DNA of 46,356 nucleotides from contig JBDGSL010000077.1 in NCBI GenBank assembly GCA_042217555.1, forward strand, positions 8,521-54,876, read 5' to 3'. This DNA is from Candidatus Nanohalobium sp. (GTDB taxonomy: Archaea; Nanohalarchaeota; Nanosalinia; Nanosalinales; Nanosalinaceae). Below are positions 1 through 46,356 of the stretch, in pieces. The translations under genes and the position numbers were made by a program. Positions within the stretch are counted from its first letter, which is position 1; every line of letters starts with the position of its first letter. The notes below the pieces were generated by a model. The model was not told where the DNA came from and ran no database searches. It worked only from the letters and a program-made list of their open reading frames with translations.

Positions 1-444
1 GTACTGCGGGATTTCCGGGCCGCTGCATGGCCCGTAGCCGACGATGTTCCAGTCTTCTAAGTTGAAACTGGAGAAGTTAAGGTTCCGAACGTTATCAAAT
101 CCTTCCAGCATCCCTGGATAACCTCTGTCTTCCAGGAAACTCCATTCGGAGTTCTCTCCTGTCCAGTCCCAGTTACCTGGAACTACCAGTACTGGAACGC
201 CCAGAGAGTCCAGTTCTTCAAGAATTTCCTTGCCTTCCCGAATCGAGTTCTCGACCGCCTTTTTCGCCTCTTCCTCACCGTATAATTCATACCACTCCTT
301 TTCAGTATCCGCTGCTTCGAACATCTTGGAGCGCATCTCCTCGGTGCCTCCGCAGACATCCCCTACAACGAGGACGATGTCGAATCCTTCATCCGGTATC
401 TCCGGTTCCTCTCCGTGGCAGTCTCCAATTACAAGTGCTTTCAT
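1..444 (-). CDS. Metallophosphoesterase (calcineurin-like), partial; runs off the window start
   Basis: Manual translation from ATG at 444: MKALVIGDCHG...DIVLVVGDVCGG...VPVLVVPGNWD, with DxH, GD and GNxD motifs. Not in the ORF track because it has no stop in the window. Confidence 0.85.
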   Translation of the reverse strand, partial: MKALVIGDCHGEEPEIPDEGFDIVLVVGDVCGGTEEMRSKMFEAADTEKEWYELYGEEEAKKAVENSIREGKEILEELDSLGVPVLVVPGNWDWTGENSEWSFLEDRGYPGMLEGFDNVRNLNFSSFNLEDWNIVGYGPCSGPEIPQY

Positions 445-492
445 ACAACAACCGGATTTCTCAAGAAGTATAAAAGTCCTATTTTTTTGATT

Positions 493-803
493 TCAGAGCC
501 TTTCCTGAAGTTTCTCACAGTGCTGTCTCCTGAATGAGTGAATTCAAAGCTCCAGACCGCGAGCACAATCAGAGTACCGGCTTCTATATCGAGGAAGACT
601 CTGTGGTTGACATCTTTTTTCTCTACTGTTAACTCCCAGACAGCATGGTCAAGCTGTGGGTTCGGCACCAGTTTGACGTCTGGATGCTTTGTTCCTTCCT
701 CTCTGACCTCTTCAATAACAGACTCTATCTCGTCCTATTCATCTGAAGGAATATCCCTGCGATCAGAGACTACCTCGGGCAGATAACGAACATCTAAACT
801 TAT
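493..803 (-). pseudogene. Decayed RelE/ParE-like toxin
   Basis: Frame directly after the antitoxin reads (I)SLDVRYLPEVVSDRRDIPSDE*DEIESVIEEV...VWELTV...NHRVFLDIEAGTLIVLAVW. ATA stands at the expected start (801-803), there is an in-frame TAG at 735-737, and a probable frameshift lies near the 3' end. Confidence 0.55.
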
Positions 804-1024
804 CTTTCTACTTCTTCTGGCGTAAGAAGTTCATCTTCGCTGTAGTCCCTCCTCTTACTCAGTTCCCTGATAGCTTTCTTGGAAAGCCTTTCACTCCTTC
901 TATCCAGAAGCCTTCTGACAGCATCCCTGATCAGGTCCGAGTTAGATGTATTATCGCCGCTCTCAACAGCGTCTTCAATCCTTTCCTTGAGGTTCGATGG
1001 AATCTCAACACCTGTCGTCGGCAT
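800..1024 (-). CDS. Ribbon-helix-helix (CopG/ParD-like) antitoxin
   Basis: MPTTGVEIPSNLKERIEDAVESGDNTSNSDLIRDAVRRLL matches the RHH pattern. ATG at 1024 is preferred over the ORF-track start. Confidence 0.75.
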   Translation of the reverse strand: MPTTGVEIPSNLKERIEDAVESGDNTSNSDLIRDAVRRLLDRRSERLSKKAIRELSKRRDYSEDELLTPEEVER

Positions 1025-1156
1025 ACCAACAACATACAGACGAAAAGTTAAATCTAACCGGAATTCGGCAGAAGTCATAAAACAGTTTCTGTCGAACTTG
1101 ATACTGCTATGACTCTATCAACTAAGGGTGGCCGTTTTGTACAGTACAAGGAGGAT

Positions 1157-1180
1157 TCGAAACTGCAAAGCGGATTCTGC
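1157..1180 (-). repeat. Copy of the dispersed GCAGAAA-stem-loop-TTTCGA hairpin (degenerate)
   Basis: Minus strand GCAGAATCCGCTTTGCAGTTTCGA versus GCAGAAACTGCAAAGCAGTTTCGA at 41660-41683. Confidence 0.65.
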
Positions 1181-1325
1181 AAGCAAGAAGCTCGGTGAGC
1201 TTCAGCATACTCAAAATCTTTCTAGTTCCAGATCTGGCTTTGAACACTTCTCTGTTAGCGGAGAGTTGTCCCTGAAAAATGGATTTAAAGCTGTTCGAGA
1301 AGCTGTTTTTTGTGAGGTTTAAACT

Positions 1326-3905
1326 GTGATGGAAGGCGATTACAACGCGGAAGAAGTCGAGGAGAAATGGCAGGAAAAATGGGTTAATGATAAGACTTTT
1401 GCCTATCCTGGGGCGAGTAGTTCGGAGAAGGTGTTTTCGGTTGATACTCCTCCTCCGACTGTTTCTGGAAGCTTGCATATGGGCCATCTGTATGGTCAGA
1501 CGTTGCAGGATTTTCAGGGCCGTTTTCAGAGGATGTACGGGAAGAAGGTTTTCCAGCCGTTTGGTTACGATGATAACGGTATTGCTTCTGAGCGTTTGAC
1601 TGAGGATGAGCTGGGTATCCGGCATCAGGATTTTACCCGGAGGGAGTTCCAGGATAAGTGTCGTGATGTCTGCCAGGATTATGAGAGGCAGTTCACGGAG
1701 AATATGCAGTCTCTGGGGCTTTCACATGATTGGACGAATACGTACAAGACTATTGAGCCTCGTGTCCAGCGTGTATCCCAGTTATCGTTTATCGATCTGT
1801 ATGAGAAGGATAGGGAGTACCGTCAGAAGGCACCGACTATCTGGTGTCCTGAGTGTGAAACCGCGATCAGTCAGGTTGAGATGGAGGACGCGGAGAGGGA
1901 CAGCCATTTCAATGATATAGAGTTCTCTCTTGCATCAGGTAACGGGTCTCTGATGATTTCCACGACCAGGCCTGAGCTTCTTCCTGCGTGCGTCGCTATA
2001 TTTGTCCATCCTGAGGACGAGGCGAATGAGAACCTGGTCGGTGAGAAGGCTGAAGTCCCTCTTTTCGGCCATGAAGTCCCTATACTGGAGGATGAACGTG
2101 TTGACATGGAGACCGGGAGCGGGGTTGTCATGTGCTGTACGTTTGGAGACCAGACAGATATAGAGTGGTATCAGGCACATGACTTGCCTTTGAAGATAGC
2201 GATAGATGAGTCAGGTACCATGACGGAACTGGCTGGAAAGTATGAGGGAATGACGACCAGAGAGGCAAGGAAGGAGATAGTAGACGACCTGGATGAGGAA
2301 GGCGTCCTTCTGGACCGTGAACCTATCACTCACACTGTCCAGGTCCATGAAAGATGTGAGACAGATGTCGAGTTCCGGGTTACCGAGCAGTGGTACGTCA
2401 AGCTGCTTGACAGGAAGGAAGAGTACCTGGAGGCCGGGGAGGAGATGGACTGGTACCCTGAGAAGATGAAGTCCCGTTACAGGCACTGGATTGAAGGCCT
2501 GGAGTGGGACTGGTGTGTCTCCCGGCAGAGAGATTCAGGTATCCCTTTCCCTGTCTGGTACTGCGAGAGTTGTGGAGAGGAGATACTGGCTGAGAAGAAG
2601 GATCTACCGGTTGATCCTATTGAAGACAGTCCTCCGATAAGTGAATGTCCGGAGTGCGGCGGTGAAGAGTTCAAGGCTGAGGAAGATGTTTTCGACACCT
2701 GGGCCACTTCAAGTCTGACACCGTTGATCAACGCCCGGTGGGACTGGGATGAAGAAAGCCAGGAGTTCGAGATGGGAAGACCGGAACTGTATCCTTTCAA
2801 CCTGCGTCCTGAAGGACACGACATCATCAGCTTCTGGCTGTTCCACACCGTCGTCAAATGCTACGAGCATACAGGCGAGGTACCCTTCCAGGAAGTGATG
2901 AACCATGGCCATGTCCTGGATGAGAACAGGGAGAAGATGAGCAAGTCGAAAGGCAACGTTGTCACACCGGAAGAAGTACTGGACGAGTTCCCTGTCGACG
3001 CCGCAAGGTACTGGGCCGCAGGATCCAAGGTCGGCGACGACTTCCCTTTCAAAGAACAGGAACTGGAAGCCGGAGAGAAACTGATGCGGAAACTGTGGAA
3101 CGCATCAAAACTTGTGGACTCGCTTACAGAAAACAGTTCAAAGCCCGAGAAACTTGATGAAATTGACGCATGGATCCTGGCAAAGCAGGACCAGGTTATA
3201 GAGGAAGTTACGGAACACATGAAGAACTACGAGTTCTCCAAGGCCCGTGACAGAGTCAGAAGCTTCTTCTGGCACAGTTTCTGCGACGACTACCTTGAGA
3301 TAGCCAAGCAGAAAGAAACAGCTTCAACCCGTTACGCACTGGAGACAGCACACAGAAAGTTCCTGAAACTGTTCGCACCCTTCCTCTCACACATTACAGA
3401 GGAGATCTGGAACCGTATGTACGCAGGTAAAAGTATCCACACCACTCAATGGCCTGAAAAGGAAGACGCAGAGGCAGACCTGGAAGCCGGAGAGAAAGCC
3501 ATGCAGGTTATATCAGCGCTCAGGAAGTACAAGTCAGGCAAGAACATGGCGCTAAACGAAGAAATAGATAGGGTAGAAGTTCACGGCGATATCACCGGCT
3601 TTGAAGACGCAGTCAGGGAAGTAATGCACGTCCAGGAACTGAAGCAGCTTGAAGAAGAACCCAGGATGGAGAAGAAGATTGTCGAAGTCAAACTCGACTA
3701 CAGCAAAGCCGGGCCGGAGTACGGTGAAAAGATCGGAGAGATAGAGGAAGAACTTGAAGCAGGAAACTGGAACATCGACATGGGCAAACTTGAAGTAGCA
3801 GGAGAACACCTTGAACCGGAAGAGTTCAAAGTAGAAGAAGAAAGAACCTACACAGGGAAGGGAGAAATGGTAGAAACCGGAGACACAGCCGTGATAGTGA
3901 AGTAA
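1326..3905 (+). CDS. valS: Valine--tRNA ligase (archaeal type)
   Basis: DTPPPTVSGSLHMGH (HIGH-like), SRQR, KMSKSKGN; 859 aa. Confidence 0.97.
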   Translation: MMEGDYNAEEVEEKWQEKWVNDKTFAYPGASSSEKVFSVDTPPPTVSGSLHMGHLYGQTLQDFQGRFQRMYGKKVFQPFGYDDNGIASERLTEDELGIRHQDFTRREFQDKCRDVCQDYERQFTENMQSLGLSHDWTNTYKTIEPRVQRVSQLSFIDLYEKDREYRQKAPTIWCPECETAISQVEMEDAERDSHFNDIEFSLASGNGSLMISTTRPELLPACVAIFVHPEDEANENLVGEKAEVPLFGHEVPILEDERVDMETGSGVVMCCTFGDQTDIEWYQAHDLPLKIAIDESGTMTELAGKYEGMTTREARKEIVDDLDEEGVLLDREPITHTVQVHERCETDVEFRVTEQWYVKLLDRKEEYLEAGEEMDWYPEKMKSRYRHWIEGLEWDWCVSRQRDSGIPFPVWYCESCGEEILAEKKDLPVDPIEDSPPISECPECGGEEFKAEEDVFDTWATSSLTPLINARWDWDEESQEFEMGRPELYPFNLRPEGHDIISFWLFHTVVKCYEHTGEVPFQEVMNHGHVLDENREKMSKSKGNVVTPEEVLDEFPVDAARYWAAGSKVGDDFPFKEQELEAGEKLMRKLWNASKLVDSLTENSSKPEKLDEIDAWILAKQDQVIEEVTEHMKNYEFSKARDRVRSFFWHSFCDDYLEIAKQKETASTRYALETAHRKFLKLFAPFLSHITEEIWNRMYAGKSIHTTQWPEKEDAEADLEAGEKAMQVISALRKYKSGKNMALNEEIDRVEVHGDITGFEDAVREVMHVQELKQLEEEPRMEKKIVEVKLDYSKAGPEYGEKIGEIEEELEAGNWNIDMGKLEVAGEHLEPEEFKVEEERTYTGKGEMVETGDTAVIVK

Positions 3906-4003
3906 ACAGCTCAAAAACCCTTTTCCCTCTTCTCTCTTCGTTCTTCCTGCAAAATGTTCTGCAGGTTCTCAAATTAAAAGAATTCACCTGGAACCTTGTT
4001 TTC

Positions 4004-6736
4004 ATGACAGAGGAAAACTCTCAGGAAATGAACAAGTACCAGTTGAAGAAGCTGGTTAACAAGCTGGATGATATACGGGGAAGGAACACCGAGCTGGTCT
4101 CACTGTATATTCCAGCCGGTTACGACATGTCCAAGATCTCAGAGTTCATTACTTCTGAACAGTCCGAGGCAGAGAACATCAAGTCGAAGCATACCAGGAC
4201 AAACGTTCAGGACGCCCTTGGAAAGATCGGGAGGAAAGTGAAAGAAGAGCAGGAGACCCCGGAGAACGGTGTGGCCTTCTTCGCCGGAAACGTTTCAGAC
4301 ACCGAGGGAAGACCCGAGATAAAGATCTGGGAAGTTGTACCTCCACAGCCGATCGAATCCCGGCACTACAGGTGTGACAAGGAGTTCGTCCTTCAACCTC
4401 TGAAGGATATGATAGTAGACGACCGCGTCTATGGACTCATCGTCGCAGATAAGAACAAGGCAGCTATCGGGTATCTGCAGGGAAGCAGCGTGAAAACAGT
4501 GTACACCTTGGAGTCTAACGTACCTGGAAAGACCAAAGCCGGAGGGCAATGCTTGGATCCGGATTCTATAGTTCACATGTCTAATGGAGGACTGAAGAGA
4601 ATTGAGGATATTGAGGTTGGAGACAGCGTGAAGTCAGCAGAGTTCGAATCGATGGAGTTGAAGGATTCCAAAGTTGTGGACAAATGGAAAGAGAAGAAGA
4701 CTGTCTACGAGATAGAGACCAAGTTCCCAAGAAAAACCTTAACCTGTTCCGGCGATCATGAGGTATTCACTTCTAAGCTAGAGAAAAAAGCTGTTGAAAA
4801 CCTAGAGGAAGGTGAAAAGCTTCTATTCCCTGAAAGGACGGAAACCAGTTCCAGTGAGAGAATACTGAATACGGAAAAATACTACAACTCCTTCAAAGTA
4901 TCTGAAAAAGGAAGAGAAAAACTGAAAGAAATGAGAAAAGAGAGAGGATATTCTCAAGGCTCTCTAGGAGAAGAAGTCGACGCCACTCAGACAGCAATAT
5001 CCAAGATAGAACTGGGAGAAAGAGATGTAGGAACAGCGTTTCTACAGGATCTCTGTAAGGTATTGGGAGTTGATTTCAAGGAGTTTGTACAGGACTATTG
5101 CAGAGGCAAAGATTACAAGCTGCCAAAAGGCATTGACAGGGATCTAGCTGAAATCCTGGGCTACTTTGCTGGAGACGGTAGTTTCGACCCGGAGAGACTA
5201 AACTTCCACGAACAAGACAAGGAAGTAGCAGAGTACTACCAAGGAAAACTGGAGAAAGTATTCAACTGCAACACCAAAATCAGGTTTAGGGAAGATAAGA
5301 ACTACCATCTCTTGAGAGCCTTTGGCAAGCCATTAGTCAAATTCATAAAAGGAGAGTTTCCAGAAATCAAGAAGTCAAGAAATACTAAGATACCGGCGAA
5401 GATACTTGAAGCCGACGACAATATAGTTCAAGGATTTATACAGGGATTCTACAATGCAGAAGGACACTGCAGTGAAAGTAGAGGCCGAATAGGTATATCA
5501 GCAAACAACAAGATTATGATGCAGCAACTTCAATCAACACTGCTTAGAAACGAAGTAATAGCATCACTGACAACTTACGACAACAAGGAAAACCCTCACA
5601 CAGACAACACAAGATACACTGTAAGCATATCAGACGCAAAATCAATTCAGAACTTCGCCAATAAAATCGGATTCTGCAGTGAGAGAAAAACCGGTGAACT
5701 GGATAAAATATGTCAACTGGCCAAATCCAAGAACAACAACCGTCAAATAGTCAAGGATGGAAAAGAAGTCAGAAACATACTGGAAAACAATGGAAGAAAC
5801 TTCAGCGAGTTCAAAACCTCCAACATGTACTTACAGGGAAAAAGGGAGATTAGCAAGGCAAAGTTTGAAGAAAACATCAAAAAAGAAACAGGAGGAGAAT
5901 TAGAAAAGGAACTTGAGAATATTCACAACTCCCAAATTCTGCCGACAAAGATACAGTCAATTGAGGAAAAAGAAGAACAGGAAGTAGTAGACATAAGCGT
6001 AGAAGCCGGCAACTTCATAGCAAATAATCTGATAGTCCATAACTCAGCTCAAAGGTTTTCACGCCTCCGTGAAGAGATGTTAAAGACTTTTCTAGGTGAT
6101 ATAGCGGAGAAGGCGAAGAATGCGTTCCTGGGTAAGGCCCGTGAGGATAAACTTCTTGGCATCATTGTCGGTGGACCGGGTTTTGTCAAGGACAAGTTGC
6201 TGGATGAGGATTATCTTCATCAGGAGCTTCAGGACAGGGTCGTTACACGGAAGTCTCTGGATGTTTCAGGCGAGGCAGGCCTGTCTCAGCTCGTGGAGAA
6301 GGCTGAGGAGGAGATAGAGGATTCTCAGGTGGTGAAGGAGAAGAACCTTGTGAACAAGTTCTTCGACAATCTTAGAAAAGAGAACGGAAAATCGGAGTAC
6401 GGCGTGGAACAGGTGGAGAAAGCGTTGAAGATGGGAGCGGTCGAGACTGTTCTGATCTCCGAAGATGTCAACCTTTACAGGGCGAAGTACCGGTGTCCTA
6501 ACGGCCATGAGAAGGAGGTTTTCGAGGAAAAACCCGAGATCGATGACTCAGTTGAGTGTGAAGAGTGTAATGAGGAGATGCAACTTGAAGAGATAGCTGA
6601 TATAGTAGATATCTTCGGTGAGAAAGCCGAGGAGATGTCAAGCGAACTGGAGATCATATCAACCGACCATGAAGAAGGGAAACGTTTGATGAACATGGGA
6701 GGGGTTGCGGCAGTACTCAGATACAGGATCCGGTAA
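4004..6736 (+). CDS. prf1: Peptide chain release factor aRF1, intein-containing (about 412 aa after splicing)
   Basis: TELVSLYIP, NIKS, YRCD, GKTKAGGQ|...|SAQRF, C-terminal GGVAAVLRY. Confidence 0.96.
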   Translation: MTEENSQEMNKYQLKKLVNKLDDIRGRNTELVSLYIPAGYDMSKISEFITSEQSEAENIKSKHTRTNVQDALGKIGRKVKEEQETPENGVAFFAGNVSDTEGRPEIKIWEVVPPQPIESRHYRCDKEFVLQPLKDMIVDDRVYGLIVADKNKAAIGYLQGSSVKTVYTLESNVPGKTKAGGQCLDPDSIVHMSNGGLKRIEDIEVGDSVKSAEFESMELKDSKVVDKWKEKKTVYEIETKFPRKTLTCSGDHEVFTSKLEKKAVENLEEGEKLLFPERTETSSSERILNTEKYYNSFKVSEKGREKLKEMRKERGYSQGSLGEEVDATQTAISKIELGERDVGTAFLQDLCKVLGVDFKEFVQDYCRGKDYKLPKGIDRDLAEILGYFAGDGSFDPERLNFHEQDKEVAEYYQGKLEKVFNCNTKIRFREDKNYHLLRAFGKPLVKFIKGEFPEIKKSRNTKIPAKILEADDNIVQGFIQGFYNAEGHCSESRGRIGISANNKIMMQQLQSTLLRNEVIASLTTYDNKENPHTDNTRYTVSISDAKSIQNFANKIGFCSERKTGELDKICQLAKSKNNNRQIVKDGKEVRNILENNGRNFSEFKTSNMYLQGKREISKAKFEENIKKETGGELEKELENIHNSQILPTKIQSIEEKEEQEVVDISVEAGNFIANNLIVHNSAQRFSRLREEMLKTFLGDIAEKAKNAFLGKAREDKLLGIIVGGPGFVKDKLLDEDYLHQELQDRVVTRKSLDVSGEAGLSQLVEKAEEEIEDSQVVKEKNLVNKFFDNLRKENGKSEYGVEQVEKALKMGAVETVLISEDVNLYRAKYRCPNGHEKEVFEEKPEIDDSVECEECNEEMQLEEIADIVDIFGEKAEEMSSELEIISTDHEEGKRLMNMGGVAAVLRYRIR
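4550..6043 (+). mobile_element. Intein (498 aa) with LAGLIDADG endonuclease and XRE-type HTH, in aRF1
   Basis: Starts CLDPDS and ends IVHN followed by Ser+1. Block B TCSGDHEV; LAGLIDADG-like ILGYFAGDG and FIQGFYNAEG; HTH LKEMRKERGYSQGSLGEEVDATQTAISKIELG. Confidence 0.95.
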
Positions 6737-6769
6737 CTTGTTAACCTTCCAGCACGTTACAAGAGCTAT

Positions 6770-7330
6770 ATGTCATCGATCAATGGCGTTGAACTGTCAG
6801 ACAACAGGTACACGGTAAAGCAGAAAGCAGTGAGGAACGCCTACAGAGTGTATGACTCTGCAGGAAAAGAAGTTCTCAGGACAAAACAGAACCTTATGAA
6901 GATGAAGGAAGAGTTCCCGTTCACTGATCCGGACGGCAACGAGGTTTTCACTGTTAAGGCCGAAAACCTGATGGATATAGCCGGAGACTACGTTCTTAAA
7001 GATGCAGAAACAGGCGAAGAGTTCGCTGTACTAAGCAAGGAGTTCACACTGCTTATACACAGGTGGAAGATCAAAAACAGCAATGGAGAGAAGATAGCCC
7101 GGATAGAGAGCAGGGGAAAAGCTGTAGGGCTGCTGAGATCTCTTTCCGAGCTTTTCCAGCTTCTTCCACACAGATACACGATAGAAGACAGTGAAGGAAA
7201 ACATGTAGGCACTATCAAGGGAAAGTTCAGGATAAGAGACCATTACGAGATAGAACTGGAGGAAGAGGTCGACAGGAAGGAAGCGGTGCTGGCCGCAGCC
7301 ATCACCATCGATGCACTTGAAGGAAACTAG
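6770..7330 (+). CDS. LURP-one/scramblase (tubby C-terminal-like) family protein
   Basis: YTVKQK...YRVYDSAG...IKGKFRIRDHYEIEL...LAAAITID pattern. Confidence 0.75.
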   Translation: MSSINGVELSDNRYTVKQKAVRNAYRVYDSAGKEVLRTKQNLMKMKEEFPFTDPDGNEVFTVKAENLMDIAGDYVLKDAETGEEFAVLSKEFTLLIHRWKIKNSNGEKIARIESRGKAVGLLRSLSELFQLLPHRYTIEDSEGKHVGTIKGKFRIRDHYEIELEEEVDRKEAVLAAAITIDALEGN

Positions 7331-7359
7331 CACGGAGAGACTGTTTTTTCCTTTTTTTC

Positions 7360-8298
7360 TCACTTCTTCCGATCCCTGGTTTTTCTATCAGTTAGGTATA
7401 TCAGTGTGGCCCCTGCCAGTGCAGCAGGTATGAACTCCGGTGAAACAGTTAACCAAGTTATTTCTCTCTGTGCCACAACTTTTTCAATCTGCAGCAGAGG
7501 TGCCCTGAGTGCTCCGACCACCATACTGGTCAGGAACACCATAGTCATCTCTCTATCTCTTTCAAAAGCTTTTTCCACCAGGTTGACAACTGAGAAAAGC
7601 CCTGCCACTGCTCCAGAAACGAAAAACATAATTGAAGGCGTTGCAGCCGTCAAACCTTCCATGTTACCTGTTTTAAACAGTTCCAGGCCGGCTTCAGTGA
7701 AGTTTGACAGCGCTGTCGAGATGTACTTGTACTGGCCCAGCATCACGAGCATGAGAGACCCTGACACTCCGGGAAGCACCATGGCACTGACTGCTACAGC
7801 CCCTGAAAACATTAAAACAACAGGTTCATGGCCCAGTGCTTTTGCACCGTATCCGGATGCAAGGAAAGCGAAAGCAAAACCTGTCAGTGCAGCTGTCTTA
7901 TCTTTAAACCTGCAGAAACTGATATCTCTGTAAAGTAACAGTGCTGAAGCCGCTATAAGACCGGTGAAGAAGGCGTAGGTCTGTACTGGAAGGTTCTCGA
8001 TCATATAGTGTACCAGGTTCAGTACGAGTACTACAGAGGTCAGGACGCCGGTACCGAGAACAGCCAGGAAAGGCACATCCAGGTCGTAGATCATCTTCTT
8101 CAGTTCGGAAAAGTTCAACACACTGACATGCCTCAGAAAACTGTGCAAATCCCTGTATTCCGGTGTCAAAGCGTCTATCAACCGGTCGTAGATACCTGTG
8201 ATCAGTGCTATGGTCCCTCCTGACACCCCGGGGACGGCGTCGGCCGCACCCATGGCCAGGCCCTTGAGGTAGACCGTGATGTACTCTTTTGTCTCCAT
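7360..8298 (-). CDS. DUF368 family membrane protein
   Basis: KGLAMGAADAVPGVSGGTIALITGIY and the internal repeat AMVLPGVSGS. Confidence 0.9.
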   Translation of the reverse strand: METKEYITVYLKGLAMGAADAVPGVSGGTIALITGIYDRLIDALTPEYRDLHSFLRHVSVLNFSELKKMIYDLDVPFLAVLGTGVLTSVVLVLNLVHYMIENLPVQTYAFFTGLIAASALLLYRDISFCRFKDKTAALTGFAFAFLASGYGAKALGHEPVVLMFSGAVAVSAMVLPGVSGSLMLVMLGQYKYISTALSNFTEAGLELFKTGNMEGLTAATPSIMFFVSGAVAGLFSVVNLVEKAFERDREMTMVFLTSMVVGALRAPLLQIEKVVAQREITWLTVSPEFIPAALAGATLIYLTDRKTRDRKK

Positions 8299-8311
8299 AT
8301 AAACTTGTTTT

Positions 8312-9769
8312 TCACTGGAGATGTTTTAACGTTGTAATCAGGTCGGCCAGCAACTTTCTCACCGCTTCAAAAAATCCCTGGTTCTCCGGTTTTTCTCCAT
8401 CAAGGCCTGACATGTTTCTGGGTTCGGGAGTGGGTAGTTCCCTGATCTCTGCCTTCTCTCTTTCAGGTATCTTTTCCGCGTAGTACACAGGATAGTCGTA
8501 GCTGTTCACTCTTTTGAGACATGAATTAAACTCTTTTCTTGTCTGCTTCTTGCATGGCGTAAGATCTATGTGCCGGGAGTAGTACCTCCATTTCTCGGAA
8601 TTGTTTTCCAGTATTTTGCCGTCTAGAACTGTGTAAAGCTCTCTTAGAGAGTTATTTCTGGAGATGTAGTTCTTTACCACGAGTTCGGAGTATGCGTAGC
8701 CGAAGTCTCTGGCCCTGTGATCTGATGGACTCCAGTTCTCCATGAACGTCATGTTCTGACTGTAGTAATTCCACAGCTCATCTGCTTTGCCTTTAGAAGG
8801 TTTAGTTACCTGGTAGAGAGTGCCGTTTCTTTTATCCGTGTACTCTGTGGCGTTCCCGAACAGTTCCCGTGTCCTGGCCTCCCCCACCTGTTTCTTTCTC
8901 ACGAGGTACTGTACATACCCTGCTATCCCTTCCTCCAGGTAGCTACTGGAAGTCCGGTCATAGTTCAACGCTCTGTCGTTAAACGCGTGGACTGTTTCCT
9001 CGGCCAGTACCGGAGCTTTACGTTCCGTCGAGTTCCGCAGCCTTATCACACCGGCGCTGTACTCTCCCTCACTCCAGACAGCAGCCTGAGCCTCATACTC
9101 CTCTTCATCCAGCACTGCCACCGGTATACGGGGATAGTCCTGTCTCAAGCCTGTCGTGCCTACCGCGATTCTGTAAGGCATGGAACCGTTCAATTTCTGG
9201 TTGAAGTACGTGTAGTACCGTCCCTTATATCCCTGTCCTGTATTCAATGTCAGTGAGGTCCCTCCCTCGCCGCTGAAGAAGAGGGTGTTGTTCCGTATAG
9301 AGGCCTGGAAACCCGGAGAGATAGAGTAGGACAGAAAGTTCTCTGCTTCAACCTTGCCTGTCGTGTTTTCGCCTTTGAGACCGGGCAGCGAAAGCTTTCT
9401 CTGGTAGAGACCCTGAGATAGCCGCCGGGCCTCCCTTTCCACCTTCATCTCTATCCTGACAGTTTCAGAGGTCCGCCTGGGACCTGTATTGGTGTCGACT
9501 TTCAGGACATCTCCCTGCCTCCGGTAATCTTCTATCCGACCTATGGAGTCCTCTACACGAAGTATTTCGGCATCGTCCGGCAGGCGCCAGTCAAGCTGCC
9601 AGGAGTTTACAGGACATTCACCTGTCTCTCCACAGCTCAGTACCATGGAACTGTTTACCCTGACCTCTTCCCTGTCCAGATCCACACTGTAGGTTACCTC
9701 TCCCGCGGCTTCAGCTGCCAGTAAAAGCAGAAGCAGAAACGGTAGAGAACTGTTGGCAGAGACACCCAT
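8312..9769 (-). CDS. Secreted protein with a gluzincin-like metallopeptidase fold (variant motif)
   Basis: N-terminal signal peptide; VLAEETVHAFN...YLEEGIAGY; many N-x-S/T sequons. Confidence 0.55.
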   Translation of the reverse strand: MGVSANSSLPFLLLLLLAAEAAGEVTYSVDLDREEVRVNSSMVLSCGETGECPVNSWQLDWRLPDDAEILRVEDSIGRIEDYRRQGDVLKVDTNTGPRRTSETVRIEMKVEREARRLSQGLYQRKLSLPGLKGENTTGKVEAENFLSYSISPGFQASIRNNTLFFSGEGGTSLTLNTGQGYKGRYYTYFNQKLNGSMPYRIAVGTTGLRQDYPRIPVAVLDEEEYEAQAAVWSEGEYSAGVIRLRNSTERKAPVLAEETVHAFNDRALNYDRTSSSYLEEGIAGYVQYLVRKKQVGEARTRELFGNATEYTDKRNGTLYQVTKPSKGKADELWNYYSQNMTFMENWSPSDHRARDFGYAYSELVVKNYISRNNSLRELYTVLDGKILENNSEKWRYYSRHIDLTPCKKQTRKEFNSCLKRVNSYDYPVYYAEKIPEREKAEIRELPTPEPRNMSGLDGEKPENQGFFEAVRKLLADLITTLKHLQ

Positions 9770-9825
9770 AAACTTCTTTTTTGCCAGGCCATGAATAAAA
9801 ATATGGCTACCGGGAAAAAGGTGTT

Positions 9826-10410
9826 ATGGCTATACTCCCTGACAGCGAACTGAGAAAACTGGTGGAAGAAGAGGAAGCAGTAAAAGTAGAAGACGGACCA
9901 GAGATAGACGAAGACCTTCAGATAGGGCCGTCATCCATGGACCTGAGACTTGGATACGAGTTCGGAGTCCTTAATACACGCAAGATAGAGATGGTTGACA
10001 CGAAAGACATGGAGAAATACTCGAACTACATGAAAACAGAAAAACATTCTGTAGAAGAAGGAGTAGTTGTCCACCCCGGAGAATTCATACTCGGATCCAC
10101 ACTAGAAACAATAAACATCCCAAAAAACCTAGTAGCTCGCGTAGAAGGGAGAAGCAGCTACGGAAGACTGGGAATAATAGTGCACGCGACAGCCGGCTAC
10201 TGCGACCCTGGATTCGAGGGAGATATCACGTTGGAGATACAGAACCTGGGAAACGCCCCGGTAAAGCTGTATCCTGAGGACCGTGTCTGCCAGATAGTCT
10301 TCGAGACCATGACAGGCGAGGCAGAGAATCCTTACGGTGAGAAGAAGGATACAAAGTACATGGGCCAGACAGGCGCCACCGGTTCACGACTGGACAGGGA
10401 GAAAAGGTGA
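9826..10410 (+). CDS. dcd: dCTP deaminase
   Basis: QIGPSSMDLRLG, EGRSSYGRLG, HATAGYCDPGFEGDITLE. Confidence 0.95.
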   Translation: MAILPDSELRKLVEEEEAVKVEDGPEIDEDLQIGPSSMDLRLGYEFGVLNTRKIEMVDTKDMEKYSNYMKTEKHSVEEGVVVHPGEFILGSTLETINIPKNLVARVEGRSSYGRLGIIVHATAGYCDPGFEGDITLEIQNLGNAPVKLYPEDRVCQIVFETMTGEAENPYGEKKDTKYMGQTGATGSRLDREKR

Positions 10411-10656
10411 AGGGAAAGTTTGAAGGGTACATGCTGTTGGAGACTTACTGAAGCTATCTCAGACAGTCGGTAGCAGCATCCTTTCTCGTTTTCTACATGT
10501 TCGCCGTCTGCATGCACACGCTGTTGCCGCAGACAAGGCAGAAACCTACCTGTTTCACAAGTTCTGGCAAACTGTTTCCCCCCCCTCTCTCCCCTCTCTG
10601 ATAGATAGTTTCTGTCAAGGAACTGTTTTGAATCTTTCGCCTTCAAACTTTAAGTT

Positions 10657-11418
10657 ATGGAGGACAGGTTTAAGCCGGTTGATGCGCACTGCCACCTGGA
10701 TTTTAACCGTTTCGACGACGACAGGGAGGAAGTAGTTGAGAGGTCAAGAGAAGAGCTGGAGTTCGTGGTGAACGCAGGCTGCAACGTGGAGCAGAACAGG
10801 AAGGCCCTGGAACTGGAAGACAGGTACCCTGGTTTTGTAGTCGCTAACCTTGGCCTTCACCCAACATACACCGACAGTTTTGATGAACTGGAAAAAGTTA
10901 AGGATCAGATAAGGAAGCAGGACCCGGTGGCTGTAGGTGAGATAGGTCTTGACCACCACCATGTGACTGATGAAGAGGTAAGGGAAAGGCAGCGACAGGT
11001 TTTCCGTGGTATGCTTGAACTGGCTGAGGAACTTGGTAAAACAGTTAACGTCCACAGCCGTGAGGCAGAGCAGGAGGTCATAGATACCCTGAATGAGTAC
11101 AGTCTTCCTGATGCACTGATACACTGCTTCAACGGGACGCCGGAACAGGCAGAGGAAGCCGTGGAGAAAGGTTTCACTGTCGGCGTTACCACCCAGGTAC
11201 TTTACTCCGACAGGGTACAGGATATTGTTGAACGGTTGAGTCTGGAAGGGTTCGTCCTGGAGACTGACTCGCCTTTCCTGTACCGTGGCGGACGAAACGA
11301 ACCCTTAAACGTCCTGGAAAGCGCTGAAAAGATCGCGGAGATCAAGAACGTCTCCACGGAAAAAGTTGTGCGGACGACTACTCAACGATCGAGAAGGCTT
11401 TTCAGGCAGGCCCCTTAA
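10657..11418 (+). CDS. tatD: TatD family nuclease
   Basis: DAHCHLD, GLHP, VGEIGLD, VHSR, HCF, ETDSPF. Confidence 0.93.
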
Positions 11419-11462
11419 AATATGTCAAGGTCAAATATTTTCCTGTAGAGGTCAGAAAGATC

Positions 11463-11927
11463 ATGGTTTTGCAGAGATTTAAGGATAAAGTTAACGGAGA
11501 GCCCAACGTAGCTGTGTACGTCGACGGCCCTAACGTTGTTAGGAAAGAGTTCGATCTTGATCTTGACGAGTTACGTGAAAAGGTTTCCGAGTTCGGAAAC
11601 ATTAAGGTCGGAAAAGTTTTTCTCAACCAGTACGCCTCAGATAAACTGATAGAAGCTATAGTTTCACAGGGATTCGAAGCCGCACTTGGTCTAGGCGGTG
11701 AAAAAGCAAAGGAAAGCGATGTAGACGTCTACATGGCAGTCAACGCCATGGAATCAGTTTTCAACGACGACATAGATGTCGTCGTACTGGTTACCCGTGA
11801 CACAGATTTCCTACCTGTAATCCAGAAAGCGAAGGAGCACGGAAAGGAGACTGTTATCATGGGTATGGATCCCGGCTTTTCCACAGCCCTGAAAAACGCA
11901 GCGGATAAGGTAGTGACACTAGAGTAA
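11463..11927 (+). CDS. NYN domain protein (TIGR00288-like)
   Basis: [30 protein letters not shown]. Confidence 0.9.
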
Positions 11928-11933
11928 AGAACT

Positions 11934-12248
11934 ATGGGCCCCGTTAAACTTTTCGATTTCTTCGGCCTGGCAGATATACTGTCAGGCATCTTACTCTTCT
12001 TCACTGTCTCCCCTGTTCCCACCGGCCTGGCCCAGTTACACGCAGGTTTCCTGGTGTTCAAAGGCGTTATGTCATACCAGAAAACAGTCCCGCTTCCCAC
12101 ACCGGTTTACTACCTTGGAGGGTTCGCAGACCTGTTCTCCGCCGCCATACTTTTCTTTGGAACACCGCCGGTGCTTGCAGAGTACAGCACCTATTTCGCC
12201 GGACTCCTGTTCTTCAAGGCAGTCTGGACAAGCTTCGGCGCAATGTAA
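11934..12248 (+). CDS. Small membrane protein
   Basis: Hydrophobic 104 aa ORF 6 nt after the NYN gene, with an internal repeat (GLADIL/GFADLF). Confidence 0.7.
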   Translation: MGPVKLFDFFGLADILSGILLFFTVSPVPTGLAQLHAGFLVFKGVMSYQKTVPLPTPVYYLGGFADLFSAAILFFGTPPVLAEYSTYFAGLLFFKAVWTSFGAM

Positions 12249-12326
12249 CACCCCTCTCTCCCTCTCTCTTTTTTATCTGATCTGAAGCCTTAGACCAAAG
12301 CAAGTGGAAAAGCACTTACCCGGTCT

Positions 12327-12893
12327 CTAAAGCTTGCTGTTTATTCTTTTCAAAAGGTCTATTATCTGCTCGTTCTGAGCCTTCAACTCTTCCATGTCGG
12401 AACGGTTACTGGATACTGACTCCGGGTTTCCAGGGTCCATCCCTGCGTTCTCCATCTTCTTCCGTGTGCTATCACTTATCTGAGGAGAGCTGTCACCGGC
12501 CTGAGGCCTTCCACTTCGAGGGTTAGGCATACGGCCTCCCGCAGAACTGTTTTCCTGTGAACCACGGCCTGTCTGCGTGGATCGCCCCTGACCTACTCCC
12601 TGTGTATTACTGCTTCTGCCATTGCCACGTACCCTGTTCTGCTGGCTGTTACCCTGTCTTTGCCTTCTCTTCTGCTGGCTTCTTCCCGAATTACCTGTCT
12701 TACTTTGGTTTCCACCGGGAGAGTTACGGTCGATCCCGGCCGTGTTAGATGCCAGGTCTTCACCTTGACTGTTGAGACCGTTGTTCTCGGAGTTTCCAAG
12801 GTCTTCTCCTACACCGTCAAGAGATGAGTCCAGATCAGAGCCTGTAGAGCTGTTTCCACCCATCTTGTCCTTGATATCGTCTATCACGTTCAT
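12327..12893 (-). CDS. Low-complexity (G/S/N/Q-rich) hypothetical protein
   Basis: 188 aa with a disordered-looking middle and a C-terminal coiled coil (ELKAQNEQIIDLLKRI). Confidence 0.7.
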   Translation of the reverse strand: MNVIDDIKDKMGGNSSTGSDLDSSLDGVGEDLGNSENNGLNSQGEDLASNTAGIDRNSPGGNQSKTGNSGRSQQKRRQRQGNSQQNRVRGNGRSSNTQGVGQGRSTQTGRGSQENSSAGGRMPNPRSGRPQAGDSSPQISDSTRKKMENAGMDPGNPESVSSNRSDMEELKAQNEQIIDLLKRINSKL

Positions 12894-12935
12894 CGCACAG
12901 GAACTGTTTTCGCATCACGCCGTTTTAAGGTTTCC

Positions 12936-15158
12936 CTACATCCTTCCCTTCCTCTTCCTGTAGCCAACTTCAGCCAGGAAAACCAGTAACGCTGCTACAA
13001 GCAGGTAAGGGGTTAGAGACGTTCTCTTCCTGATATCCTTCTTTTCCATCTCCAGGTCTTCACCTATGTTTTCTATGTCTTCACTGTCGTATATCCTTCC
13101 TCCTGTGTCCTGAGCTATCTTCTGCAGTTTTTCCGTGTCAGGTCCTACTTTACGTATCTCTGGGTTGTAGTTGTAGGCGTATGTCTCGTTGTGCCATTTT
13201 TTAAGTCCTGTACCTGGTTTTTCCAGTTTTCTGGTGTACAGGTTCTGTGACTTCTTTGTGAGTTCAGGGTGTGGTTCTGTGGACTTCACAACCGGTTTCT
13301 CAGGCCTGGAACTGTCTTCTATGTCCGTCCAGTTGTCTTCCTTTCTGCGCGGATTCCCTACGGCCCATGCAACAGTTTTAGATACCAGTTCAGGGTCGGT
13401 ACGGGTTACACGGGAAAGATCTTTTTCTCCTGCTGAGAAAGCTGCTACCCTGCCAAGGCCGTACCTCCACGTGGTCAGGTATTCCAGGCCGTTGGCGCCG
13501 CTGACAAGTTGATCTGCTGATCTCTTTGGCTCTACAGGTTTGAAGTCCGTGGTCGAACCGTCCAGCTTAAGTCCACGGGTTATGAAGTGAGCAGGGTTAA
13601 CTGTTTTCAGCGGAGTGTACTCTGCTTCACCTCCTCCTGCTCCGAAGTTGAACTTGAGTCTTCCGGCTTCACGGTTTTCAAGGTAGTATCCTCCTGTCTT
13701 CTGTGCTATATCTTCCAGAAGAGGCTGGTTAGGCTGTTGCCCTACTCCAACGGTTATCAGTTTTGATTCCATGTTCGAGGTTATCGATCTGAGTTTTGAA
13801 GGCACCCCTCTGTTCTTTTCGTACGTTCCTATCTCTCCATCGGTAAGCATGACTACTGTATCGTTTTCCTCTGCAAGTGATGCAGCGCCTTCCAGGCCTC
13901 TGTCATGGAAGGAAGGGCCTTCTGTTTGCAGCCGGGATATCCTGTCCTTTATTGTTTCTCTGTGTGATGCAAGTGAGAGCGGTTTGGATACGCGATGTGC
14001 CTCTCTGTTGTAGGCTATGACTCCGACACGGTTGTTCTTTTTCATCGCGTCGACAAGAGAGTACGCGATCTTTATCGATTCCTTGGCCTTTCCTCCTTCT
14101 GACGATGTCTCGACGCAGATATTCCCGTACTTTTCCACGCATTTCCCTGATCCATGGGATATGTCTATCAGGAGTATGACTCTGGCTCCTGACTCTCTCT
14201 TTTCCTTTTCTGATGGTCTTACGGGCAGGTAGTCCGGTACTGAGTCCTTCATACTGCCTGTGTACAGAAGGCCGTTACCTTCTACTACATAGTTTTTCAG
14301 GTGTCTGCTATCGACTTTTTTGCCTAGGAAGACGGCGTAGTACTTATCCAGTTCTTCCGGAATCTTGTTCCGTGTGTCGACTTTGTAGAACTTTTCCAGT
14401 TGTGCCGGAGGTTCTGCACCTACTGAAAGTATCTCTGGTTTCTGTCTTACATCTACTGTCCTGTAGAAGTGGTTGTTACCAGAGAAGATGTCTTCTGACC
14501 TGATGTGAGCCTGTAATGTGTGGCTTCCGGTAGTGTTAAACCGTTTTTCAAAGCTGTACGAGTTGTTCACGGTACCGGTGTAGATGTTTTTCCCGTCAAG
14601 TGTAAGGTTGAGTTCGACAGGTTTTCCGGAGGTCTTACTCAGTTTTACCGTGTACCTGTTCAGGGCGCCGGGTACAGTCTGGGAAGGACCCTCTATCCTG
14701 ACAGCTTGTTCCTCCCGTGTTTCAGGTATGTACACCGAGACTGTGGCGTTTTCATTATTCGCAGCTTCGATCAGTTCTCCGGTGTTCTGCCGTGTTCTTC
14801 CATCAGTTACGAGAAGGTTGTGGCTTCCCTCTTCCAGTGCTGCAGCGGCCTGTGAGAATATCTGGGAGTTATTATCCTGTATAAATACTTTTCTACTTCC
14901 CTTGTCCGGTATCTGTCCTGTCTTAAGGACCTGAGTTGAAGTGGTGTTGTCAACCAGTATGTCCAGTTGCTGTTTCTGAAGGGTTTCCTGCGTCTGTGTG
15001 TATGCTGGAGAAGCTGCACTGAACACAAGTAAAAGTATCAGCAATGTACGTGTCAACCCAAGTTTTCTCCCGTAATTACTGGAATTAATAAGGAAACGTG
15101 CCGAGAGAAATACCAGTGGAACAAGCAGCAAGAACTCAGGGTTCTGCACCGTTATCAC
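12936..15158 (-). CDS. Membrane-anchored von Willebrand factor A domain protein
   Basis: N-terminal TM segments, ILLIDISHGS (MIDAS-like), VMLTDG, WRYGLGRVAAF, C-terminal TM. Confidence 0.85.
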   Translation of the reverse strand: MITVQNPEFLLLVPLVFLSARFLINSSNYGRKLGLTRTLLILLLVFSAASPAYTQTQETLQKQQLDILVDNTTSTQVLKTGQIPDKGSRKVFIQDNNSQIFSQAAAALEEGSHNLLVTDGRTRQNTGELIEAANNENATVSVYIPETREEQAVRIEGPSQTVPGALNRYTVKLSKTSGKPVELNLTLDGKNIYTGTVNNSYSFEKRFNTTGSHTLQAHIRSEDIFSGNNHFYRTVDVRQKPEILSVGAEPPAQLEKFYKVDTRNKIPEELDKYYAVFLGKKVDSRHLKNYVVEGNGLLYTGSMKDSVPDYLPVRPSEKEKRESGARVILLIDISHGSGKCVEKYGNICVETSSEGGKAKESIKIAYSLVDAMKKNNRVGVIAYNREAHRVSKPLSLASHRETIKDRISRLQTEGPSFHDRGLEGAASLAEENDTVVMLTDGEIGTYEKNRGVPSKLRSITSNMESKLITVGVGQQPNQPLLEDIAQKTGGYYLENREAGRLKFNFGAGGGEAEYTPLKTVNPAHFITRGLKLDGSTTDFKPVEPKRSADQLVSGANGLEYLTTWRYGLGRVAAFSAGEKDLSRVTRTDPELVSKTVAWAVGNPRRKEDNWTDIEDSSRPEKPVVKSTEPHPELTKKSQNLYTRKLEKPGTGLKKWHNETYAYNYNPEIRKVGPDTEKLQKIAQDTGGRIYDSEDIENIGEDLEMEKKDIRKRTSLTPYLLVAALLVFLAEVGYRKRKGRM

Positions 15159-16804
15159 TGTAGTTCACCTCGTGAGTAAAGGTATGTTATCTCAACTGCT
15201 GCGAAAAGCGCCAGTAAAGCAGCCAGGTACTTTCCTGCAGGATCTCTATCTGTTTTCGATGATGTCTCTGTCTGCCGGAGATCTGAGACATGAGGTGTGG
15301 ACTCACCCGGGTTCAGAAGGTTGGCTGCGTAGATGTCACGTCCTTCATAGTACCCTGTGTCGGTGATTTTCCTCACTCCTTTGAAACTTTTACCTCTGTG
15401 AGTAACAGGTTCTGCGAACTCTTTTCTTCTTCCTGTCTCCAGGTTCAGTTCGCTCCCGGTTTTCACATCGGCCATCCTGTGGAAGACATCTTTCCAGAAC
15501 AGTGGATATGTGATAGTCTTCCCGAAGGCCTTATCATCAACGTTGTAGAACAGAACATCCTCGCTGTCAGAAAGTACAAGTGCCTGCCCGGACCTTGCCA
15601 GAGAGGTGCCGGTAGCAGTGTAGTTGGACACAGTTGACTGGAAGCTGCTGGCGACTTCTTCCGATACCTTTACCGACGTGTTGAACTTTCCTGTATAGTT
15701 CTCCACAGGCGCTACTTCCATCTTTCTTCTTTCAAGTATGACGCCTGAACCTTTTTCCACTGCTTCCTCTACTTTCTCCTGCCCTCCGTTCAGACGGTAG
15801 TTCTCTCCTATAAAGTATATGTCTGCTCCCCGTATCTTATCGCCTTGGACGTACCTGGTAGAGTTTATCAGTTTGACAGCTTTTCTGAAGTAGGGGCTTT
15901 CCTTTCCCAGATACTTCACAGTTATCTCTCTTTCACGTGGTACGGACACGTGAAGTACGTTATCGGTTGAGAAGCCGTCCTCTGGCAGCGAGAAATCGTT
16001 CTTTCCCGGTTCTGGAGTGAAACTGATGGATTTTGAGGACCGGGACGGAACCTCCACCTGTCTTGAACCTGAAGGCGTTACGACCTGTACTGTTCTGTTC
16101 CTGTCAAGGAAGTTCCGTACTTTGGCCCGGACTTCTCCATTTTCCACGTTTAGGTCTGTGAATCCGTGGCTGTTTTCGTGGTTCAGCTCCATCGTTTTGA
16201 CTTTTCTCTGCTCATCCAGTTCCTCCAGTGTTTCTTCCAGATCTCCTGAGGCAGTCTGATCCATGTCCGATGCCAGTACCAGTTTACCGGGATAGTTAGA
16301 AGCCAGCTGGATGCCAGCCACTATATCCGTTCCTGTATCCCGGTTTCCGTAGTTATTCAGGAAACGGCGCACAGACTCCGGAGATGCCTCCCTCATCTCT
16401 ATCCTGGGTTGGCTTGCAGCAGTTATCACTGTGTTCTTCGCTCCCATATGCTTCTCTACGAAATTCTTGACTTTTTCCCTGTCGCCGTTCATGCTTGCCG
16501 ATACATCCAGAACTACCACGGTTCTCCCCTCAGACTCCAGCCCCGGTACGACAGGATTAGCAAGGGTCAGAGCCAGCAGGGAAATAAACAAGAGATGGAG
16601 TAACAGCATCCGGTTTCTTTTCAGTTTCTGTAAAGCATGCCTGATCTTGCCGTTCTCCTGGTTTTCCTGGAAGAACGCCATCGAAGGCATAACTTCTCTC
16701 TCAGGTTTCGGCCTTACAAGGTAGAACACCAGCAGCGGTATGATAGCCAGAAATGCTGCCAACCCTGCCGGGTTCACAAAGTATTGCTGAACAGTCTGCA
16801 TCAT
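15155..16804 (-). CDS. BatA-like N-terminal domain / VWA protein
   Basis: FVNPAGLAAFLAIIPLLVFYLVRPKP...PS; VVVLDVSASM; C-terminal TM. Confidence 0.85.
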   Translation of the reverse strand: MMQTVQQYFVNPAGLAAFLAIIPLLVFYLVRPKPEREVMPSMAFFQENQENGKIRHALQKLKRNRMLLLHLLFISLLALTLANPVVPGLESEGRTVVVLDVSASMNGDREKVKNFVEKHMGAKNTVITAASQPRIEMREASPESVRRFLNNYGNRDTGTDIVAGIQLASNYPGKLVLASDMDQTASGDLEETLEELDEQRKVKTMELNHENSHGFTDLNVENGEVRAKVRNFLDRNRTVQVVTPSGSRQVEVPSRSSKSISFTPEPGKNDFSLPEDGFSTDNVLHVSVPREREITVKYLGKESPYFRKAVKLINSTRYVQGDKIRGADIYFIGENYRLNGGQEKVEEAVEKGSGVILERRKMEVAPVENYTGKFNTSVKVSEEVASSFQSTVSNYTATGTSLARSGQALVLSDSEDVLFYNVDDKAFGKTITYPLFWKDVFHRMADVKTGSELNLETGRRKEFAEPVTHRGKSFKGVRKITDTGYYEGRDIYAANLLNPGESTPHVSDLRQTETSSKTDRDPAGKYLAALLALFAAVEITYLYSRGELQ

Positions 16805-16833
16805 CTCTACAATTTAATCAGTTCTCCGGGTTT

Positions 16834-19800
16834 TTAGTTTGAATCGTCTATCCTGTCCAAGACTTTCTGGTGCAGCTTCTGCAGTCTTTCCTTCCTGTCC
16901 TCCATCTTGATCACATCCGTCGACCCCTGTAAAAGCAGGTTGTGGCTGAAAGGAGAAGGAATCGAGGTCTCCTGCAACTCCCAGGTAATCTCATCTTTCT
17001 TCACGCCTTCGATAACCTCCTTTGCATGGTTGATGTCCATAGCATCCTCCATAATTTCCCGGTAAGTCTCCTTCACCATCGGGAAGTCTTCATCGTACTT
17101 GTTTCTGATCGCCGAGAGCAGAAAATGGCCTTTCATCTGCTGTTGACCTACAGTCTTGGAATCACCGGCATAGTTACGCAAAATCATCAAACTTCTGCCT
17201 GCAACGTGACGGAAACGCCTCTTCATCAGCTCTGTCTTTCTTATAGCGTTCTTCAGCTCTTCCTCAGGATCGCACTCAACCAGTTCATCCATAAGCCTGT
17301 CCAGATCGACCGGCCTTCTCGGAGTGATGAGTATGAAGCCGTTGTCGTCGATAACCATGCCAATGTTAGACCCAAACCTTTTCTGAAGCATGTGGGCCAT
17401 GATACGGGCCAGAGCATCATGCACCCTTCTACCGTAGATCGTCTGGAAAATTAGGTTCTGGCGATTGTCCTCATCGATATACTTCTCAACTATAATATTT
17501 TCATGAGTCGAGACACCGCCAGAGAAACGGTACTGCTCTGCGATATAGCCGTAGATCGCCTCGGCAGTCTTCTCATCCAGGTAGTAGTTGTGCATTATCC
17601 ACTGAAGTATCGCGTCGTCGTCAGCACCCATCTCCATCTGCTTCTTCACCTGTTTCCGGAACTCGCCGATCCTCGTTCCGAGATCATAGGATAGAGGTAG
17701 TCTCTCTGAGTACCAGGAAGGAACCGTCGGCGAGGCATTCGGCTTGGGATCTACGAACACCTTCATACCCTTGGCGTAGCTGAAACGATATTTTTTACCG
17801 CCCAAAGTGAATATATCTCCTTTAGTCAGTCTATCAAGGAACTCCTCATCCAGCTGGCCGACGTAGTCGCCTCCCTGTCGAGTCTTGACATCGTATCCTG
17901 TCTCATCCGGTATAGTTCCAATGTTTGTCATGTAGATGACCTGTGTCATCTTTCCTGAGCGGCCGAACCTCTGGTCTTCATGGTCGATCCAGATCTTCCT
18001 GTAGACGTTCTGATCCTCTAACTCCTCATACTCTCCGCCAAGATACTTCAGTACGTTGTCAAAGTCCTCCCTGGAGAGATTAAGATAGTTGTAGCTCTTC
18101 CTTACCATGTTGTAAGCATGCTCTATATTCCAGCGCTTGTTACACGCCATACCAACGATGTGCTGAGCCAGAACGTCAAGAGAGTTCCTCGGTATCTGGA
18201 TCCTGTCAAGTTCATCTTCTTTGGCGCATTTTGTAAGCACAGAGCACTCCATTGCGTCGTCCCTGTCTGTCACAATCATTTTTCCCTTCGCCTTCTCTCC
18301 GATCTTGTGGCCGGAACGGCCGATCCTCTGTATTCCTCTGGCCACTCCTTTCGGCGACCCCAGTTGAAGCACGAGGTCGACAGCACCTATATCAACTCCA
18401 AGTTCCAGGCTGGTTGAGGTGACGCCGACACGCATCTCTCCTTTCTTCAGTCTTTCCTCGACATCCAGTCTTTTCTCCCGGGACATGCTCGAGTGGTGAG
18501 CTCCGATGTTGTCCTCGTAGAAGTCCGGAAACCTGTTCTGAAGGTTGTTGACGATACGTTCCGTAGCAGAACGCGTGTTGGTGAATATTATCGTGGATTC
18601 GTGTTCCTGAACCAGGTTGTGTATCTGGTCGTACATCGCCTCCTGAATCTCCTCAGCAGGTGTATGGATCAAGTCTCGGACAGGCGAGATAGTTTCAAGG
18701 TCGATCTCCTTCGAAGCCGCGACATCGACGATAGTACAGCCTCTGGTCTCGTAACCTTCAGTTTTTTCTTCCTCGGCCGAGGTTATCTCGCCGTACTCTC
18801 CTTCTTCCACGGTTATATCCTCGTTAACTTCGTATCCGACAAGGTACTTCGCGATCTCATCTATAGGAGCCTGCGTAGCTGACAAACCGATTCTTGTGGG
18901 AGAGGTGTTCGCCATCTCCTCCAAGCGTTCATAGGAAAGTGATAGATGCACGCCTCGCTTGTTCTCACTTAATGAGTGAATCTCGTCCGTAATAACGTAC
19001 TCCACGTTTTTGAGGGACTGGCCGAACTTTGGTGAGTTCAAGATTATTCCCAATGACTCCGGAGTTGTGATAAGTATGTGCGGAGGATTCTCCCTCATCT
19101 CGGCTTTTTCTGCATCGGTTGTATCGCCGGTCCTGACCGCGCTCCTGACCTCCGGCACATCGTATCCCATCTCTTCGGCCTTCTGCTTTATTCCTTCTAG
19201 AGGATCCTCCAGGTTTCTTTTGATGTCGTTGTTCAGGGCTCTGAGAGGCGAGACGTACAGTATGTTCACTTCGTCCTCTAGTTCACCTTCCCGTCCTTTC
19301 CTGAAAAGCTCATTCAATCCTGAAAGAAATGCAGAAAGAGTATTATGAAGATATAGTCCTCCTTTACCGCCTATATAGTTTCTTAGTTCTGGCACTGAGA
19401 GGTCTATTATATCTCCATTATATGGTTCAGTTTCTTTCTCCTTTACCTCAAGCCACATGATATTTCTATCCTTTATTTCCTGGATCTCTCCCCTTAATTC
19501 TGAAACATATGGCGCCTTATCCATACTCTCAAGTTTATTTTCTAGCTTCTCTAGCGCCTGATCTGTTATATATCCCGATCTTCTAACTACCTCGTAAATA
19601 TTCCCAAATTCTTGCTTAAACGCTTTATCGTTCTCAAAGTATTGAGAAAGCCTGCGAATTTTCTTATAGTCAAACCTGTGTTTACCAATGTAATTTCCTG
19701 AGATGTTTCCTTCAACATGTTTCCTGACTTTCCCAAGATTAGGGTGTATTATATCAAACTTTTCTAGGCATTTCAGGAGATTGGGTATGCCCCGGATGGT

Positions 19801-21228
19801 AAGCCCATAGTATGTTCTTTTTTCCTGTTTTTCCGTATTAGTGGCGTATTTTTCGGTTTCTGATATTGCTGGGAAAACTCCCAATGATTGTAACAGATAA
19901 TTTAACTGTTCTATTTTCCTTTCGTTTGCTTGATGTAAGACAACCTCATTTCGGCGTACATCGGCTTCTAGAGAAATAAAGGCAGAGATAAATTCTTTTT
20001 TGATGTCTTCTTTAGAGTTCAAAATCCAGTTTGGGAACTTTACCGCTCTACCACGACCTGTTCCGATACCTAATAACTCAGAGAAGAATAAACTGAAGGC
20101 AGAGTCATTAATAGCGTAATCTTTCTCGTTTTTTCTGCTGAAATCTACAGAAAATTTCTCCTTAAATATATTCTGAGTTTCCTGAAGCAGTTGACCTCTG
20201 TTCTTTTGAGAAATCATTAGATTGTAGTTGTTGCTATAATCTCCTATAATGCCTTCTGCTGTGACAAAAGCCATTACTTTTGCTATTTCTCTATCCACAT
20301 TCTTAGGATACGTGAAGCTAGTGACATCTCCATTATTTTTTCTGACTAAAACCCTATTTTTTGGCATTTCTATGGCTCTGAAACGCGATTTCAGTTCTTT
20401 TAGAACTTGGTCAGACTTATAAGTTGTTTGACCGCTAACCAATCTATGAGCCGTTGTGAGTCCTATTGAAGTTTTTTCTGCCAAGTCTTGATATGATAAA
20501 TTTATAGCAGTCAAAGCCTGTTTAATTTCATTTTCACTAAGTTGGCTTAGACTATCTGCTTGAATTGTTCTTAACTTAATTGCTTCAAAATCTGAATGTG
20601 TTATAACTGTTTTAAACTCTTCAGAAACTCTATCTATGGCTTCTTGAACGTTTAAACTAATTTCATCCTTTTGTGGTAGGTTTATGCTTCGAGGCGCACC
20701 GATTTTATCGCCCTCTTCAATGTTTTTAGCAGGCACCCACTCCATTTTATCCTCTTTTTCCACTAAGAGAGGATGTTCAGGCGTAACCTCTACTTCTCGG
20801 CCATATTGAGTTTTGAAACAATACATTTTCCCGTTAAAGGATTCCTTGAAGACCCTTGATTTTTTGTTCTCTATATCCTTATTTTCATTCAGAGAGAAAG
20901 AGGAATAATTTGTTTCATGAAGTTGCCCGTCTCGATCTATATCAGCTATCTTATCATTTCTGCTCCGCCAGACATCTTCAGCATCTTTAAGAACAGCCCT
21001 CCCCTCTTTTTTAAGCAACAACGTAGTATCCGGCCTAACACATTTCCCAGAACCTGTGGGCGCACAGATAAGAGAGTTCTCGTGATTGTGGATGAGTTCG
21101 AAGGAGTATCTCTGTGGCGGGCTGAGATCCGGGAAGTTATCGTTGAACCACTCCTTCACGTAGGGTTCAAAGTCTTCTGGAAGAGTATCTGATGCATCTG
21201 GGTCTTCTGCAAATTTTATGTCTTTCAT
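16834..21228 (-). CDS. lhr: Lhr-family ATP-dependent helicase, intein-containing (about 897 aa after splicing)
   Basis: APTGSGK|...|TLSAF, SPLRALNND, ITTPES, DEIH, GLSAT, TSLELGVDIG, QRIGRSGH. Confidence 0.95.
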   Translation of the reverse strand: MKDIKFAEDPDASDTLPEDFEPYVKEWFNDNFPDLSPPQRYSFELIHNHENSLICAPTGSGKCVRPDTTLLLKKEGRAVLKDAEDVWRSRNDKIADIDRDGQLHETNYSSFSLNENKDIENKKSRVFKESFNGKMYCFKTQYGREVEVTPEHPLLVEKEDKMEWVPAKNIEEGDKIGAPRSINLPQKDEISLNVQEAIDRVSEEFKTVITHSDFEAIKLRTIQADSLSQLSENEIKQALTAINLSYQDLAEKTSIGLTTAHRLVSGQTTYKSDQVLKELKSRFRAIEMPKNRVLVRKNNGDVTSFTYPKNVDREIAKVMAFVTAEGIIGDYSNNYNLMISQKNRGQLLQETQNIFKEKFSVDFSRKNEKDYAINDSAFSLFFSELLGIGTGRGRAVKFPNWILNSKEDIKKEFISAFISLEADVRRNEVVLHQANERKIEQLNYLLQSLGVFPAISETEKYATNTEKQEKRTYYGLTIRGIPNLLKCLEKFDIIHPNLGKVRKHVEGNISGNYIGKHRFDYKKIRRLSQYFENDKAFKQEFGNIYEVVRRSGYITDQALEKLENKLESMDKAPYVSELRGEIQEIKDRNIMWLEVKEKETEPYNGDIIDLSVPELRNYIGGKGGLYLHNTLSAFLSGLNELFRKGREGELEDEVNILYVSPLRALNNDIKRNLEDPLEGIKQKAEEMGYDVPEVRSAVRTGDTTDAEKAEMRENPPHILITTPESLGIILNSPKFGQSLKNVEYVITDEIHSLSENKRGVHLSLSYERLEEMANTSPTRIGLSATQAPIDEIAKYLVGYEVNEDITVEEGEYGEITSAEEEKTEGYETRGCTIVDVAASKEIDLETISPVRDLIHTPAEEIQEAMYDQIHNLVQEHESTIIFTNTRSATERIVNNLQNRFPDFYEDNIGAHHSSMSREKRLDVEERLKKGEMRVGVTSTSLELGVDIGAVDLVLQLGSPKGVARGIQRIGRSGHKIGEKAKGKMIVTDRDDAMECSVLTKCAKEDELDRIQIPRNSLDVLAQHIVGMACNKRWNIEHAYNMVRKSYNYLNLSREDFDNVLKYLGGEYEELEDQNVYRKIWIDHEDQRFGRSGKMTQVIYMTNIGTIPDETGYDVKTRQGGDYVGQLDEEFLDRLTKGDIFTLGGKKYRFSYAKGMKVFVDPKPNASPTVPSWYSERLPLSYDLGTRIGEFRKQVKKQMEMGADDDAILQWIMHNYYLDEKTAEAIYGYIAEQYRFSGGVSTHENIIVEKYIDEDNRQNLIFQTIYGRRVHDALARIMAHMLQKRFGSNIGMVIDDNGFILITPRRPVDLDRLMDELVECDPEEELKNAIRKTELMKRRFRHVAGRSLMILRNYAGDSKTVGQQQMKGHFLLSAIRNKYDEDFPMVKETYREIMEDAMDINHAKEVIEGVKKDEITWELQETSIPSPFSHNLLLQGSTDVIKMEDRKERLQKLHQKVLDRIDDSN
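19342..21042 (-). mobile_element. Intein (567 aa) in the Lhr Walker A motif
   Basis: Starts CVRPDT and ends LYLHN followed by Thr+1. Block B VTPEHPLL; LAGLIDADG-like VMAFVTAEG and FISAFISLEA. Visibly AT-richer than the exteins. Confidence 0.95.
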
Positions 21229-21264
21229 GTCCTCTAGAAGTGTTCCGAGCTTTAAGTTTGTATG

Positions 21265-22086
21265 TTACCTGTCAAGAAACTGGAACATCTTGGCAGCCAG
21301 AGCTGTTAAAAGCCCCAGAACCGGTTGAAGGCCGAACATGGCAGCAGTTACAAACGGCACTACGAGGAAAAACCTTGAGCCGGAGAAAGTCTCTACGAAA
21401 AGGCTCTCTATCTTGGACGATATATCAAGTTCCCGGGAGTTAAACTCTTCGCTGACACGCCTGTATACCAAGTCAGGCACTTCTTTTTCAGCCTTCACAA
21501 GTGCTTCCCTCACCTCTGTAGATGGATCAGAGTAGTTCATGACTTTACGTACCATCAGCCTGGAGGAAAGCCGTGAGGTAGAGTTTACAAGCCTGAGCTG
21601 TGCATCTTTCTGTCCCTGAACCATTTTTGAAGAGCCAAACGTGTCCTGAGCTGTCTCTCCTATATCCTGGCCCATATCTGACAGTTTCTGCTGTTTGAAG
21701 GATGGATGAGCGGAACCGTACAGGAACAAGGCACTGCCAAGCACAAGACCTGTCAGAAGCAGAGGCAGCGATGTGGAACTGTAGAAGCTTCTGAAATCAT
21801 TCCCGGAGAAAACTGAGACAAAGACGTTTCCAAGGCCGTACATAACTGCTGTGACAGCGGTGAAACCTCCGACAACTGCAAAGATCAGGGAGGAAAGAGA
21901 GACAAGTGACGCACGTGAAAAACCGTCACTGGAGATGTATGCAGTGTAACCATAGAGTAAGGGAAGGAACAGAAGGCCTAACAGCGTTACAGGTTGAGAA
22001 AAGTCTACGAAGTATGCTGCTGACACTCCAAGTACGGAGAGAGAAAGTTCTATCCCATACTCCATGTAGTCGGTTTCAAGCCCCAT
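21265..22086 (-). CDS. Multi-pass membrane protein
   Basis: 273 aa with several hydrophobic helices. Confidence 0.7.
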   Translation of the reverse strand: MGLETDYMEYGIELSLSVLGVSAAYFVDFSQPVTLLGLLFLPLLYGYTAYISSDGFSRASLVSLSSLIFAVVGGFTAVTAVMYGLGNVFVSVFSGNDFRSFYSSTSLPLLLTGLVLGSALFLYGSAHPSFKQQKLSDMGQDIGETAQDTFGSSKMVQGQKDAQLRLVNSTSRLSSRLMVRKVMNYSDPSTEVREALVKAEKEVPDLVYRRVSEEFNSRELDISSKIESLFVETFSGSRFFLVVPFVTAAMFGLQPVLGLLTALAAKMFQFLDR

Positions 22087-22113
22087 AAGTAATCAGATGT
22101 GCATCGACCGGTT

Positions 22114-23046
22114 TTAAATCCCTGCAAGTTCCGACACCACTGCCCTGGCATGGTCCCTGTTTTCTGCTTCTGCTATGACCCGTCCTGAACGGAAGAAGGT
22201 TACCTCGTAACCGTTGTAAAGTATCCGTGTAAGATATTTGTTACCGGCGATCTTTTCACCTGCCTCTTCTGCATGCCGGATATGCTCCTCCTCTACTTCC
22301 TTCTTGATCTGGTACTTGCCTTCGCCACAGACATGGACTACTTCAGATCCACCGGAGAGATGTGGGTACTCCTCCCCTCCACAGACCTTACAGCTACCTG
22401 ATTCAACATCAAGGCAGCGGCCTTCAGACACCTGTTCAAGACATTCCGACGGTTCCTTACCTGCAAGATACTCTACAGCCTTCCTGCTGCTCGCTGCGGC
22501 TGCGGACTGAGCTACCTCCCGCATCACCCCTTCTGTCTCACATGTAGCCACTTTTCTCTGATCCTCTACAAGACAGTTGAAACATTTATCATCGAACAGC
22601 ATAGAGTACGCTCTTTCTGCGATTGCCGCAGTATAGATCCATGGAGTGCCGTTTCTCTTACTGAAGTCGTTTATCAACTGGCGTGTCTCCAGGTTGTCCG
22701 TGCCATCCATCACCAGGTCTACAGAAGATACCAGGCCAAGATTTGAAGAGTCCAGGCTTTCGACATGAGAATCAACCCTGGTAAACTCTTCCAGGATAGT
22801 TGCAGCGGCTTCAGCTTTCGGCAGAGCTTTCCTGCACTGTTCCAGGGTATAGAGACTTGAGGAGTATACATCCTTCTCCTCCAGGTAGTCTCTGTCAATA
22901 AGTACAAGTTCTACGCCGTGACGTGCCAGGTTTTCTGCCATTGCGGAACCGGTTGCGCCCACTCCGACAACAGCTACTCTGGAATCTTTCAACCTCTCCA
23001 GCTCCTTCTCTCCGTATCCTTCCAGCGCGGTAAACCTTGAGTACAT
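22114..23046 (-). CDS. ThiF/MoeB/HesA family E1-like adenylyltransferase
   Basis: VAVVGVGATGS, LIDRD, DGTDNLETR, CFNC and CKVC zinc motifs. Confidence 0.9.
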   Translation of the reverse strand: MYSRFTALEGYGEKELERLKDSRVAVVGVGATGSAMAENLARHGVELVLIDRDYLEEKDVYSSSLYTLEQCRKALPKAEAAATILEEFTRVDSHVESLDSSNLGLVSSVDLVMDGTDNLETRQLINDFSKRNGTPWIYTAAIAERAYSMLFDDKCFNCLVEDQRKVATCETEGVMREVAQSAAAASSRKAVEYLAGKEPSECLEQVSEGRCLDVESGSCKVCGGEEYPHLSGGSEVVHVCGEGKYQIKKEVEEEHIRHAEEAGEKIAGNKYLTRILYNGYEVTFFRSGRVIAEAENRDHARAVVSELAGI

Positions 23047-23103
23047 CCCTGAACATACTTGACACCCCTAACTGTTTAAGCAACCAGGTAAAAACATGAC
23101 TAT

Positions 23104-23940
23104 ATGAACAGTTTACTGCCTGCCGGAGTAAAGGAACACTTCACACAGCTCGGACTTACGATCAACGCCTCCACGATAACCGCTGCAGCTGTCTTGATAG
23201 CTGCCGGATGGCTGATAAACAGGTTATCCAACCGTTTCATAGACAGAACAGTTGAGAGACGTGGAGGAGATGAACACGCAGCAGTATCCGCGAAAAAAGT
23301 CACAGCATACCTCATCTACCCTGTCACGATAGTACTGGCCCTGGGAGCGCTCGGAATGCCGATATCCTCACTCGGTACGGCACTGGGACTAATCGGCCTG
23401 GGAGTGTCCTTCGCGTTAAAAGACATGATAGCCAACTTCATATCCGGGATACTGCTGCTTATAGGCCAGCCCTTCAAAGTCGGCGACCAGATAAAGGCAG
23501 CAGGAGAAGAAGGCACAGTACAGGACATAAAGATCAGAGCAACCGATGTAAGAACGTTCGACGGCAGAAAAGTTATCATCCCTAACAGCCAGCTCTATAA
23601 CGGCGTTGTCATCAACAATACGGCCTACGACCAGAGAAGATTCGAAGCAGTAGTCGGCATCGGATACGAAGACGACATAGAAACCGCCAGAGAACTCGCC
23701 GAACAGGCACTTGAAGAAGCCGAAAACGTAGAAAAGCAACCAGAACCACAGGTACTTGTCAACGAACTAGGCGGAAGCAGTGTCAACCTGAAACTGAGAG
23801 GGTGGGCAAAACCAAGCAAAGCCAACATGGTCCAGGCTGCCTCACAGGTAACACAGAACGTCAAAGAAAAGTACGACGAAAACGGTATCGACATCCCCTA
23901 CCCAATCAGAACCATCTACATGAACAACGAAGGCGAATAA
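23104..23940 (+). CDS. mscS: Small-conductance mechanosensitive channel
   Basis: GLGVSFALKDMIANFISG, PFKVGDQI, IIPNS, GIDIPYP. Confidence 0.93.
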   Translation: MNSLLPAGVKEHFTQLGLTINASTITAAAVLIAAGWLINRLSNRFIDRTVERRGGDEHAAVSAKKVTAYLIYPVTIVLALGALGMPISSLGTALGLIGLGVSFALKDMIANFISGILLLIGQPFKVGDQIKAAGEEGTVQDIKIRATDVRTFDGRKVIIPNSQLYNGVVINNTAYDQRRFEAVVGIGYEDDIETARELAEQALEEAENVEKQPEPQVLVNELGGSSVNLKLRGWAKPSKANMVQAASQVTQNVKEKYDENGIDIPYPIRTIYMNNEGE

Positions 23941-24047
23941 CTCCTTTTTTCTTTTCTATTTCTCAAAAACTCTCCAGTTAACTTACCCACAAAAGCCAAA
24001 TTTTATCAATAATTGCGGAGTTTGACAGGGAAAAATTTTCGGCAAAC

Positions 24048-24249
24048 AGAATAACAGACTTCACTGAGAAAGACGCTGAAAAAAGCAGCAGAATTCTATA
24101 GAAAACTTTCGAGCAGAGGTGAGAAAATAGGCAAGGCAGTTTATCTAATAGCTTCACAGGCTCATAACGAGGATCGAAAACTGGTTACCCGGGACTCGGA
24201 TTTTGAAAAGTTAGAGATTGAAACTTTGAAATACAGTCTGGCAAATTAG
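24048..24249 (+). pseudogene. C-terminal remnant of a VapC/PIN toxin
   Basis: Reads ITDFTEKDAE, then a frameshift in an A6 run, then KAAEFYRKLSSRGEKIGKAVYLIASQAHNEDRKLVTRDSDFEKL...*. No N-terminus or start codon found. Confidence 0.7.
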
Positions 24250-24303
24250 ACTTACCAGTTGCTCACCGTTTTCTTCTTAAGGCTTCTACAGGAAAATCTT
24301 GGT

Positions 24304-26100
24304 ATGCCAACTGAAGTTACAGCTGACAATATTGACGACGTGAAAAACTCGGACGAGTACTGGATCCTGGATTTCTGGGCTGAATGGTGTGTAAGTCCTG
24401 ACAGTGTCGTATATGCGAACGAAGCAGCCGTATCAGCAGGTTCTCTGGAGGAGAAAGGCCATAAAGTATTTTCTTTCAACCAAATTACAGGAGATATTGA
24501 GAGAAGTAATGTTTCAGAATTTGCGGAGACCAATACAGAAAATATGGCCAGACTAGTTACAGAAACAGGGCGGAGTCTAGAGGTCGCTGAAGATCATGAA
24601 GTATATACTCAGGAAGAAAACTGGAAGAAAGTTAAAAATCTGGATAGAGGAGAGAAAATAGCAGTTCTGCCTGTAGAAGATCAGGAATTTGAAACCTCCG
24701 AGAAAGATGAGAAGATACTAACTGGAAGCGACATAAGTAGCATTACCTCCGAAAGCATGAGGGAAAGAGATTACATTTCAGAATTAGAGGAAAAGAGGCT
24801 CCTGCCTTTAAAGTTAGATGAAGAAACTCTGCCGCTCATTGCAAGAATTACAGGTTTTCTTTTCAGCGATGGAACACTCTACTCAAACAGTTCAAACAAT
24901 CAAAGGACCGTAGAGTTCTCTCTAGGCAAAAAAGAAGATGTTGAAGAGTTACAGCACGGATTAGAAAAATTAGGATTCGACTCAAGGGCAGAGAAAAAAG
25001 AATCAAAATTTGAGATAGACGGTAGAGAAGTTGAAATGAATCTTTGGAGAGTAAGATGTTCTAAAACCTCTCTCTTCTTGCTTTTCAAGGCATTAGGAGT
25101 TCCGGAGGGCAGAAAAACTGACAAAGAATATGAAATACCAAGCTGGGTTATGGAAGGTCCAGAAAACATTAAAAGAGAGTTTTTAAGAGGATTTATCGGA
25201 GGTAACGGCCCTAAACCCGCCATAGGAACACAGGGGAAGAGAAAGGGAGACTATAACTCTTTCTTGATTAACGACCTAGAATTTCACAAGAAAAAAGAAC
25301 TAGGAGAAAGCGGCTTAAAATTCGGCAGACAGCTTGAAAAACTTTTCAACGAATTTGGAGTGACAGTTAGAAGTGTAGAAAAGGGCGATGAATTCGATAG
25401 AAAAGATGGAAGTAAATCAATTAAAATTAAACTCAAGATATCTGACGATCTAGAATCATTCTACAACTACACAAACAAACTTAGGCCTGCCTATGCCCAC
25501 ACAAAAGAGATAGAGTTCCTGAAGACAGGAGAATACGCAAGAAAAAGAATCAAGAAACATGAAGAAGCAAGTTCATTGAAGCAACAAGCTGCTGAAATGA
25601 GGGAAAAAGGACTTGAATGGGATGAAATTGCGGAAAAGATAGGGAAGAAAAAGCCAACAGTCTATGGATGGGTTAAGAAAGATAAAAACCCTCTACCTAA
25701 GAACGAATCGCTCTACAACGAATGGTTAGAAAAAAGAGAGTTTAGAGAAAATCAAAAACTACTAACGGAGAAAGTAGAAGAAATAGAGAGCTTAGAACCT
25801 AGAGAGACAATCTCCATGGAAATAGAAGGAACTCACAACTACTTCGCAAACGGCATCCTAACCCACAACTGTGGCCCTTGCAAAAAACTTGCTCCAATCT
25901 TCAAGGAAGTCTCAGAGGAAATAGAAGACGTAAACTTCGGCAAAGTCGACATGGAAGAACAGAGCCAGGTAGGAACACAGTTCGGCGTCAGAGCACTGCC
26001 CACACTACTGATCCTAAAGGATGGAGAAGAAGTAGCGAGGACATCAGGTGCGATGCCCAAAAACAAGCTGAAGAATTGGATCAAAGAGAATACAGCTTAG
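24304..26100 (+). CDS. trxA: Thioredoxin, intein-containing (104 aa after splicing)
   Basis: ATG at 24304: MPTEVTADNIDDVKNSDEYWILDFWAEW|intein|CGPCKKLAPIF...FGVRALPTLLILKDGE. Confidence 0.95.
   Translation: MPTEVTADNIDDVKNSDEYWILDFWAEWCVSPDSVVYANEAAVSAGSLEEKGHKVFSFNQITGDIERSNVSEFAETNTENMARLVTETGRSLEVAEDHEVYTQEENWKKVKNLDRGEKIAVLPVEDQEFETSEKDEKILTGSDISSITSESMRERDYISELEEKRLLPLKLDEETLPLIARITGFLFSDGTLYSNSSNNQRTVEFSLGKKEDVEELQHGLEKLGFDSRAEKKESKFEIDGREVEMNLWRVRCSKTSLFLLFKALGVPEGRKTDKEYEIPSWVMEGPENIKREFLRGFIGGNGPKPAIGTQGKRKGDYNSFLINDLEFHKKKELGESGLKFGRQLEKLFNEFGVTVRSVEKGDEFDRKDGSKSIKIKLKISDDLESFYNYTNKLRPAYAHTKEIEFLKTGEYARKRIKKHEEASSLKQQAAEMREKGLEWDEIAEKIGKKKPTVYGWVKKDKNPLPKNESLYNEWLEKREFRENQKLLTEKVEEIESLEPRETISMEIEGTHNYFANGILTHNCGPCKKLAPIFKEVSEEIEDVNFGKVDMEEQSQVGTQFGVRALPTLLILKDGEEVARTSGAMPKNKLKNWIKENTA
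24388..25869 (+). mobile_element. Intein (494 aa) in the thioredoxin active site
   Basis: Starts CVSPDS and ends ILTHN followed by Cys+1. Block B EVAEDHEV; LAGLIDADG-like ITGFLFSDG and FLRGFIGGNG; HTH-like WDEIAEKIGKKKPTVYGW. Confidence 0.95.
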
Positions 26101-26159
26101 AAAAATTTACTTCATTCTTCCCCTCTTTCTCCTTCCTTTCCTTACTATAAGACAACTTC

Positions 26160-27470
26160 GTAAATAACCCCTACCTTTCTTCGCTCAAGCAGTAGATGCT
26201 TTCGCTTCGGGAGGAAGGGGCTTTCGGGTGTTCTCTTCTTCAGACGAGGCAGGTGTCCTCTCAGAGTCATTGTTCCCCGAATCTTTCAGGCTTTTCTTGC
26301 CGTTGGGCAGATTTACAGAGCTACCCGCTTGCCCATTATTCCGCATGTAGCGTTGGGCGATATTACGACTTGCGTTAAGGTCTGCGTCCAGATTGAAACC
26401 ACATTCTACGCACTCAAAGAATCCTCCGTGTCTGTTGTCCTGAGAGATGTGACCACACTCACTGCACTCATTACTTGTATCCTGAGGGTCAATGTATTCA
26501 ACCTTCACACCTTTCAACGCAGCTTTGTATTCTATCTTGTCCTGCAAATCTCTGAAACTCCATTTGTGTACCCATTCTGTATTACTGCTTGAGGATTCTC
26601 GAATGTGCTTCAGGTTTTCCAAGACGATTACATCTCCTTTCTCTACAGAATCCACTATCTCACGGGATATGTTGTGGTTCTTCCAGTCGATAAATCGTTT
26701 CCACCGAGAACCCATCTCCTTTACACGGTTATGAGCCTCGTGTGTGCCTTTGGACTGGATTTCACCAACTTTCCTATCCCGTTCTATTCGTTTTTCTTTG
26801 ATTTCTGTTCCGTAGAACTGGTTGTCGCTTGTTACAGCCAGTTTGTTTACGCCGAGGTCAACACCGAGAACTTGGCTGTCACGGCAAGAACTCTGAATGT
26901 TGACCTCTTTAGCGAACACGAAACAGAAATAGAACTCTCCATTCTTCTTCAACAGTGTGGATTCCTTTACCTCACAGTCAAGGTATTTCTGGTAGCATTC
27001 TGGAACTTGTATGTCCAGCTTGATTCTGCCCTCAGTTGTCAGTAGTGAAAGTTCAGTCCATTCACTGTTTACGGAAGCACTTCGAGGGAAATTGTACCTT
27101 GGAGTGTATTCTTCCTTGACTTCTGGTTTAGAACCACTTTCTTTCACTGTTTCTATTGCGTGTTGGAGTATGTTGCAGGTTAGCTGTGCAGGCATATCAT
27201 ATTCTTCACGGACTTTGTAGTAGCACTCATCGTGGATATTACTTCTATACTGTATGTCATTTTCCCAAGCTGTGTCTATACAGAACTGTAGAGCCTCAGA
27301 GTATGCTTCGATTGTTTGCTGAAGCTCATCTCTTTGAGATAGCTTTACCTTTGCCGTGACAGCCTGTTCCATACAAAACCCTTCTACCTGAGTTTTTTAA
27401 GTGTTTCGGCAATCCTCCCACTACCTTGAATCAAAGATTCGAGGGAAGGGGAATCCTTGCCTAAAAGTTG
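26160..27470 (-). mobile_element. IS200/IS605-family, IS1341-type element (tnpB only)
   Basis: Left-end hairpin GGCAA...CCTTGAATC-AAA-GATTCGAGG...TTGCC at about 27408-27461. Right end AAGCCCC...GGGGTTATTTAC finishes at 26160. No tnpA. Left boundary is approximate. Confidence 0.8.
26185..27372 (-). CDS. tnpB: RNA-guided endonuclease TnpB
   Basis: RuvC-I LGVDLGVNKLAV, RuvC-II IVLENL, zinc finger CSECG/CVECG, RuvC-III DADLNASRNI. Confidence 0.95.
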   Translation of the reverse strand: MEQAVTAKVKLSQRDELQQTIEAYSEALQFCIDTAWENDIQYRSNIHDECYYKVREEYDMPAQLTCNILQHAIETVKESGSKPEVKEEYTPRYNFPRSASVNSEWTELSLLTTEGRIKLDIQVPECYQKYLDCEVKESTLLKKNGEFYFCFVFAKEVNIQSSCRDSQVLGVDLGVNKLAVTSDNQFYGTEIKEKRIERDRKVGEIQSKGTHEAHNRVKEMGSRWKRFIDWKNHNISREIVDSVEKGDVIVLENLKHIRESSSSNTEWVHKWSFRDLQDKIEYKAALKGVKVEYIDPQDTSNECSECGHISQDNRHGGFFECVECGFNLDADLNASRNIAQRYMRNNGQAGSSVNLPNGKKSLKDSGNNDSERTPASSEEENTRKPLPPEAKASTA

Positions 27471-27716
27471 AAAATATACCCGGTATTCTCCAAAAAGTAA
27501 GATATGAGGGAGTAGTACGGCGACAAGTTTAGGGAAGGCCGGAAATACACCGAAGTACTTGCAAACATAGAAGAACTGATAGAAACCAGGGAAGATGTAG
27601 ACGCCCTGTTTGAGGCCACAGCCAAAATAGGAAAAAGATGGCATGACGCCGATGGACACAATACACCTTGTCTCATCGGAAAACGATAAAACGGGGAGAG
27701 AACCTGAAGACTGTTA

Positions 27717-28217
27717 TCAGATATACGTTGTCCAGTCTACTTCACCGTAGTCTTCTTCTCTCTTTTCTACTTTCTCAATCAATTCTTCAACTGTTTCCTC
27801 CACGTTTTTATCCGTTGTATCTAATTCCACGACTTTTTCCTGTTTCTGAACTGCTTCAGAGAGGACTATATCAATCTTCTCCGACTCGATATTTTCCTCT
27901 ACTTTTCTATCTGTATAACTTCTCTTGGAAAGCCTTTCCTCCAGTATATCGGGTCGACAGCGGAGAACTATGCAGATATCAGCAGGGACGTGATGTGCTA
28001 GATGGCCTTCGATAACAGTGTCTTCTTCAAAGCTCTTTTCCTGTACTTCTTGCACCATCTGATTGACCCGGACTTCCCTCTCACCTTTTACTTTCTCTCC
28101 TATGTCGTTTTCTTCCAGGAACTGTGTCAGATGTACGACTTCGAAGCCTTCCTCAGCAAGTTTCCTTGAGACTGTGGTTTTGCCTGTTCCCGGCGTTCCT
28201 GTAAGTGTTATCTTCAT
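27717..28217 (-). CDS. AK6/Fap7-type adenylate kinase
   Basis: ITLTGTPGTGKTT, VIEGH, LRCRPDILEERL, KVEENIESE. Confidence 0.9.
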   Translation of the reverse strand: MKITLTGTPGTGKTTVSRKLAEEGFEVVHLTQFLEENDIGEKVKGEREVRVNQMVQEVQEKSFEEDTVIEGHLAHHVPADICIVLRCRPDILEERLSKRSYTDRKVEENIESEKIDIVLSEAVQKQEKVVELDTTDKNVEETVEELIEKVEKREEDYGEVDWTTYI

Positions 28218-28636
28218 TTTATCCTTTCCAAGAGTTCTTCAGCAGTGATTGCCTCTACTTCTTCGGATTTTCTCATGTCCGAGTCTTCTGTTACGATGGT
28301 GTATATGCCGTGGTTCTGTGCCGTGGCAAGATGCAAGCTGTCTCTAGGGTCAATCCCGGTTTCCTCCATAACTTGAAGGGATCTCGCCCCGGTTTCGGCC
28401 TCTGTAGAGACAATTTGAAGGTTCGGCATCCGTAGAAGCCTCTTACCTGCGTCTACAGCCCTCTCACTGTTTCTCTCCTTTTTCACAATCCAGGCCACCT
28501 CATCCAAGGTAAGAACAGAAGTAGCAGCTCTGAAATCGCCTTCCTCAAGCCGCTTCAGAACCTCTCTGCAGACCTCACTGTTTTCTTCCTCTGTCACAGC
28601 GTAAATGAAGATATTGGAGTCGATGTAGTACTTCAC
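28214..28636 (-). CDS. vapC: VapC/PIN domain toxin
   Basis: YIDSNIF, TSVLTLDE, PRDSLHLATA, IVTEDSD. Confidence 0.9.
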   Translation of the reverse strand: MKYYIDSNIFIYAVTEEENSEVCREVLKRLEEGDFRAATSVLTLDEVAWIVKKERNSERAVDAGKRLLRMPNLQIVSTEAETGARSLQVMEETGIDPRDSLHLATAQNHGIYTIVTEDSDMRKSEEVEAITAEELLERIK

Positions 28637-28872
28637 AATCGTTTTCTCACCTGTTCATCCCTGTAGTCATCTATAGTTTTTCCAAGCCGGCCGATCTCCC
28701 CTGAAAGTTCTTCAGCAAACTTCACAAAGGACTCACTTCCTCCTTCAATAACAACTCTGCCGTCCTCAACCGAGAACAAAACATCTGAATCAGGCAGAAT
28801 ACCCAACTCCTCCCGGATATCCTTCGGAAGCGTTACCTGACCGCGCTCACCGACACTCCTCCTAACCTTCAT
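28633..28872 (-). CDS. AbrB/MazE/SpoVT family antitoxin
   Basis: VGERGQVTLPKDIREELGI; 4-nt overlap with vapC. Confidence 0.9.
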   Translation of the reverse strand: MKVRRSVGERGQVTLPKDIREELGILPDSDVLFSVEDGRVVIEGGSESFVKFAEELSGEIGRLGKTIDDYRDEQVRKRL

Positions 28873-28883
28873 TCATACTCACC

Positions 28884-28900
28884 ATATGAAAAATTCATAT
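28884..28900. promoter_or_regulatory. Inverted repeat, probable antitoxin operator
   Basis: ATATGAA-AAA-TTCATAT between a TATAAG box (28908-28913, minus strand) and the antitoxin start. Confidence 0.55.
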
Positions 28901-28969
28901 CCGCAATCTTATATGAGTTCGGGAGGGTTCGGAAACAGAATAAAAGAATAGGACTCAAGTTCAAAAATT

Positions 28970-29165
28970 ATGATAGATGTCTGGACTCGAAAGTCTGACA
29001 CGGCTTTCTGCGACCAAGGTGATCAAAAATGATTGATGTTTGGAATCGAAGCGAAGATTCAGGAAATCTTCTGGAAGAAGTTTCAAAAATCGAAACTTCG
29101 TACTTCGCTTCTTGGTTCCAAGCACTATCAGCTGAGGTGAAAATCAGATGATTGATGTCTGGACT
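28970..29165 (+). repeat. Triplicated rfcS 5' end separated by hairpin-rich inserts; creates uORFs 28970-29032 and 29029-29151
   Basis: ATGATAGATGTCTGGACT (28970), ATGATTGATGTTTGGAAT (29029), ATGATTGATGTCTGGACT (29148). Confidence 0.85.
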
Positions 29166-30098
29166 GAAAAACATAGGCCGGATACGTTAAGCGAAGTTGT
29201 TGGACAGGAAAACATTACTGAAAGACTGGAAGCATTCGTAGAGGAGGACGAAGTACCCCACATGCTCTTTGCCGGGCCAGCAGGAACAGGAAAAACGACC
29301 TCAGCAATCGCATTAGCTAAAGACCTGTACGGGGACTCCTGGAAGGACAACTTCATGGAGACTAACGCATCCGACGAGAGAGGGATTGATGTAGTGAGGG
29401 AAAAGATCAAGAACTTTGCCCGCACCAAGTCTATGGGCGCAGATTACAAGATTATTTTCCTGGATGAAGCCGACGCACTTACCAGCGACGCACAGCAGGC
29501 CTTGAGAAGGACTATGGAGCAGTTTTCGGAAAACTGTCGTTTCATACTCTCTTGCAACTACTCCTCGAAGATTATCGACCCTATACAGTCCCGGTGTGCT
29601 GTCTTCAGGTTCAACCGGCTGGAAGAGAAAGAGGTCAAGAGCTATATCGAGAGGCTTGGCAGAGAGGAGGGCTTCAAGATTTCTGAAGACGCTGTGGATG
29701 CTGTTATGCGTGTGGCAGAAGGTGATTTGAGACGTGTAACTAATATTCTGCAGACGGCTTCCATCAACAGTGATGAGATCGGTGAAGAAGATATTTACGG
29801 CATTGCGGCGTCTCTGAGACCGGATGAGATAAGAGAGATTCTGGAAGATGCTCTAAGCGGCGACTTTATGGATGCCAGGGATACACTGGCCGACTTGATG
29901 ATTGACAGAGGGCTTGACGGCCAGGATGTTATCGATTCAGTGCATAGAGAAATCTTTGATCTTGATGTCTCTGAGAGAGCGAAGCTTGAGATTATCGAAA
30001 ATCTGGGAGAGTTCGAGTTCAGGATCAGCGAGGGTGGCTCGGCGGATATACAGATAGAGGCCTTCCTGGCGCAGATGGCAGATCTGGAGAACAACTGA
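29148..30098 (+). CDS. rfcS: Replication factor C small subunit
   Basis: WTEKHRP, GPAGTGKT, NASDERG, DEAD, QALRRTME, SRC. No intein. Confidence 0.97.
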   Translation: MIDVWTEKHRPDTLSEVVGQENITERLEAFVEEDEVPHMLFAGPAGTGKTTSAIALAKDLYGDSWKDNFMETNASDERGIDVVREKIKNFARTKSMGADYKIIFLDEADALTSDAQQALRRTMEQFSENCRFILSCNYSSKIIDPIQSRCAVFRFNRLEEKEVKSYIERLGREEGFKISEDAVDAVMRVAEGDLRRVTNILQTASINSDEIGEEDIYGIAASLRPDEIREILEDALSGDFMDARDTLADLMIDRGLDGQDVIDSVHREIFDLDVSERAKLEIIENLGEFEFRISEGGSADIQIEAFLAQMADLENN

Positions 30099-30104
30099 GG
30101 TATT

Positions 30105-30743
30105 ATGAGGGTTGCTGTTGACCTTGAGGATGTCTTGGTAGACTGCAACAGCAGGTTTATCGAGAGGTTGAACTTTTTCATCGAAAAGAGGTTTCCTGGT
30201 TCCGGCCTGGAGTTTCAGAGATCTGATATCTCGGGGTGGGCCTATGATGGTGTGCGAGAGCCTTTCTCAGAGTTGATGGGCTGGGAGACAGACCAGGTCA
30301 GAAAGTTTATGTACGGTCATGGAGACTGGAAGGGTTACATACCGATAACCGAAGAGATATGGAGAGAGGAAACAGGAAGTATCCCGTGGATCGATGAAAA
30401 CCTGGAAAAGAATATCCAGCTGCTTCGGGAAAAAGTTAAGACGGAGAACGGCCAACTGCACCTGGTAACGGCCCGGAGAAGATGCGATAACTCCATAAAG
30501 CAGAAGCTGGGGGAGAAACATCTGGAAAGGTACTTTGACAAAATCGTTATAGAGTCGGAGAAACATGAGCTGGACTATGACTTTTACATCGACGATAACC
30601 CCGGTCTCTATCCAAAACTAGAGAGTGGAAAGGTACAGCTGGTCAGGATTCAACCGTGGAACAGGGATAAACAGGTTCAGACACCGCACAGAAAAATAGG
30701 TAGTATCAGCGAATCAGTTGAGGTGATCCAAGATCTGGACTGA
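30105..30743 (+). CDS. HAD-superfamily 5'(3')-deoxyribonucleotidase-like protein
   Basis: VAVDLEDVL, LVTARR, K...FYIDDNP, QPWN. Confidence 0.75.
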   Translation: MRVAVDLEDVLVDCNSRFIERLNFFIEKRFPGSGLEFQRSDISGWAYDGVREPFSELMGWETDQVRKFMYGHGDWKGYIPITEEIWREETGSIPWIDENLEKNIQLLREKVKTENGQLHLVTARRRCDNSIKQKLGEKHLERYFDKIVIESEKHELDYDFYIDDNPGLYPKLESGKVQLVRIQPWNRDKQVQTPHRKIGSISESVEVIQDLD

Positions 30744-31923
30744 AAAATACAGGCCTTCAACACTTTCAGAGTACAGAGGTGCTTCCAGCGAGAAGGAAGA
30801 GTTGCGAGAGTGGGCTGAGAGCTGGGAGCAGGGCGATAAACCTGTGCTGCTGCACGGCCAGGCCGGGACCGGGAAGACTTCACTGGTTGAAGCATTGGCG
30901 AACGACCTTGGTTTTGAACTGGTTGAGACCAACGCGTCGGACGTCCGGACTAAGAAAAAATTGAAGGAGGAGTTGAAGGAGGCGACGCGTCAGGCCTCGT
31001 TTTTCGGCGGGAAGAAACTGATACTTGTCGATGAAGTAGATGGTATGTCAGGGAACTCCGACAGAGGTGGTGTCCAGGAGATAGGACGTATCATCGATGA
31101 GTCCCGTTTTCCTGTTGTGATGACAGCGAACGATGCCTACGATCAGAGCATCCGTTCGTTAAGAAACAAGGCGAAGGAGATCAAGCTGGATTCCGTGCAT
31201 ACTAACAGCATAGCGGCTTATCTGCGTAAGATTCTTGACAATGAAGGAATTGAGTATGAGGATGGTGCTCCTAAGAGGATCGCCAGGAGTGCCGGAGGCC
31301 AGATGAGGTCAGCGATAAATGATCTTCAGGCAGCAGCACTTGGGAAAGACAGGTTAACCGTTGATGACGTGAAGCAGCAGGCCTCACGGGATGAAAGACA
31401 GGAAATCTTCGATGCGTTGAAGATAGTGTTCAAGACCACGACAGGTAAGACTGCGAACCAGGCTACGCAGAATCTGGATGAGGACGCGGATACGTTCCTG
31501 CAGTGGATCCGTGAGAACACACCGAGAGAATATGAGAGAGATAGGGATCTGGCCCGGGCGTATCACTGGATTTCCAGAGCGGATCTGTTTAACGGCCGTA
31601 TAAGGAAGAGGATGAACTGGAAACTGATGAAGTACGTGTTCCAGTTCTCCACCGTTGGAGTGGCTCTGGCCAAGGACGAGAAGTACAGCGGGTGGACGAA
31701 GTACCAGTATCCTTCGAAGATCAGGAGGATGGGAAGTTCCCGTGGCGCAAGGAACAGGCTGGACTCTATCTCAGGTAAGCTTGGAGAGAAGCTTCACATG
31801 TCGAAAAACGATGTTAAGGAGGACCTGCCGATGTTCGCTGACTTCCTGGAGAACTACGGAGATCTTCAGCACCAGCTGGAACTGGATGACGAGGAAGTCG
31901 AGTTCATAGAGGACTTCAGCTGA
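30733..31923 (+). CDS. rfcL: Replication factor C large subunit; probable start at ATC 30733
   Basis: GQAGTGKT, NASD, DEVDG. The conserved WTEKYRP lies in frame upstream of the ORF-track TTG start at 30802. Confidence 0.93.
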   Translation: MWTEKYRPSTLSEYRGASSEKEELREWAESWEQGDKPVLLHGQAGTGKTSLVEALANDLGFELVETNASDVRTKKKLKEELKEATRQASFFGGKKLILVDEVDGMSGNSDRGGVQEIGRIIDESRFPVVMTANDAYDQSIRSLRNKAKEIKLDSVHTNSIAAYLRKILDNEGIEYEDGAPKRIARSAGGQMRSAINDLQAAALGKDRLTVDDVKQQASRDERQEIFDALKIVFKTTTGKTANQATQNLDEDADTFLQWIRENTPREYERDRDLARAYHWISRADLFNGRIRKRMNWKLMKYVFQFSTVGVALAKDEKYSGWTKYQYPSKIRRMGSSRGARNRLDSISGKLGEKLHMSKNDVKEDLPMFADFLENYGDLQHQLELDDEEVEFIEDFS

Positions 31924-32242
31924 GGCACGGCGTCTCAATTCTTATGTCTGTGGACTGAAGCGTCACCGTTACACAGGGCTCCGTACTGTTGAACTCAACG
32001 CTTGTCCTGTAACCTTCCATGTAACCCGTCATCTTTCTGAAGTTCCGTTTCTCCTGTTCCGTTATATCTCCATCTCTTGTTATCTTCCCGGCCTCCTGTT
32101 TCAGGTTGTTCAAGTTCTTTGGCAGTTCATCCGTACTGAAATCCTGTGACTGCACATCGGCTATGACAGAGGATATAGCTATGGTTATCAGTCCAGCCAC
32201 CACTGCAGAAACTACCATGAACTGTCCCTTCATCTGCTCCAT
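31916..32242 (-). CDS. Pilin-like protein (class III signal peptide)
   Basis: MEQMKG|QFMVVSAVVAGLI. Confidence 0.75.
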   Translation of the reverse strand: MEQMKGQFMVVSAVVAGLITIAISSVIADVQSQDFSTDELPKNLNNLKQEAGKITRDGDITEQEKRNFRKMTGYMEGYRTSVEFNSTEPCVTVTLQSTDIRIETPCLS

Positions 32243-34005
32243 CTCAGATTCACCTCGTAAGGTATGTATGTCCTGTTCATTATACCGGAAACAGTAGTTG
32301 TTGATATATCCGCCGGGTTGTCACGGCCTCTGAAAGTTACCTTGTCGCCTCGCAGCCAGTGGATCAGGGATGCGACAAGCTTCCGATCCTGCCCGCCGTA
32401 CATGTTTTCGTAGCCTGCCACAGCCATTCTGTCTCCCTGAAAACCGGGGAAAGACGATCTAGTCGCTACCAGCTCCACATGCCTATCACCTACATAGGTA
32501 AAGCCTATGCACTCTCCCTCCGAACAGCCAGGGTTCTCCGAGGCAAGCTTCACATCAACAGCGTACTCTCTGTCAGCTATCCTCACCTTCTCGTAGTTGA
32601 GGTAGGGGCCGTCCCTACTGTCCTGGAAGTCTCCATCCCTGCCTACATCAACCATTATAGCCCTCGAGTTATTGCTGTTACAGTAGCTTTCAGAAGTTCC
32701 AAGCTCTGCGTTAAGTATTCCATAGACCTTCCCATCCGGGAACTCTATCTCTCCGTATCTTAATGCATCCGGGTCAGTGCCGTAACAGCTGCTTTCCGGC
32801 TTCCCCGGATAATTATCAGGGTCAACAGTTTTAAGCGATGAGTTAGTCCTGTTCCACTGTGAGAGATTGTAGTACTTTCCTGTGTTCTGGAAAACTGAGG
32901 GAACAGACTGTACAGTAGTCTCCGAGTTCGATATGACACCAGGAGAATACAGCTCTACATCGTTTTCTTCGCCGTTAAGGCCTTTGAAGTATGTCCTGAC
33001 ATCCTGAGAGCTTCTGGAATCCGAGAAACTTCCCTTTATCTCTCCTGTAGGCGGGTTCTCGTATCCCGTTTCAACCCTGTAGAAACCTGTTTGATCCATG
33101 AAACCTCCATCCTGAAACTGATCTGTGAAACCGGAAAGCACAAGCATAGAGCCGTCTTCACTCATGAAGTTTTTCACAGTACTGAGGTTTGATCCGTCGT
33201 TGATGTCTTCCACGCCAGCTTCGGTCCTGACAACAAGTACATTGAACCGTGAACCGTTTACCTCAGAGAAGTTAACCATATCAATAGAGGCAAATGTTTC
33301 AACGCTGTTCACAGGTTTTTCAAGCTCTTCACGGATCCTTACCGCCTGATCTGCCTTGTAGATATGCAGTTTCTCGTTGTTGACTCTTTCAAAGTCGTAG
33401 AAGTTGCCATCCCAGGAGAATATGTCTTCGAGGAAGTAAGGTCCTTCAGAGCTGGAGAACTGGCACCTGGTACCGTTGTCCACCCAGAGCGAATCGTAGT
33501 CTTTCTCACTGTTTCCTCCAGGATCTCTCGGGTCTATGTCCCCCAGGTAGATACTTGAGCTGTGGCCTGTTACAGGAGACGTGTTGGTCAGTACTTCGTA
33601 CTCGCTTCTCGGAGCTACCTGCTCCAGTTCGTCCTCCGAGCAACCTCCGCTGACATCTGAGACATTGTCCAGTTGTTGTACGTGACGATCCCTGGGTAAG
33701 GTGTAGAAAGCTACCAGGTTCTGCTTTATAGGCAGGTTGGATACGAGACCAGAGACTTCCGCCTTTCTCTCGCTGAGAGTGGTGAAGGCTGTCTGCATGG
33801 AACCTGTTTCTCCATGGCTGAGCGCATGGTCGATGTACCCTGTGGATTTAAGCGCGTAGGTAAGGTCGTCAGCGGCTACCTGTCGACGGAAAGAGTTCCA
33901 GTCCTGGTTGTCCGGAATATTGAGGCCGCCGAGAACAAATATGAATACGGTTGCCACGGCCACTATCGATTCCAGAGCGTATCCTATACCTTTCCTTCTT
34001 ACCAT
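32230..34005 (-). CDS. Large pilin-like/adhesin protein (class III signal peptide)
   Basis: MVRRKG|IGYALESIVAV; 591 aa. Confidence 0.7.
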   Translation of the reverse strand: MVRRKGIGYALESIVAVATVFIFVLGGLNIPDNQDWNSFRRQVAADDLTYALKSTGYIDHALSHGETGSMQTAFTTLSERKAEVSGLVSNLPIKQNLVAFYTLPRDRHVQQLDNVSDVSGGCSEDELEQVAPRSEYEVLTNTSPVTGHSSSIYLGDIDPRDPGGNSEKDYDSLWVDNGTRCQFSSSEGPYFLEDIFSWDGNFYDFERVNNEKLHIYKADQAVRIREELEKPVNSVETFASIDMVNFSEVNGSRFNVLVVRTEAGVEDINDGSNLSTVKNFMSEDGSMLVLSGFTDQFQDGGFMDQTGFYRVETGYENPPTGEIKGSFSDSRSSQDVRTYFKGLNGEENDVELYSPGVISNSETTVQSVPSVFQNTGKYYNLSQWNRTNSSLKTVDPDNYPGKPESSCYGTDPDALRYGEIEFPDGKVYGILNAELGTSESYCNSNNSRAIMVDVGRDGDFQDSRDGPYLNYEKVRIADREYAVDVKLASENPGCSEGECIGFTYVGDRHVELVATRSSFPGFQGDRMAVAGYENMYGGQDRKLVASLIHWLRGDKVTFRGRDNPADISTTTVSGIMNRTYIPYEVNLRWSR

Positions 34006-34832
34006 GCCAGCACCTCCATCCTTACAACTCCTCTGGACGTGCCCTGTGCATCAAGAGCAGCGAAACGGTTAATTTTTGTGACTGTTCCTGCATTCCCCGG
34101 GCGAGGACCGAAGCTTTTCAGATCGTTTTCCAGTATCACCGACGTACCCGGTTTTCTGAAACGGTTCTGAATCTTCTTCACGGTAAACGTATAACTTCCT
34201 ATATCCAGGTTTCCTCCTGGCCCTATACCCCCCGAGTTTTTAAAATCCCAGTCATCCGAGACGTAGACGGTGTCGTAGACACTGTTATGTGCTGTTACAA
34301 GGAATCGGTATTTTGTTCCTGAAACTTTAAGACTTCCGTAGTGTACCCTGTTATTTGCTGTAGCGTAAGTTGAGGTATCAGGTTCAGTGATTTTTGAAGG
34401 TGAATGGGTCTTGATGAAGCTTTTGCTGGTCTCGACGATCGGCATCCACGTGAAGTTGAAGAAGTACTGATGTTCCGGTTCTCTAAGGTCTCTAAACTGG
34501 CTGTAGTTGAACTTGTTCTGTCCTGTAGTGGAGATAGAGTCAAGCTTGTCCATGGATACAATGTGGTAGTCCGAGGCAAGGCCGAACTCGGTCGTGTTAG
34601 CCAGTGTTGAACTGTTTTTCTCCCAGTTGGTTCCTCCAGCGCCAAAGCTGTGTCTCCCCGGTTCCGTGATCATCTGATTTGTCACCGTGTATATCTCCAT
34701 GTTCCTCACTGACTGCTCTACATCGTTCTCAAACTGTGGTACCTTGTTAGATGCAACTGTTAGAGAAGCCATTATAACCAGTGTGAACATCAGCAGGCTT
34801 CCAAGAAACTCCAGTGTTGTCTGTCCCTTCAA
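33999..34832 (-). CDS. Pilin-like protein (class III signal peptide)
   Basis: MKG|QTTLEFLGSLLMF; TTG start. Confidence 0.8.
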   Translation of the reverse strand: MKGQTTLEFLGSLLMFTLVIMASLTVASNKVPQFENDVEQSVRNMEIYTVTNQMITEPGRHSFGAGGTNWEKNSSTLANTTEFGLASDYHIVSMDKLDSISTTGQNKFNYSQFRDLREPEHQYFFNFTWMPIVETSKSFIKTHSPSKITEPDTSTYATANNRVHYGSLKVSGTKYRFLVTAHNSVYDTVYVSDDWDFKNSGGIGPGGNLDIGSYTFTVKKIQNRFRKPGTSVILENDLKSFGPRPGNAGTVTKINRFAALDAQGTSRGVVRMEVLAW

Positions 34833-34838
34833 GATTTT

Positions 34839-35867
34839 CTACAACCCCATTGGCCTGACTATCAGCATGAATGCGATGAACGCCACAGGAAGCATTATGA
34901 TCGCGTGTTTGACACCTGCAGATGGACTTCCTTCACTTATCTGCCCGGCTACAGCCGCTGAACAACCTCCCTGCACTATCAGCATCGTGAACAGAAGTGA
35001 CTTGTAGTACGCCATCTTGCCGTATGCGTAGTTCGTAGCGTAGGTACTCCCAAGATCCGAGACATTAGAAGGTATGAAACCGAAGATCTTGGCCGTACTG
35101 CAGAAAGGACGGGCAGCAAGTATATCCTGGCCGCAGAAGTTGGTAGGTCCTGAACTCCCACCGCCAAGCATGTCCCCTACTCCCTGCAGGGCACCTGACT
35201 CCTGACTTCCCAGGCCCAGCAACTGGGAAAGCATGACGTAAATACCGACAGTGATACCTATGAACAACAGGTAGATGATATACATTATGAACAACTGCTG
35301 TTTAAGCTTTGAACGTTTATCCTGTAGAACCTCCTTCAACTGGGAAGCATTGTCCGCAACTGATTCTATAGTCTCCGTAATGTTTCCTCCGCTCTCAAAG
35401 CTCTGTATAATAATGGAAAGAGATTCCTGTATAACCGGTGAATCGCTCATCCTACGTGAAAACCTTTCCATGACGTCAGGGAAAGGAATACCCCATGTTA
35501 ACTGGTTGTAGACTTTCTCTATCTCAGAGTTCAAACGTCCGTAGTCAGTGTCTTTGGCCGATTCAAAAGACTTCAGTACTGTCATACCTCCTCTCTTCGA
35601 CTCTGCAAGATCATTGAGGAATGAAGGAAACTGGTCTTCCATCTCACGTATAGCCCGGTTCTTCAGGAAGCTTAAAAGGCCGTAAGGCAGTACAGCAGTT
35701 ATAAGACCGAGTATAACCAGTGATCCTCCAAACTGGACTGAACCACCCATGTATATAAACAGGCCTAAGATGCTCAGAACACCTCCAAGCCCGACAGAGG
35801 CAAATATGACCTTGTCCTCTACAGAGTAGCCGGCCTCGTACTCCTCCTCCTGGAAGAAGTCTATCAT
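34839..35867 (-). CDS. Type IV pilus/T2SS F-family membrane platform protein (TadC-like)
   Basis: EMEDQFPSFLNDLAES, YGRLNSE, WGIPF, SGG. Confidence 0.9.
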   Translation of the reverse strand: MIDFFQEEEYEAGYSVEDKVIFASVGLGGVLSILGLFIYMGGSVQFGGSLVILGLITAVLPYGLLSFLKNRAIREMEDQFPSFLNDLAESKRGGMTVLKSFESAKDTDYGRLNSEIEKVYNQLTWGIPFPDVMERFSRRMSDSPVIQESLSIIIQSFESGGNITETIESVADNASQLKEVLQDKRSKLKQQLFIMYIIYLLFIGITVGIYVMLSQLLGLGSQESGALQGVGDMLGGGSSGPTNFCGQDILAARPFCSTAKIFGFIPSNVSDLGSTYATNYAYGKMAYYKSLLFTMLIVQGGCSAAVAGQISEGSPSAGVKHAIIMLPVAFIAFMLIVRPMGL

Positions 35868-36739
35868 CTTATACCACCCGGCGACATGCCGTCAACAAGG
35901 ATTATAAACATTGCGGATACAACAGGAAGGCCGAAGAAGACAGCAGCCACCTGTATATTTACAAGCAGGGTTGGAGATAGACTTGATGAGAAGGAACTTA
36001 TGACTGCTGTCATCGAAGTAAATATTATAGATCCCACGATTATAAGAGTGATGTACATCTCTACCAGGAGTGAAAGCTGTTCCGAGAACTCTTTAATCCT
36101 TCTCTCGTAGTCGTCCATCAACCGGTCTGATCTTTCCTGCAGGAACTCCTTCAGCGAACCTCCTGTGGTTATAACATGGTTTATACCCCACATCAACTCC
36201 TTGAAGTCTTCACTCGGCGTCCTGTTCGCAGCTCTTTCCAGAGCCTCGCTTTCATCCATGCCAAAAGTTTCTATGTCACGTCGAATCTTTTCTGCTTCTT
36301 TCGACACCTCTCCGTACTCATCCACTTCTGCCAGGTTGCTGAAAACCTCAGGAAGGGAAGTACCTGTCCCTGCCAGCGTCGAAAGGTACATAGTGGCAAA
36401 AGGCAGCGTATCCCTTATCTTGGTGGCTCTGCTCTTCATGATTATACCTGGGTAAAGGTAGAAACCGCCGAAAGTAATCATAGACATGAATATACTGAGT
36501 ATAAGCCCTGTAACTATACCTGCTGCACCCATCGACACCGAGAGCATCAGGCCGAAAAACACCGATGAAGCGGCAAAAACTGCTCCCGAGGTGAAGATCA
36601 TCATGCTGATATACTCTGGCAGGGTCACCTTCACGTTAGCCTTGGAAAGAGTCGGCCTCAAACCTTCAAAATACTGTATAAGAGGGATAGCGAAGCTTCC
36701 CACGGCCCGGTAGCAGAACTCGGCGTAATCTTCAAGCAT
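35864..36739 (-). CDS. Type IV pilus/T2SS F-family membrane platform protein (TadB/C-like)
   Basis: LPFATMYLSTLA, YGEVSKE, RTPS, TTGG. Confidence 0.9.
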   Translation of the reverse strand: MLEDYAEFCYRAVGSFAIPLIQYFEGLRPTLSKANVKVTLPEYISMMIFTSGAVFAASSVFFGLMLSVSMGAAGIVTGLILSIFMSMITFGGFYLYPGIIMKSRATKIRDTLPFATMYLSTLAGTGTSLPEVFSNLAEVDEYGEVSKEAEKIRRDIETFGMDESEALERAANRTPSEDFKELMWGINHVITTGGSLKEFLQERSDRLMDDYERRIKEFSEQLSLLVEMYITLIIVGSIIFTSMTAVISSFSSSLSPTLLVNIQVAAVFFGLPVVSAMFIILVDGMSPGGIR

Positions 36740-38450
36740 CCCTAGGTTCTAATTCCTTCTCCTGAGCATTAAATGTTTGCCCTACCTTCTCCATAACCTC
36801 CTTCGGCTCGGAGTAATACCGTGAGATTATATCACCGACCTCCCTGTAATGCTTTATCTGCTCCTCCTGCATATAGTTCAGGACGTGCTGCTTGTTCCTT
36901 AAATCTCTTTTCAACTTCTCATGCTCCATACCGCTCTGATCCGCGATATTCTTCAACAGCATAGAGTCATTCTCCAAAGTATATTCATCACTGTCAGGAT
37001 CCCAACCGAAAACTTTGTTAGCCTCTATACCCTTCCTTTCATCGTACTCCATCACCTCATACAGCCCTGTGATACGTCTGATATACGTTCCCTCTCGCCT
37101 TATCCTCTTTATAAGCATGATGCAGTCCAGGGTCTCCACAAGGCTCGGAGAGAGATTAATAGGGTCAGTGGTAAGACGGTCCATAAGCATGTCCAGACTG
37201 TCAGCGTGGATAGTACTGAGGCCTGTGTGTCCTGTAGCCATCTGCTGGAAAAGGATGTAAGCCTCCTCACCACGGACCTCACCCACGATTATATATTCAG
37301 GGCGTTGACGCAGAGATTCCTTCAACAGGTTGTCCATTGACACCTCTCCACCGCCCTCAGCCGAGGAACCAAAACCGGAACGTGCGACCTCCGGCACCCA
37401 GTGATCGTGAGGAAGACGCAACTCCGGCGTATCCTCGATCGAAACAATCTTCTTCTCCGGCCGTATAAACAGTGACAGAGCGTTCAGCTGCGATGTCTTA
37501 CCTGCACCGGTAGTACCGCACACCAGCGTAGACATACCGTGCTCAACCAGTGTCCACAGATAGGAAAGCATCTGCGCGTTCTCCGTCTCGAAATCCATCA
37601 TATGCACAGGAGTCAGTGGATCCTCCGTGAAACGCCTGATAGTGAAGTTTGAACCCTTCCTTGCGATATCAGTCGCCAACGTGGCCTGTACACGTGAACC
37701 ATCAGGAAGAGAACCATCCAGCAAAGGACTGGAAACAGATATACTTCTTCCACACCGCTGCGCAAGCTTCATGACAAAACTGTTAAGCTCCTCAGGACTG
37801 TTCCACTCCACACTCGTCTTGACAGATCCATACTCAGGATTCCTGTGATACGCATAAACAGGTATATCAACACCGTCACAGGATATATCCTCGATCTCAG
37901 TGTCGTTCATAAGAGGCTGAAGTTTTCCAAGCCCGGCAAAATCCCTCTTAGTATAGTACCTTACGACCTCCCTCTGCCTGTCATCCAGAGAAATATCGTA
38001 CTTGTCAACTATCATGTCTATCTTGTCAGCCAGGTAATCATCCGCCTCCTGACCCTCTAACTGGCTGAAGTCCACGTCAAAGCTTCTCTCCATTATGTCC
38101 TGTATCCTTTCAACTTTATGCTCCAGATCCGGTGTCAGATCCGGTTCAACGACGTTATAGACCAGCTCTCCTGCTGCCTCATCCCAGGTTATATGGGCCC
38201 ACGCGTACACCAGTTCTCCTTCATCAGGGTCCTCAGGTACAAGAGGATACCTGACATCCACATCACTCAGGTCCTGATCGTCCTCTGTATCCTCAACGTA
38301 ACCTTCCCTGAACTCGCCCGGAACCGGGATCTCAACACCTTCAGTATGCCTTTTCTCCTTTTCTTCCTCGTCCTCTTCATACCATTCAGGGTGCTTCGCT
38401 TTCTGAAGACCCCGTATAATATTCAGCAAACCTGCACTGCCCATATTCAA
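36732..38450 (-). CDS. Type IV pilus assembly ATPase (TadA/VirB11/FlaI family)
   Basis: GTTGAGKT, SIEDTPEL, LRQRPEYIIVGEVRG, TGHTGLSTIHA. Confidence 0.95.
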   Translation of the reverse strand: MNMGSAGLLNIIRGLQKAKHPEWYEEDEEEKEKRHTEGVEIPVPGEFREGYVEDTEDDQDLSDVDVRYPLVPEDPDEGELVYAWAHITWDEAAGELVYNVVEPDLTPDLEHKVERIQDIMERSFDVDFSQLEGQEADDYLADKIDMIVDKYDISLDDRQREVVRYYTKRDFAGLGKLQPLMNDTEIEDISCDGVDIPVYAYHRNPEYGSVKTSVEWNSPEELNSFVMKLAQRCGRSISVSSPLLDGSLPDGSRVQATLATDIARKGSNFTIRRFTEDPLTPVHMMDFETENAQMLSYLWTLVEHGMSTLVCGTTGAGKTSQLNALSLFIRPEKKIVSIEDTPELRLPHDHWVPEVARSGFGSSAEGGGEVSMDNLLKESLRQRPEYIIVGEVRGEEAYILFQQMATGHTGLSTIHADSLDMLMDRLTTDPINLSPSLVETLDCIMLIKRIRREGTYIRRITGLYEVMEYDERKGIEANKVFGWDPDSDEYTLENDSMLLKNIADQSGMEHEKLKRDLRNKQHVLNYMQEEQIKHYREVGDIISRYYSEPKEVMEKVGQTFNAQEKELEPRDA

Positions 38451-38860
38451 CCACTCCTCACAGACATTTTGTTACCTCTCTTGAAAATAGTTACGTCTCC
38501 ACCCTCTACACTGCCCTCCAGATCATACCTGTGGAAACCCTTCAGGTCAAAACTGTAGGACCTATCAGTCATCTCCAGCACAAGGTCATCCCCCAGTTCA
38601 ATACTGTAGGACTTTCCGGCAAGCGTATCCGGCAGCTCAACAGAGTACCTGCCGGAACCGTAACTACTCCGCGTATCGGCCTCCTTCAAAACGTTCATAC
38701 CTGAAACCAGCTTGGACTGTATCATCTCTGCCTGGGCCGGCTCCGAAGTAGAGACAACCTCTACACGGTACTGGTTGAACAGCACTATAACACCTACAGC
38801 CACCATAAGGCCAAGTCCAAAAGTAAAGACCGTTTCAACCGCAAGATACTGACCTTTCAA
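38447..38860 (-). CDS. Pilin-like protein (class III signal peptide)
   Basis: MKG|QYLAVETVFTFGLGL. Confidence 0.8.
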   Translation of the reverse strand: MKGQYLAVETVFTFGLGLMVAVGVIVLFNQYRVEVVSTSEPAQAEMIQSKLVSGMNVLKEADTRSSYGSGRYSVELPDTLAGKSYSIELGDDLVLEMTDRSYSFDLKGFHRYDLEGSVEGGDVTIFKRGNKMSVRSG

Positions 38861-38869
38861 AGAAAAACT

Positions 38870-39526
38870 TCACCTCAGATCAACGCTTACCACGTTCTTC
38901 ACACGGTCAATACGTTCACCGCCTGGAAGCAGGTAGCCATCGTCACCTCTATCGACCTGACGCCCCTCGTTTGTGAAATGTATCTCGACCTCTCCATTGG
39001 CTTTACTTGCACCTATAGACTGAAGATCAATCTGTCTCAACTCCGCTCCCGAGGGAGTGCTCGCCTTCAGATTTCTGAACTCCACACGGTACCTTACCAC
39101 AGGATTACCGGAAGAATCTCTCCTGACAGCGACCACGCCCGGCGTATTCACTCCCTGAATACCGTAATCACCGGACCCCACGGAAAGACCCTGCCTGTTA
39201 CTTCCATGTATCAACCTCCAGGAACCTACAGGATACTGAGCGCCCTCGGCAAAAGTAGTCAATTCAAGATAGTTACCTGAAGAGTTAACCTCGATACCTC
39301 CATTACCAAGATCCAAAGTCACCGTGTCACTGCTTCCCTGACCGCTCCTAGCCACTGAAAGCATGGACTGCTCCAACCCAATCACCGAAGACTCAAGACT
39401 GTCAAGCTGAGACTGACTCTGCCTCTTCTCCACCAGAGGCACACCCCAGACATATGCAGAAGCAACTCCTAAAACCATAACACCGGTGATCATAACCGCA
39501 GTAACGGCCTGAGTCTGTCCCTTCAT
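38870..39526 (-). CDS. Pilin-like protein (class III signal peptide)
   Basis: MKG|QTQAVTAVMITGV. Confidence 0.8.
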   Translation of the reverse strand: MKGQTQAVTAVMITGVMVLGVASAYVWGVPLVEKRQSQSQLDSLESSVIGLEQSMLSVARSGQGSSDTVTLDLGNGGIEVNSSGNYLELTTFAEGAQYPVGSWRLIHGSNRQGLSVGSGDYGIQGVNTPGVVAVRRDSSGNPVVRYRVEFRNLKASTPSGAELRQIDLQSIGASKANGEVEIHFTNEGRQVDRGDDGYLLPGGERIDRVKNVVSVDLR

Positions 39527-39612
39527 ACATCCAACAATTACACATACTCATTAAAAAAGAACCGGAAAACACTACAGAGAAAAAGAAATGGGAAAAAGAT
39601 AGGTAGGTTTAG

Positions 39613-40146
39613 TCAGCAGACAGGGCTGCTGGAAGAGGTAGGTTCACACTCCTTAGTCCACGAATTACTTCCTCCCTGCACGTTAACCTGCATACCCACG
39701 TACGTCGTGGCTTCAGGCCACTTGACATTAGTATCACACGTGTAGGACTCTCCAGGATCCAGGATCACACCTGTGCGGGAATCACTGAAACATGTCGCGG
39801 ACGCGCCCGAAGCCTTATCTATATTGGCAAGAGGCAAGGTGCTGAACGGAACTGAGCTCCCTGATCCAGCCTCATCAGGGTAGTACTGTATCTGAAGCAT
39901 TTTGGACGTGTTTATAGTGACTGAATCCTGCTTGTTGGTGATGGTAAGGTTCATCTCATTGTCGTTGTTCTTGCTTACGGCTGTTATCTGTATAGCTGTC
40001 TGCCGCGCCTTTGTATTGAACTGTGTATTTCCCTGGTCCGCGATGTTCTGGAACTGTGTGTAAACCACTCCGACCGCACCGACTGTTACAAGTAAGAGCA
40101 GCACGATCGCGATAACCGGTGTTATACCTTTGCGTTTCTCAAACAT
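39613..40146 (-). CDS. Archaeal type IV pilin (candidate major pilin)
   Basis: MFEKRKG|ITPVIAIVLLLLVTV; has its own TATA-like box and GAGGAG RBS upstream. Confidence 0.88.
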   Translation of the reverse strand: MFEKRKGITPVIAIVLLLLVTVGAVGVVYTQFQNIADQGNTQFNTKARQTAIQITAVSKNNDNEMNLTITNKQDSVTINTSKMLQIQYYPDEAGSGSSVPFSTLPLANIDKASGASATCFSDSRTGVILDPGESYTCDTNVKWPEATTYVGMQVNVQGGSNSWTKECEPTSSSSPVC

Positions 40147-40208
40147 AGTATTCTCCTCTATAAAGTCTAGATGCGTTCCACCGGTTTATATAAGTTCCAG
40201 TAAGGTTT

Positions 40209-40703
40209 TCAGCGTTGACAGCGGCCGTCATGACTGAAACAGATATAGTTAGCCTGGACGCCGTAAGGCCCTGTCAGCTTGACATCAACAGTACTTCCTG
40301 TAGACGGGAAGCTCTTCGTGGTGTTAAGCCTTAAAACAGAGCCCGGATCCAGAAGCACTTTACTCTGTGAACCGTACCCGCTTCCACTTACATAGTCCCA
40401 GTCCTGAGGAATGCCGTCAAGATACATGTTAAGTGTTTTATTACCGTCCTCTTCAACTGTTAATGTACGGGAGCCAGTATTACGCAGGTCAAGAAGCAGG
40501 TAACCGTCTGTACCGTTCAAACCGTAGTCGAAACCTATCTCAGAGCTTTTCTGCCTATCTTCCTGGGTAAGCCAGTCATCAACACTGCCCTGCATATCAT
40601 CCATCAGATCAGATATGAATATAGCTGCGGAAGAAACCGCGGTTATAGATATACCCAGCAACAGTACAGTTGCTACTACCTGAGAAACTCCTTTACTGCT
40701 CAT
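40209..40703 (-). CDS. Archaeal pilin/archaellin-like protein
   Basis: Probable start ATG at 40703: MSSKG|VSQVVATVLLLGI; LRNTGS motif. Confidence 0.8.
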   Translation of the reverse strand: MSSKGVSQVVATVLLLGISITAVSSAAIFISDLMDDMQGSVDDWLTQEDRQKSSEIGFDYGLNGTDGYLLLDLRNTGSRTLTVEEDGNKTLNMYLDGIPQDWDYVSGSGYGSQSKVLLDPGSVLRLNTTKSFPSTGSTVDVKLTGPYGVQANYICFSHDGRCQR

Positions 40704-41409
40704 CTGTCTTGTTAAACCGTTTACGGAGCTGTTCCATCCTGTCAGAGTTATCAGAGCCGAGATCAAGATCTGTTCCGGCACCTCCACTGTCTGAGGCCTC
40801 CATTGAACGCCCCGTATTCATTTCCTGGGAGGTATGGCCTCCTCTCTGCTGCGAACCCTGTCTCTGCTGTGGCTGCCCCTGCTGCTGTGACTGTGACCTG
40901 GTGTTGGAACGTGATACAAGCCCTTCCTTGTTCTGCGACGCGTAACTTTTCCTGAGACTTTCATTTATCTCGTTAAGGTGCTCTACTACCTGCTGATTGG
41001 ACTGTCTCATATCCTCTGCTACATCATCCATCTTTGTCCCGATAGCTTCGGCGATACGTTGCTCCATATCACCAAGCATCTCCCCCTCCATATCCATCTC
41101 GGAGGCCTCCGTCAGCAGATCCATGAACGTGTTCATGTTGTCGATGACATCATCCATCTTGTGGGTCAGGTCCTCAACCGAGTTCTTCAGTTCATGGGTC
41201 GACTCGGTCATATCGTTGACGATCTTCTGATTTGACTTCATTATATCCAGGACGTCCCTCACCAGTTCATCATCAGCACCCCCTCCCTGAGAATTCTGCT
41301 CCTGTAGTTCATCTACCCTTCTTTCCAGCTTCCTTAGAGGGCCGACCGGGACAACCTCGTAATCATCACCGGCAGCCTTACCACCAAGCTCAACTTCGTC
41401 TTCAGACAT
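40693..41409 (-). CDS. Acidic coiled-coil protein heading the pilus locus
   Basis: YEVVPVGPLRKLERRV, heptad pattern, Q-rich tail; overlaps the next pilin gene. Confidence 0.75.
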   Translation of the reverse strand: MSEDEVELGGKAAGDDYEVVPVGPLRKLERRVDELQEQNSQGGGADDELVRDVLDIMKSNQKIVNDMTESTHELKNSVEDLTHKMDDVIDNMNTFMDLLTEASEMDMEGEMLGDMEQRIAEAIGTKMDDVAEDMRQSNQQVVEHLNEINESLRKSYASQNKEGLVSRSNTRSQSQQQGQPQQRQGSQQRGGHTSQEMNTGRSMEASDSGGAGTDLDLGSDNSDRMEQLRKRFNKTDEQ

Positions 41410-41547
41410 AATTTTTTAGACCTCTATAACACCAAAAAATTGGCTTCCCCTGTATAAATAAGGCAGGGATGCAGAGAAACAGAGAGAAAAGGTCAGAGAA
41501 AAAAGGAGGTGGAAAAGAAGGAGGGAAGAAATTACAGAGACGGAAGA

Positions 41548-41707
41548 TCACATCACTCCTCCCAGCCGAAAATCAGAGATTTTCTGAGAGGTTAGAAGAT
41601 GTTCAGTTTTTCAACCCCACATCATCCCGCCCAGCCGAAAATCAGAGATTTCTGTGTGCGCAGAAACTGCAAAGCAGTTTCGAGTGGCGGGATTACATCA
41701 TCCCGCC
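41548..41707 (-). repeat. Triplicated thermosome 3' end with interspersed hairpins
   Basis: Minus strand GGCGGGATGATGTAA (41707-41693), GGCGGGATGATGTGG (41631-41617) and GGAGGAGTGATGTGA (41562-41548). The last two are each preceded by CAGAAA(A)TC-TCT-GATTTTCGGCTG. Confidence 0.85.
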
Positions 41708-43351
41708 AGGCATGCCGCCTCCCATTCCACCTGGGCCTCCTGCTGGTGGGCCGCCAGCTTCTTCTCCGCCGGAGCCGGATGCGGAGATTACGTCATCGAT
41801 TCTTAGAATCATCTCAGCTGCTTCAGAAGCAGAGGAAACGGCCTGTGTCTTTGTCTTCTGTGGCTCGACTACTCCTTCGTCGAAGAGTTTTTCGCTTTCG
41901 CCGGAGGTGACGTCGATTCCGGCCCAGGTCTCTCCATCGTCATGCTTGTTTCTGAGGTCGACAAGTGTGTCGATCGGATCGTATCCTGCGTTTTCACTCA
42001 GTGTTCTTGGAATTATCTCCAGTGCGTCAGCGAATGCGTTGATCGCGAGCTGTTCTCTTCCTCCTACGCTGTCTGCGTAGTCTCGGAGTTCTTGGGCCAG
42101 TTCGACTTCTGTTGCTCCTCCTCCTCCTACTACTCTTCCGTTGCGGAGAGCGGAGCTTACGCCGCCGATTGCGTCTTCCATCGCTCTCTCGATTTCATCC
42201 ACTACGTGTTCTGTTCCTCCTCTGATAAGGATGGAAACGCTTCTGGCTTCCGGACATTCCTGTACGAACGTCATGGAGTCACCACCGACTTTTCTCTGCT
42301 CTACTGTTCCTGCATTTCCCAGGTCTTCTGATTCTATTTCGTTAATGCTTGTTACGATGTTTGCATTGGTTGCACGGGCAAGCTTGTCCATGTCGTTGCT
42401 GCTTACTCTTCTTACTGCGTATACTCCTTTCTTGGCCAGGTAGTGCTGTGCGATGTCGTCGATTCCTTTCTGACAGAGGACTACGTCCGCTCCTGCGTCA
42501 TCGAGTGATTCAACCATCTCCTTGAGCTGTTCTTCCTCCTGTTCTACGAAGTTCTTCATCTGGCTTGGGTCAGATATGTTGATTTCTGCGTCCGTCTCGG
42601 TTTCTTTTACTTCGATAGCAGAGTCAAGCAGTGCGATATTTGCATCGTCAACTCTATCTGGCATTCCACCGTGGACTTTCTCCTTGTCAAGGATGACGCC
42701 GTTCACAAGCTCAGTGTCCTCTACAGATGCTCCTTCGTTTTTCTCCAGCTTGATCATGTCCCTGTCGATAACGAACTCGTCGTCTCTTTCCTCTGCTACG
42801 CCTTTCACGGCGTCAACAGCTACTTCGGCAAGGTAATCCCTGGCCGTCTCAGCGGATTTACCGGTCATGGCCGTCATAGCAACCTTCTGAAGCACGTCAT
42901 CGTCAGAAAGATCGACATCTTCAGCTATATCGTCCAGTACCTTATCAGCTCTCTCACGGGCCAGTCTGTAACCCTTTGTTATCACTGTTGGATGAATCTC
43001 CTGATCCAGCAGGTCCTCAGCCTGCTTCAGAAGTTCGCCGGCAAGTACGACAGCAGTAGTGGTTCCATCGCCGACCTCTTCCTCCTGTGTCTCGGCGACC
43101 TCAACCATCATCTCGGCCGCAGGATGATCCAGATCTATTTCTTCCAGTATCGTTACACCGTCGTTTGTCACCACGAGATCGCCGACAGAATCAACCATCA
43201 TCTTGTCCATTCCTTTCGGACCCAGCGTGGTTCTCACGGCTTTTGAAACAGATTTACACGCGTTAATATTGTTTTCCTGAGCGTCTTCTCCAGTAGTTCT
43301 TTCCGCATCTTCAGACATTATGAAAACCGGTTGACCACCTAGTCCTGCCAT
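41693..43351 (-). CDS. thsA: Thermosome subunit (group II chaperonin)
   Basis: [27 protein letters not shown]-rich tail. Confidence 0.97.
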
Positions 43352-43402
43352 TAGTTAATTCACCTATTTTTATTGATGTATGTAAAAATATTAAAAGTTG
43401 CC

Positions 43403-44420
43403 CTACCCTCTGAGCTCACCCCGATATTCCCGCCTGAGATTTTCTGTATCGGCATGTTCAGCATGCCCCCTCCAAGACGCGATCGACTGCCGGAGCTCTT
43501 GAAAAGAAAGCTCGCCATTCTTCAGCTCTCCTTTTTGTCTGCTCAATCTTCTCTTAAACTTCAACTTGTTTCTTTTCCTAAGCAGTAGGTAATGTGGAAA
43601 AACCCTGTAACCGAGAAAAGTAGCTCCTTTCTCGATAGGCTCCAACGTAGTTTTAGAATCCGGCAAATCCAGTTCCAGTTCGCTCTCGAGGTAGCCCTGC
43701 ATCGCATCCTTTAAACCGTGAAGCCTGTTCTTTGAATCTGATAAAAGGATGAAATCATCCATATACCGGATATAATAGGATGCCTCCAAAGACTGTTTCA
43801 CAAAGTGATCGAATCTGTCAAGATAAATATTTGCGAAAAGCTGAGAGTAGAGGGTGCCAATCGGCATACCTTTATTTTCTCCTATGTTAGAGCTATAATT
43901 TTCCAAAAATTTCTTCACTAACCACAACACTCGTTCATCAGAGACTTTTCTGCCTACCTCCTGAACCAAAATACTGTGATCAACAGAGTCAAAGTAAGCC
44001 CGAATATCGCATTTAAGATAGTAATCCGTATCCTGTTTCCGCATAAAGCCTTGAAGCCTATCAACACCTGCATGAGTACCCTTGTTAGGCCTACAGGCGT
44101 AAGTATCGTAAATAAACCGTTTCTCGAATATCGGTTCTAAAACTCTGTGAAGGCTTCTATGAACTACTCTATCCCGGAAATAAGGCGCCGAAATCTCTCT
44201 TTCCTTAGGGTCAAATAAAGTAAAATTCTTGAAACCTTTTGGACAATAACTTTTCGACTCAAGCTGCCTTGACAACTCCAAAATATTCGATTCCAGATCA
44301 CTGGAAAATTTTACAACCTTCTCCCTTGAACCGTTTACCTTTTCGAGCATCTCTATAACCTTTGTAAAGAGACTCGAAGGAAGAAATACTTTGGAAAAGA
44401 TCTGAAAACTTTTTCGGCAT
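43403..44420 (-). pseudogene. DGR-type reverse transcriptase with a +1 frameshift near 44323-44325
   Basis: ATG at 44420 gives MPKKFSDLFQSISSFESLYKGYRDARKGKRFK, which continues in another frame as EKVVKFSSDLESNI...PKEREISAPYFRDRVVH...YLKCDIRAYFDSVDH...GMPIGTLYSQLFANIYL...YIRYMDDF. IGxxxSQ is the DGR RT motif. Confidence 0.9.
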
Positions 44421-44700
44421 AAAAATTCTATTTTATCGCTGGGCTTCGGCGTTCCCTCAAAGAAGTTTATTGATTGAGGTCATCGGTACTTGCCGTCGCA
44501 CCAGCAATTGACTGATTTTCGCCCTTTGGATCTTGGGCAGGGAAGAATCGCATCCTTAGGATGCTCAAACCCCTAAGTGAATAGAGGTAGGCCGCAGTTC
44601 TCCCTCCTTACAGGCTTTCGCCTCCGCAACCCGTAGGTTGGAAAGATCTTCACCCTCACAGACAAAACGCTGTTCAACCACCAAGCAATTTGCTTGATGT
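44421..44700 (-). ncRNA. Structured non-coding region upstream of the RT (putative DGR spacer RNA)
   Basis: Minus-strand hairpins: CAAGCA-AAT-TGCTTG, CAACC-TACG-GGTTG (UNCG loop), AGGC-GAAA-GCCT (GNRA loop), GCATCC-TAA-GGATGC, GCCC...GGGC, CCTCAA...TTGAGG, GCTGG...CCAGC. Confidence 0.55.
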
Positions 44701-44711
44701 TCGGGAGGACA

Positions 44712-44758
44712 CGAAACTCTCCGAGTTTCTAGGTCCAGAAAACGCTACGGCGTTTTCG
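44712..44758 (-). promoter_or_regulatory. Two hairpins immediately 3' of the variable region (putative DGR homing/cruciform signal)
   Basis: GAAAACGC-CGTA-GCGTTTTC spans the stop codon; GAAACTC-GGA-GAGTTTC has a GRA-type triloop. Confidence 0.7.
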
Positions 44759-46034
44759 CACAACGGAACCCGATGGTCCAGCGCGTGTTCGATGGCGCGT
44801 TGTGCAGGAGCGCCGAGAACACGCCTGCGTCCCGGCCATCGCCCCAGTGCCCGCCACGTTGCACGGCAGAGACGTTATAGTACTCACCGTTACCCAAACT
44901 TCCTTCTCCATAGGTCTGATCGCCGTTCAGGTAGATACGGCCGATACCCTGATCGGCGTTCCAAGTAGAGTTCGTACCAGAACTTGAAGGCATACCATTC
45001 CAGGAAGTAATCTCGTTTAACTCGTTCCACGCCTCGTTACCCGGATTACCGTTCACACGTGGAGACTGGTACTTCCCGTTCAAGGTCTTGAAACTGTTAC
45101 TTGTCCACTCCCAGACATTACCTGAGAGATCCCAGACTTTCTCACCGTTCGCCAACTCCAATGTACGCTTTGTAGCATTACTCTGGCTAGGATCAGGATT
45201 CGGCCCATTGTAACTTACAGAGTTACTGTTCCCTGTGTTACCTGAATACAGGCCTCCACCACTGCTGATCGTGGAACCAACAACTCCGTCAGCCCAGTTA
45301 TCAGGGTTGACAGCGGCCTGATGGGCTACAGCCATCCACTGCCTGCCGGAAACCAGAGAAGCGCCGATACTACGACACTTCTTCATTGCCTGTGTCTGGT
45401 TGATGTTCCTGTAAATGCTGACTCCAGGCTTGGAAACCGGTGTACCGCCACTATTCCTCGCCTCATACTTCATCAAGTAAAAATCACTCATGCCCGAAGT
45501 ATCCATATACCTGTCCGGAGTCTTCGAAACATCCACGAATACCCATTCACCGTTACCAGGCTCTGCTTTTTCTGTGTTGAGTTCTATGTTGCCTGTGATT
45601 GTTCCTTCTGCTACGAGGTTGTTGAGGCCGCCAATATCGTAGTTGACCTTGCTACCGACCTTGTTCCTGGTACCGGTCTGGGCCAGTCCAATCACACCGA
45701 AGGAAGACTTCTGACCGATCGGCAAAGTCTTACCTGGTTTAACAACCGTCTCCGTGTTTCCATCCTCGGAGACCAAGGTTACTTTATCGATATGTATTTG
45801 ATCCATGCCCTTATTCCTCAAAACCATCTGAAAACCTGAACCGGTAAAACCACTCTGAACAAAACCCAGATCACCCTGCTCAAAACCACTAGACTGAATT
45901 TCAGCCTGACCCTGAATCGTAGTAAAAATACTCCCACCAACAATAGCAATCACAAGAAGCATCCAACCATAAGTGGTCAAATACTCAATCGCAGACTGTC
46001 CTTTCGAAGTTCTCAAAGATCGTGTGTGTAACAC
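44745..46034 (-). CDS. DGR target protein: class III signal peptide/pilin-like N-terminus plus FGE-type C-type lectin domain
   Basis: SKG|QSAIEYLTTYGWMLLVIAIV; FYLMKYEA; WDLSGNVWEW; C-terminal RGGHW...AGVF...IGFRC. Confidence 0.9.
   Translation of the reverse strand: MLHTRSLRTSKGQSAIEYLTTYGWMLLVIAIVGGSIFTTIQGQAEIQSSGFEQGDLGFVQSGFTGSGFQMVLRNKGMDQIHIDKVTLVSEDGNTETVVKPGKTLPIGQKSSFGVIGLAQTGTRNKVGSKVNYDIGGLNNLVAEGTITGNIELNTEKAEPGNGEWVFVDVSKTPDRYMDTSGMSDFYLMKYEARNSGGTPVSKPGVSIYRNINQTQAMKKCRSIGASLVSGRQWMAVAHQAAVNPDNWADGVVGSTISSGGGLYSGNTGNSNSVSYNGPNPDPSQSNATKRTLELANGEKVWDLSGNVWEWTSNSFKTLNGKYQSPRVNGNPGNEAWNELNEITSWNGMPSSSGTNSTWNADQGIGRIYLNGDQTYGEGSLGNGEYYNVSAVQRGGHWGDGRDAGVFSALLHNAPSNTRWTIGFRCAKTP
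44758..44867 (-). other. Putative DGR variable region (VR)
   Basis: Encodes AVQRGGHWGDGRDAGVFSALLHNAPSNTRWTIGFRCA. By my count 77/110 nt are G+C and only 15 are A on the coding strand. Several variable-position codons are NNC/NNT (CAC, GGC, GAT, GAC, CTC, CAC, CGC, ACC), as expected from AAC/AAT template codons. Confidence 0.75.
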
Positions 46035-46122
46035 TTTGATAATTCACCACCTTGAAGTGATAGCAATGACGTAACTGTCATAAATACTCCTTCCCGGCTT
46101 CAGCATTTAAACTTTAGGCAAG

Positions 46123-46356
46123 TCAGTCAACACGATCCTCCAGTTCTTCCTGTAGAATCCGGGAGATTGTTGCTCCATCTGCTTCAACCTTCTGCTGGAG
46201 GACTCCCATCAAAGGGCCTTGTGCGTGCATACCTTGCTCCTCCACCATATCGGATTTCTCGTCCAATACTTCTCGAACTTCTTCACGGATCTCTTCTTCT
46301 ACCATTTTGGAGTTGAGAACTGCTTCTATGGCTTCTTCCGGATTCTTGTCTGCCAT
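46123..46356 (-). CDS. gatE: Glu-tRNA(Gln) amidotransferase subunit E, C-terminal part (partial)
   Basis: EEQGMHAQGPLMG...ADGATISRIL resembles the Yqey-like tail of GatE/GatB; truncated by the window end. Confidence 0.7.
   Translation of the reverse strand: MADKNPEEAIEAVLNSKMVEEEIREEVREVLDEKSDMVEEQGMHAQGPLMGVLQQKVEADGATISRILQEELEDRVD

Follow-up and report, generated by a model that had tools for sequence, protein, structure and literature searches.

A predicted type IV pilin-CLec fusion gene in a likely inactive DGR cassette of Candidatus Nanohalobium

The window analyzed here, meaning the whole stretch of DNA under study, comprises 46,356 nucleotides of a Candidatus Nanohalobium sp. genome (G000), an 88-contig assembly that is 94% complete and from which contigs C12, C38, C74 and C86 are also discussed. 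Towards the end of the window, a gene for a 429-residue protein (the target) is followed by a reverse transcriptase (RT) gene, and both lie between gatE and the thermosome gene (Table 1). The named close homologues are nanohaloarchaeal; a homologue also occurs in Haloplanus salinus. A promoter scan of the locus remained at chance level with a bacterial model, which does not apply to archaea. Past the thermosome gene, as an initial sequence-only reading had described, there is a type IV pilus locus that encodes pilins together with an ATPase and two TadC; its first pilin-like gene ends at 40787, 2.6 kb from the RT.

Table 1. Positions of the features in the window.
Feature	Position	Strand	Remarks
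Target gene, 429 aa	44745..46034	-	open frame: class III-type signal, pilin domain, CLec domain with 3' VR
(AC)4 tract, 8 nt	46022..46029	-	directly after GTG start; in frame in this genome
Predicted class III signal and pilin alpha-1 helix	45909..46034	-	cleavage after G12; Q at +1, E at +5
Pilin globular beta-sandwich, residues 53-149	45588..45878	-	structural match to 8fk7
FGE-type CLec domain, residues 156-429	44748..45569	-	model pLDDT 89.4; best match TaqVP 5vf4
Orphan variable region (VR), 3' end an IMH-like segment	44758..44867	-	codon comparison with related TRs
Hairpin 1, 8-bp stem, overlapping target stop codon	44738..44757	-	
Hairpin 2, 7-bp stem, GGA triloop	44713..44729	-	
10-nt remnant matching 3' tip of related TRs	44703..44712	-	inferred deletion junction
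Remnant of TR-to-RT spacer (3' part of DGR RNA)	44434..44666	-	E 1e-8 with an nhmmer profile built from four related spacers
DGR reverse transcriptase gene, frameshifted near 44320	43403..44420	-	33-codon N-terminus from ATG 44420 in other frame than remainder
Thermosome gene, flank of insertion site, outside element	41693..43351	-	
gatE 3' end, other flank, cut by contig end	46123..46356	-	
Neighbouring type IV pilus locus	31916..40787	-	ATPase 36732-38450, two TadC, six pilin-like genes

The RT motifs IGxxxSQ and YMDD that had been noticed by eye were borne out, as the open reading frame at 43403-44350 (-) contains an RVT_1 domain (E 1.4e-24) with GMPIGTLYSQ and IRYMDD. Its best PDB match is 8ub7 (E 3e-51), followed by a group II intron-type RT (E 1e-24), and in a tree of 13 rows, without retron rows, it clusters with three DGR references at 100/100 and apart from the group II intron RTs. 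It is also 61-64% identical to the RTs of complete cassettes from related genomes. By these sequence comparisons, the RT is of the DGR type. The PDB ranking and the tree, together with the SQ motif, ruled out a group II intron identity, which was the top NCBIfam label but fell below the cut-off. When a phage collection was searched with the RT, the ANMV-1 RT ranked first (41.6%), and the 80 RT loci retained from viral contigs were at most 46% identical; the viral contigs gave no pattern match for the target. The 315-aa open reading frame is only the latter part of a frameshifted gene, which actually starts at the ATG at 44420, in another frame and 70 nt further upstream. The 33 codons upstream of the open reading frame are 64-76% identical to the N-termini of all seven aligned close RTs, each of which measures 333-337 aa, and no intact RT reading frame is present at the locus.

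The C-terminal part of the target had been read as an FGE-type CLec domain, and this assignment is supported by a match to the FGE-sulfatase family (PF03781, E 8.8e-6). Folded alone with 83 sequences (pLDDT 89.4), the modeled domain most closely resembles TaqVP (5vf4, Z 20.0), followed by TvpA (2y3c, Z 13.7) and Mtd (1yu0, Z 13.5), all of which are FGE-type CLec proteins with a C-terminal VR; these matches leave the pilin domain of the target uncovered, and the VR here is orphaned. In Mtd and TvpA, variation is limited to the ligand-binding face of the CLec fold. Formylglycine-generating enzymes (FGEs) possess a catalytic cysteine pair in the C-terminal region. The whole target has only two cysteines, C220 and C425, both invariant in the family, and an FGE function was ruled out by the lack of that catalytic pair and by the ranking of TaqVP above the FGEs. 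The target joins a CLec domain, with the VR as its 3' end, to a pilin-type N-terminus, and the hairpins reported to follow the VR are indeed two in number (z -3.59, with 1 of 200 shuffles as stable). The locus combines a C-terminal VR in a CLec fold with a downstream hairpin. When the VR was compared with a template repeat (TR) of the related genome G003, base 3 was kept at 10/10 codons facing AAY, while bases 1-2 were changed in 8/10. Third bases were likewise kept at 9/9, 10/10 and 9/9 codons against related TRs, although these comparisons are not independent and the TRs are non-cognate. Across five close proteins, the VR is only modestly more variable than the body of the protein (2.07 versus 1.54-1.79 residues per column), a difference that counts for little in our assessment. 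The VR tip was likely diversified by a DGR in the past.

Complete pilin-CLec DGRs with adenine-specific TR/VR mismatches are found in two related genomes, G003 (15/1 and 18/2 A/non-A mismatches) and G033 (17/0), where the cassette is ordered as target, 4-helix ORF, avd, TR, spacer and RT. At the present locus, only the TR tip and the spacer remnant are left of the TR/spacer part. No copy of the VR is present across 36000-46356. The search for a TR with a repeat finder, blastn and an adenine-tolerant scan, the last over all 88 contigs of the 94% complete assembly, returned only a non-cognate TR on C38, which is also the site of the sole Avd (PF22296) match of the genome, no avd being present at the locus. 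The C38 TR pairs with the C86 gene (18 A and 1 non-A mismatches over 109 nt), whereas it differs from the VR of this target by 12 A and 13 non-A mismatches over 96 nt; service in trans by the C38 DGR was ruled out by the 13 non-A mismatches. The remnant at 44703..44712 would mark the junction at which the 4-helix ORF, avd and TR went missing, and it is not a VR/TR collapse because both hairpins stand between the VR and the TR tip. The DGR at this locus is not a working one. The term "hypervariable", which had been applied to the adhesin, is not tenable for the locus at present, given the loss of TR and avd and the frameshift in the RT.

The decay could also be specific to the strain or an effect of the assembly. 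In that case, the cognate TR and avd would survive in some members of the population or on a contig that was not assembled, and diversification of the target, in cis or in trans, would continue. Assemblies break at DGR repeats, with C38 and C86 each ending close to its DGR parts, and remote DGR targets in the lineage (G003) bear the same twin hairpins. Among the matches listed, a contig from run X2 lacks one base at 44320 and represents an in-frame RT allele in a related population, but a contig from run X1 is identical to 44187-44496, frameshift included; X1 is not an independent observation because it may be the source sample. The summed contig depth in X1 is ~100 over 44792-45015 versus 48 just upstream, which could mean several variant contigs; however, a depth of ~90 is reached over parts of the RT too, so the excess at the VR is not specific, and the depth of 52.3 at both 44619-44646 and 44745 would fit one contig across the junction. 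Considering also the position of the hairpins at that junction and the poor fit of the only assembled TR to this VR, we regard this alternative as unlikely.

At its other end, the target (open reading frame 44745-46034, -) does begin with the proposed class III signal peptide, KG/QSAIEY, followed by a hydrophobic helix. The combination of KG/QS..E with a hydrophobic segment passes a FlaFind-like scan, based on an own pattern rather than the FlaFind program itself, which 17 of 1596 ORFs pass. The 30 mature N-terminal residues are 28/30, 28/30 and 27/30 identical to the operon pilins of G000 (on C12), G003 and G033, respectively, each of which stands directly behind an ATPase-TadC-TadC series. 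The best structural match of the pilin domain (residues 53-149) is the Pyrobaculum type IV pilus subunit 8fk7 (Z 9.2, rmsd 2.7, 92 residues aligned), with the next match at Z 7.8; because the Ig-like sandwich is a common fold, and Z 9.2 is only modestly above unrelated folds, this match carries moderate weight. Only the pilin domain was usable in the full-length AlphaFold model (6 sequences, pLDDT 38.9). The Pfam class III signal model (PF04021) matched neither the N-terminus of the target nor the C12 operon pilin, and Pfam and NCBIfam together gave no pilin match for the first 60 residues of the target or for the operon pilin. Another gene of the C12 cluster matches PF04021 weakly (E 0.0024), and the look-alike clusters of the pilin are from DPANN, one of them with PF04021 on 25% of its members. 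A candidate A24 peptidase is encoded on C74 (Atlas look-alike 0.94, TM 0.86), with no match in Pfam or NCBIfam. Related pilin- or flagellin-CLec fusions were seen in Nanoarchaeota and CPR bacteria, those of the CPR bacteria combining N-methyl with CLec; a search for Nanoarchaeota-type targets that was centred on G060 and covered one genome found none.

A class III signal does not in itself place a protein in a filament, and the target may instead be a surface lectin anchored in the membrane or S-layer in a bindosome-like manner. Such signals occur on substrate-binding (sugar-binding) proteins and proteases (PMC2910488), the same N-terminal module is joined at scattered sites to further domains, LamG and PKD among them, and the second DGR target of the genome (C86) has no class III motif. 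However, what is fused here is the whole operon pilin of ~150 residues, its helix almost unchanged, and not the signal alone, and we consider an anchored lectin rather improbable.

The target had also been tied to the neighbouring pilus locus, and this part of the initial reading was not supported, since the cassette is an insertion between gatE and the thermosome gene, and the pilin domain is that of the second type IV pilus operon, on C12 (ATPase-TadC-TadC, then pilin). In 17 of 26 relatives, gatE lies within 110 nt of the thermosome gene, and none of these 17 has an RT gene or a CLec gene within 1.5 kb upstream. Because the cassette sits between two genes that are adjacent in so many relatives, the neighbouring pilus locus is, on present sequence comparisons, probably incidental to it. 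That an active DGR hypermutates an adhesin of the neighbouring operon could be argued from the RT motifs, the VR and the hairpins, from the distance of only 2-2.6 kb to the pilus locus, and from a relative (locus L112) in which another QSAIEY-type pilin fusion occupies the same gatE-thermosome junction. It is nevertheless very improbable: besides the loss of TR, avd and an intact RT, (i) the pilus locus adjoins the thermosome gene in relatives without a DGR too; (ii) the cassette is about 170 kb (G003) and about 270 kb (G033) away from the nearest pilus ATPase; and (iii) the helix of the target shares only 1-6 of 30 residues with the six neighbouring pilin-like genes.

Several known systems resemble parts of this locus. 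Among them is the DGR of Ca. Nanohalobium constans, a nanohaloarchaeal DGR with FGE-subclass CLec targets for which a role in host interaction was proposed (La Cono et al. 2020, PMC7443923). Proteins labeled with this species name are 38-40% identical to the target, and the published gene LC1Nh_0008, as read from its sequence, starts with KG-QSAIEY codons; its protein yielded 8 peptides from biomass and 13 from the secretome (PMC7443923). That system has an annotated avd and RT, whereas the present locus is without TR and avd and its RT is broken. The main text of the paper names no pilin or class III features (0 matches for "pili"). The nanoarchaeal DUSEL4 and ANMV-1 DGRs are likewise from DPANN and have a GRA-triloop hairpin that overlaps the end of the target or lies close to it (Paul et al. 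2015, PMC4372165), the available text giving 0 matches for "pili" or "flagell". In Bacteroides, experiments showed that the CLec-type tip of a pilus subunit is diversified by a DGR; these are bacterial type V pili derived from lipoproteins (10.1101/2024.11.15.621889), whereas the present case concerns a type IV pilin of an archaeon, which has a class III signal and is deduced from sequence and fold only. With the DUF361 or QXSXE-type pilins of methanococci, the target shares Q at +1 and E at +5, and their systems also have one ATPase and two TadC (PMC2910488, PMC4858521); its motif reads QSAIE instead of QXSXE, the target itself has no PF04021 match, and the available portions of those papers describe no CLec fusion. 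Our literature searches, within the texts they reached, yielded no report of an archaeal type IV pilin that a DGR diversifies.

Our favored explanation, which we hold to be probable, is that of a DGR cassette without TR and avd and with a frameshifted RT, likely inactive, next to an intact target in which a predicted type IV pilin is joined to a CLec domain, the tip of which has likely undergone diversification before. A cassette like those of G003 and G033 would have been inserted between gatE and the thermosome promoter, and its VR would then have been diversified by adenine-specific retrohoming. Subsequently, everything between hairpin 2 and the 3' tip of the TR would have been lost, and the RT would have acquired a one-base frameshift. 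The A24 peptidase would cut the signal of the target after KG, and the shared QSAIEY helix would allow co-assembly as a minor subunit of the C12-operon pilus. This pilus would display one fixed CLec variant, probably binding a haloarchaeal host surface, while in relatives the tip would still be coupled to a complete DGR.

Recognition or switching of hosts by the target is plausible and has been proposed earlier in print for the Nanohalobium DGR. Where the start codon is followed here by an 8-nt (AC)4 tract, relatives have a longer and frame-switching (CA)n tract, and there it probably switches the target gene on and off. A tentative extension, which we judge possible but not probable, is a two-layer choice of host on a type IV pilus, with a DGR-rewritten CLec tip on a copy of the operon pilin and a (CA)n on/off switch in the signal-peptide codons, in which strains like this one lock a successful tip by TR deletion and RT decay. 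The variation could alternatively serve as an escape from, or a decoy for, pilus-binding viruses rather than in host choice. An on/off tract would suit the hiding of a receptor, and variation of DGR targets in cells may be part of an arms race between virus and host (Roux et al., PMC8144416); we consider this purpose quite unlikely, as variation is limited to the ligand-binding face of the CLec fold, as in adhesins.

For host choice by DPANN episymbionts, a full copy of an operon pilin carrying a CLec tip is a concrete candidate for the recognition protein, and it is testable because a cultured nanohaloarchaeon makes a homologue (proteome rows, PMC7443923). This copy itself matters less, as a frozen relic and a natural contrast to strains with an intact allele. 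Archaeal DGR targets have been said to have no recognisable anchors (PMC8144416); our results suggest that they may bear class III signals missed by standard profiles. If the two-layer reading is true, the pilin- and flagellin-CLec fusions of Nanoarchaeota and CPR bacteria would point to a strategy common to episymbionts.

The inventory given by the sequence-only reading was correct, since the ORFs, motifs, hairpins and pilus locus it had listed were all recovered. The RT with its IGxxxSQ and YMDD motifs lies downstream of a gene that opens with a class III motif and hydrophobic helix and carries an FGE-type CLec at its C-terminal side (table). Two hairpins follow the target end (z -3.59), on the far side of the thermosome lies a pilus locus whose genes include an ATPase, two TadC and pilins, and the nearest named homologues of both proteins are nanohaloarchaeal, in agreement with the proposed probable nanohaloarchaeon.

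Features of the window and of related loci (C, other contigs of the window's genome; L, extracted loci)
Feature	Coordinates	Strand	Description
Target ORF, 429 aa	44745-46034	-	KG/QSAIEY plus hydrophobic helix; FGE-sulfatase match, E 8.8e-6
RT ORF, 315 aa	43403-44350	-	395 nt past target ORF; RVT_1 match; GMPIGTLYSQ, IRYMDD
Coiled-coil-like ORF, 238 aa	40693-41409		Between thermosome and pilus locus; weak matches only (ArlX, E 0.027); position conserved in most relatives
Direct repeat, 34 nt	41549-41651		91% identical, 69 nt apart, just downstream of thermosome gene
Second DGR, apparently intact (L029)	C38:1-2293		Four-helix ORF, avd, TR, spacer, 332-aa RT
Its cognate VR gene (L030)	C86:1625-2821		398-aa CLec protein without class III motif; short (AC)4 tract before, twin hairpins after
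577-aa protein	C6:15290-17023		More distant CLec end; no VR match in TR scan; may be a target fixed long ago
ORF of ~124 aa	L029:37-411; L021:10252-10647; L023:9644-10021		80% identical across three genomes
A24 prepilin-peptidase candidate, homologue in related genome G033	L023:6787-7683		0.6 kb from DGR cassette, one ORF between

The window RT is of the DGR type. In the PDB it matched 8ub7, the Bordetella phage DGR RT, best (E 3e-51; next 1e-24). In a tree of 13 rows, with group II intron RTs and no retrons, it formed a group with four nanohaloarchaeal RTs (100/99), nested in a branch that also holds the ANMV-1, BMP-1 and Mushu RTs (100/100), and the group II intron RTs lay outside. RTs of this type were recovered from 6 of 70 genomes of the phylum, the window's own included. 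The gene is broken by a frameshift. The conserved N-terminus begins at ATG 44420, in a different frame from the long ORF and 70 nt before its start. Of the eight closest RTs, one was partial and omitted; the other seven (73-83% identical, 333-337 aa) match this out-of-frame piece with their N-termini at 64-76%. A contig from run X1 reproduces 44187-44496 without any difference, and the frameshift is therefore not confined to this assembly, although X1 may be the source sample. In a contig from a second run (X2), one base is absent at 44320, giving an in-frame RT allele.

A template repeat (TR) is a required part of any DGR, and none was found in 36000-46356. When all 88 contigs of the genome were scanned with tolerance for adenine changes, the only further finds were a TR on C38 and, on C86, a VR; they form a cognate pair (18 A and 1 non-A mismatches over 109 nt). 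The C38 TR as template for the window VR was ruled out by 13 non-A mismatches, next to 12 A mismatches, over 96 nt. The sole Avd of the genome is likewise on C38, and no avd is present at the window locus. From target stop to RT start there are 325 nt, which hold the hairpins, a 10-nt stretch that matches related TRs at their 3' tip, and what is left of the TR-to-RT spacer (E 1e-8 with a profile of four related spacers); a deletion spanning hairpin 2 to the TR tip would be the simplest reading of this gap.

Judged from its codons, the window VR seems to show the scar expected of DGR mutagenesis. Where it faces AAY in three related TRs, the third base is kept in 9/9, 10/10 and 9/9 codons and the first two bases are changed in 7/9, 8/10 and 7/9; because these TRs are related to each other, the three comparisons count as one observation. 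Of the proposed DGR, the DGR-type RT and the CLec target with a VR at its 3' end stand, whereas the locus fails three defining tests of a functional DGR, having no TR, avd or intact RT frame. We regard it as a decayed copy of a pilin-CLec DGR.

The architecture itself is real and complete in relatives. In G003 and G033, related genomes from two genera, the target, four-helix ORF, avd, TR, spacer and intact RT are all present, with A/non-A TR/VR mismatches of 15/1 in G003 (18/2 for its remote second target) and 17/0 in G033. Two metagenomic contigs carry the target and four-helix ORF before the contig end, one of them (L041) also avd. About 24 full-length homologues begin with the same pilin part, and their last 35 residues vary between positions that are fixed. 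Twin hairpins follow the VRs of the window target, of C86 and of the remote G003 target; the targets inside the G003 and G033 cassettes lack them. In every complete cassette the ~124-aa ORF separates target from avd; it has no Pfam or NCBIfam match at E 0.05, looks by eye like a four-helix bundle and is possibly a second accessory factor.

The target is a predicted pilin-CLec fusion. Modelled alone, the CLec part (pLDDT 89.4) had TaqVP, a DGR variable protein, as its best match (Foldseek E 2e-9, Z 20.0, rmsd 3.2, 234 aligned); PvdO, TvpA, Mtd and FGEs ranked lower. In the weak full-length model (overall pLDDT 38.9), the N-terminal domain (residues 53-149) best matched a Pyrobaculum type IV pilus subunit (Z 9.2; next 7.8). 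The Pfam class III model did not match the target. Its first 30 mature residues are identical at 28/30 positions to a C12 protein of 159 aa whose gene directly follows ATPase-TadC-TadC, and at 28/30 and 27/30 to the G003 and G033 counterparts of that protein. In the Atlas, the C12 protein falls among DPANN clusters, one having PF04021 on 25% of members, and a C74 protein is labelled A24 peptidase-like. The target would be cleaved and incorporated into a filament.

The target also looks mosaic when compared with L030, L024, L021 and L023: its pilin half is nearest the G003/G033 targets and its CLec half nearest the non-pilin targets of C86 and a further relative (G012), which suggests domain exchange near the MKYEA motif. 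The same pilin module, on its own or joined to LamG/CARDB or PKD-like domains, occurs at scattered sites of the genome, on C12 (three copies), C31, C76 (two), C70 and C1, the last a remnant of 28 residues whose (CA)6 tract is out of frame; in two relatives the module has 14 and 17 matches.

Tracts of (CA)n with at least four units within 90 nt before the motif occur in 7/8 pilin-CLec genes (two of them near-identical alleles), versus 3/37 other long fusions, 1/66 short pilins and 0.13% of random windows. The frame from the nearest start codon differs at the tract in two allelic pairs, L041 (on) and L042 (off), 98.6% identical, and L074 (on) and L078 (off), 95.8%. In the window gene the tract keeps the frame and spans just 8 nt. 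Phase variation is likely in the family and at most possible in this gene.

The proposed tie between the target and the neighbouring pilus locus was not supported, and that locus is probably incidental. With the six pilin-like genes of the locus, the first 30 mature residues of the target share only 1-6/30 positions. In favour of the tie, the relative G023 carries a different QSAIEY-type fusion at the gatE-thermosome junction where the window's cassette sits. The thermosome was matched in 46 family genomes; 30 loci were extracted, 29 from relatives, of which 26 had 1.5 kb upstream; these held no RT or CLec gene in that interval, and the gatE tail was within 110 nt of the thermosome in 17, 286-1347 nt away in 4 and not seen in 5. 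Thermosome-upstream sequence is kept directly after the RT stop in the window. In relatives the thermosome-pilus linkage exists without a DGR, and in G003 and G033, where it is conserved, ~170 and ~270 kb separate the DGRs from the closest pilus ATPase.

Ca. Nanohalobium has been reported to carry a DGR whose targets are FGE-type CLec proteins, with a proposed role in host interaction (La Cono et al. 2020, PMC7443923); we do not count this record as independent of the related genomes. In its tables, LC1Nh_0008 has the same motif at its start and was detected in biomass and secretome, and the main text makes no mention of pilin. Among the papers listed by our literature search, none dealt with a DGR-diversified archaeal type IV pilin target. 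A G-type pilin domain has been recorded as one of the rare DGR targets. Databases contain many CPR prepilin-FGE and nanoarchaeal flagellin-like-FGE proteins. P0036, P0041, P0045 and P0046 join a flagellin-like N-terminus, and P0052, P0061 and P0064 a bacterial prepilin N-methyl motif, to a CLec, and all have VR-like ends. P0023 (RCU47018.1), annotated in the host-lineage haloarchaeon Haloplanus salinus, is a full-length pilin-CLec homologue (34% identity) with a VR-like end, through either transfer or contamination. DGR-diversified pilus tips have been shown for Bacteroides type V pili (10.1101/2024.11.15.621889). The window target probably acts, or once acted, as a surface lectin, diversified by a DGR, on a predicted archaeal type IV pilin.
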